From the NCBI GenBank assembly GCA_002010215.1, contig MTMY01000018.1, positions 1-47,133 of the forward strand: 47,133 nt of DNA, read 5' to 3'. Every line of letters starts with the position of its first letter. Within the stretch, counting starts at the first letter, position 1. This DNA is from Archaeoglobus sp. JdFR-37 (GTDB lineage Archaea; Halobacteriota; Archaeoglobi; Archaeoglobales; Archaeoglobaceae). A model generated the notes under the pieces. That model was not told where the DNA came from. It saw only the letters and a list, made by a program, of their open reading frames with translations, and did not search any database. Both the position numbers and the translations under genes were made by a program. Below, piece after piece: positions 1-47,133 of this stretch.

Positions 1-86
1 CTCCAGTACTCCGGCGGGAAGTCCTTAGCTATATCCTTAGCCGCATCCGCAATCATCCTCTGCTCATCCGTCAGCCTGAAATCCAT
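1..86 (-). CDS. Acyl-CoA dehydrogenase, N-terminal part (runs off the window edge)
   Basis: Manual translation gives MDFRLTDEQRMIADAAKDIAKDFPPEYW, a typical ACAD N-terminus (MDF.LT.EQ). RBS GGAGGTG lies upstream. Sits downstream of the thiolase/DUF35 genes. Confidence 0.8.
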   Translation of the reverse strand, partial: MDFRLTDEQRMIADAAKDIAKDFPPEYW

Positions 87-163
87 TTTTTACACCTCCT
101 ATTCGGTTTTAAAACTCAATGTCATAATCCACAATTAGCTATGATAATAATTTTTTAAAAAAA

Positions 164-634
164 TTAAACAGGTTTGAAGTAGAGTATGTCGGTTATCCTG
201 CCCTCCCTCTCTTCTTTGGACTTCAGAACGGGTTTTACTTTCATGCCCACACGTATGTCTTCAGCATCCATTTCTCCTAGCAGGTGGATTATACAACCAT
301 CCGTGCCATCCATGTCGATTATTGCGTAGATCTCGGGATTCTTAAGGGACTCTTCGTTGTTATCGAGGGTTGCCACGGCAAAGGCTCTTACACAGCCTTC
401 TCCGCTAATTTCAACGAATTCAGTTTCGCTGAAATCGTATTCGCAGTAAATGCGTGGTGGGAAGTATGTTTTGCCGCAGCATGTACATTTAGCTGCCAAA
501 AACTTCCCTTCGTCCTTCAGAGCTTTGAAGAACCTGTCTCCAGCTTCTCCGCTGGTGTAAATCCAGTAGAGTTCTATTTTGCCTTCAATATGCTTGAGTT
601 CTCCAGCATCAACAATTTTCTCGTTGAATACCAT
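164..634 (-). CDS. DUF35-family Zn-ribbon/OB-fold protein (thiolase partner)
   Basis: KCTCCGKTYFPPRIYC Zn ribbon and OB-fold ending GMKVKPV...GRITDI. Start placed at ATG 634 from GGTGA RBS spacing. Confidence 0.9.
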   Translation of the reverse strand: MVFNEKIVDAGELKHIEGKIELYWIYTSGEAGDRFFKALKDEGKFLAAKCTCCGKTYFPPRIYCEYDFSETEFVEISGEGCVRAFAVATLDNNEESLKNPEIYAIIDMDGTDGCIIHLLGEMDAEDIRVGMKVKPVLKSKEEREGRITDILYFKPV

Positions 635-639
635 CTTCA

Positions 640-1170
640 TCACCCCTCCAAGGGCTTCCAGTACTTAATGTCTGTAACGCTCCCTTCTCTTTCGCTTTCA
701 GACTTCCAGACTGCCTTTACCTTCATTCCTATGTAAACATCATCGGGGTCAACCTCGCCTAGGATATGCATGAATCCCATTTTCGGTGAGGCTCCATCCA
801 CTGAGATCACTGCTACTATGACTGGCTCTTCCAGTGGTTTAGCGTCTGGATCGATGTATGAGACAGAGAAAGTCTCAACGACACCTGTATCCTTCACCTC
901 GCACCACTCATCCACCGGCCTGAAGCAGAGCTCACAGAACATGCGTGGTGGGAACATTATCCTGCCGCAGTGATCGCATTTTGTAGCGAGAAGCTTCCCT
1001 TCCTTCAGACCCTTAAGGAATCTGCTGATAGCCTGCCCGGCTGTGAAGGAGTATCTTATGTCGGGATGATGCTCCCAGTAGGTAACCTTACCCTCTTTTA
1101 TGTCTTCAGCCTTAATTTCCCTCCCTTTTACATAAGGGGGGCAGCTAATATCTTTCTTCCCAACAGCCAT
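640..1170 (-). CDS. DUF35-family Zn-ribbon/OB-fold protein (thiolase partner)
   Basis: KCDHCGRIMFPPRMFCELC and GMKVKAVW...GSVTDI. RBS GAGGTGA precedes ATG 1170. Confidence 0.9.
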   Translation of the reverse strand: MAVGKKDISCPPYVKGREIKAEDIKEGKVTYWEHHPDIRYSFTAGQAISRFLKGLKEGKLLATKCDHCGRIMFPPRMFCELCFRPVDEWCEVKDTGVVETFSVSYIDPDAKPLEEPVIVAVISVDGASPKMGFMHILGEVDPDDVYIGMKVKAVWKSESEREGSVTDIKYWKPLEG

Positions 1171-1175
1171 CTTAA

Positions 1176-2378
1176 TCACCTCTTGTTGGAGAGCACAACG
1201 ACAGTGCCAACCTGCATCAGATCACCCCATGCCTGAGCAACGCCTCTCGTAACTTCTTTGGCCACCTGTCTCTTGCCAGCCCTGTAGGCGAGCTGCCAGT
1301 AGAGTTCTGCAACCTTCACGCCCATTGTGGCTGCTATTGGATTGCCGACTCCAAGCAACCCACCGCTCGGGCAGGTTGGTAGATCACCATCCCTTGCTGT
1401 AACGCCCTCTCTGGTGAGAATCGGAGCCTCACCTTTCCTTGCCAGACCAAGTCCCTCCATGTGGTGCAATTCCTTGTAATCAAAGGGGTCGTATGGCTCT
1501 GCAACATCAATCTCCTTCCTCGGCTCGGTTATATGAGCCATCTTGTAAGCCATTCTTGCAGCTTCAGCCACGTAGCGTGGGAAGTAGAGATCTCTGTTGG
1601 TCCACCAAGTTGTGTCCAGAGCCCATCCAACGCCAGCTACCCACACGGGATCATCTGTTAGCTGCCTGGCGATGTGAGGAGCAACCATTATTAAGGCTGA
1701 AGCACCATCGCTTGGCGGCGAAACATCCAGCCTTCTGACAGGCAGAGCCATGGGCTCGCTGTTAAGGACGTCCTCAACAGTTATGCGTTCTGCAAGCTGA
1801 GCAGCTGGATGGTCGAGAGCATTCGCTTTGTTTTTGACTGAGACAAGGGCTATATCCTCATGCTTGATGTTGTTCACATGCATGTAGCGGCGCATCTCCA
1901 GAGCAAAAATCCATATCAGGTTTGGCTGAAGCGGGCGGTCAAGAATGGGGTCCCAGATGTACTTAAAAGCTGATTGCGGATGCGGGTGGCAGGAAGACAT
2001 CTTCTCCTCGCAAACTACGAGGCAGACATCAGCCAGACCACTTGCAACATGCCAGTATCCTGCAATTGGTGCGAAAACGCCAGTACCACCTCCAACGAAG
2101 ACTCTCATGTACGGTCTGTCGCTCCCACCAGAACCATCAAGCAGATATTCGCCCTTCATGTGTAGGCCATCGAAAGCGTCAGGAGCGGAACCCATCACAA
2201 CCATTTCAATGTCTTCAATTCCCAAACCCGCCTCTTCCAGAGCCTGTTTAACGGCATAATAGCTCAGTTCTTTTCCAGTCTCATTCAATCTCCTCTTGAA
2301 AGTGGTAATGCCAGCACCAACAATCGCCACATCCTGCTTCTTGTGGAAATTCAGACCCTTAATCCTTTCAATCTCCAT
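1176..2378 (-). CDS. SCP2-type thiolase-fold protein lacking the catalytic Cys
   Basis: VAIVGAG, SPPSDGASA and PSGGLLGVGNP are thiolase signatures. The Cys site reads FVGGGTG and the HDCF-equivalent reads YDPF. Confidence 0.9.
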   Translation of the reverse strand: MEIERIKGLNFHKKQDVAIVGAGITTFKRRLNETGKELSYYAVKQALEEAGLGIEDIEMVVMGSAPDAFDGLHMKGEYLLDGSGGSDRPYMRVFVGGGTGVFAPIAGYWHVASGLADVCLVVCEEKMSSCHPHPQSAFKYIWDPILDRPLQPNLIWIFALEMRRYMHVNNIKHEDIALVSVKNKANALDHPAAQLAERITVEDVLNSEPMALPVRRLDVSPPSDGASALIMVAPHIARQLTDDPVWVAGVGWALDTTWWTNRDLYFPRYVAEAARMAYKMAHITEPRKEIDVAEPYDPFDYKELHHMEGLGLARKGEAPILTREGVTARDGDLPTCPSGGLLGVGNPIAATMGVKVAELYWQLAYRAGKRQVAKEVTRGVAQAWGDLMQVGTVVVLSNKR

Positions 2379-2400
2379 AAGCATCACCTCTTCACCTGTT

Positions 2401-3546
2401 TTACCTGCTGAAAACAGCCACAGCTCCGCTTGCCGTCGGTATGTACCTCCATGCCTGAGCTACGCCCACTTCTGCATCAACCTGTCTCCTGCCAGCCTCT
2501 CCGCGAAGCTGAAGGACAACTTCCAGAGCTTTCTGTCCACCTGTTGCTTCTAGCAGGTTACCAACGCTCAGACTGCCTCCAGAGACATTCACTGGCAGAT
2601 CTCCACCTCTTCCGAAGTATCCGCCCTCCACAAGCTCTGGAATTTCATTGCTCTTTGCAAGCTTCAAGGCTTCGATGTGCTGAACTTCTTTGAAAGCAAA
2701 TCTGTCGTCAACTTCGGCAACATCAATCTGCCTCGCCGGATTCGTTATGCCAGCCATCTTGTATGCCATCTCCGCACTCTTTCTCGCATAAGCGGCGGTA
2801 AAGCTCATTGTGTCGTAGTTACTGGTCTCACTCCACCAACCAACTCCACTTACCCATATGGGCGTGTCCGTGAGTTCTCTGGCAATCTCTTCCCTTGCAA
2901 GAACGAATACAATCGCACCATCGGCCCTCTGGGCAATTTCAAGCTTTCTAATCGGGTAAAATACTGCTTCGCTTCTGAGTACATCGTCAGCAGTTACCTT
3001 TCCAGCATAGGGGGCATCGCTGTTCAGCCTGCCGTTGGCTTTGTTCTTCTCCACAACTTTCGCAAAGACATCATCGCTGTATCCTCTTGCCGTCATGTAG
3101 GCTGACTTCTCAAGGGCAGCGAAGTAATAGGGATGCGCCTTTCCGATGGGGCGAAGCCATATAGGGTCGAAGGCAAATTTTATCACTTCGCCAAATGTCA
3201 GGATATCACTGGCTTTACTGTGGGCTTCCACCACTGCTATGTCTGCAAGGCCACTTTTGATGATCATCACAGCATTTGCGATGCCGTAAAGGAAATCCGC
3301 ATCAACGGTGAAAGTGGGCTTCAGCACAGCTCCAAGCTGGTCGGGCACGAATTCGTCGAAGATGGCAAAGCCCTCCCAGAAGTCTTCAGCGCATGTGACA
3401 AAGGCATCAACGTCTTTTCTCGGATCAACCCCTGCATCCTCGTAAGCTCTGACAGCAGCTTCGTACATCAGCTCTTTCCAGCTGAGGTCTGGTGTATTGG
3501 AGTTAAAACCTGAATAACCGGCTCCTACAACAGCCACTCTGGTCAT
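2401..3546 (-). CDS. SCP2-type thiolase-fold protein lacking the catalytic Cys
   Basis: RVAVVGAG, ADGAIVFVL, NVSGGSLSVGN and QLRGEAGRRQV. The Cys site reads VDADFLYG and the HDCF-equivalent reads DDRF. Confidence 0.9.
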   Translation of the reverse strand: MTRVAVVGAGYSGFNSNTPDLSWKELMYEAAVRAYEDAGVDPRKDVDAFVTCAEDFWEGFAIFDEFVPDQLGAVLKPTFTVDADFLYGIANAVMIIKSGLADIAVVEAHSKASDILTFGEVIKFAFDPIWLRPIGKAHPYYFAALEKSAYMTARGYSDDVFAKVVEKNKANGRLNSDAPYAGKVTADDVLRSEAVFYPIRKLEIAQRADGAIVFVLAREEIARELTDTPIWVSGVGWWSETSNYDTMSFTAAYARKSAEMAYKMAGITNPARQIDVAEVDDRFAFKEVQHIEALKLAKSNEIPELVEGGYFGRGGDLPVNVSGGSLSVGNLLEATGGQKALEVVLQLRGEAGRRQVDAEVGVAQAWRYIPTASGAVAVFSR

Positions 3547-3697
3547 CAAAACCACCTCTTTTGAGCCTCGTAGGCCAGTAACTATTTAAAATTTTCTTTT
3601 TAAATCATTATCAAAAGGTTTATCTTATTCAATGATTATTAAAAATCATGAAAAATAATGATATTGGTTATGGTTATTAGACCTTTATAAACTGTTG

Positions 3698-4504
3698 TTA
3701 AACTTCAACCCTGAACTTCTTTCCCTTGCTTATGATGAGGCCATAGGGATCGATTTCCTCCCTCAGTAGCTTAAGCTCCTCCGCAGTTGGAGGGTCAAGC
3801 TCGATAACTTCATCGGCAATCAGCGGTTTGAATGTCATTTCTGAAACCACATCTTCCACTTTCAACCCTCTCAGCACGCCAATCAGGCGCATCTGCTTGG
3901 CCTCCTCATCGAAGTCAAACATCCCCATAGAGGTTATTACCCTGTAAGGCCCTGTCCCTCTGGGCAAGCCAAGTTCTTCCCTGCTCTTCCCGTCAATCAC
4001 GTGGCCGGGAGAGGTTATGAAGTCGCATCTCTCAACGAATCTTCGCTTCTCATGGGACATGACAATTATGGTCTTCCAGCAGTAACTCGCCACTTCATTT
4101 CCGCCTCCGCTGCCGGGAAATCTCTTCTTTGGCCTCTCGTAGTCGTCACCAATCATTGTGGAGTTTATGTTGCCATAGCGGTCTATCTGAGCTGCTCCAA
4201 GTACACCGTAGTCAATGTAGCCTGAAGCAGCGTAGCTAAAAGCAAGATTCATGCTGCACCACTGGAGGCTTCGGTAGGTGTTTTGCGGTCCGCCCATGGT
4301 GCCTCGCAGGAAAGGAGTTCTGCTCTGAGGCCCTATGGCTCCAAACTCGAAAACCTGAGTTATATTAGGTGAGTAAAGCTTCTCGGCCAGTATGGCAACT
4401 ACCTGCGGGATGCCCCAGCCAACGAATATGGTTTTGTTATCCTCAAGGAGCCTAGCAGCATTACAAATCATGAATTCGGTATCTGTGAATTCAACAACGG
4501 CCAT
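3698..4504 (-). CDS. Family I CoA-transferase beta subunit (glutaconate CoA-transferase GctB-like)
   Basis: LGAAQIDRYGNINST and PGSGGGNEVAS motifs. Putative catalytic Glu retained in VFEFG. Confidence 0.9.
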   Translation of the reverse strand: MAVVEFTDTEFMICNAARLLEDNKTIFVGWGIPQVVAILAEKLYSPNITQVFEFGAIGPQSRTPFLRGTMGGPQNTYRSLQWCSMNLAFSYAASGYIDYGVLGAAQIDRYGNINSTMIGDDYERPKKRFPGSGGGNEVASYCWKTIIVMSHEKRRFVERCDFITSPGHVIDGKSREELGLPRGTGPYRVITSMGMFDFDEEAKQMRLIGVLRGLKVEDVVSEMTFKPLIADEVIELDPPTAEELKLLREEIDPYGLIISKGKKFRVEV

Positions 4505-4522
4505 TTTCACCACCCCTACAGT

Positions 4523-5500
4523 TTACCTGAACCCCTCAAGTATTTCCGCTTTCCTGACAAGCTCCTTCAGCCTAGCCATGCCAACTTTCTTTTCCAGAAA
4601 CTCCTCGTGGCTGTCTACATCATAAATGTACTCCTCCAGATACTTCTGCATGTCTTCCTCAGTTGCAATGGAGGAGAGCTTCAAGTAGTGCTCGGCATCC
4701 ATTTCGTAGTAGCCCTGAGTCCCTCCAGGATATGCTCCGAAGGGTGCGTGAACGACAGCATCAACAAGATAATACGGGATTAAGGTCATGTTGGGATCTT
4801 TTCTGAATTCTATTGTCTCCACTATCCTCTCAGCGGAGATTATGACCTTCTTGGACGCCATGGCTGTTTCTAGCGTTGCTACTGTAGGACCATAAACTCT
4901 GGCATTACCGTAAACGTCAGCTTCCTGGACATGGATTACAGCAACATCCGGATTCAGAGCAGGGAGTAAGGCAACAGGAATGCCACTGAAGGGATCTTTT
5001 GCAACTATCGCTCCGGAATGCTTTATGGTGTCAGTCCCCAGCAAGTCTCTTGCGGGGATGAATGGAATTCCCATGGCTCCCGCTACAAGTCTGTAGGTTA
5101 TGCTGCCGTTACTCCAGTCGTAAACCTTAACCTCGCCTCTCTCCACCTTGCTGGCAATGTAGGGACCAAATCCCAGAAATCCCACGTCAATCTTTTCAAC
5201 ACATCCTGCTCCAGCCAGCAAAACACTCTCGAGCAGGGTGAACTTTGCACAGATCCAGAGCCTCTTTTTTCTTTGCCTTATAATCTCTCTGATCAGGCTT
5301 TGCGGGCCTCTTGTGAGACTCGAGAAATCATAGGCCAGATAATCACCATCGTCAACAAACTTCTTCACAGCTTCCCTCTCTTCCATCAGCTTGTCTTCCC
5401 AATCTCTCTTCTTCTTATCTCTCACATACTCTCTGAAATCGTCTGGATGGACGAAATGAAACTCTGCTTTGCCTTTATCGAGAATTTCGATAACGTCCAT
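4523..5500 (-). CDS. Family I CoA-transferase alpha subunit (GctA-like)
   Basis: AGAMGIPFIP, PALNPDVAVIHVQEADVYGN and VDAVVHAPFGAYP motifs. Confidence 0.9.
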   Translation of the reverse strand: MDVIEILDKGKAEFHFVHPDDFREYVRDKKKRDWEDKLMEEREAVKKFVDDGDYLAYDFSSLTRGPQSLIREIIRQRKKRLWICAKFTLLESVLLAGAGCVEKIDVGFLGFGPYIASKVERGEVKVYDWSNGSITYRLVAGAMGIPFIPARDLLGTDTIKHSGAIVAKDPFSGIPVALLPALNPDVAVIHVQEADVYGNARVYGPTVATLETAMASKKVIISAERIVETIEFRKDPNMTLIPYYLVDAVVHAPFGAYPGGTQGYYEMDAEHYLKLSSIATEEDMQKYLEEYIYDVDSHEEFLEKKVGMARLKELVRKAEILEGFR

Positions 5501-5646
5501 TTTTAATCACCAAAAAGATGTAACTGGGTGAAGTTATTAAGTGTTGCTAAAATTTTCTTGACCTAGGGGAATATTTCATCATGAGCCTTACCGGTCCTTG
5601 TTCACGTGTTTATCTCTCTACTGATTTGCTGAATTTAATCGAGACT

Positions 5647-5668
5647 TTTAAATACACTTAAATACACT
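5647..5668 (+). promoter_or_regulatory. vapBC promoter: TATA box overlapped by a tandem 10-bp repeat (TAAATACACT x2)
   Basis: TTTAAATA at 5647-5654. TAAATACACT at 5649-5658 and 5659-5668. ATG at 5676 with no RBS, consistent with a leaderless transcript. Confidence 0.6.
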
Positions 5669-5675
5669 AAACTTT

Positions 5676-5897
5676 ATGGCACACAAAACCTTAACGATAT
5701 CTGAGGAGGCATACAACTCTCTTAAGAGGTTAAAGAGAAAAGGAGAGTCGTTTAGCGACGTCATCTTGAGAATAACAAGGAGTGCAGACCTTTTGGAATA
5801 TGTGGAATCTACAGATTTCTCAGAAGAACTGGCTGATAAAATTGAGGAAGTATATAGGGCGAGAGAACTAGTAAAAGGTAGAAGGGTAGAATTCTAA
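5676..5897 (+). CDS. vapB: VapB-family antitoxin (DUF217-like)
   Basis: KTLTISEEAYNSLKRLKRKGESFSDVILR signature. Lies directly upstream of a PIN toxin. Confidence 0.9.
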   Translation: MAHKTLTISEEAYNSLKRLKRKGESFSDVILRITRSADLLEYVESTDFSEELADKIEEVYRARELVKGRRVEF

Positions 5898-5934
5898 CTC
5901 TTAGGTTAAACTGTGTTATCCGAAAGGTGATTGA

Positions 5935-6330
5935 ATGGTCTGTCTGGAGACTGACTTTCTTGTGGGAGTTATACGGAAAGATCAAAGAGCCATTGCGAAG
6001 TTGAGAAAACTTGTTGAAAGGGGAGAAAGGCTTACAACCACGCCCATAAACGCTGCCGAGCTGTTTAAAGGCGCTTATATATCCAAACATATAGATGAAA
6101 ACTTAAAGAAAGTTAGAGGACTTCTAAGCAGGCTGGATTTACTTGAGTTCAACATAACAGCCTCTGACATATATGGCCAGATCACATCTGAACTTGAAAG
6201 AAAGGGTGAGCTGGTGGGCGAAATGGATGCGTTAATCGCCAGCATAGCGTTGGCACACAATGAAAGGATTGTGACCAAGAATGTCAAACACTTTGGCCGG
6301 ATAAAGGGTCTGGAGATCGAGGAGTGGTAA
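5935..6330 (+). CDS. vapC: VapC PIN-domain ribonuclease toxin
   Basis: CLETDFL, INAAEL, DALIASIA and VTKNVKHFGRI PIN motifs. RBS AAGGTGA. Confidence 0.92.
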   Translation: MVCLETDFLVGVIRKDQRAIAKLRKLVERGERLTTTPINAAELFKGAYISKHIDENLKKVRGLLSRLDLLEFNITASDIYGQITSELERKGELVGEMDALIASIALAHNERIVTKNVKHFGRIKGLEIEEW

Positions 6331-6494
6331 TCTGTTTGTTTAACTTGTTTTTGCCTTTTTAAATTCTGAATTTCGCTCTTTACTCCTTGGATTATCTCAA
6401 AATCTTATCGGGCCCACCTAAACCAATTCTGTACCCTCTCATCCACCCGTCTCTCAGATTTTCAGAGAGAAAATAGAGAAAATGGGAGAATATT

Positions 6495-7856
6495 TTACCT
6501 CCGCTCTCTGGGCTCAATGTACTCCTTCGGCGCCACCTCAATCGGCTCAAGATATTTCCTCAACACCTTGGGAATTTCAACTCTTCCATCGGGAAGCTGA
6601 TTGTTCTCTATTATGGCTGTTATAGCCCTCGTTGTTGCTATGGCTGTGGAGTTAAGAGTGTGGACGAAACCCTTTGATGGCTTACCTCTCTCTTCGGCAA
6701 ATCGAATATCCAGCCTGTAGCTCTGCCAGTCGGTGCAGTTGCTGCAGGAAACCATCTCCCTGTATCTGCCTTGAGCTGGCATCCATACTTCCAGATCATA
6801 TTTCTTAGCAGCCACTATACCGAGATCGCCAGTGCAAATGTTGACGATTCTGTAAGGCAACCCAAGCCCCTGCCAGAGCATCTCCACATTCTCTATCAGC
6901 CTCTCATGCCAGTCCCAGCTATCCTCGGGCAGGCAAAAGATGAACTGCTCCACTTTGTGGAATTGATGTACTCTGAAAATGCCCTTGGTGTCTTTCCCAT
7001 GTGCTCCGGCTTCCTTTCTGAAGCATGGCGAAACGCCTGCGTAGAGCAGAGGAAGCTCATCCTCAGCCAGCGTTTCGTTCATGTGCATTGCTGCAATTGG
7101 ATGCTCAGAAGTTGCAATCAGGTAGAGATCTTCATCTTCCAGCTTGTAAAGTACCTCTTCAAAGTCGCTGAATGCCGTGACACCTGAATAAGCCTTCGAA
7201 TTCATCATATAGGGTGGGTTGACCATTGTGAATCCTTCTTTGGACAGAAAATCCATGGAATACATCATAAGGGCCAAATCCAGCCATACTAGGTCGTCAA
7301 GCAGGTAGAAGAATCTGCTTCCTGCAACCTTCGCAGCCCTTGCTATGTCTGCCCAGCCGAAATTTTCCACTGCATCTGCATGGCCTGAGGGAAGCCACTC
7401 TATAATCTCATAATCTGCTTTGCCGCTCGTCTGCTGGATGAAGGCATCTACGTGCTCCGTGTACACTCTCGCCTTTCCCCAGAATTTGATGGGGACATTT
7501 TCGCTGTCATCTCTGCCAATGGGAACGCTGTCGTGGATTATGTTTGGTATCGACATCAAAATTGAGTTCAGCTCTTCCTCAATTTTCTTCAACTCCTCTT
7601 CACTTCTCTTAACCTCTTCAGACAGCTTTTTCGCCTGTTCAATCAGTTCCCTTTTTTTGTGGGGTGGGGCGTTCTTGACGTCCCTCGAAAGCTTGTTTCT
7701 CTCATGTCTGAGCTTGTTTAAAGAATGCAACTTTGTTCTCCAGATCTTGTCAAGTTCGATTGCTTTTTCAACTACTTCAACGCTCTCTCCTCTTCTCTCC
7801 TGAGATTTTATCAGGATTTCAGGATTTTCACGAAGGGCTTTGAGTATGCTCCACAT
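6495..7856 (-). CDS. serS: Seryl-tRNA synthetase
   Basis: N-terminal coiled-coil arm, LIATSEHP, FRKEAG...GIFRVHQFHKVEQF, EMVSCSNCTDWQS, HTLNSTA. Confidence 0.98.
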   Translation of the reverse strand: MWSILKALRENPEILIKSQERRGESVEVVEKAIELDKIWRTKLHSLNKLRHERNKLSRDVKNAPPHKKRELIEQAKKLSEEVKRSEEELKKIEEELNSILMSIPNIIHDSVPIGRDDSENVPIKFWGKARVYTEHVDAFIQQTSGKADYEIIEWLPSGHADAVENFGWADIARAAKVAGSRFFYLLDDLVWLDLALMMYSMDFLSKEGFTMVNPPYMMNSKAYSGVTAFSDFEEVLYKLEDEDLYLIATSEHPIAAMHMNETLAEDELPLLYAGVSPCFRKEAGAHGKDTKGIFRVHQFHKVEQFIFCLPEDSWDWHERLIENVEMLWQGLGLPYRIVNICTGDLGIVAAKKYDLEVWMPAQGRYREMVSCSNCTDWQSYRLDIRFAEERGKPSKGFVHTLNSTAIATTRAITAIIENNQLPDGRVEIPKVLRKYLEPIEVAPKEYIEPRERR

Positions 7857-7880
7857 TTTTTCACCTCAGCTAAACCTCAG

Positions 7881-9026
7881 CTAAACGGATTCGCCATAAA
7901 GTGTTACAACATCTCCATTAATTTCCACCATTATTTCCTGCTTAACATACGGCTCAGCAATCTCCCAACTCGATTCTGAAGTTTTATTTCCCAGCTTGTT
8001 CAGCATGAGTGCCATTGCGATGTAGAACTCATTTGCGTCATTAACAGTATCAAAACCAATCTTCCATCTCCACTTAAAGTCATCGCCGCTCCGGTAGATG
8101 GTAAGCCTATCTCCATCCCAGCCTGATGCAGCATTGAAGGCTGCACTGTCAAAAACGTGAGTTGCGAGGAAGATATAAAGGAAGTATTCGCCCATTCTGG
8201 TGTCCTTTACGACTCTCCAGCTTTCTGGATTTGATTCACCAGGGTTATATCCTCCAAAATCCCTAAACGTTTCGCTTCTGAGGTATTTTTCTACATGGAT
8301 TATCTGCTCTGTGGTTGCAGGCGGGGTTGTAAGAACTTCATCCACCTTCTCAAATCCACCATCAAGGTAAAAGCGGGCCAAAAAGGTGCTTCCGTAGTGA
8401 TAAGGGAACAAGAAAAGCGTGGTCAGGCTGTTGTTCTCATTAATTTCCTCATCAACCTCAGTTTTCATCTCGGCACTTAGATTTTTACCGGCGTAAACCC
8501 ATCCTGCAACAACAGCATCTCCCTCAATTATAGCAGCAATGGCCTTATCGCTATCGTAACTCCCATCGGAAGTTAGGTTGAAATACCTTTCCTGCACAAT
8601 GTGTTCGAACTCGTGGGCAAGGGTCTCTTTCGCAGAATCGCTGCCCGGATCAAAGTTCTCCTTTACCACATATATGTCTCCTTCCCACGCAAAGGCCATG
8701 AAAAGGCCCACTTCTTCATCTTTCTGCCTTTCAACGCTGAAATTTGAGGAGGTTAGCATGAGGGCTTTGTAAAATATCTCTTCATCCTTTAAAGCCTCTT
8801 CATCGTAGCTCCGGCCACCCCACTGCTGGATAACCCAGTCTTTTGTGACGATTTTGAGCTGGATATCGGAGATATTGTAACCTCTGATTTTTTCAAACTC
8901 TCTCAGGACATCTTTAAAAACTTGGTTGGCCTGTGCCTCATAGCTATCGGTATAGAAATAAGCGTAAGAAACTGTAAAGATGATTGCGATGAGGGTTAGT
9001 ACCGCAACAACGATCCTTCCTTTCAT
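7881..9026 (-). CDS. Membrane-anchored or exported gluzincin-like metalloprotease (surface protein)
   Basis: N-terminal hydrophobic helix (MKGRIVVAVLTLIAIIF), HEFEH plus downstream IIEGDA, FPYHYG and GWDGD. Start set at ATG 9026. Confidence 0.75.
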   Translation of the reverse strand: MKGRIVVAVLTLIAIIFTVSYAYFYTDSYEAQANQVFKDVLREFEKIRGYNISDIQLKIVTKDWVIQQWGGRSYDEEALKDEEIFYKALMLTSSNFSVERQKDEEVGLFMAFAWEGDIYVVKENFDPGSDSAKETLAHEFEHIVQERYFNLTSDGSYDSDKAIAAIIEGDAVVAGWVYAGKNLSAEMKTEVDEEINENNSLTTLFLFPYHYGSTFLARFYLDGGFEKVDEVLTTPPATTEQIIHVEKYLRSETFRDFGGYNPGESNPESWRVVKDTRMGEYFLYIFLATHVFDSAAFNAASGWDGDRLTIYRSGDDFKWRWKIGFDTVNDANEFYIAMALMLNKLGNKTSESSWEIAEPYVKQEIMVEINGDVVTLYGESV

Positions 9027-9079
9027 TGTCTGCCAACCAACCAAAAGGTTTATTTTAATTTCTCCACACATCCGATTAA

Positions 9080-9310
9080 ATGTCATGTATTTTCTGTGAG
9101 TATTTCTCTAGTTGCGGCGGGATGGCTGAGATCTGCCAACATTTCAAACTTAAAAAATCAAGACCCAATGGGAATTCTATAAAGACTATCGTCAATAGCA
9201 GCATGACTATAAGTGAGGCTGCTAAGGCCATGAACATGACTGTAACAGATTTCTTGCACTATATTGGGCAGCTTGAGAAGGAGGGGAAGTTAAAAATTAA
9301 AATAAAATAA
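9080..9310 (+). CDS. Small protein with a Cys4 N-terminus and a C-terminal HTH-like segment
   Basis: C-x2-C-x5-C-x6-C followed by MTISEAAKAMNMTVTDF. BRE/TATA-like AAAAGGTTTATT about 25 nt upstream. Confidence 0.65.
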   Translation: MSCIFCEYFSSCGGMAEICQHFKLKKSRPNGNSIKTIVNSSMTISEAAKAMNMTVTDFLHYIGQLEKEGKLKIKIK

Positions 9311-9327
9311 ATAATAAACTAACTAGC

Positions 9328-18021: not shown

Positions 18022-18605
18022 TATATAAACTTCACGAAATCGGAGAGTTCCGTCAAATTTCTTATGACGTAATCCGCATATTTCGAGAACTCATCAATTC
18101 GGGATGAATTTTTGCGGTTAATTACTAGTACAGTTGCAACTCCGGCATTTCTGCCAGCAAGCATGTCCACCAAGTGATCTCCTACCATAACACTCTCTTC
18201 CCTCTTTGCTTTTGCAATCTTCATTGCAAGCTTGATAGGTTCCGCATTAGGCTTTGGTGGTGCCACTTCCCTAGTGATGATATAGTCGAAGTTGAGGAGA
18301 TGTTTTCTAGTGATGATGTTCACGCTATCTAGGCAGTTTCTGGTTATCACTCCCTTCTTTAAATTGTTCTCTTCAAGATGACTCACAAATTCTTTTGCTC
18401 CAGGCATGAGAACAGACTCAAAAGCAGACGCAAGCTCATACTTCTTCAGAATTTCAAGCTTCTTCTCCCTTTCGTGCTCAGGAGATGAGAGGATATGCTC
18501 CAAGATATATCCATCCTCTATTCCAAGCTCCCTCTTTATCTTTTCCAAGGGTATGTTGAATTCCACGAGGGTGCCATCAAGGTCAAACATGAAATGGGTG
18601 AACAC
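18021..18605 (-). CDS. HAD-superfamily hydrolase (phosphoglycolate phosphatase-like)
   Basis: FDLDGTL, ITRN, KP and MVGDHLVDM motifs. Confidence 0.93.
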   Translation of the reverse strand: MFTHFMFDLDGTLVEFNIPLEKIKRELGIEDGYILEHILSSPEHEREKKLEILKKYELASAFESVLMPGAKEFVSHLEENNLKKGVITRNCLDSVNIITRKHLLNFDYIITREVAPPKPNAEPIKLAMKIAKAKREESVMVGDHLVDMLAGRNAGVATVLVINRKNSSRIDEFSKYADYVIRNLTELSDFVKFI

Positions 18606-18650
18606 AGAATAGTTGCGATGAAAGAGTACTTATTTTTATCGTAACAGTTC

Positions 18651-19520
18651 TTATTGTTCCAGCAGTCTACCTTTTATTATGAAACCGTTCTCTGATGGCT
18701 CTATTCTCTCAACTTCCATACAAAACTGCTGAAGTTCTTCAAATCTCGCTCCCACTTCTACGAACTTCTTCCCGACTATTGGAAGGTTCGCCAACATCTT
18801 CACCTTTACACCTTCCTTGCAAAGCTCGAGGGTGCACTCACATTTATCCGTCTCTCCGTTGGTGAACAAGGAGGAGAAAGCCAATCTCAAAGCCGCTACT
18901 TTCTTCGACACTTCTGTTGACCTCAACCAATCCAATATGTTTCCACCTGTTGTGGATTCGATGAAGTCAACAGCAGCCTCATCATCTTTTATGAGACTTT
19001 TTATAAAGGCCGAAAGTTCGCAGACCACATTGAACACTCGGTCTTCGTCAATCTCGGAGAAAAGTACGTTGAAATGGAAGGATATTCTTTCCAGAAAAAT
19101 CTTTGTCAGATGGAAAAGCTTCTTTTTATCCTCTCCTTCCGCTTCAAGCAGGTCTCCGCTATGGAGCCATGTACTATCCCGTATGGTCTCAGCAATGTCT
19201 GAAGCGATGCCTTTGGGGTCAAGCTTGTATTTAAATGCCAGCACAGTTCCCATTATTTTGCAGAAGAGAGATAGGCGTAGAGCTTTAGTAACATCAGCGA
19301 CCTCATCAATTTTCAGGGAGATTGGGGGTCCAAAGGTTGATACTTTCCCTGCACGGCAAACATCAAGCAGATACGATGAATACGTTGTGGATTCAGGAAA
19401 AATCCAGGTTATAAAGTCTCTGAAGGCTTTTGCAAACTCATCACCTTCAGAGCCAAAAAAGAACTTCTTGTAGCTCTCCCACGCTGGCTGCCTCTGTATT
19501 GCATGACTCCATATGCCCAT
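18651..19520 (-). CDS. Hypothetical protein (289 aa, no family recognised)
   Basis: Long ORF with protein-like composition. TATA-like TTTATAAATA about 25 nt upstream of the ATG. Confidence 0.7.
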   Translation of the reverse strand: MGIWSHAIQRQPAWESYKKFFFGSEGDEFAKAFRDFITWIFPESTTYSSYLLDVCRAGKVSTFGPPISLKIDEVADVTKALRLSLFCKIMGTVLAFKYKLDPKGIASDIAETIRDSTWLHSGDLLEAEGEDKKKLFHLTKIFLERISFHFNVLFSEIDEDRVFNVVCELSAFIKSLIKDDEAAVDFIESTTGGNILDWLRSTEVSKKVAALRLAFSSLFTNGETDKCECTLELCKEGVKVKMLANLPIVGKKFVEVGARFEELQQFCMEVERIEPSENGFIIKGRLLEQ

Positions 19521-19659
19521 ATTTTAGCTTTTTATCACTGTATTTATAAATATTTCTCGTAAATAATCTTTTGAAAGACAAATTATAATTTTCATATTTT
19601 TGGTATCGCTGAATTTTGCTTACAGAAAGATTTAAAGCTCTAAAAAAGTTGGGCGTGCT

Positions 19660-21513
19660 ATGAAGCTTCTACTCATCCATGCTGACTTCATGGAATACAG
19701 AGTTGAGAAAAAAACCAAAGTTGCTGAACCCTTTGAGAGTGAAGGCGGAAGGGTTGATGATGTGCTTGTTGCTTTCACGGCGGTAGAAAAGGGAGATAGT
19801 GAAGCGGTAGTTGAGAAAGCTGCCGAAGAAATAACAGAGGTTGCTAAAAAGGTTGGAGCTGAAAAGATTCTCGTGTATCCGTACGCCCATCTCTCTTCTA
19901 ACTTGAGTGATCCTGAAACGGCTGTCAGAATGCTGAAACTTTTGGCAGATAACCTTTCAAACAGCTTTGAAGTGCACCGTGCACCTTTTGGCTGGTACAA
20001 GTCCTTCACGATTTCATGCAAAGGCCATCCTCTCAGCGAGCTCTCCAGAGAGATAAAGGGTGAAGAGGAGGTTACCCAAGCTTTGAAGGATGAGGAGGAG
20101 GTTGTTAGCTACTGGTATATCCTGACTCCTGAGAAGGAACTGGTGGAAGTAAGCAAATTCAGCTTTGAAGGCTACGAAAACCTGAAGAAGTTCGTAAATT
20201 ACGAGATGGCGAAGAAACGGGCTGTTGACAGAATACCACCCCACGTTGAACTCATGCAGAGATTGCAGATCGCCGATTATGAGGAGGCAAGCGATAGCGG
20301 GCACATGCGGTACTATCCCAAAGGAAGGCTGATAAAGAGCCTTCTGGAGACCTTTGTGACGGAGAAGTGTGTGGAGTATGGTGCCATGGAAGTTGAAACG
20401 CCACTCATGTACGACAGAAACCATCCAACGCTTCGAAAATACCTTGAGAGGTTTCCTGCCAGGCAGTACATAATAAAGGGTGATAAGAGGGACTTCTTCC
20501 TTCGCTTCGCCGCATGCTTCGGGCAGTTCTTGATGAAGAGTGATGCTGTTATAACTTACAGAAATCTCCCCTTGAAAATGTACGAGCTTACCCGTTATTC
20601 CTTCAGGAAAGAGCAGAGAGGAGAAGTTGTAGGTCTGCGACGCCTGAGAGCCTTTACCATGCCAGATATGCATACGCTTGCAAAGGACATGGATCAGGCC
20701 AAGCGGGAGTTTTTTGACCAGTACAGGCTGAGTGTTGAGGTTCTCAAGGAAATCGGCCTTGAACCAGAGGATTATGAGGTGGCGATAAGAGTGACCAAAG
20801 ACTTCTACAATGAAAATAAGGAGTTCGTTCACTCTCTTGTTGACGTTCTTAAGAAACCGATTCTTGTTGAAATGTGGGATAGGAGGTTCTTCTACTTCGT
20901 TCTGAAATTTGAATTCAACTTTGTTGATGCCCTTGATAAGGCTTCAGCTTTGAGCACGGTCCAGATAGATGTGGAGAATGCTGAGCGGTACGATATCAGT
21001 TACGTTGATGAAGACGGCAGCAGGAAAAGGCCCTACATACTCCACTGCTCTGCCAGTGGAGCCATTGAGAGATGCATGTATGCTTTGCTGGAGAAGGCCC
21101 ACATGGATGCGGAGAAAGGAAAACTTCCAATGCTCCCGGTTTGGCTCTCTCCAACCCAAGTGAGGATAATCCCCATCAGCAGAGCTTTTCTTGATGCTGC
21201 ACTGGAGGTGGCGGAGAAGCTAAGAAAAGCAAGAGTAAGAGTGGATGTTGATGACAGAGATGAAACGCTGGGCAAGAAGATAAGGGATGCAGCAAGAGAA
21301 TGGGTGCCTTATATTGTAGTTCTGGGAGAAGAGGAGGTTAAGGGTGGTTTTATGACCGTTACGGTAAGAGCAGAGTCCACGCTTGAGCAGCAGAAGAGGG
21401 TTAGGACGACAGCGGAAGAGCTGATTTCCAGAATCTCTGAGGAATGCAGGGGTAAGCCATACAAGCCTCTACCACTACCAATGCTACTGTCCGAGAGGCC
21501 AAGTTTCAGGTGA
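19660..21513 (+). CDS. thrS: Threonyl-tRNA synthetase (archaeal type, N-terminal DTD-like editing domain)
   Basis: [46 protein letters not shown] and [11 protein letters not shown]. Confidence 0.98.
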
Positions 21514-21541
21514 TATGGGGGGAAAATAGGTAGGTGATATC

Positions 21542-21790
21542 ATGTCCGCAAAAACGTATCTGCCGCTTCTTATGGGCATTATTGCAGGAGTAATCTCATT
21601 TTTGCTGACAGGGGAATTCAGGAGCAGAGACCCATTTGGAATAATCATTCTGGTGGTGTTTATTTATCTTCACAAATACGTTCTTCCTAGATTTGGGGAG
21701 GAGGTAGGTTCGGGAAAAGACTGGCTGGCGGTAGGATTTCTAACTCTTACAACTTGGTACATCACCTGGACAATTCTCCTCAACCTGTGA
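21542..21790 (+). CDS. Small 3-TM membrane protein, archaeal EMC6-like
   Basis: Three hydrophobic segments. The C-terminal KDWLAVGFLTLTTWYITWTILLN resembles the archaeal EMC6-like family (from memory). RBS AGGTGA. Confidence 0.65.
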   Translation: MSAKTYLPLLMGIIAGVISFLLTGEFRSRDPFGIIILVVFIYLHKYVLPRFGEEVGSGKDWLAVGFLTLTTWYITWTILLNL

Positions 21791-21799
21791 GGTGGGGAG

Positions 21800-23572
21800 A
21801 TGGGTGGAACCAGCGGGTACAGAATAGCAGTGGTAAACAGAGATAAGTGCAAGCCGAAGAAGTGCAGCCAGGAATGTGTCAAATACTGTCCAAGGGTCAG
21901 AACTGGAGATGAAACGATAGTCATTGATGAGATTGCCGTAATCAGCGAGGAGCTCTGCGTTGGCTGCGGAATATGCGTCAAGAAGTGCCCCTTTGGCGCC
22001 ATATCTATCGTTGGACTTCCTCATGAACTTGAAGGAAAAGAGGTTCACCGCTACGGGATAAACGGGTTTATGCTGTATAATCTCCCGATACCCAAAAAGG
22101 GCAGCGTTGTCGGGCTTTTGGGAGCAAACGGAACCGGAAAGAGCACCGCTGTCAGAATTCTGTCGGGTCAGCTCAAGCCAAATCTAGGTAAAGGAGAGGC
22201 AAGCTGGGAAGAGGTATTTGAAAGATTCGCCGGAACTGAGCTGCTGGATTACCTCAAACAGCTTTCAGAGGGAAATGTGAGGGTGAGCGTTAAGCCCCAG
22301 TATATAGAAGCTATTCCCAAGGTTTATTCCGGAAAGGCCAGAGATTTGCTGGCTAAGGTGGATGAACTTGGCATCATGGATGAGATTGTGGAGAAGCTCG
22401 GCCTGAGAAACTCCATAAATAGAGAAATCAATGAGCTCAGCGGAGGTGAACTCCAGAGACTCGCCATCGCTGCCTGCCTGCTGAAAGATGCCGACTTCTA
22501 TTTTCTGGATGAAGTGACATCTTACTTGGACATATACCAGAGGACTGAAGTGGCCAAGGTGATTAGGGAAAAAGCTGAGAAGAAGCCCGTGCTCATTGTG
22601 GAGCACGATATAGCCATCTTGGATATGCTTGCAGACTATGTCCACATAAGCTACGGAGAGCCGGGCGTATATGGTATAATAACAGTTGCAAAGGGTGTAA
22701 GGGTTGGAATCAACCAGTATCTCAGGGGCTATCTCGCTGAAGAGAATATCAGAATCAGGGAGAAGCCCATTGAGTTTGAAGTTTTCATGCCCAGAGATAG
22801 CACATCTGAGAAAGCCCTCATCGAATATCCGTCATTCAGGAAGAGCTTCGAAGGCTTTACGCTCACAGCAGAAGCAGGGGAGTTCAGAGAGGCAGAGGTT
22901 ATAGGTGTTGTCGGCCCAAACGCCACCGGAAAATCCACTTTTGTTAAAATTCTTGCTGGGGTTTTGAAGGACGATGATGAGAAGGTTGAACTGAATGTGA
23001 AAGTGTCATACAAGCCCCAGTACGTCAAAGCAGATGTAAGCATGCCGGTTGGAGCCTTTCTCAGGAGTATAAATCCGGCAATTGATTCATCCTACCATAA
23101 AACCGAGTTCATCAGACCTTTGAGGCTTGAAGACCTCTTTGAAAGGCAGTTGGATGAGCTCAGCGGAGGAGAGCTTCAGAGAGTCGCTATACTAGCATGT
23201 CTGCTCAGAGATGCTGACCTTTATTTGCTGGACGAGCCGTCAGCCCATCTCGATGTTGAGCAGCGAACAGAAGTAGCCAGGATAATCAGGAGGTTTGCCC
23301 TAAACAACTCAAAAACGGTGCTTGTAGTGGATCACGATATCTACCTGATAGACATGATAAGCGACCGCCTAATGGTTTTTCAGGGTGAACCCGGGAAGAA
23401 AGGAATTGCAAGGAAACCCATGGATATGCGAAACGGAATGAATCTCTTTCTGGGCAATCTGGGCATAACCTTCAGGAGGGATGAGGAGACCAAGAGGCCT
23501 AGGGTGAACAAGCTGAATTCCCGGCTTGACAGGGAGCAGAAGGCTAAGGGGGAGTATTACTACTACTTCTGA
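21800..23572 (+). CDS. Ribosome recycling ATPase ABCE1/Rli1
   Basis: N-terminal Fe-S domain (CKPKKC..EC...CP; CVGCGICVKKCP) and two ABC domains with LSGGELQR. Confidence 0.98.
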   Translation: MGGTSGYRIAVVNRDKCKPKKCSQECVKYCPRVRTGDETIVIDEIAVISEELCVGCGICVKKCPFGAISIVGLPHELEGKEVHRYGINGFMLYNLPIPKKGSVVGLLGANGTGKSTAVRILSGQLKPNLGKGEASWEEVFERFAGTELLDYLKQLSEGNVRVSVKPQYIEAIPKVYSGKARDLLAKVDELGIMDEIVEKLGLRNSINREINELSGGELQRLAIAACLLKDADFYFLDEVTSYLDIYQRTEVAKVIREKAEKKPVLIVEHDIAILDMLADYVHISYGEPGVYGIITVAKGVRVGINQYLRGYLAEENIRIREKPIEFEVFMPRDSTSEKALIEYPSFRKSFEGFTLTAEAGEFREAEVIGVVGPNATGKSTFVKILAGVLKDDDEKVELNVKVSYKPQYVKADVSMPVGAFLRSINPAIDSSYHKTEFIRPLRLEDLFERQLDELSGGELQRVAILACLLRDADLYLLDEPSAHLDVEQRTEVARIIRRFALNNSKTVLVVDHDIYLIDMISDRLMVFQGEPGKKGIARKPMDMRNGMNLFLGNLGITFRRDEETKRPRVNKLNSRLDREQKAKGEYYYYF

Positions 23573-23954
23573 AAATGTTTCTGAAGATGTAAAACCTCTC
23601 TCCTTTATAATTTAATAGCTTTCCACCTTCTGGCGCTTCATTGGCGAAAGGTCTGATTAGACAGTCTGCTTCTACCTTCTCTGCTAAGGAAACCAGCGGC
23701 TTGTAAAGCTCAGGTGGGGGNCTGATTGAGTAAATGAGGGAAGCATTTTGATATATTCTCAAATCTGGGTCAAAAATATCATCAACAAAGAATTTAACCC
23801 TAGAAGGAACTCTGACCTCTCTGGAGTCGGTAGCGATGACATCCAGCTTTTCCGACAGCATCAGAGCAACGGTTGGGTAATAACCAATACCAATCTCCAC
23901 CACTTTTCCTGTGTAACGACTTAGTATGTACTCGGCTATCACCTCTGGAATCAC
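23544..23954 (-). CDS. UPF0146 family protein (one ambiguous base at 23721)
   Basis: KVVEIGIG, DDIFDPD..IY..ASLIYSI(R)PPPEL. Confidence 0.85.
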   Translation of the reverse strand: MIPEVIAEYILSRYTGKVVEIGIGYYPTVALMLSEKLDVIATDSREVRVPSRVKFFVDDIFDPDLRIYQNASLIYSIXPPPELYKPLVSLAEKVEADCLIRPFANEAPEGGKLLNYKGERFYIFRNIFRSSSNTPP

Positions 23955-23992
23955 AAGGCTTTAAATTCAGATAGCAATAATAAACCTTTGGG

Positions 23993-24439
23993 ATGTACTG
24001 TATTCGAGACTGTTCACTTAGTGACTTTGCGGACATCATCGAAATAGACAGAGAAGCATTCAACTCTACAAACCCCACCTTTGACCTTTTTGTCTATGTT
24101 ACATATGGAAGTGACATCATTGTGGCAGACATTGGAAGGAAAGTCATAGGATACTTAGTCTTGATGGATTCTGGAAAGGATGCCAAGATTATGAGCTTCG
24201 CAGTGAAAAAAGAGTTCAGAAATAGAGGAATTGGGAGTATGCTGATGGATGAAGCTATAAAAAGGTGCAGGGAAAGAGGGAAAGGCAGGTTGCTGCTTGA
24301 AGTCAGGGTCTCCAACATCTCCGCTCAAGAATTTTATAAAAAAAGAGGGTTTAAAATAATCGACACAATCCCCTCCTACTACTCTGATGGAGAGGATGCA
24401 TATTTAATGTGCCTTGATCTCTGGCGGGAGCAGTTCTAG
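23993..24439 (+). CDS. rimI: RimI/Ard1-type GNAT N-acetyltransferase
   Basis: FAVKKEFRNRGIG, LEVRVSN..AQEFY...GF and YYSDGEDAYLM. Confidence 0.88.
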   Translation: MYCIRDCSLSDFADIIEIDREAFNSTNPTFDLFVYVTYGSDIIVADIGRKVIGYLVLMDSGKDAKIMSFAVKKEFRNRGIGSMLMDEAIKRCRERGKGRLLLEVRVSNISAQEFYKKRGFKIIDTIPSYYSDGEDAYLMCLDLWREQF

Positions 24440-24685
24440 AACCTCTCTAATCTTCGGATTTTTCAGAAGATCTTCTGCTGATTTATCCTTGAATACATCC
24501 GAAATTCCCTTACAGAGCATTAAAATTGCTCTTTTGTGGTCGGCTTTGCTTTTGTGTATATGTACGGGATTTACACCAAGTTTGTCATATTCTCTGAAAT
24601 GGCCGTTTGCAACTCCTGCCCCCTCCAAAAACCTTTTTACCTGAAACAACGTTAAGTGCAGAACTACCAGCTCTTCTTTGTGCAT
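24404..24685 (-). CDS. UPF0058 family protein
   Basis: MHKEEL..LH...Y..LGVNPVHIHKSKADHKRAI. Confidence 0.85.
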   Translation of the reverse strand: MHKEELVVLHLTLFQVKRFLEGAGVANGHFREYDKLGVNPVHIHKSKADHKRAILMLCKGISDVFKDKSAEDLLKNPKIREVLELLPPEIKAH

Positions 24686-24814
24686 CATTATCACCTTCTG
24701 CCCTCAAAAAAGCATGTTAAAGGGTTAAAAAACTTAATGGTTTAATGATACAAACTCATATATTGGCATACAAATGGGAAAATCTTATTAATTTGAAGAA
24801 GCCCACACTCTCCA

Positions 24815-25591
24815 ATGAGAGTTCTTCTTAGTAGAAGGGATACATTGAGACTTCTTATACTTTCCGAACTTGTAATGAACAAAAACTGTAATCAGAGAGA
24901 TATTGCTGCAAAGCTGAATTTAACCCCTCAGGCCATATCTGAACACTTTAAGGAGCTGATTTCAGATGGTTACATCAGAGTTCTTCACAAAGGCTTTTAT
25001 GAAGTCACAGAAAAAGGCTATGACTGGCTTAGTAAAAACCTTTTTGACCTCCATATGTTCTCTAAAGACTTAGTAAACAGGATATACTCTCGATCCATTG
25101 TTGCAATAGCTGAAGGAGACATTGGAGTGGAAGATAGCGTTAAGTACTGGTTTGAAGACGGATACATTTTCGCCACTAGGAGTGAAAAAGGAAATGGGGT
25201 TGCATTGATGTCTGCGAGGCACGGTGAAGATGTTCTGGTTAAGGCAGTAGGTGGTTTTGAACCCCCTAGGAAGGGTGAGGTGATTGTTGTTAAGGTCCCC
25301 GATGTGGGAGAGGGGGGCAGCAGGAAAGTAGATCTAGACGAGTTCAAGAAGCTTGTGAAAGCCAGACAGAGAAGCATAGTCGTGGCACTCGGCATCGAAG
25401 CCTTGGTTACATGCAGAAAAATAGGTATCGAACCAATCTACTTTGGTGCGAAAAATGTATGTATTGAGGCAGCTCACCAAGGTAGCGGGGTTATTGTAGC
25501 CTGTACCGAAAGTTTGCTTGATGATCTACTCAGGAGCCTTATTGACGAAGGCATCAGGTTTGAGGTCAAGGACTTTCATCTGGAAACCTGA
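24815..25591 (+). CDS. Winged-helix transcriptional regulator (archaeal MarR/Crp-like family)
   Basis: NQRDIAAKLNLTPQAISEHFKEL...YEVTEKG HTH. C-terminal GGSRKVD...EAAHQG domain. Confidence 0.85.
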   Translation: MRVLLSRRDTLRLLILSELVMNKNCNQRDIAAKLNLTPQAISEHFKELISDGYIRVLHKGFYEVTEKGYDWLSKNLFDLHMFSKDLVNRIYSRSIVAIAEGDIGVEDSVKYWFEDGYIFATRSEKGNGVALMSARHGEDVLVKAVGGFEPPRKGEVIVVKVPDVGEGGSRKVDLDEFKKLVKARQRSIVVALGIEALVTCRKIGIEPIYFGAKNVCIEAAHQGSGVIVACTESLLDDLLRSLIDEGIRFEVKDFHLET

Positions 25592-26342
25592 ATTTCTTCT
25601 GGGCTTCCCTGTAAAATCTGGGAAAGCGTGGCTCGAAGAATAGGTTGGTTCGTGGAGGATAGGTTATTCCTGCACCTCTACCAGCCAATTTGAGACCCTC
25701 TGCGATTCTCTCCAGCCATGAGGTGTGGAGACCAAAAACCATCTCATCATCTTCAAGAGCTCCGTATATCCTGTCTCCCGCTCCTGGAACTGCTATTGTG
25801 CAGTCTTTAGCTATGAAAGGATCTATGACTGCCTCTCCACATGAAGCGAACTTTCCCTGAAGCTTTGCCTCAACTTCTCCACCATAGTATGCTCTTGCAT
25901 GGATTAGTCTGCCTATCTGAGCGGGATTCCCGAAAATTACTGCCACATCTGGCTCTTCAGCCATAATCTTCAGCGGTGAAATCAGAACTGCCTTGTATTT
26001 TCCAAATTCGAGCTTTGGAATACCTTCCATCTGCTTTTTCGCTACCTCAGCATCCCGAGCAAATCCAACCTCTACTACTACCTCTGAAAAGTCATACTGC
26101 GCCCAGCCGTAAAGTATCTGGGCTGGTGGACAATTCATATCCTCTATTGTAACTCCAACAACTCTTCCATGTCTCCTTGCAAAGCTTATTGCTTGGCACA
26201 TTGCCATTTTGAATCCTCTCTCAGACGGTCTGAAACATCTCTCTGGAAAATCGGGCTTATGGAGGAATTTTATTCCAACGACCGGTGTTTTAAGCCTCAA
26301 ATTCTCCTCTATTTTCTCTGCCGTACTAACCCAGTAGCCCAT
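25566..26342 (-). CDS. DUF169 family protein
   Basis: LRLKTPVVGIKF, MCQ, PDVAVIFGNPAQ, SCGEAV and PGAGDRIYG. Start set at ATG 26342, with a TATA about 25 nt upstream. Confidence 0.85.
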   Translation of the reverse strand: MGYWVSTAEKIEENLRLKTPVVGIKFLHKPDFPERCFRPSERGFKMAMCQAISFARRHGRVVGVTIEDMNCPPAQILYGWAQYDFSEVVVEVGFARDAEVAKKQMEGIPKLEFGKYKAVLISPLKIMAEEPDVAVIFGNPAQIGRLIHARAYYGGEVEAKLQGKFASCGEAVIDPFIAKDCTIAVPGAGDRIYGALEDDEMVFGLHTSWLERIAEGLKLAGRGAGITYPPRTNLFFEPRFPRFYREAQKKFRFPDESP

Positions 26343-26499
26343 GGAGCAGTTTTGTCTTGAAAATTTATAATATTTTGGATTTTTATCCATTTTATCCTTT
26401 GGATGCAGTATTCTACAATATTTTCAATAGGATTGGCTTACAAGTAATCTGTTGTTTAGCGCCCAGTTTATCAACAATTCATCAAAATTCAATACTTAG

Positions 26500-26586
26500 T
26501 CTACCCATCCGCCCGAAAGCTGGTGTGAATGAGATATTACCAAAAATGAAACTCCGGGATTGGTGGAGGGGGGCTGGGTGGGCAGG
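26500..26586. other. GC-rich intergenic imperfect inverted repeat (candidate structured RNA or mobile-element remnant)
   Basis: CTACCCATCCGCCC (26501-26514) pairs with GGGCTGGGTGGGCAG (26571-26585). Internal TGGT/ACCA and CTCC/GGAG stems. Confidence 0.35.
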
Positions 26587-26644
26587 ATAAAATGAAAGGA
26601 TTAAATGGTTTATCTTTCTAGTCTTTTCCAAGATATCTCCAAAA

Positions 26645-28069
26645 TCAGCTCACTTTCTGGAAGTGCCCGCTTATTATTCCTGCAAACTCTCTCAGCGGCT
26701 CACCGATCTTCAGACCTTCACCATCTTTTATCTCGAGAATTCTGAAGCTACGCTCATGGTCGCCGAACCTGTTCTTTACCACGGCTATTGCCTTTAGAAG
26801 CTCTCCGTCAAGTTCTATGTGCCTTCCAGAAAGTAAGTAATCTGAAAACTGGCTGACTCCGTATCCGGTAAAGTGGAAGACATCCATGGCTTCGGTAATC
26901 TCCAAAACGCTTACCATTATGCCACCGCTCTGCTTCATTAGGTTTTCGAGTTTTGTCATGGCCCCAACAATTTCATTTTTTGAAACCGAGTAATATTCCA
27001 AGACATTCGCAGGATCTACCACCACTATGGAGGGGTTTAGATTTCTTAAATCTTCCACAGCATTTGCGTAAAACTCTCCAATGCTGGAAATATTCTCAAA
27101 CTCTCTGAAAACTAAGTTCTTAGGTTCGTAATTAAAAATCTTCTTGAATCTCTCAAAAATAATGTCTTCACTTTCATCAAAGGAGTAGAATACCCCTGTC
27201 TCACCCCGCTTATCGTTCTCCATTAATAGCTGGAGACAGATATTTGTCTTACCTACACCATTCTTTCCGCTCACGATTATGTGAGACCCCCTGAGGATAC
27301 CGCCACCGAACATTCTGTCGAGCTCTAGGTTTCCAGTGCTGACAATCTCTTTTTTCCAGTTCCTCTGGATTGGAAATTCTATTATCGGATAAACCTGTAT
27401 TTTTCCTTGTTTTATATCAAAATAGTGAGTTCCGATATAGGCATCTCCTCTAAATTTCAGCAGTTTTAGCAATCGCAGTACTCTTCCATCCCTCTCCCTC
27501 ACTTCCAGAATAATCTCCCCGCTGACGACGTAACTTATCATACTTCTACCGGGGTCTTCATAGGCTTCAGCAGAAAGAAGGGTTGTGACACCGTTGGATG
27601 AAAGTCTGCGGACAATGGTTGATATGATTCTGCGGTAAAGTGCACCATCTCTGATAACATCTGAAAGGACACCTATGCCATCAATGAAAGCTCTTTTTGC
27701 ATCTCCTGCAACCTCCTCTATTGCTTTTATGAAATCAAATATTTCTGACAAAGAGCTACTGGTCCAAAGATAGATCTGATCTTTGGTGAGTATTCCGAAG
27801 GATGAAAGCATATCTACAAAGTCTATTTTGTCCACTGGAATGTCGAAGTCTCTCCCCTGCCTCTTTATTTCATTCACACTCTCGTCGAAGGAAATGTATA
27901 CTACTTTCTCACCATTCCTGACTCCTTCTGCTAAAAAATGGAGTCCGAACAGAGTCTTACCGCTGCCAGGACCACCTTTTATTAGATAGGGGTAACCCTG
28001 AATGAAGCCACCCTTAAGGACATCATCAAGGCCATAAACTCCAGATGAGACACGATTGGGAATTTGCAT
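26645..28069 (-). CDS. KaiC-like double-domain RecA-superfamily ATPase
   Basis: Two domains: SGVYGLDDVLKGG..GGPGSGKT and STGNLELDRMFGGG..GKNGVGKT, with KFRG and KNRFG motifs. Confidence 0.92.
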   Translation of the reverse strand: MQIPNRVSSGVYGLDDVLKGGFIQGYPYLIKGGPGSGKTLFGLHFLAEGVRNGEKVVYISFDESVNEIKRQGRDFDIPVDKIDFVDMLSSFGILTKDQIYLWTSSSLSEIFDFIKAIEEVAGDAKRAFIDGIGVLSDVIRDGALYRRIISTIVRRLSSNGVTTLLSAEAYEDPGRSMISYVVSGEIILEVRERDGRVLRLLKLLKFRGDAYIGTHYFDIKQGKIQVYPIIEFPIQRNWKKEIVSTGNLELDRMFGGGILRGSHIIVSGKNGVGKTNICLQLLMENDKRGETGVFYSFDESEDIIFERFKKIFNYEPKNLVFREFENISSIGEFYANAVEDLRNLNPSIVVVDPANVLEYYSVSKNEIVGAMTKLENLMKQSGGIMVSVLEITEAMDVFHFTGYGVSQFSDYLLSGRHIELDGELLKAIAVVKNRFGDHERSFRILEIKDGEGLKIGEPLREFAGIISGHFQKVS

Positions 28070-28278
28070 GATTAACCACCAAAATTTGATTTCTTAAATA
28101 ATTAATGACTGAAAGCTATCAATGTTGATAAATCTTTCCAATTATAGGTAGAGAATATTCGACGAGAATAATTTAGAACACCAGATTTTATTTATTTCTG
28201 TGCAGTTTGTTTAATTTTAATCAGATCTAAAATTTATAAGGCTATGATTTATAAGGATACATTATAAATAATGTTCTA

Positions 28279-28950
28279 TTAATAAATTACCTTCCATCTG
28301 GCGAGCAACCCTTCGCCGAGCTTTTTCCACTCAATAAGTTTGAGTTTTAGAGGAATTTTGAAAGATTCACCATCAACAACTGTCGGTGACAGATTTCCAC
28401 CTATAATCATACTGCCATAGTATATTGAGACCTCATCCACTAGCTTTTCCTTAAGCATGGCATAATTAAGAGTAGCTCCACCCTCCACCATAAGCTTTTC
28501 AACGCCCCTCTCCCTCAGATGCCTCATGAGGGCTAGAAGGTCTACTTTGTCCTTCCCCAGTCTGACGACTTCTGCCTTCTTTGCTACAAGTCTCACCTTC
28601 TCCTCATCTGCTGCTTGGCTAACTGCGATTAGGGTCTCTGCCTCGCTACTCAGCACTTCAGCATCCAGCGGTATTCTGCATCTGCTGTCTACCACAACTC
28701 TCAAGGGCTGCCTACTTTTTCCCATTTTCATCCTCAAAGCTATGAGATCGCCAGCCTTGACAGTCAGCTTGGGATTATCTGACAAAACCGTACCAATGCC
28801 TACCATTACGGCATCGCTGGTTGCCCGCAGCATATCCACTCTCTTCATGTCTGCTTTACATGAAATTCTCACCTGTTTCCTACTCTCGTCGCTTATTTTA
28901 CCGTCTGCACTTGCTGCTACATTTATAAACACGAATGGCTTTTCTTTCAT
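28279..28950 (-). CDS. arfC: 2,5-diamino-6-(ribosylamino)-4(3H)-pyrimidinone 5'-phosphate reductase (archaeal RibD C-terminal/Rib7 type)
   Basis: KPFVFINVAASADGKI, DAVMVGIGTVLSDNPKL and LMVEGGATL. Confidence 0.9.
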   Translation of the reverse strand: MKEKPFVFINVAASADGKISDESRKQVRISCKADMKRVDMLRATSDAVMVGIGTVLSDNPKLTVKAGDLIALRMKMGKSRQPLRVVVDSRCRIPLDAEVLSSEAETLIAVSQAADEEKVRLVAKKAEVVRLGKDKVDLLALMRHLRERGVEKLMVEGGATLNYAMLKEKLVDEVSIYYGSMIIGGNLSPTVVDGESFKIPLKLKLIEWKKLGEGLLARWKVIY

Positions 28951-29627
28951 TTAAGCAACGCCTCCAGAAACCTCTTAGCCTGCATAACTCTCTCCAAATT
29001 GTTTCCAGAGAACTTTACTATTACGTATCCGGGTTTCGGGTATGAGCCTATCTCAACATCTGGGAATTGCTTTACCACCTCATTAAGCCTCTCCAGCATA
29101 TCTTCTTCATAACCCTCCACTCTAAGAGTCTCAACAAAGTGATCCGTTCTTTCGAATCTGGAGAATATCTTTTCGAAGGTATCTCTCATTTCCGCCGGAA
29201 CTCCGGGCATGACGGCAATGTTCTCGATAACGAAGGCGGGAGCAACGCCTACATCGTTTTCAACTATCTCAGCACTTTCGGGAAGCATTGCAATTTTGTC
29301 AATAACATCTTTATTATTTGTTTTCTTCATGAGGACTCTGACCGCTTCATCATTTTTTACCAGCTTCTTTCCAAGAGCCTTGGCAATAGCCTCAGCAGTT
29401 ACATCATCATGTGTTGCTCCGAGCCCACCAGTAACAAGGACAAAATCGTATCTTTCAGCCAGTCTTCTCACCTCTTCAGCAATATCTGGGATTGAATCCG
29501 GAACTGTTACAATTCTCTCTACTCTGTGTCCACTCAGAGTTATCCGTCTTGCCATGTAAGCTGCATTGGTGTTTTCTATGTCTCCACTGAGAATTTCGTT
29601 ACCGACGCTGATGATTGCGAATTGCAT
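28947..29627 (-). CDS. CinA N-terminal/molybdopterin-binding (MoCF) domain protein
   Basis: VGNEILSGDIENTN, TGGLGATHDDVT and MPGVPAEM. Confidence 0.9.
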   Translation of the reverse strand: MQFAIISVGNEILSGDIENTNAAYMARRITLSGHRVERIVTVPDSIPDIAEEVRRLAERYDFVLVTGGLGATHDDVTAEAIAKALGKKLVKNDEAVRVLMKKTNNKDVIDKIAMLPESAEIVENDVGVAPAFVIENIAVMPGVPAEMRDTFEKIFSRFERTDHFVETLRVEGYEEDMLERLNEVVKQFPDVEIGSYPKPGYVIVKFSGNNLERVMQAKRFLEALLK

Positions 29628-29778
29628 GGAGATGCACTGCTTTTCAGAAAGAAATAGCTTGCGATAGTGGGGTTAAATGGATTAATATTGGGTTAAGGTC
29701 CGGGGGATTGCTAGCTCTTTTCAATTCACACAAATCACTAAGTGTTACTGCCATTCTGACATGTAACGATGGAGAATG

Positions 29779-29794
29779 GGAAAAGCTTTAAATG
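29779..29794 (+). promoter_or_regulatory. BRE/TATA promoter of the eIF5A-agmatinase operon
   Basis: GGAAAAGCTTTAAATG about 35-50 nt upstream of ATG 29830, followed by RBS GGGAGG. Confidence 0.6.
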
Positions 29795-29829
29795 GAAGGG
29801 TGTTATGCTGCTTGCGGGAGGGCTGAAAA

Positions 29830-30213
29830 ATGAAAATGCAGACTGAAGTGAGAACGTTAAAAGAGGGTGGTTATGTCATTATTGATGATGAACCATGTGA
29901 GATTGTTAGCATGTCGGTAAGCAAACCTGGAAAACATGGGGCGGCGAAAGCGAGAATCGATGCCATAGGAATCTTCGACAAGCAGAAGCGCAGCATCGTA
30001 CAGCCTGTAACTGCCAAGATATATGTCCCAATTGTTGAAAGAAAGAGGGCCCAGGTAATCAGTGTAATGGGGAATATTGCCCAGCTTATGGATCTGGAGA
30101 CCTATGAGACTTTCGAGCTTGAAGTGCCAAATGAAGTGGCAGATAAGGTTCAGCCAGGTAACGAGATAGTTTATATAGAGTCGCTGGGCAAGAGGAAAAT
30201 TGCGGAGAAGTAA
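29830..30213 (+). CDS. eif5a: Translation factor aIF5A/eIF5A
   Basis: [10 protein letters not shown] hypusination motif. Confidence 0.97.
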
Positions 30214-30230
30214 TTGAGATAATTTGGACA

Positions 30231-31064
30231 TTGGATATGCACATAGATTCTTTTTTTGCCATCTCCAATTCTGATTTTGAGGACGCCGAATACGTTATAT
30301 TTGGTATTCCATTTGATGGAACTCAGTCTTTTAAATCTGGCTCCAGATTTGCTCCCACAGCCATTAGAGAAGCCAGCTGGAACATGGAAGATTACTCTGT
30401 GTATTTTGACCTCAGTTTTGATGAGGTAAAGGTGTGCGATGCTGGAAACATAAACGTGGATGGCAGTGTTGAAGAGGTTATGGGAAAGGTAACCAAATTT
30501 TTCAGGAAAATTAAAGCTGTGCCTGTTGCCATTGGCGGAGAGCACAGCATAAGCTACATGGTTGTAAGGAACATGAGTAATTTCTGCTATCTTGTTTTTG
30601 ACGCTCATTTCGATTTGAGAGACAGCTTTGACGGCAATCCCTACAATCATGCGTGCAATACTAGGAGAATCCAGGAACTTGGAGTTGATATTATTCAAGT
30701 TGGGGTGCGGAGTGGGACGAGAGAAGAGAGGACTTTTGCTGAAGAGAAAGGTATTGAAGTGTTTTATTCTTGGCAGATACTTGAAAATGGTGTAGATGAC
30801 GTTATTGACGCTCTGGAAGATTACAGGAACATTTATCTCTCTATAGATATTGATGCCTTCGACCCATCTTTCGCTCCCGGCGTATCAACTCCTGAGCCTT
30901 TTGGACTCCATCCCATCCATCTTTTGAAGGTGATAGAAGAGATCGGCGGCAGAATTATTGGCTTTGATGTTGTTGAGGTCATTCCAGACTCCGAAAAGAT
31001 AACTCAGAGTTTGGCGGCTAAGCTGATATGTGAAGTCATTGCTGCCCGGTCTGTTTCGCCATAG
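30231..31064 (+). CDS. speB: Agmatinase (ureohydrolase family)
   Basis: GGEHS, DAHFD and SIDIDAFDPSFAPGVSTPEPFG. Confidence 0.93.
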   Translation: MDMHIDSFFAISNSDFEDAEYVIFGIPFDGTQSFKSGSRFAPTAIREASWNMEDYSVYFDLSFDEVKVCDAGNINVDGSVEEVMGKVTKFFRKIKAVPVAIGGEHSISYMVVRNMSNFCYLVFDAHFDLRDSFDGNPYNHACNTRRIQELGVDIIQVGVRSGTREERTFAEEKGIEVFYSWQILENGVDDVIDALEDYRNIYLSIDIDAFDPSFAPGVSTPEPFGLHPIHLLKVIEEIGGRIIGFDVVEVIPDSEKITQSLAAKLICEVIAARSVSP

Positions 31065-32238
31065 TTCTTACAGCTCGGACTGTTGCTTTTATGTCCGGTA
31101 CTTCTCTTAGCATAATGGGTATCGAAAGGAGGAGATACACAATGGATATTCCTATTCTCACTTCAACACCCGGAAATAGGAGCTGGGCAATGAAGAGGAA
31201 GAGCAGGCTTAAGGCCTCAAGTCTGGAAACTCTGAGGTTGAGAATTACTGCTGTGGCGAATAGAGATTGAGCAGCGGTGAGAAGTACCTCCTCACTCTGC
31301 CGGGCATCTAAAGGTAGAGCAGCAATACCGCCATAAGCAATGCTGTAAACTAGGGCTATGGTGCCTATTAAAAGGGTCCACTGATTCACCTTAGAGGATA
31401 TCAGGGCGTTAAGGCTTGCAGAAATTCTCATTTTTCTTGCTAGATAAAAAGCAACTATAAATTCTGGCGCCTCACTTGCCAGCGGAGCTATCCACTGCAC
31501 CATGATGAAAGGGTCGAGGCCAATTATTTCAGCAGTCTCCAGCAGTCCTTCTGCAAAAGCCTCAACGCTGATAAAAATGATGAAAGCTGAAAAGAGAAAA
31601 AACGCTACAACGCCGCCTCTTCTCTTCTTCACCGGAAACGAGCAGAGGTAAGCTGGCACACCTTCTGGCTCAAATTCCTCATGAGGTGCTTTCATAGCCA
31701 GTTTTATGTATGCAATGTACATCCCAACAAAAATCAGGGTATCAAAGAGGGAGATATTCCCTTTGAATGGTAGGAGGAAAGCGTAAAGGGTTGCCAAAAA
31801 CAAAAAGAAGACTTCCAGCCTCAGCCCCTCATCCAGATCAATCTCTCTTTTTTTGTTGGTCAGTAGAACGTAGAGCATCACAGCACTCCAACCTATGCCT
31901 ATCAGCAATCTGTTTGCTCCGGTCATGTTGGCCGTTGCATAATGCACATAATCGCTATCCGGATTCAGACCTGCCATCCATGCAAAGTACATGTCTACGG
32001 CATATTCCGGAAGGACTGCAAGTAAAGCAACCACCGCAAGACTGAAACTTCTGGGAACATCTATTTCTGCAGTTTCGGCAGCCCATGAGAGAAGAAATGA
32101 TGCCGAAATAACTGCCATACCGGCAACTAACGCCTCGAGGTATGGGGGAAGTGTATAACCCATCAGCCATAAGGAAAACCAGGGTAGAGTGAGAAGTAAG
32201 GCGATAAGGATCTTAACTCTTTCCTTTATAAAAGGCAT
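31036..32238 (-). CDS. Na+/Ca2+ exchanger (CaCA) family antiporter
   Basis: Alpha repeats LAVLPEY..ANMTGAN and PLASEAPE..NALISSKVNQ, with multiple TM helices. Confidence 0.9.
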   Translation of the reverse strand: MPFIKERVKILIALLLTLPWFSLWLMGYTLPPYLEALVAGMAVISASFLLSWAAETAEIDVPRSFSLAVVALLAVLPEYAVDMYFAWMAGLNPDSDYVHYATANMTGANRLLIGIGWSAVMLYVLLTNKKREIDLDEGLRLEVFFLFLATLYAFLLPFKGNISLFDTLIFVGMYIAYIKLAMKAPHEEFEPEGVPAYLCSFPVKKRRGGVVAFFLFSAFIIFISVEAFAEGLLETAEIIGLDPFIMVQWIAPLASEAPEFIVAFYLARKMRISASLNALISSKVNQWTLLIGTIALVYSIAYGGIAALPLDARQSEEVLLTAAQSLFATAVILNLRVSRLEALSLLFLFIAQLLFPGVEVRIGISIVYLLLSIPIMLREVPDIKATVRAVRTMAKQTGQQ

Positions 32239-32324
32239 GCTCTGGGTTCCAGGAGGAAGAAATTTAAAGGTTTGCCTTTAGATTTAGAAATTGTTATAAC
32301 ACATTGCACTTTGAAATAATAATA

Positions 32325-32627
32325 ATGATATTCGACAGAATGGTCGGAGAAGAGGAGGGATTAAAGCTATTATTCAAGGAAAAGGCTGTTGAAATTCTTA
32401 TGACTATTTACTACGAAAACCTCGATGGAAAAAATGTCTACATACAGTACATTGCCAGCAGGATAAATAGTCCCCACAGCTATGTCTGGCTAATGGTGAA
32501 GAAATTTGAGCAGGCTGGCTTGGTGGAGACGATTATAGAAGGAAGAACTAAAATTATAAAATTAACTGAAAAAGGTATCCGGGTTTCTCAGCGCATTCAG
32601 GAAATAATTGAAGAATTTATTGAATAA
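32325..32627 (+). CDS. Small winged-helix DNA-binding protein upstream of the hydrogenase operon (start uncertain: 32325 or 32340)
   Basis: YIQYIASRINSPHSYVWLMVKKFEQAGLV...GRTKIIKLTEKG, a MarR-like wHTH. Confidence 0.85.
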   Translation: MIFDRMVGEEEGLKLLFKEKAVEILMTIYYENLDGKNVYIQYIASRINSPHSYVWLMVKKFEQAGLVETIIEGRTKIIKLTEKGIRVSQRIQEIIEEFIE

Positions 32628-32643
32628 AATACATTTGAATTAG

Positions 32644-32663
32644 TACACTTTTTAAAAAGTATA
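32644..32663. promoter_or_regulatory. Palindrome upstream of the hydrogenase operon
   Basis: Perfect 14-bp palindrome ACTTTTTAAAAAGT at 32647-32660, extending imperfectly to TAcACTTTTTAAAAAGTaTA. Confidence 0.45.
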
Positions 32664-32734
32664 TTATATCATGCAATTTTGAGTCTGAAAATCATTTTTA
32701 ATCTGCTCTGTTATATCGGTCGGCGGGTGATAAT

Positions 32735-33799
32735 GTGGAATCCCTGAGGCTGACACGAAGGAATTTTATGAAACTGGTTTCTGCAATGGGTGCATCAGCT
32801 TTCCTAACAACATATAAGGCAGATATTGTCAAAGCAATAACCGAGGCAAGGGACTACTGGCATATTGCTTGGCTGAACGGTGGTGCATGCACTGGCTGTA
32901 CGATATCTTTTGCCCAAGCTTCGAATCCAGACCTGTTGCAGGTCTTAACCGAGATAACGGTGGGAAATTCGGGACTGCCGATTGTTCTGCCTGACTACAT
33001 GGAAACCATACACATCGCTTCCGGAACCCTGGCAGAGGGGCTGAAAGAGAAATGGAAACATGGCAACAAGGGTAAGAGAATCCTTGTAGTAGAAGGTGCG
33101 GTACAGGACCCAGGATATTGCATCATTGCCGGAAAGGACTTCAGAGACCATGTTGTTGAAGCTGCAGAAGTTGCAGATGCTATCGTAGCTGTAGGACAAT
33201 GTGCCACATTTGGTGGAATCCCTGCAGCAAAACCAAATCCAACCAATGCAAAGGGACTATCTGAGTTTCTGAAGGAGGTTGGAATTAACAAGACTGTTAT
33301 CAACTTGCCCCTGTGCCCCGTTAATGGAGAACATGTTGTGATCACGCTGGCTGCCGTGATTATGGGCGCCATACCGGAACTTGATGAATACGGAAGGCCA
33401 AAAATGTTCTTCGGAACAAACATGCATTATGAGCTCTGCCCCTACAGGCCGTATTATGATAAAGGCCAGTTTATAGAGGTACCGGGAGAAGGAGAGGGTT
33501 GCAAATACAAGATTGGCTGTAAAGGACCCATAACATGGACTGACTGCCCTTCAAGGAAATGGAATGGGAATACGAGCTACTGTGTTGAAGCTGGAGCACC
33601 GTGCATAGGATGTTCAGAGCCCGGATGGCCCGACGAATTCTCCCCGTTCTATAATGAAGTCCCGTCTCTGGTTTCGGCGGTTGTTGACCCAACCAAGCTT
33701 GGTACTGGAATTTTTGCCGCTACTATTACCGGAATAGGTGTGCATGCTGCTAGGAGGACTCTGAAGGGAGGTAAGGGAGGTGAAGAGGATGAGCAGTAA
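32735..33799 (+). CDS. vhtG: Group 1 [NiFe] hydrogenase small subunit, Tat-exported (Vht type)
   Basis: TRRNFMK twin-arginine signal, CTGC, GQCATFGGI, HYELC..C..C, CIGCSEP and a C-terminal TM anchor. Confidence 0.93.
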   Translation: MESLRLTRRNFMKLVSAMGASAFLTTYKADIVKAITEARDYWHIAWLNGGACTGCTISFAQASNPDLLQVLTEITVGNSGLPIVLPDYMETIHIASGTLAEGLKEKWKHGNKGKRILVVEGAVQDPGYCIIAGKDFRDHVVEAAEVADAIVAVGQCATFGGIPAAKPNPTNAKGLSEFLKEVGINKTVINLPLCPVNGEHVVITLAAVIMGAIPELDEYGRPKMFFGTNMHYELCPYRPYYDKGQFIEVPGEGEGCKYKIGCKGPITWTDCPSRKWNGNTSYCVEAGAPCIGCSEPGWPDEFSPFYNEVPSLVSAVVDPTKLGTGIFAATITGIGVHAARRTLKGGKGGEEDEQ

Positions 33800-35504
33800 T
33801 ATTGTTATTGATCCTGTTACGAGAATAGAGGGACACCTTAGAGTGGAAATGAAGCCCACTGAGGTCCAGACAGCCACTGGAAGCTGGACAATTGTCGATA
33901 AAGCTTACTGCATCGGAACGATGTTCAGAGGTATTGAAACAATATTGAGGGGCAGAGACCCAAGGGATGCTTGGTTCATAACCCAGAGGATATGTGGAGT
34001 TTGCCCAGCACCTCATGGTGAAACATCAATTCAGGCCATTGAAGCTGCATTTGACGTCAAACCAACCCCGGTGACGGTTCTCATCAGGAATATCCTCCAT
34101 GGTGCCTATTACATCTATGACCATATTATCCACACTTATCTCCTCATTGGCCCAGAGCTCGGGATTCTTGCTAAATATCTTCCAATGGTTCCTCCAGCAC
34201 TGGGGAAGGAAGGTATAGAGAAGTTGAATCTGGGATCGAGCTACGCTCAGGCTCTTGAAATACAGAGGAAAGCCAACGAGATAGTTGCCCTCTGGGGCGG
34301 AAAGTTCCCTCACCATCAGACTGAGTATCCGGGAGGAATGACTGTGAGGCCCACAGCAGACAGGATCGCATCAACTCTCGCCAGAATGACTGAACTCTGG
34401 TCATGGGTTGCTAAGGTGATGGTTAGAGACTTCAGAAGCCTTCTTACGGCCAACGAACGCATCGGGGAGGCTGTCAGCACCCTTCTGGACATCGAATTCA
34501 GAGGACTTCAGGATCTCGGAACCTCAACAGGTAATTTCTTGAGCTACGGATTGTTCCCTGACCACGAAAACTATGGTGACTGGCTTTCACTCCTCGATAG
34601 TCCAGGAAAAAGGGAGAGTGCACTGATTCATGCTGGAGCATGGGATGGAAGTGCGAAGTCGTTTGATCTGGAAAAGATTGCTGAGTTTGTGAAATATTCA
34701 TGGTACAAAAATGAAAGCGGATTGAATCCAAAGCACGAAACCACACCAATTCCGGACAAAACCAAGGTTGAAGCATATTCTTGGCTGAAAGCTCCAAGAT
34801 ATGACAACAAGGTTTATGAGGTGGGTCCGCTGGCAAGGATGATCAACACCTTCGGAATGAAATGGAAGATACCCATTAGAAATCCTGTGACAGAAGAAGA
34901 CCTCGGCTACTTTGAATACGGAGTTCTGAATCCAAAGGGTTCAGTTATCGACAGAGTCGCTGCAAGAGTTGCCTTAACATTGCTGATAGCGAATAAGATG
35001 TTTGAGTGGATTTCTGAGCTGAAGGGCTACATGGGTGAAAAGGTTACGAATTATAGGAAAAACGTCAAGGAAGGTGAAGGCTTTGGTCTCTGGGAGGCAC
35101 CGAGAGGCGCACTGCTCCACTATATAAAAATCAAGAACTACAAAATCGAGAACTATCAGGCAGTTGTTCCCAGCACCTGGAATTTCGGGCCGAGAGATGA
35201 CTTTGGCCAGCCCGGCCCTGTGGAAACGGCTCTTGAAGGAACATGGCTTCCAAGGGATGTGAGCGTTCCTGAGGTCTGTAACATCATCTATCCTGAGAAG
35301 GATATAGACCTCTCACCTATTGGTGTGAACGAGAAGATGAGCTGGGGAGATGTCCTCAAGCCTGCTCTGGAACAGCTCAATCTGGGCAGGGTTAACATGG
35401 AGCCGGTGAACGGATCAGAGTACAATACCTCCTTGGCACTGACTGTGATTAGGAGCTTCGACCCATGTATAGCCTGTGCAGTCCATGTCCTCAGGAAGAG
35501 GTGA
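33789..35504 (+). CDS. vhtA: Group 1 [NiFe] hydrogenase large subunit
   Basis: IDPVTRIEGH, RICGVC (L1) and RSFDPCIACAVH (L2). ATG 33789 follows RBS GGAGGTGA. Confidence 0.95.
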   Translation: MSSNIVIDPVTRIEGHLRVEMKPTEVQTATGSWTIVDKAYCIGTMFRGIETILRGRDPRDAWFITQRICGVCPAPHGETSIQAIEAAFDVKPTPVTVLIRNILHGAYYIYDHIIHTYLLIGPELGILAKYLPMVPPALGKEGIEKLNLGSSYAQALEIQRKANEIVALWGGKFPHHQTEYPGGMTVRPTADRIASTLARMTELWSWVAKVMVRDFRSLLTANERIGEAVSTLLDIEFRGLQDLGTSTGNFLSYGLFPDHENYGDWLSLLDSPGKRESALIHAGAWDGSAKSFDLEKIAEFVKYSWYKNESGLNPKHETTPIPDKTKVEAYSWLKAPRYDNKVYEVGPLARMINTFGMKWKIPIRNPVTEEDLGYFEYGVLNPKGSVIDRVAARVALTLLIANKMFEWISELKGYMGEKVTNYRKNVKEGEGFGLWEAPRGALLHYIKIKNYKIENYQAVVPSTWNFGPRDDFGQPGPVETALEGTWLPRDVSVPEVCNIIYPEKDIDLSPIGVNEKMSWGDVLKPALEQLNLGRVNMEPVNGSEYNTSLALTVIRSFDPCIACAVHVLRKR

Positions 35505-35509
35505 GAAAA

Positions 35510-36217
35510 TTGAAGGACAAAAAGGACTGGGTGGAGGTTCTGAGACATTCCAAGTTCGTGAGGAGCTGCCACTGGGGCATAGTCCTAACCTGTCTTTTTT
35601 TGATACTTACCGGTATTCAGCTTGCCTTTGGATATGAAATAGTGGACGATCCACAAGCTCTACATCTCAGGCTTGGCATCGTCTTCCTTGGATTATGGGG
35701 GCTGTTCGCTTACTTCGCCATGACAGAGGAATGGAAGTGGATTACCCCGAAGCGAATTCCTTATAGCATAAAATTCGTCATGGAAGAGGCGGTAGCATGG
35801 GTCAGGGGCGATCATGTAGAAGATCCAAGAGCATATGACCCCAAAAGGAAGGAGTATGTTGAAAAGGTGATACCAAGTCAGGTGCTTGTATGGTGGACAT
35901 ATGTTGCTTTGACGCTGGTGATAGGTCTAACAGGCCTTGTACTGTATGATCCAGAGTTATTCAAGCCCTTTATGAATTTCGCCGATAGGCTGGCAATGCT
36001 CTTTGGAATCAATGGTTACGCACTGGTGAGGGGTCTGCACAGGTTCACAATGTTCCTATACATCACTGTGGCAATTCTCCACGCCTATGCAGCTACAATC
36101 TTCGATACGTTGCACTCAATGATTTATGGGACGAGGAGGGAAAAGGTTGCCTGGAGTTCAAGCAAGAAAATCTCGAAGGAAATCTCGAAAGAAATTGTTG
36201 GTGCTGGGAGTAGGTAA
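35510..36217 (+). CDS. vhtC: Hydrogenase-associated b-type cytochrome
   Basis: Four TM helices with heme-ligand His (RSCHW, ALH, GLHRF, ILHAY). TTG 35510 follows GAGGTGA. Confidence 0.88.
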   Translation: MKDKKDWVEVLRHSKFVRSCHWGIVLTCLFLILTGIQLAFGYEIVDDPQALHLRLGIVFLGLWGLFAYFAMTEEWKWITPKRIPYSIKFVMEEAVAWVRGDHVEDPRAYDPKRKEYVEKVIPSQVLVWWTYVALTLVIGLTGLVLYDPELFKPFMNFADRLAMLFGINGYALVRGLHRFTMFLYITVAILHAYAATIFDTLHSMIYGTRREKVAWSSSKKISKEISKEIVGAGSR

Positions 36218-36689
36218 CCTACTGATGGGAGATGATGGTATAGGCGTTAGGGTAGTGGAAAAACTGAAAAAAAGAAGGCTACCAGAAAATGTAGATGTGA
36301 TGGACGGTGCAACCCTGAGTTTCCAGCTTCTAAATTTTTTTGACGAGTATGATAAAATAATTATCGTAGATGCTGTCAGTTTCGGGAAGAAGCCCGGGAA
36401 AGTGTACCGGTTTAAGCTGGAAGAACTCCTTGAGTTTAAAACTGGTAATGTCGCGTCAGTTCATGACTTTGATGTTTTCAGTGTTGTTAAAATGGTCAAA
36501 ACTTTTTCAGAAGTTCCAGAGATTGTTATATTTGGTGTTGAGGCTGAATATATTGGAGAGGGAATCGGTCTCTCTGAAGCTGTTGCGAAAGCCGTCCCTA
36601 AGGTGATAAAAAAAATATTGAGAGAAGTTACTCTCTCAAGAGGTAGAATAAGGACGTTGCGTAGAAGACAATTCCCACCAGCAAAATGA
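36126..36689 (+). CDS. vhtD: Hydrogenase maturation protease (start uncertain; TTG 36147 possible)
   Basis: LGVGNLLMGDDGIG, IVDAV and SVHD. Confidence 0.9.
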   Translation: MGRGGKRLPGVQARKSRRKSRKKLLVLGVGNLLMGDDGIGVRVVEKLKKRRLPENVDVMDGATLSFQLLNFFDEYDKIIIVDAVSFGKKPGKVYRFKLEELLEFKTGNVASVHDFDVFSVVKMVKTFSEVPEIVIFGVEAEYIGEGIGLSEAVAKAVPKVIKKILREVTLSRGRIRTLRRRQFPPAK

Positions 36690-36859
36690 ATTCCCACATA
36701 ATCTGTGGATTGGCTACGATAATTATAAATTTTTCTAAACTTGTTATATGCATGATTTAAAATGTAATTCATCTCAAATATTAAGAAACATGCATTGCTA
36801 AAACATAGATAATTACCGGCAGGTTTATAAATTATCAGTAATTGAAGATATTAGAGGAT

Positions 36860-38893
36860 ATGAAGGCCGGGGTTTACGTTTGTCATTGTGGAAATAATAT
36901 TTCTGACACCGTAGACATTGGAGAGCTCATAGATTTTGCCAGAGGTCTTGAAGGGGTCAGTGTGGTCAGAGATCACCTTTTCATGTGTTCAGAAATGGCT
37001 TGGGAGATGATAAGGAGGGATATCGTCAACGGGCTGGTTGATAGGGTTGTAATTGCAGCATGCACGCCAAAGAATCACGAAAAATTTTTCAGATCTGCTC
37101 TGGAAGCAGCAGGATTGTCGAAATACATGCTTGAAATTGCAAACATAAGGGAGCAATGTAGCTGGCCTCATAAAAGTGAAAAGAAATATGCCACAGAAAA
37201 AGCCAAGTTACTGGTGAGGAGTGCAGTTTCTAAAGCTGCACTTCTCGAGCCCTTGGAGGATATTACCTTCAGTATTGAGAAGAGCGTTCTTGTGATAGGG
37301 GGAGGTATTGGGGGTATTACGGCTTCCTTAGATCTGGGGAATATGGGTTATAGGGTGTATCTTGTTGAAAAAGAACCCTCTGTAGGTGGGAAGCTAACCA
37401 AATTCGACAAGATATTTCCATTAAATGACTGTGCATCATGTGTGGTTTCACCGATGATGGCGGAAGTGGCAACTCATCCGCTGATTGAACTCATCACGTA
37501 TGCTGAAATTGAAGATGTAGAGGGCTCCTTCGGGAATTTCAGGGTAAGAGTGAGAAAAAAGCAGACGTATGTTGACTGGGATAAGTGCATCGGATGTGGA
37601 GCGTGTACAACTGTCTGTCCATCTAAAGCTAGGGTTCCAGATGAATTCAATGAGGGTTTAGGATGGCGAACTGCCATGTATATTCCTTCTCCTCATGCCG
37701 TTCCGAGGAAGGCTGTTCACGATCCAAATGTCTGCGTCAATTGTGGAAAAAAGACCTTCGGTACGAAGAGATTTCTGAGAAACGGAAAGGAATATCTGAC
37801 TCCATGTGAAAAAGCCTGCCCTACTGGAGCAATTAATAGATCGATTCGGTGGGACCCTGAGGGGGAAATTATCGAGCTGGATATCGGTGCCATAATTGTT
37901 GCTGTGGGGTACCAGGTGATGGATAAGGAAGTTTTTAAGGAATACGCACCGCATTCACCAAATGTCATCACTGCACTACAGTTTGAGAGAATTCTCTCGC
38001 CTACCGGTCCAACAGAAGGCAGGATTCTGAAGCCATCCGATATGCAGAAGCCAAATGCAATATCTTTCATCTCCTGTGTGGGTTCCAGAGATGCCAGATA
38101 CCACACCTACTGTTCGAAGGTCTGCTGTCTTTACATGCTGAAACAGGCTAGGCTTGTGAAAGAGAAAAACCCTGAAATTAACGTGTATATCCACATGATA
38201 GATGTCCGGGCTCCGGGAAAGGATCTGGAGGAGTACTATGTCCAAACAAGGCAGCTGGGCATCAACATTATCAGGGGTAAGGTTGGAGGAATAGAGGTTC
38301 TTCCTGATGGAAAGCTGAGGATTCTGGGTTTTGATGCTGATATTGGGACTCCAGTTGAGGTGGAAGTAGACCTTGTTGTGCTTGCAACGGCAATAGAGCT
38401 TCCCGAAGATGCAAGGAAGCTTGCAAGAAAGCTAGGCATAAATATTGACTCCTCTGGATTCCTAAAAGAAGACCATCCAAAATTAAGGACTGTTGAAAGC
38501 TCTCTGGATGGAATATTCATTGCAGGATGCTGCCAGGGTCCAAAGGATGTATCCGAGACGATTGCTCAGGCAAAAGCTGCGGCCACAGCAGTTGCAGCTT
38601 TAATGGCAGGAGATAAAGTCAGGGTTGAGCCATACATTGCTGAAGTTTCTAATGAGCTCTGCGGAGGTTGTGGTATCTGCATATCTCTCTGTCCTTATAA
38701 TGCTCTCGAAATGGCAGAGGGTTCTGATGAGACCGAAAAGAGAGTGGTTAAAAGAGATGTCAGAACTTGTAAGGGCTGTGGTATCTGCGTGTCATCCTGC
38801 CCATCTGGGGCCATCTCCCTCAGTGGCTATGACGATGACCAAATCTCTGCTCAAATAGGCGCTATGTTAGGTGTTATGGCGGTGAGAGTATGA
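36860..38893 (+). CDS. hdrA: Heterodisulfide reductase subunit A
   Basis: GVYVCHCG, ANIREQCSW, GGGIGG FAD site, CVGSRD..YCSKVCC, GCCQGPKD and ferredoxin motifs. Confidence 0.96.
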   Translation: MKAGVYVCHCGNNISDTVDIGELIDFARGLEGVSVVRDHLFMCSEMAWEMIRRDIVNGLVDRVVIAACTPKNHEKFFRSALEAAGLSKYMLEIANIREQCSWPHKSEKKYATEKAKLLVRSAVSKAALLEPLEDITFSIEKSVLVIGGGIGGITASLDLGNMGYRVYLVEKEPSVGGKLTKFDKIFPLNDCASCVVSPMMAEVATHPLIELITYAEIEDVEGSFGNFRVRVRKKQTYVDWDKCIGCGACTTVCPSKARVPDEFNEGLGWRTAMYIPSPHAVPRKAVHDPNVCVNCGKKTFGTKRFLRNGKEYLTPCEKACPTGAINRSIRWDPEGEIIELDIGAIIVAVGYQVMDKEVFKEYAPHSPNVITALQFERILSPTGPTEGRILKPSDMQKPNAISFISCVGSRDARYHTYCSKVCCLYMLKQARLVKEKNPEINVYIHMIDVRAPGKDLEEYYVQTRQLGINIIRGKVGGIEVLPDGKLRILGFDADIGTPVEVEVDLVVLATAIELPEDARKLARKLGINIDSSGFLKEDHPKLRTVESSLDGIFIAGCCQGPKDVSETIAQAKAAATAVAALMAGDKVRVEPYIAEVSNELCGGCGICISLCPYNALEMAEGSDETEKRVVKRDVRTCKGCGICVSSCPSGAISLSGYDDDQISAQIGAMLGVMAVRV

Positions 38894-39444
38894 AATACGT
38901 GGTGAAATTAGGAAAGTTTAAGGAGTTCAAGGAGCTTAAGGAAGAGTTTAAAGATGAACCCGTAAAAGAAGTTGTAAAATTTGGTGGAGAAGGTGTAAAA
39001 AAGTGTATTCAATGTGGCTCCTGCATGAGTGTCTGTCCGGTGGCGATTACCGGATTTGATTATCCCAACAAGAAACTCTTCAAATTGATAATGTTGGGTG
39101 TGAGGGAGGAAGTGCTGCAAGACCCTTCTCCTTGGATTTGCGTGGCATGCGGAAGATGCATTGAGGTGTGCTCACAGGATGTGAACCCCCTCTCTGTCTA
39201 TTTCGCCTTCAGAAGGATTCAAGCCAGAGAATTTTCAATCCCATCCGTTGCAGAAGAGGCATTGAGACTGCTTTATGAAACGGGGCATGTAATTCCCCTA
39301 ACTGGAGTGGAGAAGTTGAGGAAGGAGCTTGGCCTTTCAGAACTTCCAAAATCTGCCCTATCATCTCCAGAGGATCTTAAGGAGATACGAACAATTCTCA
39401 GGAACACAGATATTGCCGAACTCGGAATACTACCCCTCTTCTGA
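38890..39444 (+). CDS. hdrC: Heterodisulfide reductase subunit C
   Basis: CIQCGSCMSVCP and WICVACGRCIEVC. Confidence 0.92.
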   Translation: MKYVVKLGKFKEFKELKEEFKDEPVKEVVKFGGEGVKKCIQCGSCMSVCPVAITGFDYPNKKLFKLIMLGVREEVLQDPSPWICVACGRCIEVCSQDVNPLSVYFAFRRIQAREFSIPSVAEEALRLLYETGHVIPLTGVEKLRKELGLSELPKSALSSPEDLKEIRTILRNTDIAELGILPLF

Positions 39445-39453
39445 GGTGTAGCT

Positions 39454-40353
39454 ATGAAATTTGGGCTGTACCTGGGTTGCCAGATTCCCTTCATCAGACC
39501 TGATCTGGAGGTTTCCATAAGAAAAACCCTCCCACTCCTCGGGGTAAAGATAATTGACCTTGAAGGATACTCCTGCTGCCCCACTTGGGTTTCTGCCCCC
39601 TCCTTCGATGAGGATGCCTGGCTGGCGATTTCTGCTAGGAATATCTCCATAGCTGAGGAAAATGGTGTAGATATTGTTACAGGCTGCAATAATTGTTACA
39701 GCGTTTTGAGCCATGCGAGATACCTTCTGAAGGATGAAGAGAGACGGGAGAAGGTCAACAGAATTCTCGGCAAAGTTGGAAGGTTTTACCGAGGAAAATC
39801 AAAGATTTACCACATCACTCATGTCCTATCCGATTTTGTTGGAAAAAAGAAGCTGAAGGAGAACCTCGAGTATTCTCTTGACGGAATGGTCGTTGCTGTT
39901 CAGCCAGGCTGTCACATGCTATGGCCGACAAGAATTATGGATGTGCAGGAGGAGAATCCATTTTATCCCCAAAAACTGAAAAATTTGGTTGAGTTATTGG
40001 GAGCCAAGTCGCCGTATTACAGTAGAATAGAATACTGTTGCGGAGCAGGACCATCCATCAGAGCAATTGACTACGAAAAATCCGCTTATTTCGTCTTAAC
40101 AAAGCTGATGTCTATAAAAGAGGAAGTCGATCCTGATTTTATTGTCACTGGATGCTCCACCTGTTACATTCAGCTTGACGAAACTCAACAAAAGCTCAGA
40201 AAAGAGGGTAAGGTTGGTTTTCAAATTCCGGTTTTTTACTACACCCAGATACTGGCGATTTGTATGGGTATAGAGCCTGATAGTGTGGTAAGAATCGGTT
40301 CAATTCCAAAAGAGGACATCATAGGGAGAATACTGGAGAGTGGGAGAAGATGA
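39454..40353 (+). CDS. hdrB: Heterodisulfide reductase subunit B
   Basis: YLGC, SCCP, GCNNC, PGCH, YCCGAG and GCSTC (two CCG domains). Confidence 0.94.
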   Translation: MKFGLYLGCQIPFIRPDLEVSIRKTLPLLGVKIIDLEGYSCCPTWVSAPSFDEDAWLAISARNISIAEENGVDIVTGCNNCYSVLSHARYLLKDEERREKVNRILGKVGRFYRGKSKIYHITHVLSDFVGKKKLKENLEYSLDGMVVAVQPGCHMLWPTRIMDVQEENPFYPQKLKNLVELLGAKSPYYSRIEYCCGAGPSIRAIDYEKSAYFVLTKLMSIKEEVDPDFIVTGCSTCYIQLDETQQKLRKEGKVGFQIPVFYYTQILAICMGIEPDSVVRIGSIPKEDIIGRILESGRR

Positions 40354-40775
40354 GTGATGAATTCAGACCCAATATCATAGGCTTTGCGTGTCAGTGGTGT
40401 GCTTATCAGAGTGCAGATCTGGCAGGCACTCTTAAGTACGAATATCCCTCGACTATCAAACTCATACGGGTGCCGTGCTCTGGCAGGGTTGATTCAGCCT
40501 TCGTACTTGAAGCTCTTGCACTTGGAGTAGATGGCGTTTTTGTTGCCGGATGTCCGGAGGCCGAATGCCACTATAGATTTGGAAACAGGATTGCCAAAAT
40601 CAGAACTGCCATGCTGAGAAACATTCTTCCAGAGTTCGGCATTGAATCAGCCAGACTCAGATTTGAGCACGTATCCAGCTCTGATGCTGTAAAATTCGTT
40701 GAATTTGCAAAGGAGTTTGATAAGCAGATACGAAAGCTCGGTCCAACTCCGTTGAGAGGGGATAAACATGAATAG
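40350..40775 (+). CDS. mvhD: F420-non-reducing hydrogenase [2Fe-2S] subunit D
   Basis: FACQWCAY..ADLAG, IRVPCSGRVD and GC...ECHY. Confidence 0.95.
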   Translation: MSDEFRPNIIGFACQWCAYQSADLAGTLKYEYPSTIKLIRVPCSGRVDSAFVLEALALGVDGVFVAGCPEAECHYRFGNRIAKIRTAMLRNILPEFGIESARLRFEHVSSSDAVKFVEFAKEFDKQIRKLGPTPLRGDKHE

Positions 40776-41748
40776 AATAGCATTCTACCTTGCTTCAGGT
40801 TGTTCAGGCTGTGAGATGTCATTTCTGGATTTATCTGAGAGATTGCTGGATGTGATGGATGGGCTAGAGGTCGTATGGGCTGCTCCACTCTTGATGGATT
40901 CCAAATACCATGATCTTGCAGAGCTGGAAGATAGATATATTGATGTTGCCTTTATAGAAGGAGGCATAAAACTTGACGAGCAGGAGGAAATAGTGAGGCT
41001 TTTAAGAAAAAAGAGTAAAGTACTGGTTGCGTTTGGCGTATGTGCTACCTCAGGAGGCATCCCTGGACTTTCAAATTTCCACTCCAGAGAAGAAGTGTTT
41101 GAAACAGTATACCGGAAGAGTGTGACAGTAGACAATCCTGATGGAGTCTATCCACAAACAACAACTCTTCTGAACGGAAAATACGAGCTTACTCTCCCTA
41201 CTTTTTATGAAAGGGTTGTGCCGATTGATAGAATCGTTGAAGTGGATTACTACGTTGGGGGCTGCCCTCCTCACTACGATCACGTGGCGAAGGTGCTTGA
41301 GGTTCTGAAAAAAGAACCTCCGGAGAAGGGTTCATGGATCACCTCTGGCAGAGCAGTATGTGATGTCTGTCCCAGAAATCCGGTTCCGAAGGGTGAAAAG
41401 ATAAAAATGATGGATTCGGTAAAGAGGGTGTTGGAAATACCTTCTGATGATTCGTGTCTTCTGGAACAGGGATTTCTCTGCTTTGGGCCGGCATCCCAGG
41501 GTGATTGTAGGGCGGCATGTATAAATGTTAACATGTCCTGCAGGGGCTGTGGTGGGCCAATGCCAAGTGCAGGAGATTATGGGGCGAAAGTTATCGATTT
41601 TATCTCGTCCCTGATCGAGAAGGATGGAGTTGTAGATGAGATTTCCAGAGCATATCCCAGCCTTGCTAGGCTGATCTACGCTTACACGCTTCCATCTGCA
41701 CTCATTCCCGGTAGGGTGAGGAAATATCACGTAAGAGAGGTAGATTGA
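40768..41748 (+). CDS. mvhG: F420-non-reducing hydrogenase small subunit
   Basis: GCSGC, FGVCATSGGIPG, GGCPP, VCDVC, CLL..G..C.GP and CRGC. Confidence 0.94.
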   Translation: MNRIAFYLASGCSGCEMSFLDLSERLLDVMDGLEVVWAAPLLMDSKYHDLAELEDRYIDVAFIEGGIKLDEQEEIVRLLRKKSKVLVAFGVCATSGGIPGLSNFHSREEVFETVYRKSVTVDNPDGVYPQTTTLLNGKYELTLPTFYERVVPIDRIVEVDYYVGGCPPHYDHVAKVLEVLKKEPPEKGSWITSGRAVCDVCPRNPVPKGEKIKMMDSVKRVLEIPSDDSCLLEQGFLCFGPASQGDCRAACINVNMSCRGCGGPMPSAGDYGAKVIDFISSLIEKDGVVDEISRAYPSLARLIYAYTLPSALIPGRVRKYHVREVD

Positions 41749-43214
41749 TGAAGAGAGTTGAGATATATCCGGCTTCTAGGATTGAGGGACACGCCAAAAT
41801 AGCCATATTCCTGAATGACGAGGGAGAAGTTGAAAATGCTTTTTTCCAAGCCACTGAGCTGAGGGGATACGAGAAGTTTCTTGTCAGTATGCCTATCGAG
41901 GAGGTTCCGAGAGTTGTATCCACAATCTGCGGTATATGCAGAGCCATCCATTTTGTTGCAGCTTTAAAGGCCTCTGATGCAATATATGGAGTTGAACCTC
42001 CAGATACGGCGGTAAAGATCAGGGAAATGCTGATGCACTCTCATTTTGTCGAAGATCACACGATAACGCTGTATGCACTCGGTCTTCCAGATTTTATTTC
42101 AGCAGAGAGCCCAGAGGAGAGGAATATCTTCGGCCTTTTCAAAGTGCTTGGAAAAGAGGTTGGGAGAGATATACTCAAAAAGAGGGGTTATGCGGTAAAG
42201 ATACTTGAGATTCTGGGTGGAAAACACATTCATCCTGTTTCTGGAATTCCTGGAGGATGGTCTAAGAGAATTGATGAAGAAGAGAGGGTGAAAATCGAAA
42301 AGTACTCCAAGGAGATTCTGGAATTGGGTATGAGGACTGTGGATATCGTGGAGAACTTAATCATTGATCGTCTGGGGGCCTTGGATGAATCAGATGGGGA
42401 AGCCTTTGAGCTAGAGCTGAACTATATTGGGACAGTGGACAGAAGAAGGGAGATGAACTTGTATAACGGGTACCAGAGAATTGTAGATCCATCAGGCAAA
42501 GAGATCGGGAGGTTTGAAGGGGAAGAGTATAAGGAAATTATTGCAGAAAGGGTCGTTCCGTGGAGCTACAGCAAGATACCGTATCTCAGGAATGCTGGAT
42601 GGAAGGGTTTTGTGGAAGGTTCAGAGACAAGTCTGTACATGGTTGGGCCTGTTGCTAGGTTTAATGTGGCAGAAAGGCTATCAACTCCTCTTGCTCAGGA
42701 AGCAATGGAAAGGATGCTTGAATTTGCCGAGGAAAGGCCAGTTCGAAACATCATCCTTAACCACTGGGCCAGAGCCATTGAATTGCTTTATGCAGCTGAA
42801 AAGCTGTATGATCTATCTCAGGATGAGGAAATCACTGATTCGAGCATCAGCTCTGAAATTTCAGACGTTACCGGAGAGGGAATTGGGATTGTCGAAGCTC
42901 CCAGAGGACTTCTCATCCATCATTATATTACAGACAGCAGAGGGATTGTGAGAAATGCTAACCTTATTGTGGCTACTACTCACAACATGGGGGCCATCAA
43001 TATTGCAATCAAAAAGGTTGCAAGCAAGTTCATCCAGAATGGGAAACGTGAAGATGGGATTGGAGACGAGGTTCTCAATCAGATTGAAATGACTTTCAGA
43101 GCCTTTGATCCGTGTATAGCATGTGCTACACACTCTATAAATGGTAAACTTCCGCTGGAAGTTGAAATTTACGATTCAGAGAGGAATATTATCAGAAAAC
43201 TCAGTAATTTTTAG
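41745..43214 (+). CDS. mvhA: F420-non-reducing hydrogenase large subunit (group 3c, all-Cys)
   Basis: RIEGHAKI, ICGIC and RAFDPCIACATH followed by a C-terminal extension. Confidence 0.95.
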   Translation: MMKRVEIYPASRIEGHAKIAIFLNDEGEVENAFFQATELRGYEKFLVSMPIEEVPRVVSTICGICRAIHFVAALKASDAIYGVEPPDTAVKIREMLMHSHFVEDHTITLYALGLPDFISAESPEERNIFGLFKVLGKEVGRDILKKRGYAVKILEILGGKHIHPVSGIPGGWSKRIDEEERVKIEKYSKEILELGMRTVDIVENLIIDRLGALDESDGEAFELELNYIGTVDRRREMNLYNGYQRIVDPSGKEIGRFEGEEYKEIIAERVVPWSYSKIPYLRNAGWKGFVEGSETSLYMVGPVARFNVAERLSTPLAQEAMERMLEFAEERPVRNIILNHWARAIELLYAAEKLYDLSQDEEITDSSISSEISDVTGEGIGIVEAPRGLLIHHYITDSRGIVRNANLIVATTHNMGAINIAIKKVASKFIQNGKREDGIGDEVLNQIEMTFRAFDPCIACATHSINGKLPLEVEIYDSERNIIRKLSNF

Positions 43215-43224
43215 AGATCAGAAC

Positions 43225-43701
43225 ATGAGGGCGATTGTGGTTGGCATAGGAAATCCACATTTCGGCAACGACTCAGCCGGAATAAGGGTTGCAAAAATGG
43301 TGGAGATGGCGAAGAAGGATGTGGCAGAGAAAGCTCTTAATGTTGACATCATTTACCTTTCTACTACCTCTTTCGAAGTTATTGATAAAATTGCGGGTTA
43401 CGATAGGGCGTTCATAATTGACACCTTAAAGGGTGAAAAAAACGGGAGAATTCATGTGTTGAGAATTGATGACTTGGGTTCAGCATATCTAGATTCGACG
43501 CATCTGTATGGCTCTCATGGACTTGATCTTGCGGCAACGTTAAAAATTGGCTACCAGCTCTTTCCAGATGAAATGCCAGATATTGAGATAATTGCAATCG
43601 AAATAGTTGATGCAGAGCTTGGCGAAGAGTGCTCCAAGGAAGTGTACGATGCTGTGAAAAAGGCATCCCGATTACTCCTGCAGAAGCTTCTGGAGGAATA
43701 G
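43225..43701 (+). CDS. Hydrogenase maturation protease
   Basis: VGIGNPHFGNDSAG, IIDT and GSHG. Start set at ATG 43225. Confidence 0.88.
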   Translation: MRAIVVGIGNPHFGNDSAGIRVAKMVEMAKKDVAEKALNVDIIYLSTTSFEVIDKIAGYDRAFIIDTLKGEKNGRIHVLRIDDLGSAYLDSTHLYGSHGLDLAATLKIGYQLFPDEMPDIEIIAIEIVDAELGEECSKEVYDAVKKASRLLLQKLLEE

Positions 43702-43770
43702 GACTTCTATGTGACATTACAAAACTAGAGAAAAAGTTAATGTTAAATATTCTACTGAAGTGACGATGGC

Positions 43771-44496
43771 ATGGGACTTGAAGTTACAAGAAGGTATTTT
43801 GAAAGTGAAGACGGTCTTAAGGTTCCCGCTTACGTCGTCAAGGGAGATGGGAAGGCTGTCGTCATAGTTCACGGTTATGCATCCTCTAAAGAGGAGATGC
43901 TGGGTCTGGCTTTTCGGATTGCTGAAAGAGGCTTTTATTCTGTCGCAATTGACCTCAGAGGTCACGGTGAAAATGAAAATCCATTCGATGAGAATGCACT
44001 TGCGGATGTTGATGGAGTGATAACTACACTTTCAGGGGAGTTTGGGCAGGTATACGCCATTGGATTCAGTCTCGGTGGTCTGCTGGCTCTTGCATCCAAA
44101 GCCAGCTATGTTGTAGCTGTATCTCCACCCCTCATGCAGAATGTAGTTCCTGAAGCAAAGTTTATGCTTCGTCTCAATTCCTGCAGGGTTAAGGAGAAGG
44201 ACAAAGAAGCACTTTTCAGGATACTTGAGAAGTTGAACCCGGTAAGGCGAAGAAACTCAGCTTTCCTACTTTACGGAAAGGGGGAATCAAGAGGTATAGC
44301 TGCAATGATCGAGAAGTGGAGCAACGAGAATGATGGCGTTTATGCTGTAATCAGCTCAAATCAGGCAATGCTGCCTGAAGTTGAAGTTGAGCCAGACAAG
44401 CTTCGCGATTACCTGCCCCACTTCATCAGTCATCTTGCCACGCCCCACAGTAGGGAGAGTGAGGAGGTAATTCTGAGAGAACTGGAAAGGCTTTGA
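43771..44496 (+). CDS. Alpha/beta hydrolase
   Basis: VHGY, DLRGHG and GFSLGG. Confidence 0.85.
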   Translation: MGLEVTRRYFESEDGLKVPAYVVKGDGKAVVIVHGYASSKEEMLGLAFRIAERGFYSVAIDLRGHGENENPFDENALADVDGVITTLSGEFGQVYAIGFSLGGLLALASKASYVVAVSPPLMQNVVPEAKFMLRLNSCRVKEKDKEALFRILEKLNPVRRRNSAFLLYGKGESRGIAAMIEKWSNENDGVYAVISSNQAMLPEVEVEPDKLRDYLPHFISHLATPHSRESEEVILRELERL

Positions 44497-44534
44497 AATG
44501 GGATTTGTTAAGTATTTGTTAAGTTTTGGAATAT

Positions 44535-45593
44535 TTAGCATTCTTGTCCACTTTCTTGCTCCCCAAAAACTCCAATGAGTGCTATTAGTGCTGCAGGAAT
44601 TGCATGCTCGGTGGCGAAGGTGATGTGGGGACTCAAGTCGATAACGTAATCAGCAAATCTGAAAATACCTTTCGGTATTCCTGTTCTGCTCCCGATGAAC
44701 ACAACAACTTCCTTTGCAAGTCTCAAATCCTTTCCGAGTTCATCCTTGATGTCTGAGACCTGTTTTCCCGTTGGATCTGTGACTATCAGGATGTTGCCTT
44801 TTCTCTTCTTATCTCTGACCGTCTGGTAGAGATCTTGGAGTAAGACATTTACAGCATTCACTTCTCTGTCATAGCTCTTTTTTTGGATCTCCAGTCTGCT
44901 GAATAACCCCCTTTTGACGCCCTTTATGAATTCTGATAGCTGATAGGCATCAACATAACCAAACGGGGATATGACCAGCTCCTTAATTTCGAAAGACTGG
45001 GCAGCTCTTCCTATCCTCTCACCCATCTCTTTAGCAGCAGTGTAGTCTTCAAGATAGGGGATCTGAACGATGCTGACCTTTTTAAAAAGCTTTCTTGAGT
45101 CAATTTTATCTGGAGTGTATTTTTTCCTTTCTTCCTTTCCGTCCAGCACCCCAATGTAGGCTGTATCATCTATTATCTCAACATAAACTGCCTTTTCCGG
45201 AAAATCCAGGGCCACATCAGCTCCACTCAACTCCTTTATCCTTGCACCTAGCCTGATGTTTACGTCCACGCTGGTGAATTGATGTTTTCTGCCTCTTCTT
45301 GTGGTTCTGATAGCAAAACTGCTGAAAGAACCCATGGCCTTCACGATCTCTTCAGCTCTCGATGTTATCTCACCAAGGTCAGCTTTGCAGACGGTTATGA
45401 CCGGTATGGCTCTCTCTATCTCTGGTACTTCCTTCACCCTTTCAATCTCGTCACTGTGGATTATTATCAGGCCGAGGTAGCCGGAGGGCCGTACCTCTAT
45501 TTTTATATCATCCACACCTTTATCACCAAGAACATCCTTAACGTGAGAAGCTGCCACGTATTCTAGCCCTCTCTGGGTTTTGGCGATAATCAT
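44535..45593 (-). CDS. THUMP-SPOUT fusion RNA methyltransferase
   Basis: THUMP part (KTQRGLE; FAIRTTRRG..FTSVDVN..LG; VYVEII) plus SPOUT knot (VTDPTG; FIGSRTGIP; DLSPHITFATEH). Confidence 0.88.
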   Translation of the reverse strand: MIIAKTQRGLEYVAASHVKDVLGDKGVDDIKIEVRPSGYLGLIIIHSDEIERVKEVPEIERAIPVITVCKADLGEITSRAEEIVKAMGSFSSFAIRTTRRGRKHQFTSVDVNIRLGARIKELSGADVALDFPEKAVYVEIIDDTAYIGVLDGKEERKKYTPDKIDSRKLFKKVSIVQIPYLEDYTAAKEMGERIGRAAQSFEIKELVISPFGYVDAYQLSEFIKGVKRGLFSRLEIQKKSYDREVNAVNVLLQDLYQTVRDKKRKGNILIVTDPTGKQVSDIKDELGKDLRLAKEVVVFIGSRTGIPKGIFRFADYVIDLSPHITFATEHAIPAALIALIGVFGEQESGQEC

Positions 45594-45673
45594 CAAGAAA
45601 ATATGTTCAAAATGGAGAAAAACCATTCGGTAGGATTTGGGTAAGATCATTCTTGGGTAGAATTATTCAAAGA

Positions 45674-46801
45674 TTATTCAGCCAACTTTATAGATGCTAT
45701 GCCGCTAAGGGCAAAGATGGCTGCAAATGTAAAGAAGACAGGGGCAAAACCAGCTACATCAATCAGAAATCCTGACAAAACGCCCGATATCACACTTCCA
45801 ACGTTGCCAGAAAATACGAGAAAGCCAGAAACGGATGCAGTGTTCTCTTCTCCAGCTATCTTTGTGGCCAGCCAATATGTTGCACCAACGCCAAACCTGA
45901 AGAAGGTTGAAGCGATGAAGAGGATTAAGATTGCCTGAAATAGGTTATGAGAAAAGGGCAAGGCTGCGAAGGATGCTGCAGCAAGCAGCTGGTTCCATGT
46001 TATAGTCTTTTTCGCCCCAAACCTTTCGGCAAAGATACCGCCAATAACTGCACCGATTACGCCGGACAAAGGGAAGATTGATGCATAGCCGGCTGCTTTA
46101 AGGGAGGAGACATCGAAGGTAGTGAGGTAGAGGGCAGCCCAGGTAAAGGTCCCAATCATGGCAAAGAAGACGGCAAACTGGGTAAAAGACAGTATAATAA
46201 TCCTCGAATCTTTTATGAAAGCAAAACTCCCACCTCCACCCTCCTCAGGAGCTTTAAGTGCAAGGACTATGGCTAACAAAAGCATTATAGCTGCTGGGAC
46301 ATAAAATGACAGTTCTATGTCATATTCTGCCAGAGTTTTTGCTAGAATGAAGGCTAGGGAGGTGCCTATGGGAACAGAAGAACCCAGCAGAGCTATAGCT
46401 TTGCCCCCTCCCTTTGAACTAATCTTCACCAGTGGACCCCAGCCAGTACTCTGCCCAATGCCGTTAATGAACATGCCTAAAACGATGGCTGGGAAAATCC
46501 ATGTTGTTACAACGAGATTCCCGACGGCGATAAGGAGCGCCCCAGTTGTTAGAACAATCTTAACACCAAATCTGTCTCCGAGAAAGCCTGAAGGCATCTG
46601 AAACAGCGTGTAAGCTAGGAAAAGTGATGAGGTAGCAATACCCATATGGGTGGCTGTAAATCCGTATTTCTCAATTATAGCAGGTATGAGGGCAGGGAGG
46701 TTCATTCTACCGAGATAGAAAAGAACATACACTGTCCAGGGTATGGCGATGTACTTAATGCTCCTCGCATTATTCCGCATAATTCTCACTGCCCTCGTCA
46801 C
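45674..46801 (-). CDS. MFS transporter (start 46801 or 46780)
   Basis: YLGRMNL, GFLGDRFG and GIFAERFG motif A copies, about 12 TM helices. Confidence 0.9.
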   Translation of the reverse strand: MTRAVRIMRNNARSIKYIAIPWTVYVLFYLGRMNLPALIPAIIEKYGFTATHMGIATSSLFLAYTLFQMPSGFLGDRFGVKIVLTTGALLIAVGNLVVTTWIFPAIVLGMFINGIGQSTGWGPLVKISSKGGGKAIALLGSSVPIGTSLAFILAKTLAEYDIELSFYVPAAIMLLLAIVLALKAPEEGGGGSFAFIKDSRIIILSFTQFAVFFAMIGTFTWAALYLTTFDVSSLKAAGYASIFPLSGVIGAVIGGIFAERFGAKKTITWNQLLAAASFAALPFSHNLFQAILILFIASTFFRFGVGATYWLATKIAGEENTASVSGFLVFSGNVGSVISGVLSGFLIDVAGFAPVFFTFAAIFALSGIASIKLAE

Positions 46802-46915
46802 CTTTACGGAATTTTGCTAAACTATGTACTTTTTAAAAGTATAGCGGATTGCTGATTTGTTTTAATTTTGATTAGAATTTGCTGATGATGCTAATGCTGA
46901 AATTAGCCTTTGCGA

Positions 46916-47047
46916 ATTTCAATCCTATAGTCTGATTTGAACTGCCTTTACAGCCTCTTCGACAAACTCAGGAATGAACAAGGGTTCGATAAACGGACGT
47001 GGCAGGTGATTTTTCACCTTTCAATCCTACAATAGTCTGATTTGAAC
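46916..47047 (-). CRISPR. CRISPR mini-array: two repeats and one 75-nt spacer
   Basis: Minus-strand repeat GTTCAAATCAGACTATTGTAGGATTGAAAG (47047-47018, 30 nt, ending in the ATTGAAAG handle). Degenerate copy GTTCAAATCAGACTA---TAGGATTGAAAT (46942-46916). Spacer at 46943-47017. Confidence 0.85.
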
Positions 47048-47133
47048 ACCCGTTAATATTCCCTCTTTCACAAACTTAAAGCTTTCTTACCCCTTCCCTT
47101 ATTTAAATAGTGTCAGGAACCCCAAATAATGTA
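47048..47133 (-). promoter_or_regulatory. CRISPR leader with BRE/TATA
   Basis: AT-rich non-coding segment. Minus-strand GAAAGC-TTTAAG (47086-47075) lies about 28 nt upstream of the intact repeat. Confidence 0.65.

Follow-up and report, generated by a model that had tools for sequence, protein, structure and literature searches.

Anatomy of the mini-array

The window, i.e. the whole stretch of 47,133 nucleotides analysed here, is the entire contig C14 of the Archaeoglobus sp. JdFR-37 assembly (G000; 52 contigs, 1.97 Mb, 94.5% complete), and the mini-array therefore sits at a contig end. It consists of a leader and two repeats flanking a single, unusually long spacer, and is followed on the same strand by the gene of an MFS transporter. 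The features are, in the order of reading:

47133..47048, minus strand: CRISPR leader, its 3' 86 nt, cut by the contig end (homology to the leaders of relatives)
47074..47088, minus strand: putative BRE/TATA, AAGAAAG CTTTAAGT, with the TATA starting 33 nt before R1
47047..47018, minus strand: R1, intact 30-nt repeat, GTTCAAATCAGACTATTGTAGGATTGAAAG, ending in ATTGAAAG (sequence reading and repeat search)
47033..47043, minus strand: repeat nt 5-15, AAATCAGACTA, 11 bp found as a duplication at the two ends of a mobile element in other populations
47017..46943, minus strand: 75-nt spacer (sequence reading)
47017..46980, minus strand: S1, proposed first half of the spacer, 38 nt (position of GTTCA)
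46979..46943, minus strand: S2, proposed second half of the spacer, 37 nt, starting with GTTCA (position of GTTCA)
46942..46916, minus strand: R2', 27-nt degenerate terminal repeat, GTTCAAATCAGACTATAGGATTGAAAT (sequence reading and repeat search)
46802..46915, minus strand: 114-nt intergenic stretch from R2' to the next gene, with a TATA-like TTTTAAAAA of its own and no T run of at least 5
45674..46801, minus strand: MFS transporter gene, downstream of the mini-array (Pfam MFS_1, E 2.3e-37)

R1 and R2' are alike at 26 of 30 positions, the 3-nt gap being counted. The degenerate repeat lacks three nucleotides (TTG or TGT) after about nt 15, and its last G is replaced by a T. Both repeats match C14 at these two places only, and no further repeat is found in the window or in the stretch of at least 198 nt that lies past the contig end. 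A preliminary description, made from the letters of the window alone, had reported two repeats, a leader and a 75-nt spacer; sequence reading and the repeat search bear it out on these points.

As in a canonical CRISPR array, at least two direct repeats of a known class surround a unique spacer. The length of this spacer departs from the canonical arrangement, with 75 nt as compared to 36-43 nt for spacers of the same repeat family (n = 55). An assembly artefact was considered and ruled out, as contigs assembled from single metagenome runs reproduce the structure with 0 differences: record 1 of X1 (23.6 kb) covers positions 46600-47062, and record 11 of X3, a run from another study, covers positions 46640-47133 and a further 198 nt past the contig end. 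The window may have been assembled from sample X1. No spacer has been added in the contigs of either run, and the locus is in this sense static. None of the runs listed for the locus is an RNA run.

A 6-bp hairpin (AGGUGA AAAA UCACCU) can form across the end of R1 and the initial 14 nt of the spacer (window 47003-47020, minus strand). Folded as a whole, the unit is unremarkable (z -1.5).

Leader, promoter and repeat family

The 86-nt leader shows 75-83% identity to the sequence located directly before the first repeat of long arrays in relatives. Six related leaders were aligned, and that of G020 was added later (7 in all). A GAAAGCTTTAAAT-like BRE/TATA occupies the same position in 7/7 of these homologous leaders, some 30 nt ahead of the repeat. 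The leader-repeat junction of the aligned leaders is marked by an AATATTA(A/C)CG motif. The BRE/TATA-bearing leader that had been proposed from the window alone is thus strengthened by the conservation of its motif and, as in a canonical array, a leader with a predicted promoter directly precedes the first repeat. The usual geometry of archaeal promoters serves to place the start site, and transcription would accordingly begin 2-7 nt before R1.

The full leader is about 284 nt long. The remaining 198 nt were read from record 11 of X3 and from L024 and L025, two large contigs (223 kb and 301 kb) of one metagenome that were found by an exact search with 44 leader nt. The homology of the leader to those of relatives reaches a conserved 5' motif (GTCGC..ATC.TTTTATT), and in G007, G021 and G032 cas1 is located roughly 0.85-1 kb from the matching place of the homologous leader. 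Judged from these sequence comparisons, the leader is genuine.

When compared to Rfam CRISPR-DR6, R1 gives a sub-threshold score (19.3 bits vs a gathering score of 39). The exact R1 sequence has 0 matches in the other species genomes of the genome_contigs collection and is the repeat of no assembled array, and variants of R1 with one change at nt 4 build arrays in Archaeoglobaceae/Archaeoglobales MAGs. In the metagenome runs, the words of the repeat (window 47018-47047) reach a depth of about 1e5 in X1 and X4, 3e4 in X3 and 1e3 in X2, and the spacers found between such repeats have a depth of 500-1100 in X1 and X4, as compared to 53-84 for the source genome. More abundant organisms with near-identical repeats are present in runs X1-X4.

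A site of another genome (G022:C62, L020, about 1480-1561) is made up of a homologous leader and one full repeat, followed by a direct duplicate of repeat nt 16-30, with a solitary CAAATCAGACTA about 190 nt upstream. This site looks like another collapsed array.

A second copy of the leader

The last 101 nt of C14, i.e. the leader and the first 15 nt of R1, are identical, in reverse orientation, to the start of contig C11. Besides the leader of the mini-array (copy A), the genome thus contains a copy B (C11:1-101, the same as L024:4001-4101), where only 15 nt of the repeat are left. In the metagenome, the block shared by both copies is 299 nt long (284 of leader and 15 of repeat), with 2 differences between the copies, and its depth in X1 is twofold that of its flanks (168 vs 84). 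It opens precisely with the conserved 5' motif of the leader, and it stops at repeat nt 15. Since its 5' boundary is the natural leader start, the two copies are read as two former array sites, both reduced.

The two sites have different neighbours, housekeeping genes in both cases: a group of radical SAM, QueC and PTPS genes on one side of copy A and MFS and THUMP-SPOUT genes on the other, LeuD/LeuB on one side of copy B and an AMP-binding enzyme on the other. Beyond the leader, C11 carries about 750 nt of non-coding DNA that is unrelated to C14 and for which no homologue was found in 91 genomes of the family. On the same contig, a 44-nt piece (C11:217-260) is 84% identical to the ends of C16 (9-52) and C10 (9-52), which suggests that it may be a fragment of a multi-copy element.

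Neither a leader nor an array precedes the orthologues of the MFS gene in G001 and G039. Some 50 nt ahead of the G039 orthologue, the stretch AAGGAAGTTCAAAT..AGAATCAG (G039:C3, L010, 1435-1470) weakly resembles the end of the spacer, the start of R2' and a decayed repeat (15/16, E 0.18), a likeness that may be due to chance.

A mobile element interrupts the first repeat in natural populations

In L025, foreign DNA of at least 3.9 kb (L025:4102-8044) sets in after the leader and 15 nt of repeat. In X4, the element extends over at least 8.2 kb (record 23, a contig of 8.25 kb). The left junction, taken as a 30-nt sequence, is present in L025 and in loose ends of X2 and X4; the right junction is located at the end of the X4 record 23 contig and leads into nt 5-30 of the repeat, then into the first 5 spacer nt. 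The element ends in imperfect inverted repeats of about 30 bp and has a copy of AAATCAGACTA (repeat nt 5-15) on either side. The R1 allele is uninterrupted in X1 and X3, and split in L025, X4 and X2. In X4, the two junctions have depths of about 57 and 70, the C14 flank a depth of 53 and the leader block one of 115, which suggests that most cells in this sample bear the interrupted allele. As R1 is split by a mobile element in natural populations, the locus is dispensable in nature.

The element encodes a 429-aa winged-helix protein with a weak PHROG similarity to replication initiators. Three of four element proteins have no Pfam family, none has an NCBIfam above cut-off, and two of them, searched against PDB sequences, gave no convincing match. 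Homologues of the Rep-like protein occur in 6/96 genomes of the class; no flanking repeat halves were found at the 5 homologue loci that were checked (in 4 of the 6 genomes with one, plus G071). Homologous element ends abut AAATCAGAC(TA) in G022, G032, G004 and G080, at loci L054 (G022:C121), L055 (G004:C33), L056 (G032:C1:1275560), L058 (G022:C120) and L059 (G080:C3); a reversed control pattern gave 0 matches for the right junction and 2 for the left one. On G022:C121, the flank is a CRISPR repeat (nt 5-30), which is followed by two spacers and repeats. The flanks in G032, G004 and G080 and on G022:C120 cannot clearly be assigned to a repeat. As the flank is clearly repeat-like only on G022:C121, the target of the element could be either the repeats or just an 11-bp word that repeats contain.

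Four breaks are found at repeat nt 15/16: (i) the left junction of the element, (ii) the end of the second leader copy, (iii) the gap of R2' and (iv) the half-repeat duplication of G022:C62. One possibility is that AAATCAGACTA would be a landing site of integrative elements of Archaeoglobaceae, with the mini-array, the stump of copy B and the gap of R2' as scars of erosion, in other words an anti-CRISPR effect by insertion. We regard this possibility as speculative and, on the whole, unlikely.

The locus was also compared to the mini-CRISPR arrays of viruses and plasmids, as they are presented in the available text of PMC6858448. Like these, it has 1-2 spacers, a leader-like region and no adjoining cas genes. 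Unlike these, it is surrounded by housekeeping genes of the chromosome, the contigs being 47 kb to 300 kb long, and the nearby mobile element is inserted into the array and is not its carrier. The flanks are chromosomal genes shared with relatives, and the intact allele is without the element, which sets the locus apart from a mini-array borne by a mobile element.

Search for cas genes and the long array of the same bin

Cas6, Cas1, RAMP, DevR and Cas2 have 0 matches in the 94.5%-complete G000, and the Cas3 core retrieves sub-cut-off helicases only. As a positive control, the searches for Cas6 and Cas1 match in 5/5 relatives, including G001, which belongs to the same genus. There are no cas genes beside either leader copy, the region checked for copy A extending over 47 kb in one direction and 4 kb in the other. 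The preliminary description had seen no cas genes in view and had proposed to look past position 47133: its observation holds in the window, and the next 4 kb upstream are devoid of cas genes as well. The cas genes of the source genome may simply be unbinned.

The same bin contains a contig of 3893 nt, C49, with 57 repeats and 55 spacers, the repeat differing from R1 at two positions. C49 and an array from another genus (G020:C18) have in common 27/55 spacers in the same order, the terminal repeat and an 88-nt trailer. The G020 array sits at the end of a 50.7-kb contig, and the genes beside it align with genomes of the G020 genus; G000 has its own copies of these neighbouring genes on C23, at about 70% identity. 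Because of the ordered spacers and trailer in common with G020, and of the separate copy at about 70% identity in G000, C49 is probably mis-binned and would come from another genus. If C49 is indeed foreign, G000 is left with no proven array except the mini-array. A long array in a metagenome bin can thus be that of another organism, and the presence of CRISPR is not safely read from binning alone.

Origin of the 75-nt spacer

The sequence GTTCA, with which the repeat opens, is present only once in the spacer; located at position 39, it divides the spacer into 38 + 37 nt. Among the C49 spacers, which are 36-43 nt long, 27/55 have 38 nt and 5/55 have 37 nt. By chance, GTTCA would fall on one of the roughly 4 suitable positions with a probability of about 0.4%, and this microhomology was noticed after the fact. 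The 75-nt spacer probably corresponds to two spacers (38 + 37 nt) joined by the loss of one repeat. By slippage, the GTTCA that opens the repeat would have paired with the GTTCA that opens the second spacer, and exactly 30 nt would have been removed. Such a fusion was one of three options of the preliminary description; it gains from the lengths of 38 and 37 nt and from the fit of the unique GTTCA, and its unfused allele (S1-repeat-S2) was not seen. As no allele with the halves separated by a repeat was seen, the fusion is deduced from the lengths and from one 5-nt microhomology.

The shuffle tests that follow, like the phage and plasmid blastn and the search of class genomes, were made with positions 46944-47017, i.e. 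74 of the 75 nt of the spacer. A degenerate middle repeat hidden in the spacer was rejected, as equal scores are obtained in 776/2000 shuffles and with 28/54 joined pairs of C49 spacers. The spacer was also considered as the source of a peptide: two of its six frames are open, but tblastn against the genome gave the spacer itself only.

The spacer and the leader resemble each other over their last ~30 nt. The local match (13/15) is equalled by 29/2000 shuffles and by 0/54 joined C49 pairs, and the anchored score by 0/2000 shuffles, the likeness having been seen after the fact. It hints at an origin that may be other than fusion: R2' and the 3' end of the spacer could be an old duplicate of the leader-repeat junction, in which case the 75 nt would partly be former leader. 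The alignment of the spacer end with the leader end, directly before each repeat, together with an anchored score that no shuffle attains, speaks for such a duplication. Against it, the likeness was found post hoc; it concerns a leader segment that is variable among relatives, and the junction has not retained the conserved AATATTAAC/CGG motif. Moreover, we know of no mechanism that duplicates the end of a leader together with a repeat, and we hold this origin to be very unlikely.

Targets of the spacer and the hypothesis of a regulatory RNA

Searched by blastn against phages and plasmids, the spacer gives chance matches only (E at least 2), and four 21-23-mers taken from it have 0 exact matches in viral contigs. 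It is absent from 95 other genomes of the class, where the best match covers 21/22 nt (E 0.002). The preliminary description had found no match to the spacer elsewhere in the window, and this extends to the whole genome, which has no second copy. The best ungapped matches across the genome (24/38 for S1 and 26/37 for S2, vs maxima of 23-25 for shuffled sequences) are at chance level. Finally, neither S1 and S2 nor the 55 spacers of C49 match the inserted element or the other loci examined. The search among viruses, plasmids and host sequences that had been proposed at the outset thus ended without a target.

A Cas-guided regulatory RNA had also been proposed. An RNA of the CreA/CreR type would guide a Cas effector to a partly matching promoter and repress a toxin or another gene. 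In the available text of PMC10120712 and PMC8501985, regulatory mini-arrays and CreA have two repeat-like sequences flanking one spacer, a degenerate distal repeat and their own promoter, and the authors propose that they derive from truncated arrays. The locus resembles many of them by its two repeats, of which the distal one is degenerate, and by its own predicted promoter. The mini-arrays described in these texts are near cas loci, have spacers of 15-60 bp and match a nearby promoter by their seed, and none of these features is found here. The 75-nt spacing is outside the 15-60 bp that define regulatory mini-arrays, which are moreover located in a CRISPR-cas locus and conserved (Shmakov et al., 2023), and the spacer is not conserved in relatives. 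CreTA is located within or immediately beside a cas operon; the mini-array is neither in nor beside a cas locus and has housekeeping genes on both sides. The CreA seed (spacer nt 1-5 and 7-11) is found nowhere else in the window, nor in 8 kb around each leader copy, and its 7 other matches in the genome are all inside ORFs of at least 100 aa; there is thus no PAM-flanked seed pairing in the promoter of an adjacent toxin. Finally, a CreA antitoxin is a small RNA processed by Cas6, and its loss is toxic in the presence of Cascade; here the insertion splits the array in natural populations, which an essential antitoxin should not tolerate. The CreA/CreR reading fails on every feature examined; it is not supported, and we consider it extremely improbable.

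A probable collapsed and orphan array

All our results lead us to propose that the locus is probably what is left, in an Archaeoglobaceae genome, of an ordinary CRISPR array that has collapsed and been orphaned. As no cas gene lies anywhere near the array, we regard it most likely as a leftover rather than a regulatory RNA. Among the options of the preliminary description, that of a decaying orphan array is thus the best-supported overall. An ordinary array would have been eroded to a leader of ~284 nt, one intact repeat, the 75-nt spacer and a degenerate terminal repeat, and the second site would have been eroded as well, to a leader and the first 15 nt of the repeat. The fused 75-nt unit would represent the former last two spacers of the array. 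Such a locus would take up no new spacers and would tolerate its interruption by a mobile element, and it would be inactive at present. A residual role in defence is possible only if cas genes are located in the unassembled part of the genome; in this case, the leader promoter could yield one crRNA with the first half of the spacer.

The identity of the leader copies is odd for old and useless DNA, and counts against a relic. This near-identity could result from a recent collapse, from gene conversion or from continuing selection.

An alternative is that the locus is a minimal array that still works. The cas genes would then lie in the unassembled 5% of the genome, Cas6 would cut R1 and perhaps R2', and the locus would provide a guide for defence. 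The processed RNA would carry AUUGAAAG as a 5' tag ahead of the initial bases of the spacer, and a complex of type III or type I would use the first 31-38 nt (S1), the excess being trimmed or tolerated. Several observations are in line with this alternative: R1 is intact and at most one change away from repeats that build long arrays within the family, the leaders are unmutated, with an intact promoter motif, and Cas6 and Cas1 are present in G001, of the same genus. It is at odds with the lack of any match to five cas families in G000, where the Cas3 core also has none above cut-off, and with the lack of a protospacer in phages, plasmids, viral contigs or 95 class genomes. Furthermore, no sample has an added spacer, R1 is interrupted in other populations, and its exact sequence is the repeat of no assembled array. 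A working array thus appears distinctly unlikely.

The collapsed array that we favour is reminiscent of CRISPR 3 of Pyrococcus abyssi, as it is described in the available text of PMC3124441. CRISPR 3 is silent and is called a relic; it is short, with degenerate repeats of the ATTGAAAG-ending 30-nt class and a leader like that of active arrays. The present locus differs from it by its one double-length spacer, by the intact-looking leader and promoter motif, and by the existence of a second leader with a 15-nt stump of repeat.

By itself, the locus is an ordinary relic, a result that does away with the tempting reading of a regulatory crRNA, which is unsupported. It also offers a clean natural case of a double-length spacer, which the loss of exactly one repeat would explain. 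The side observation made on the mobile element may outweigh the mini-array itself in importance: if this element does target repeats, it would represent a new route for disabling arrays.
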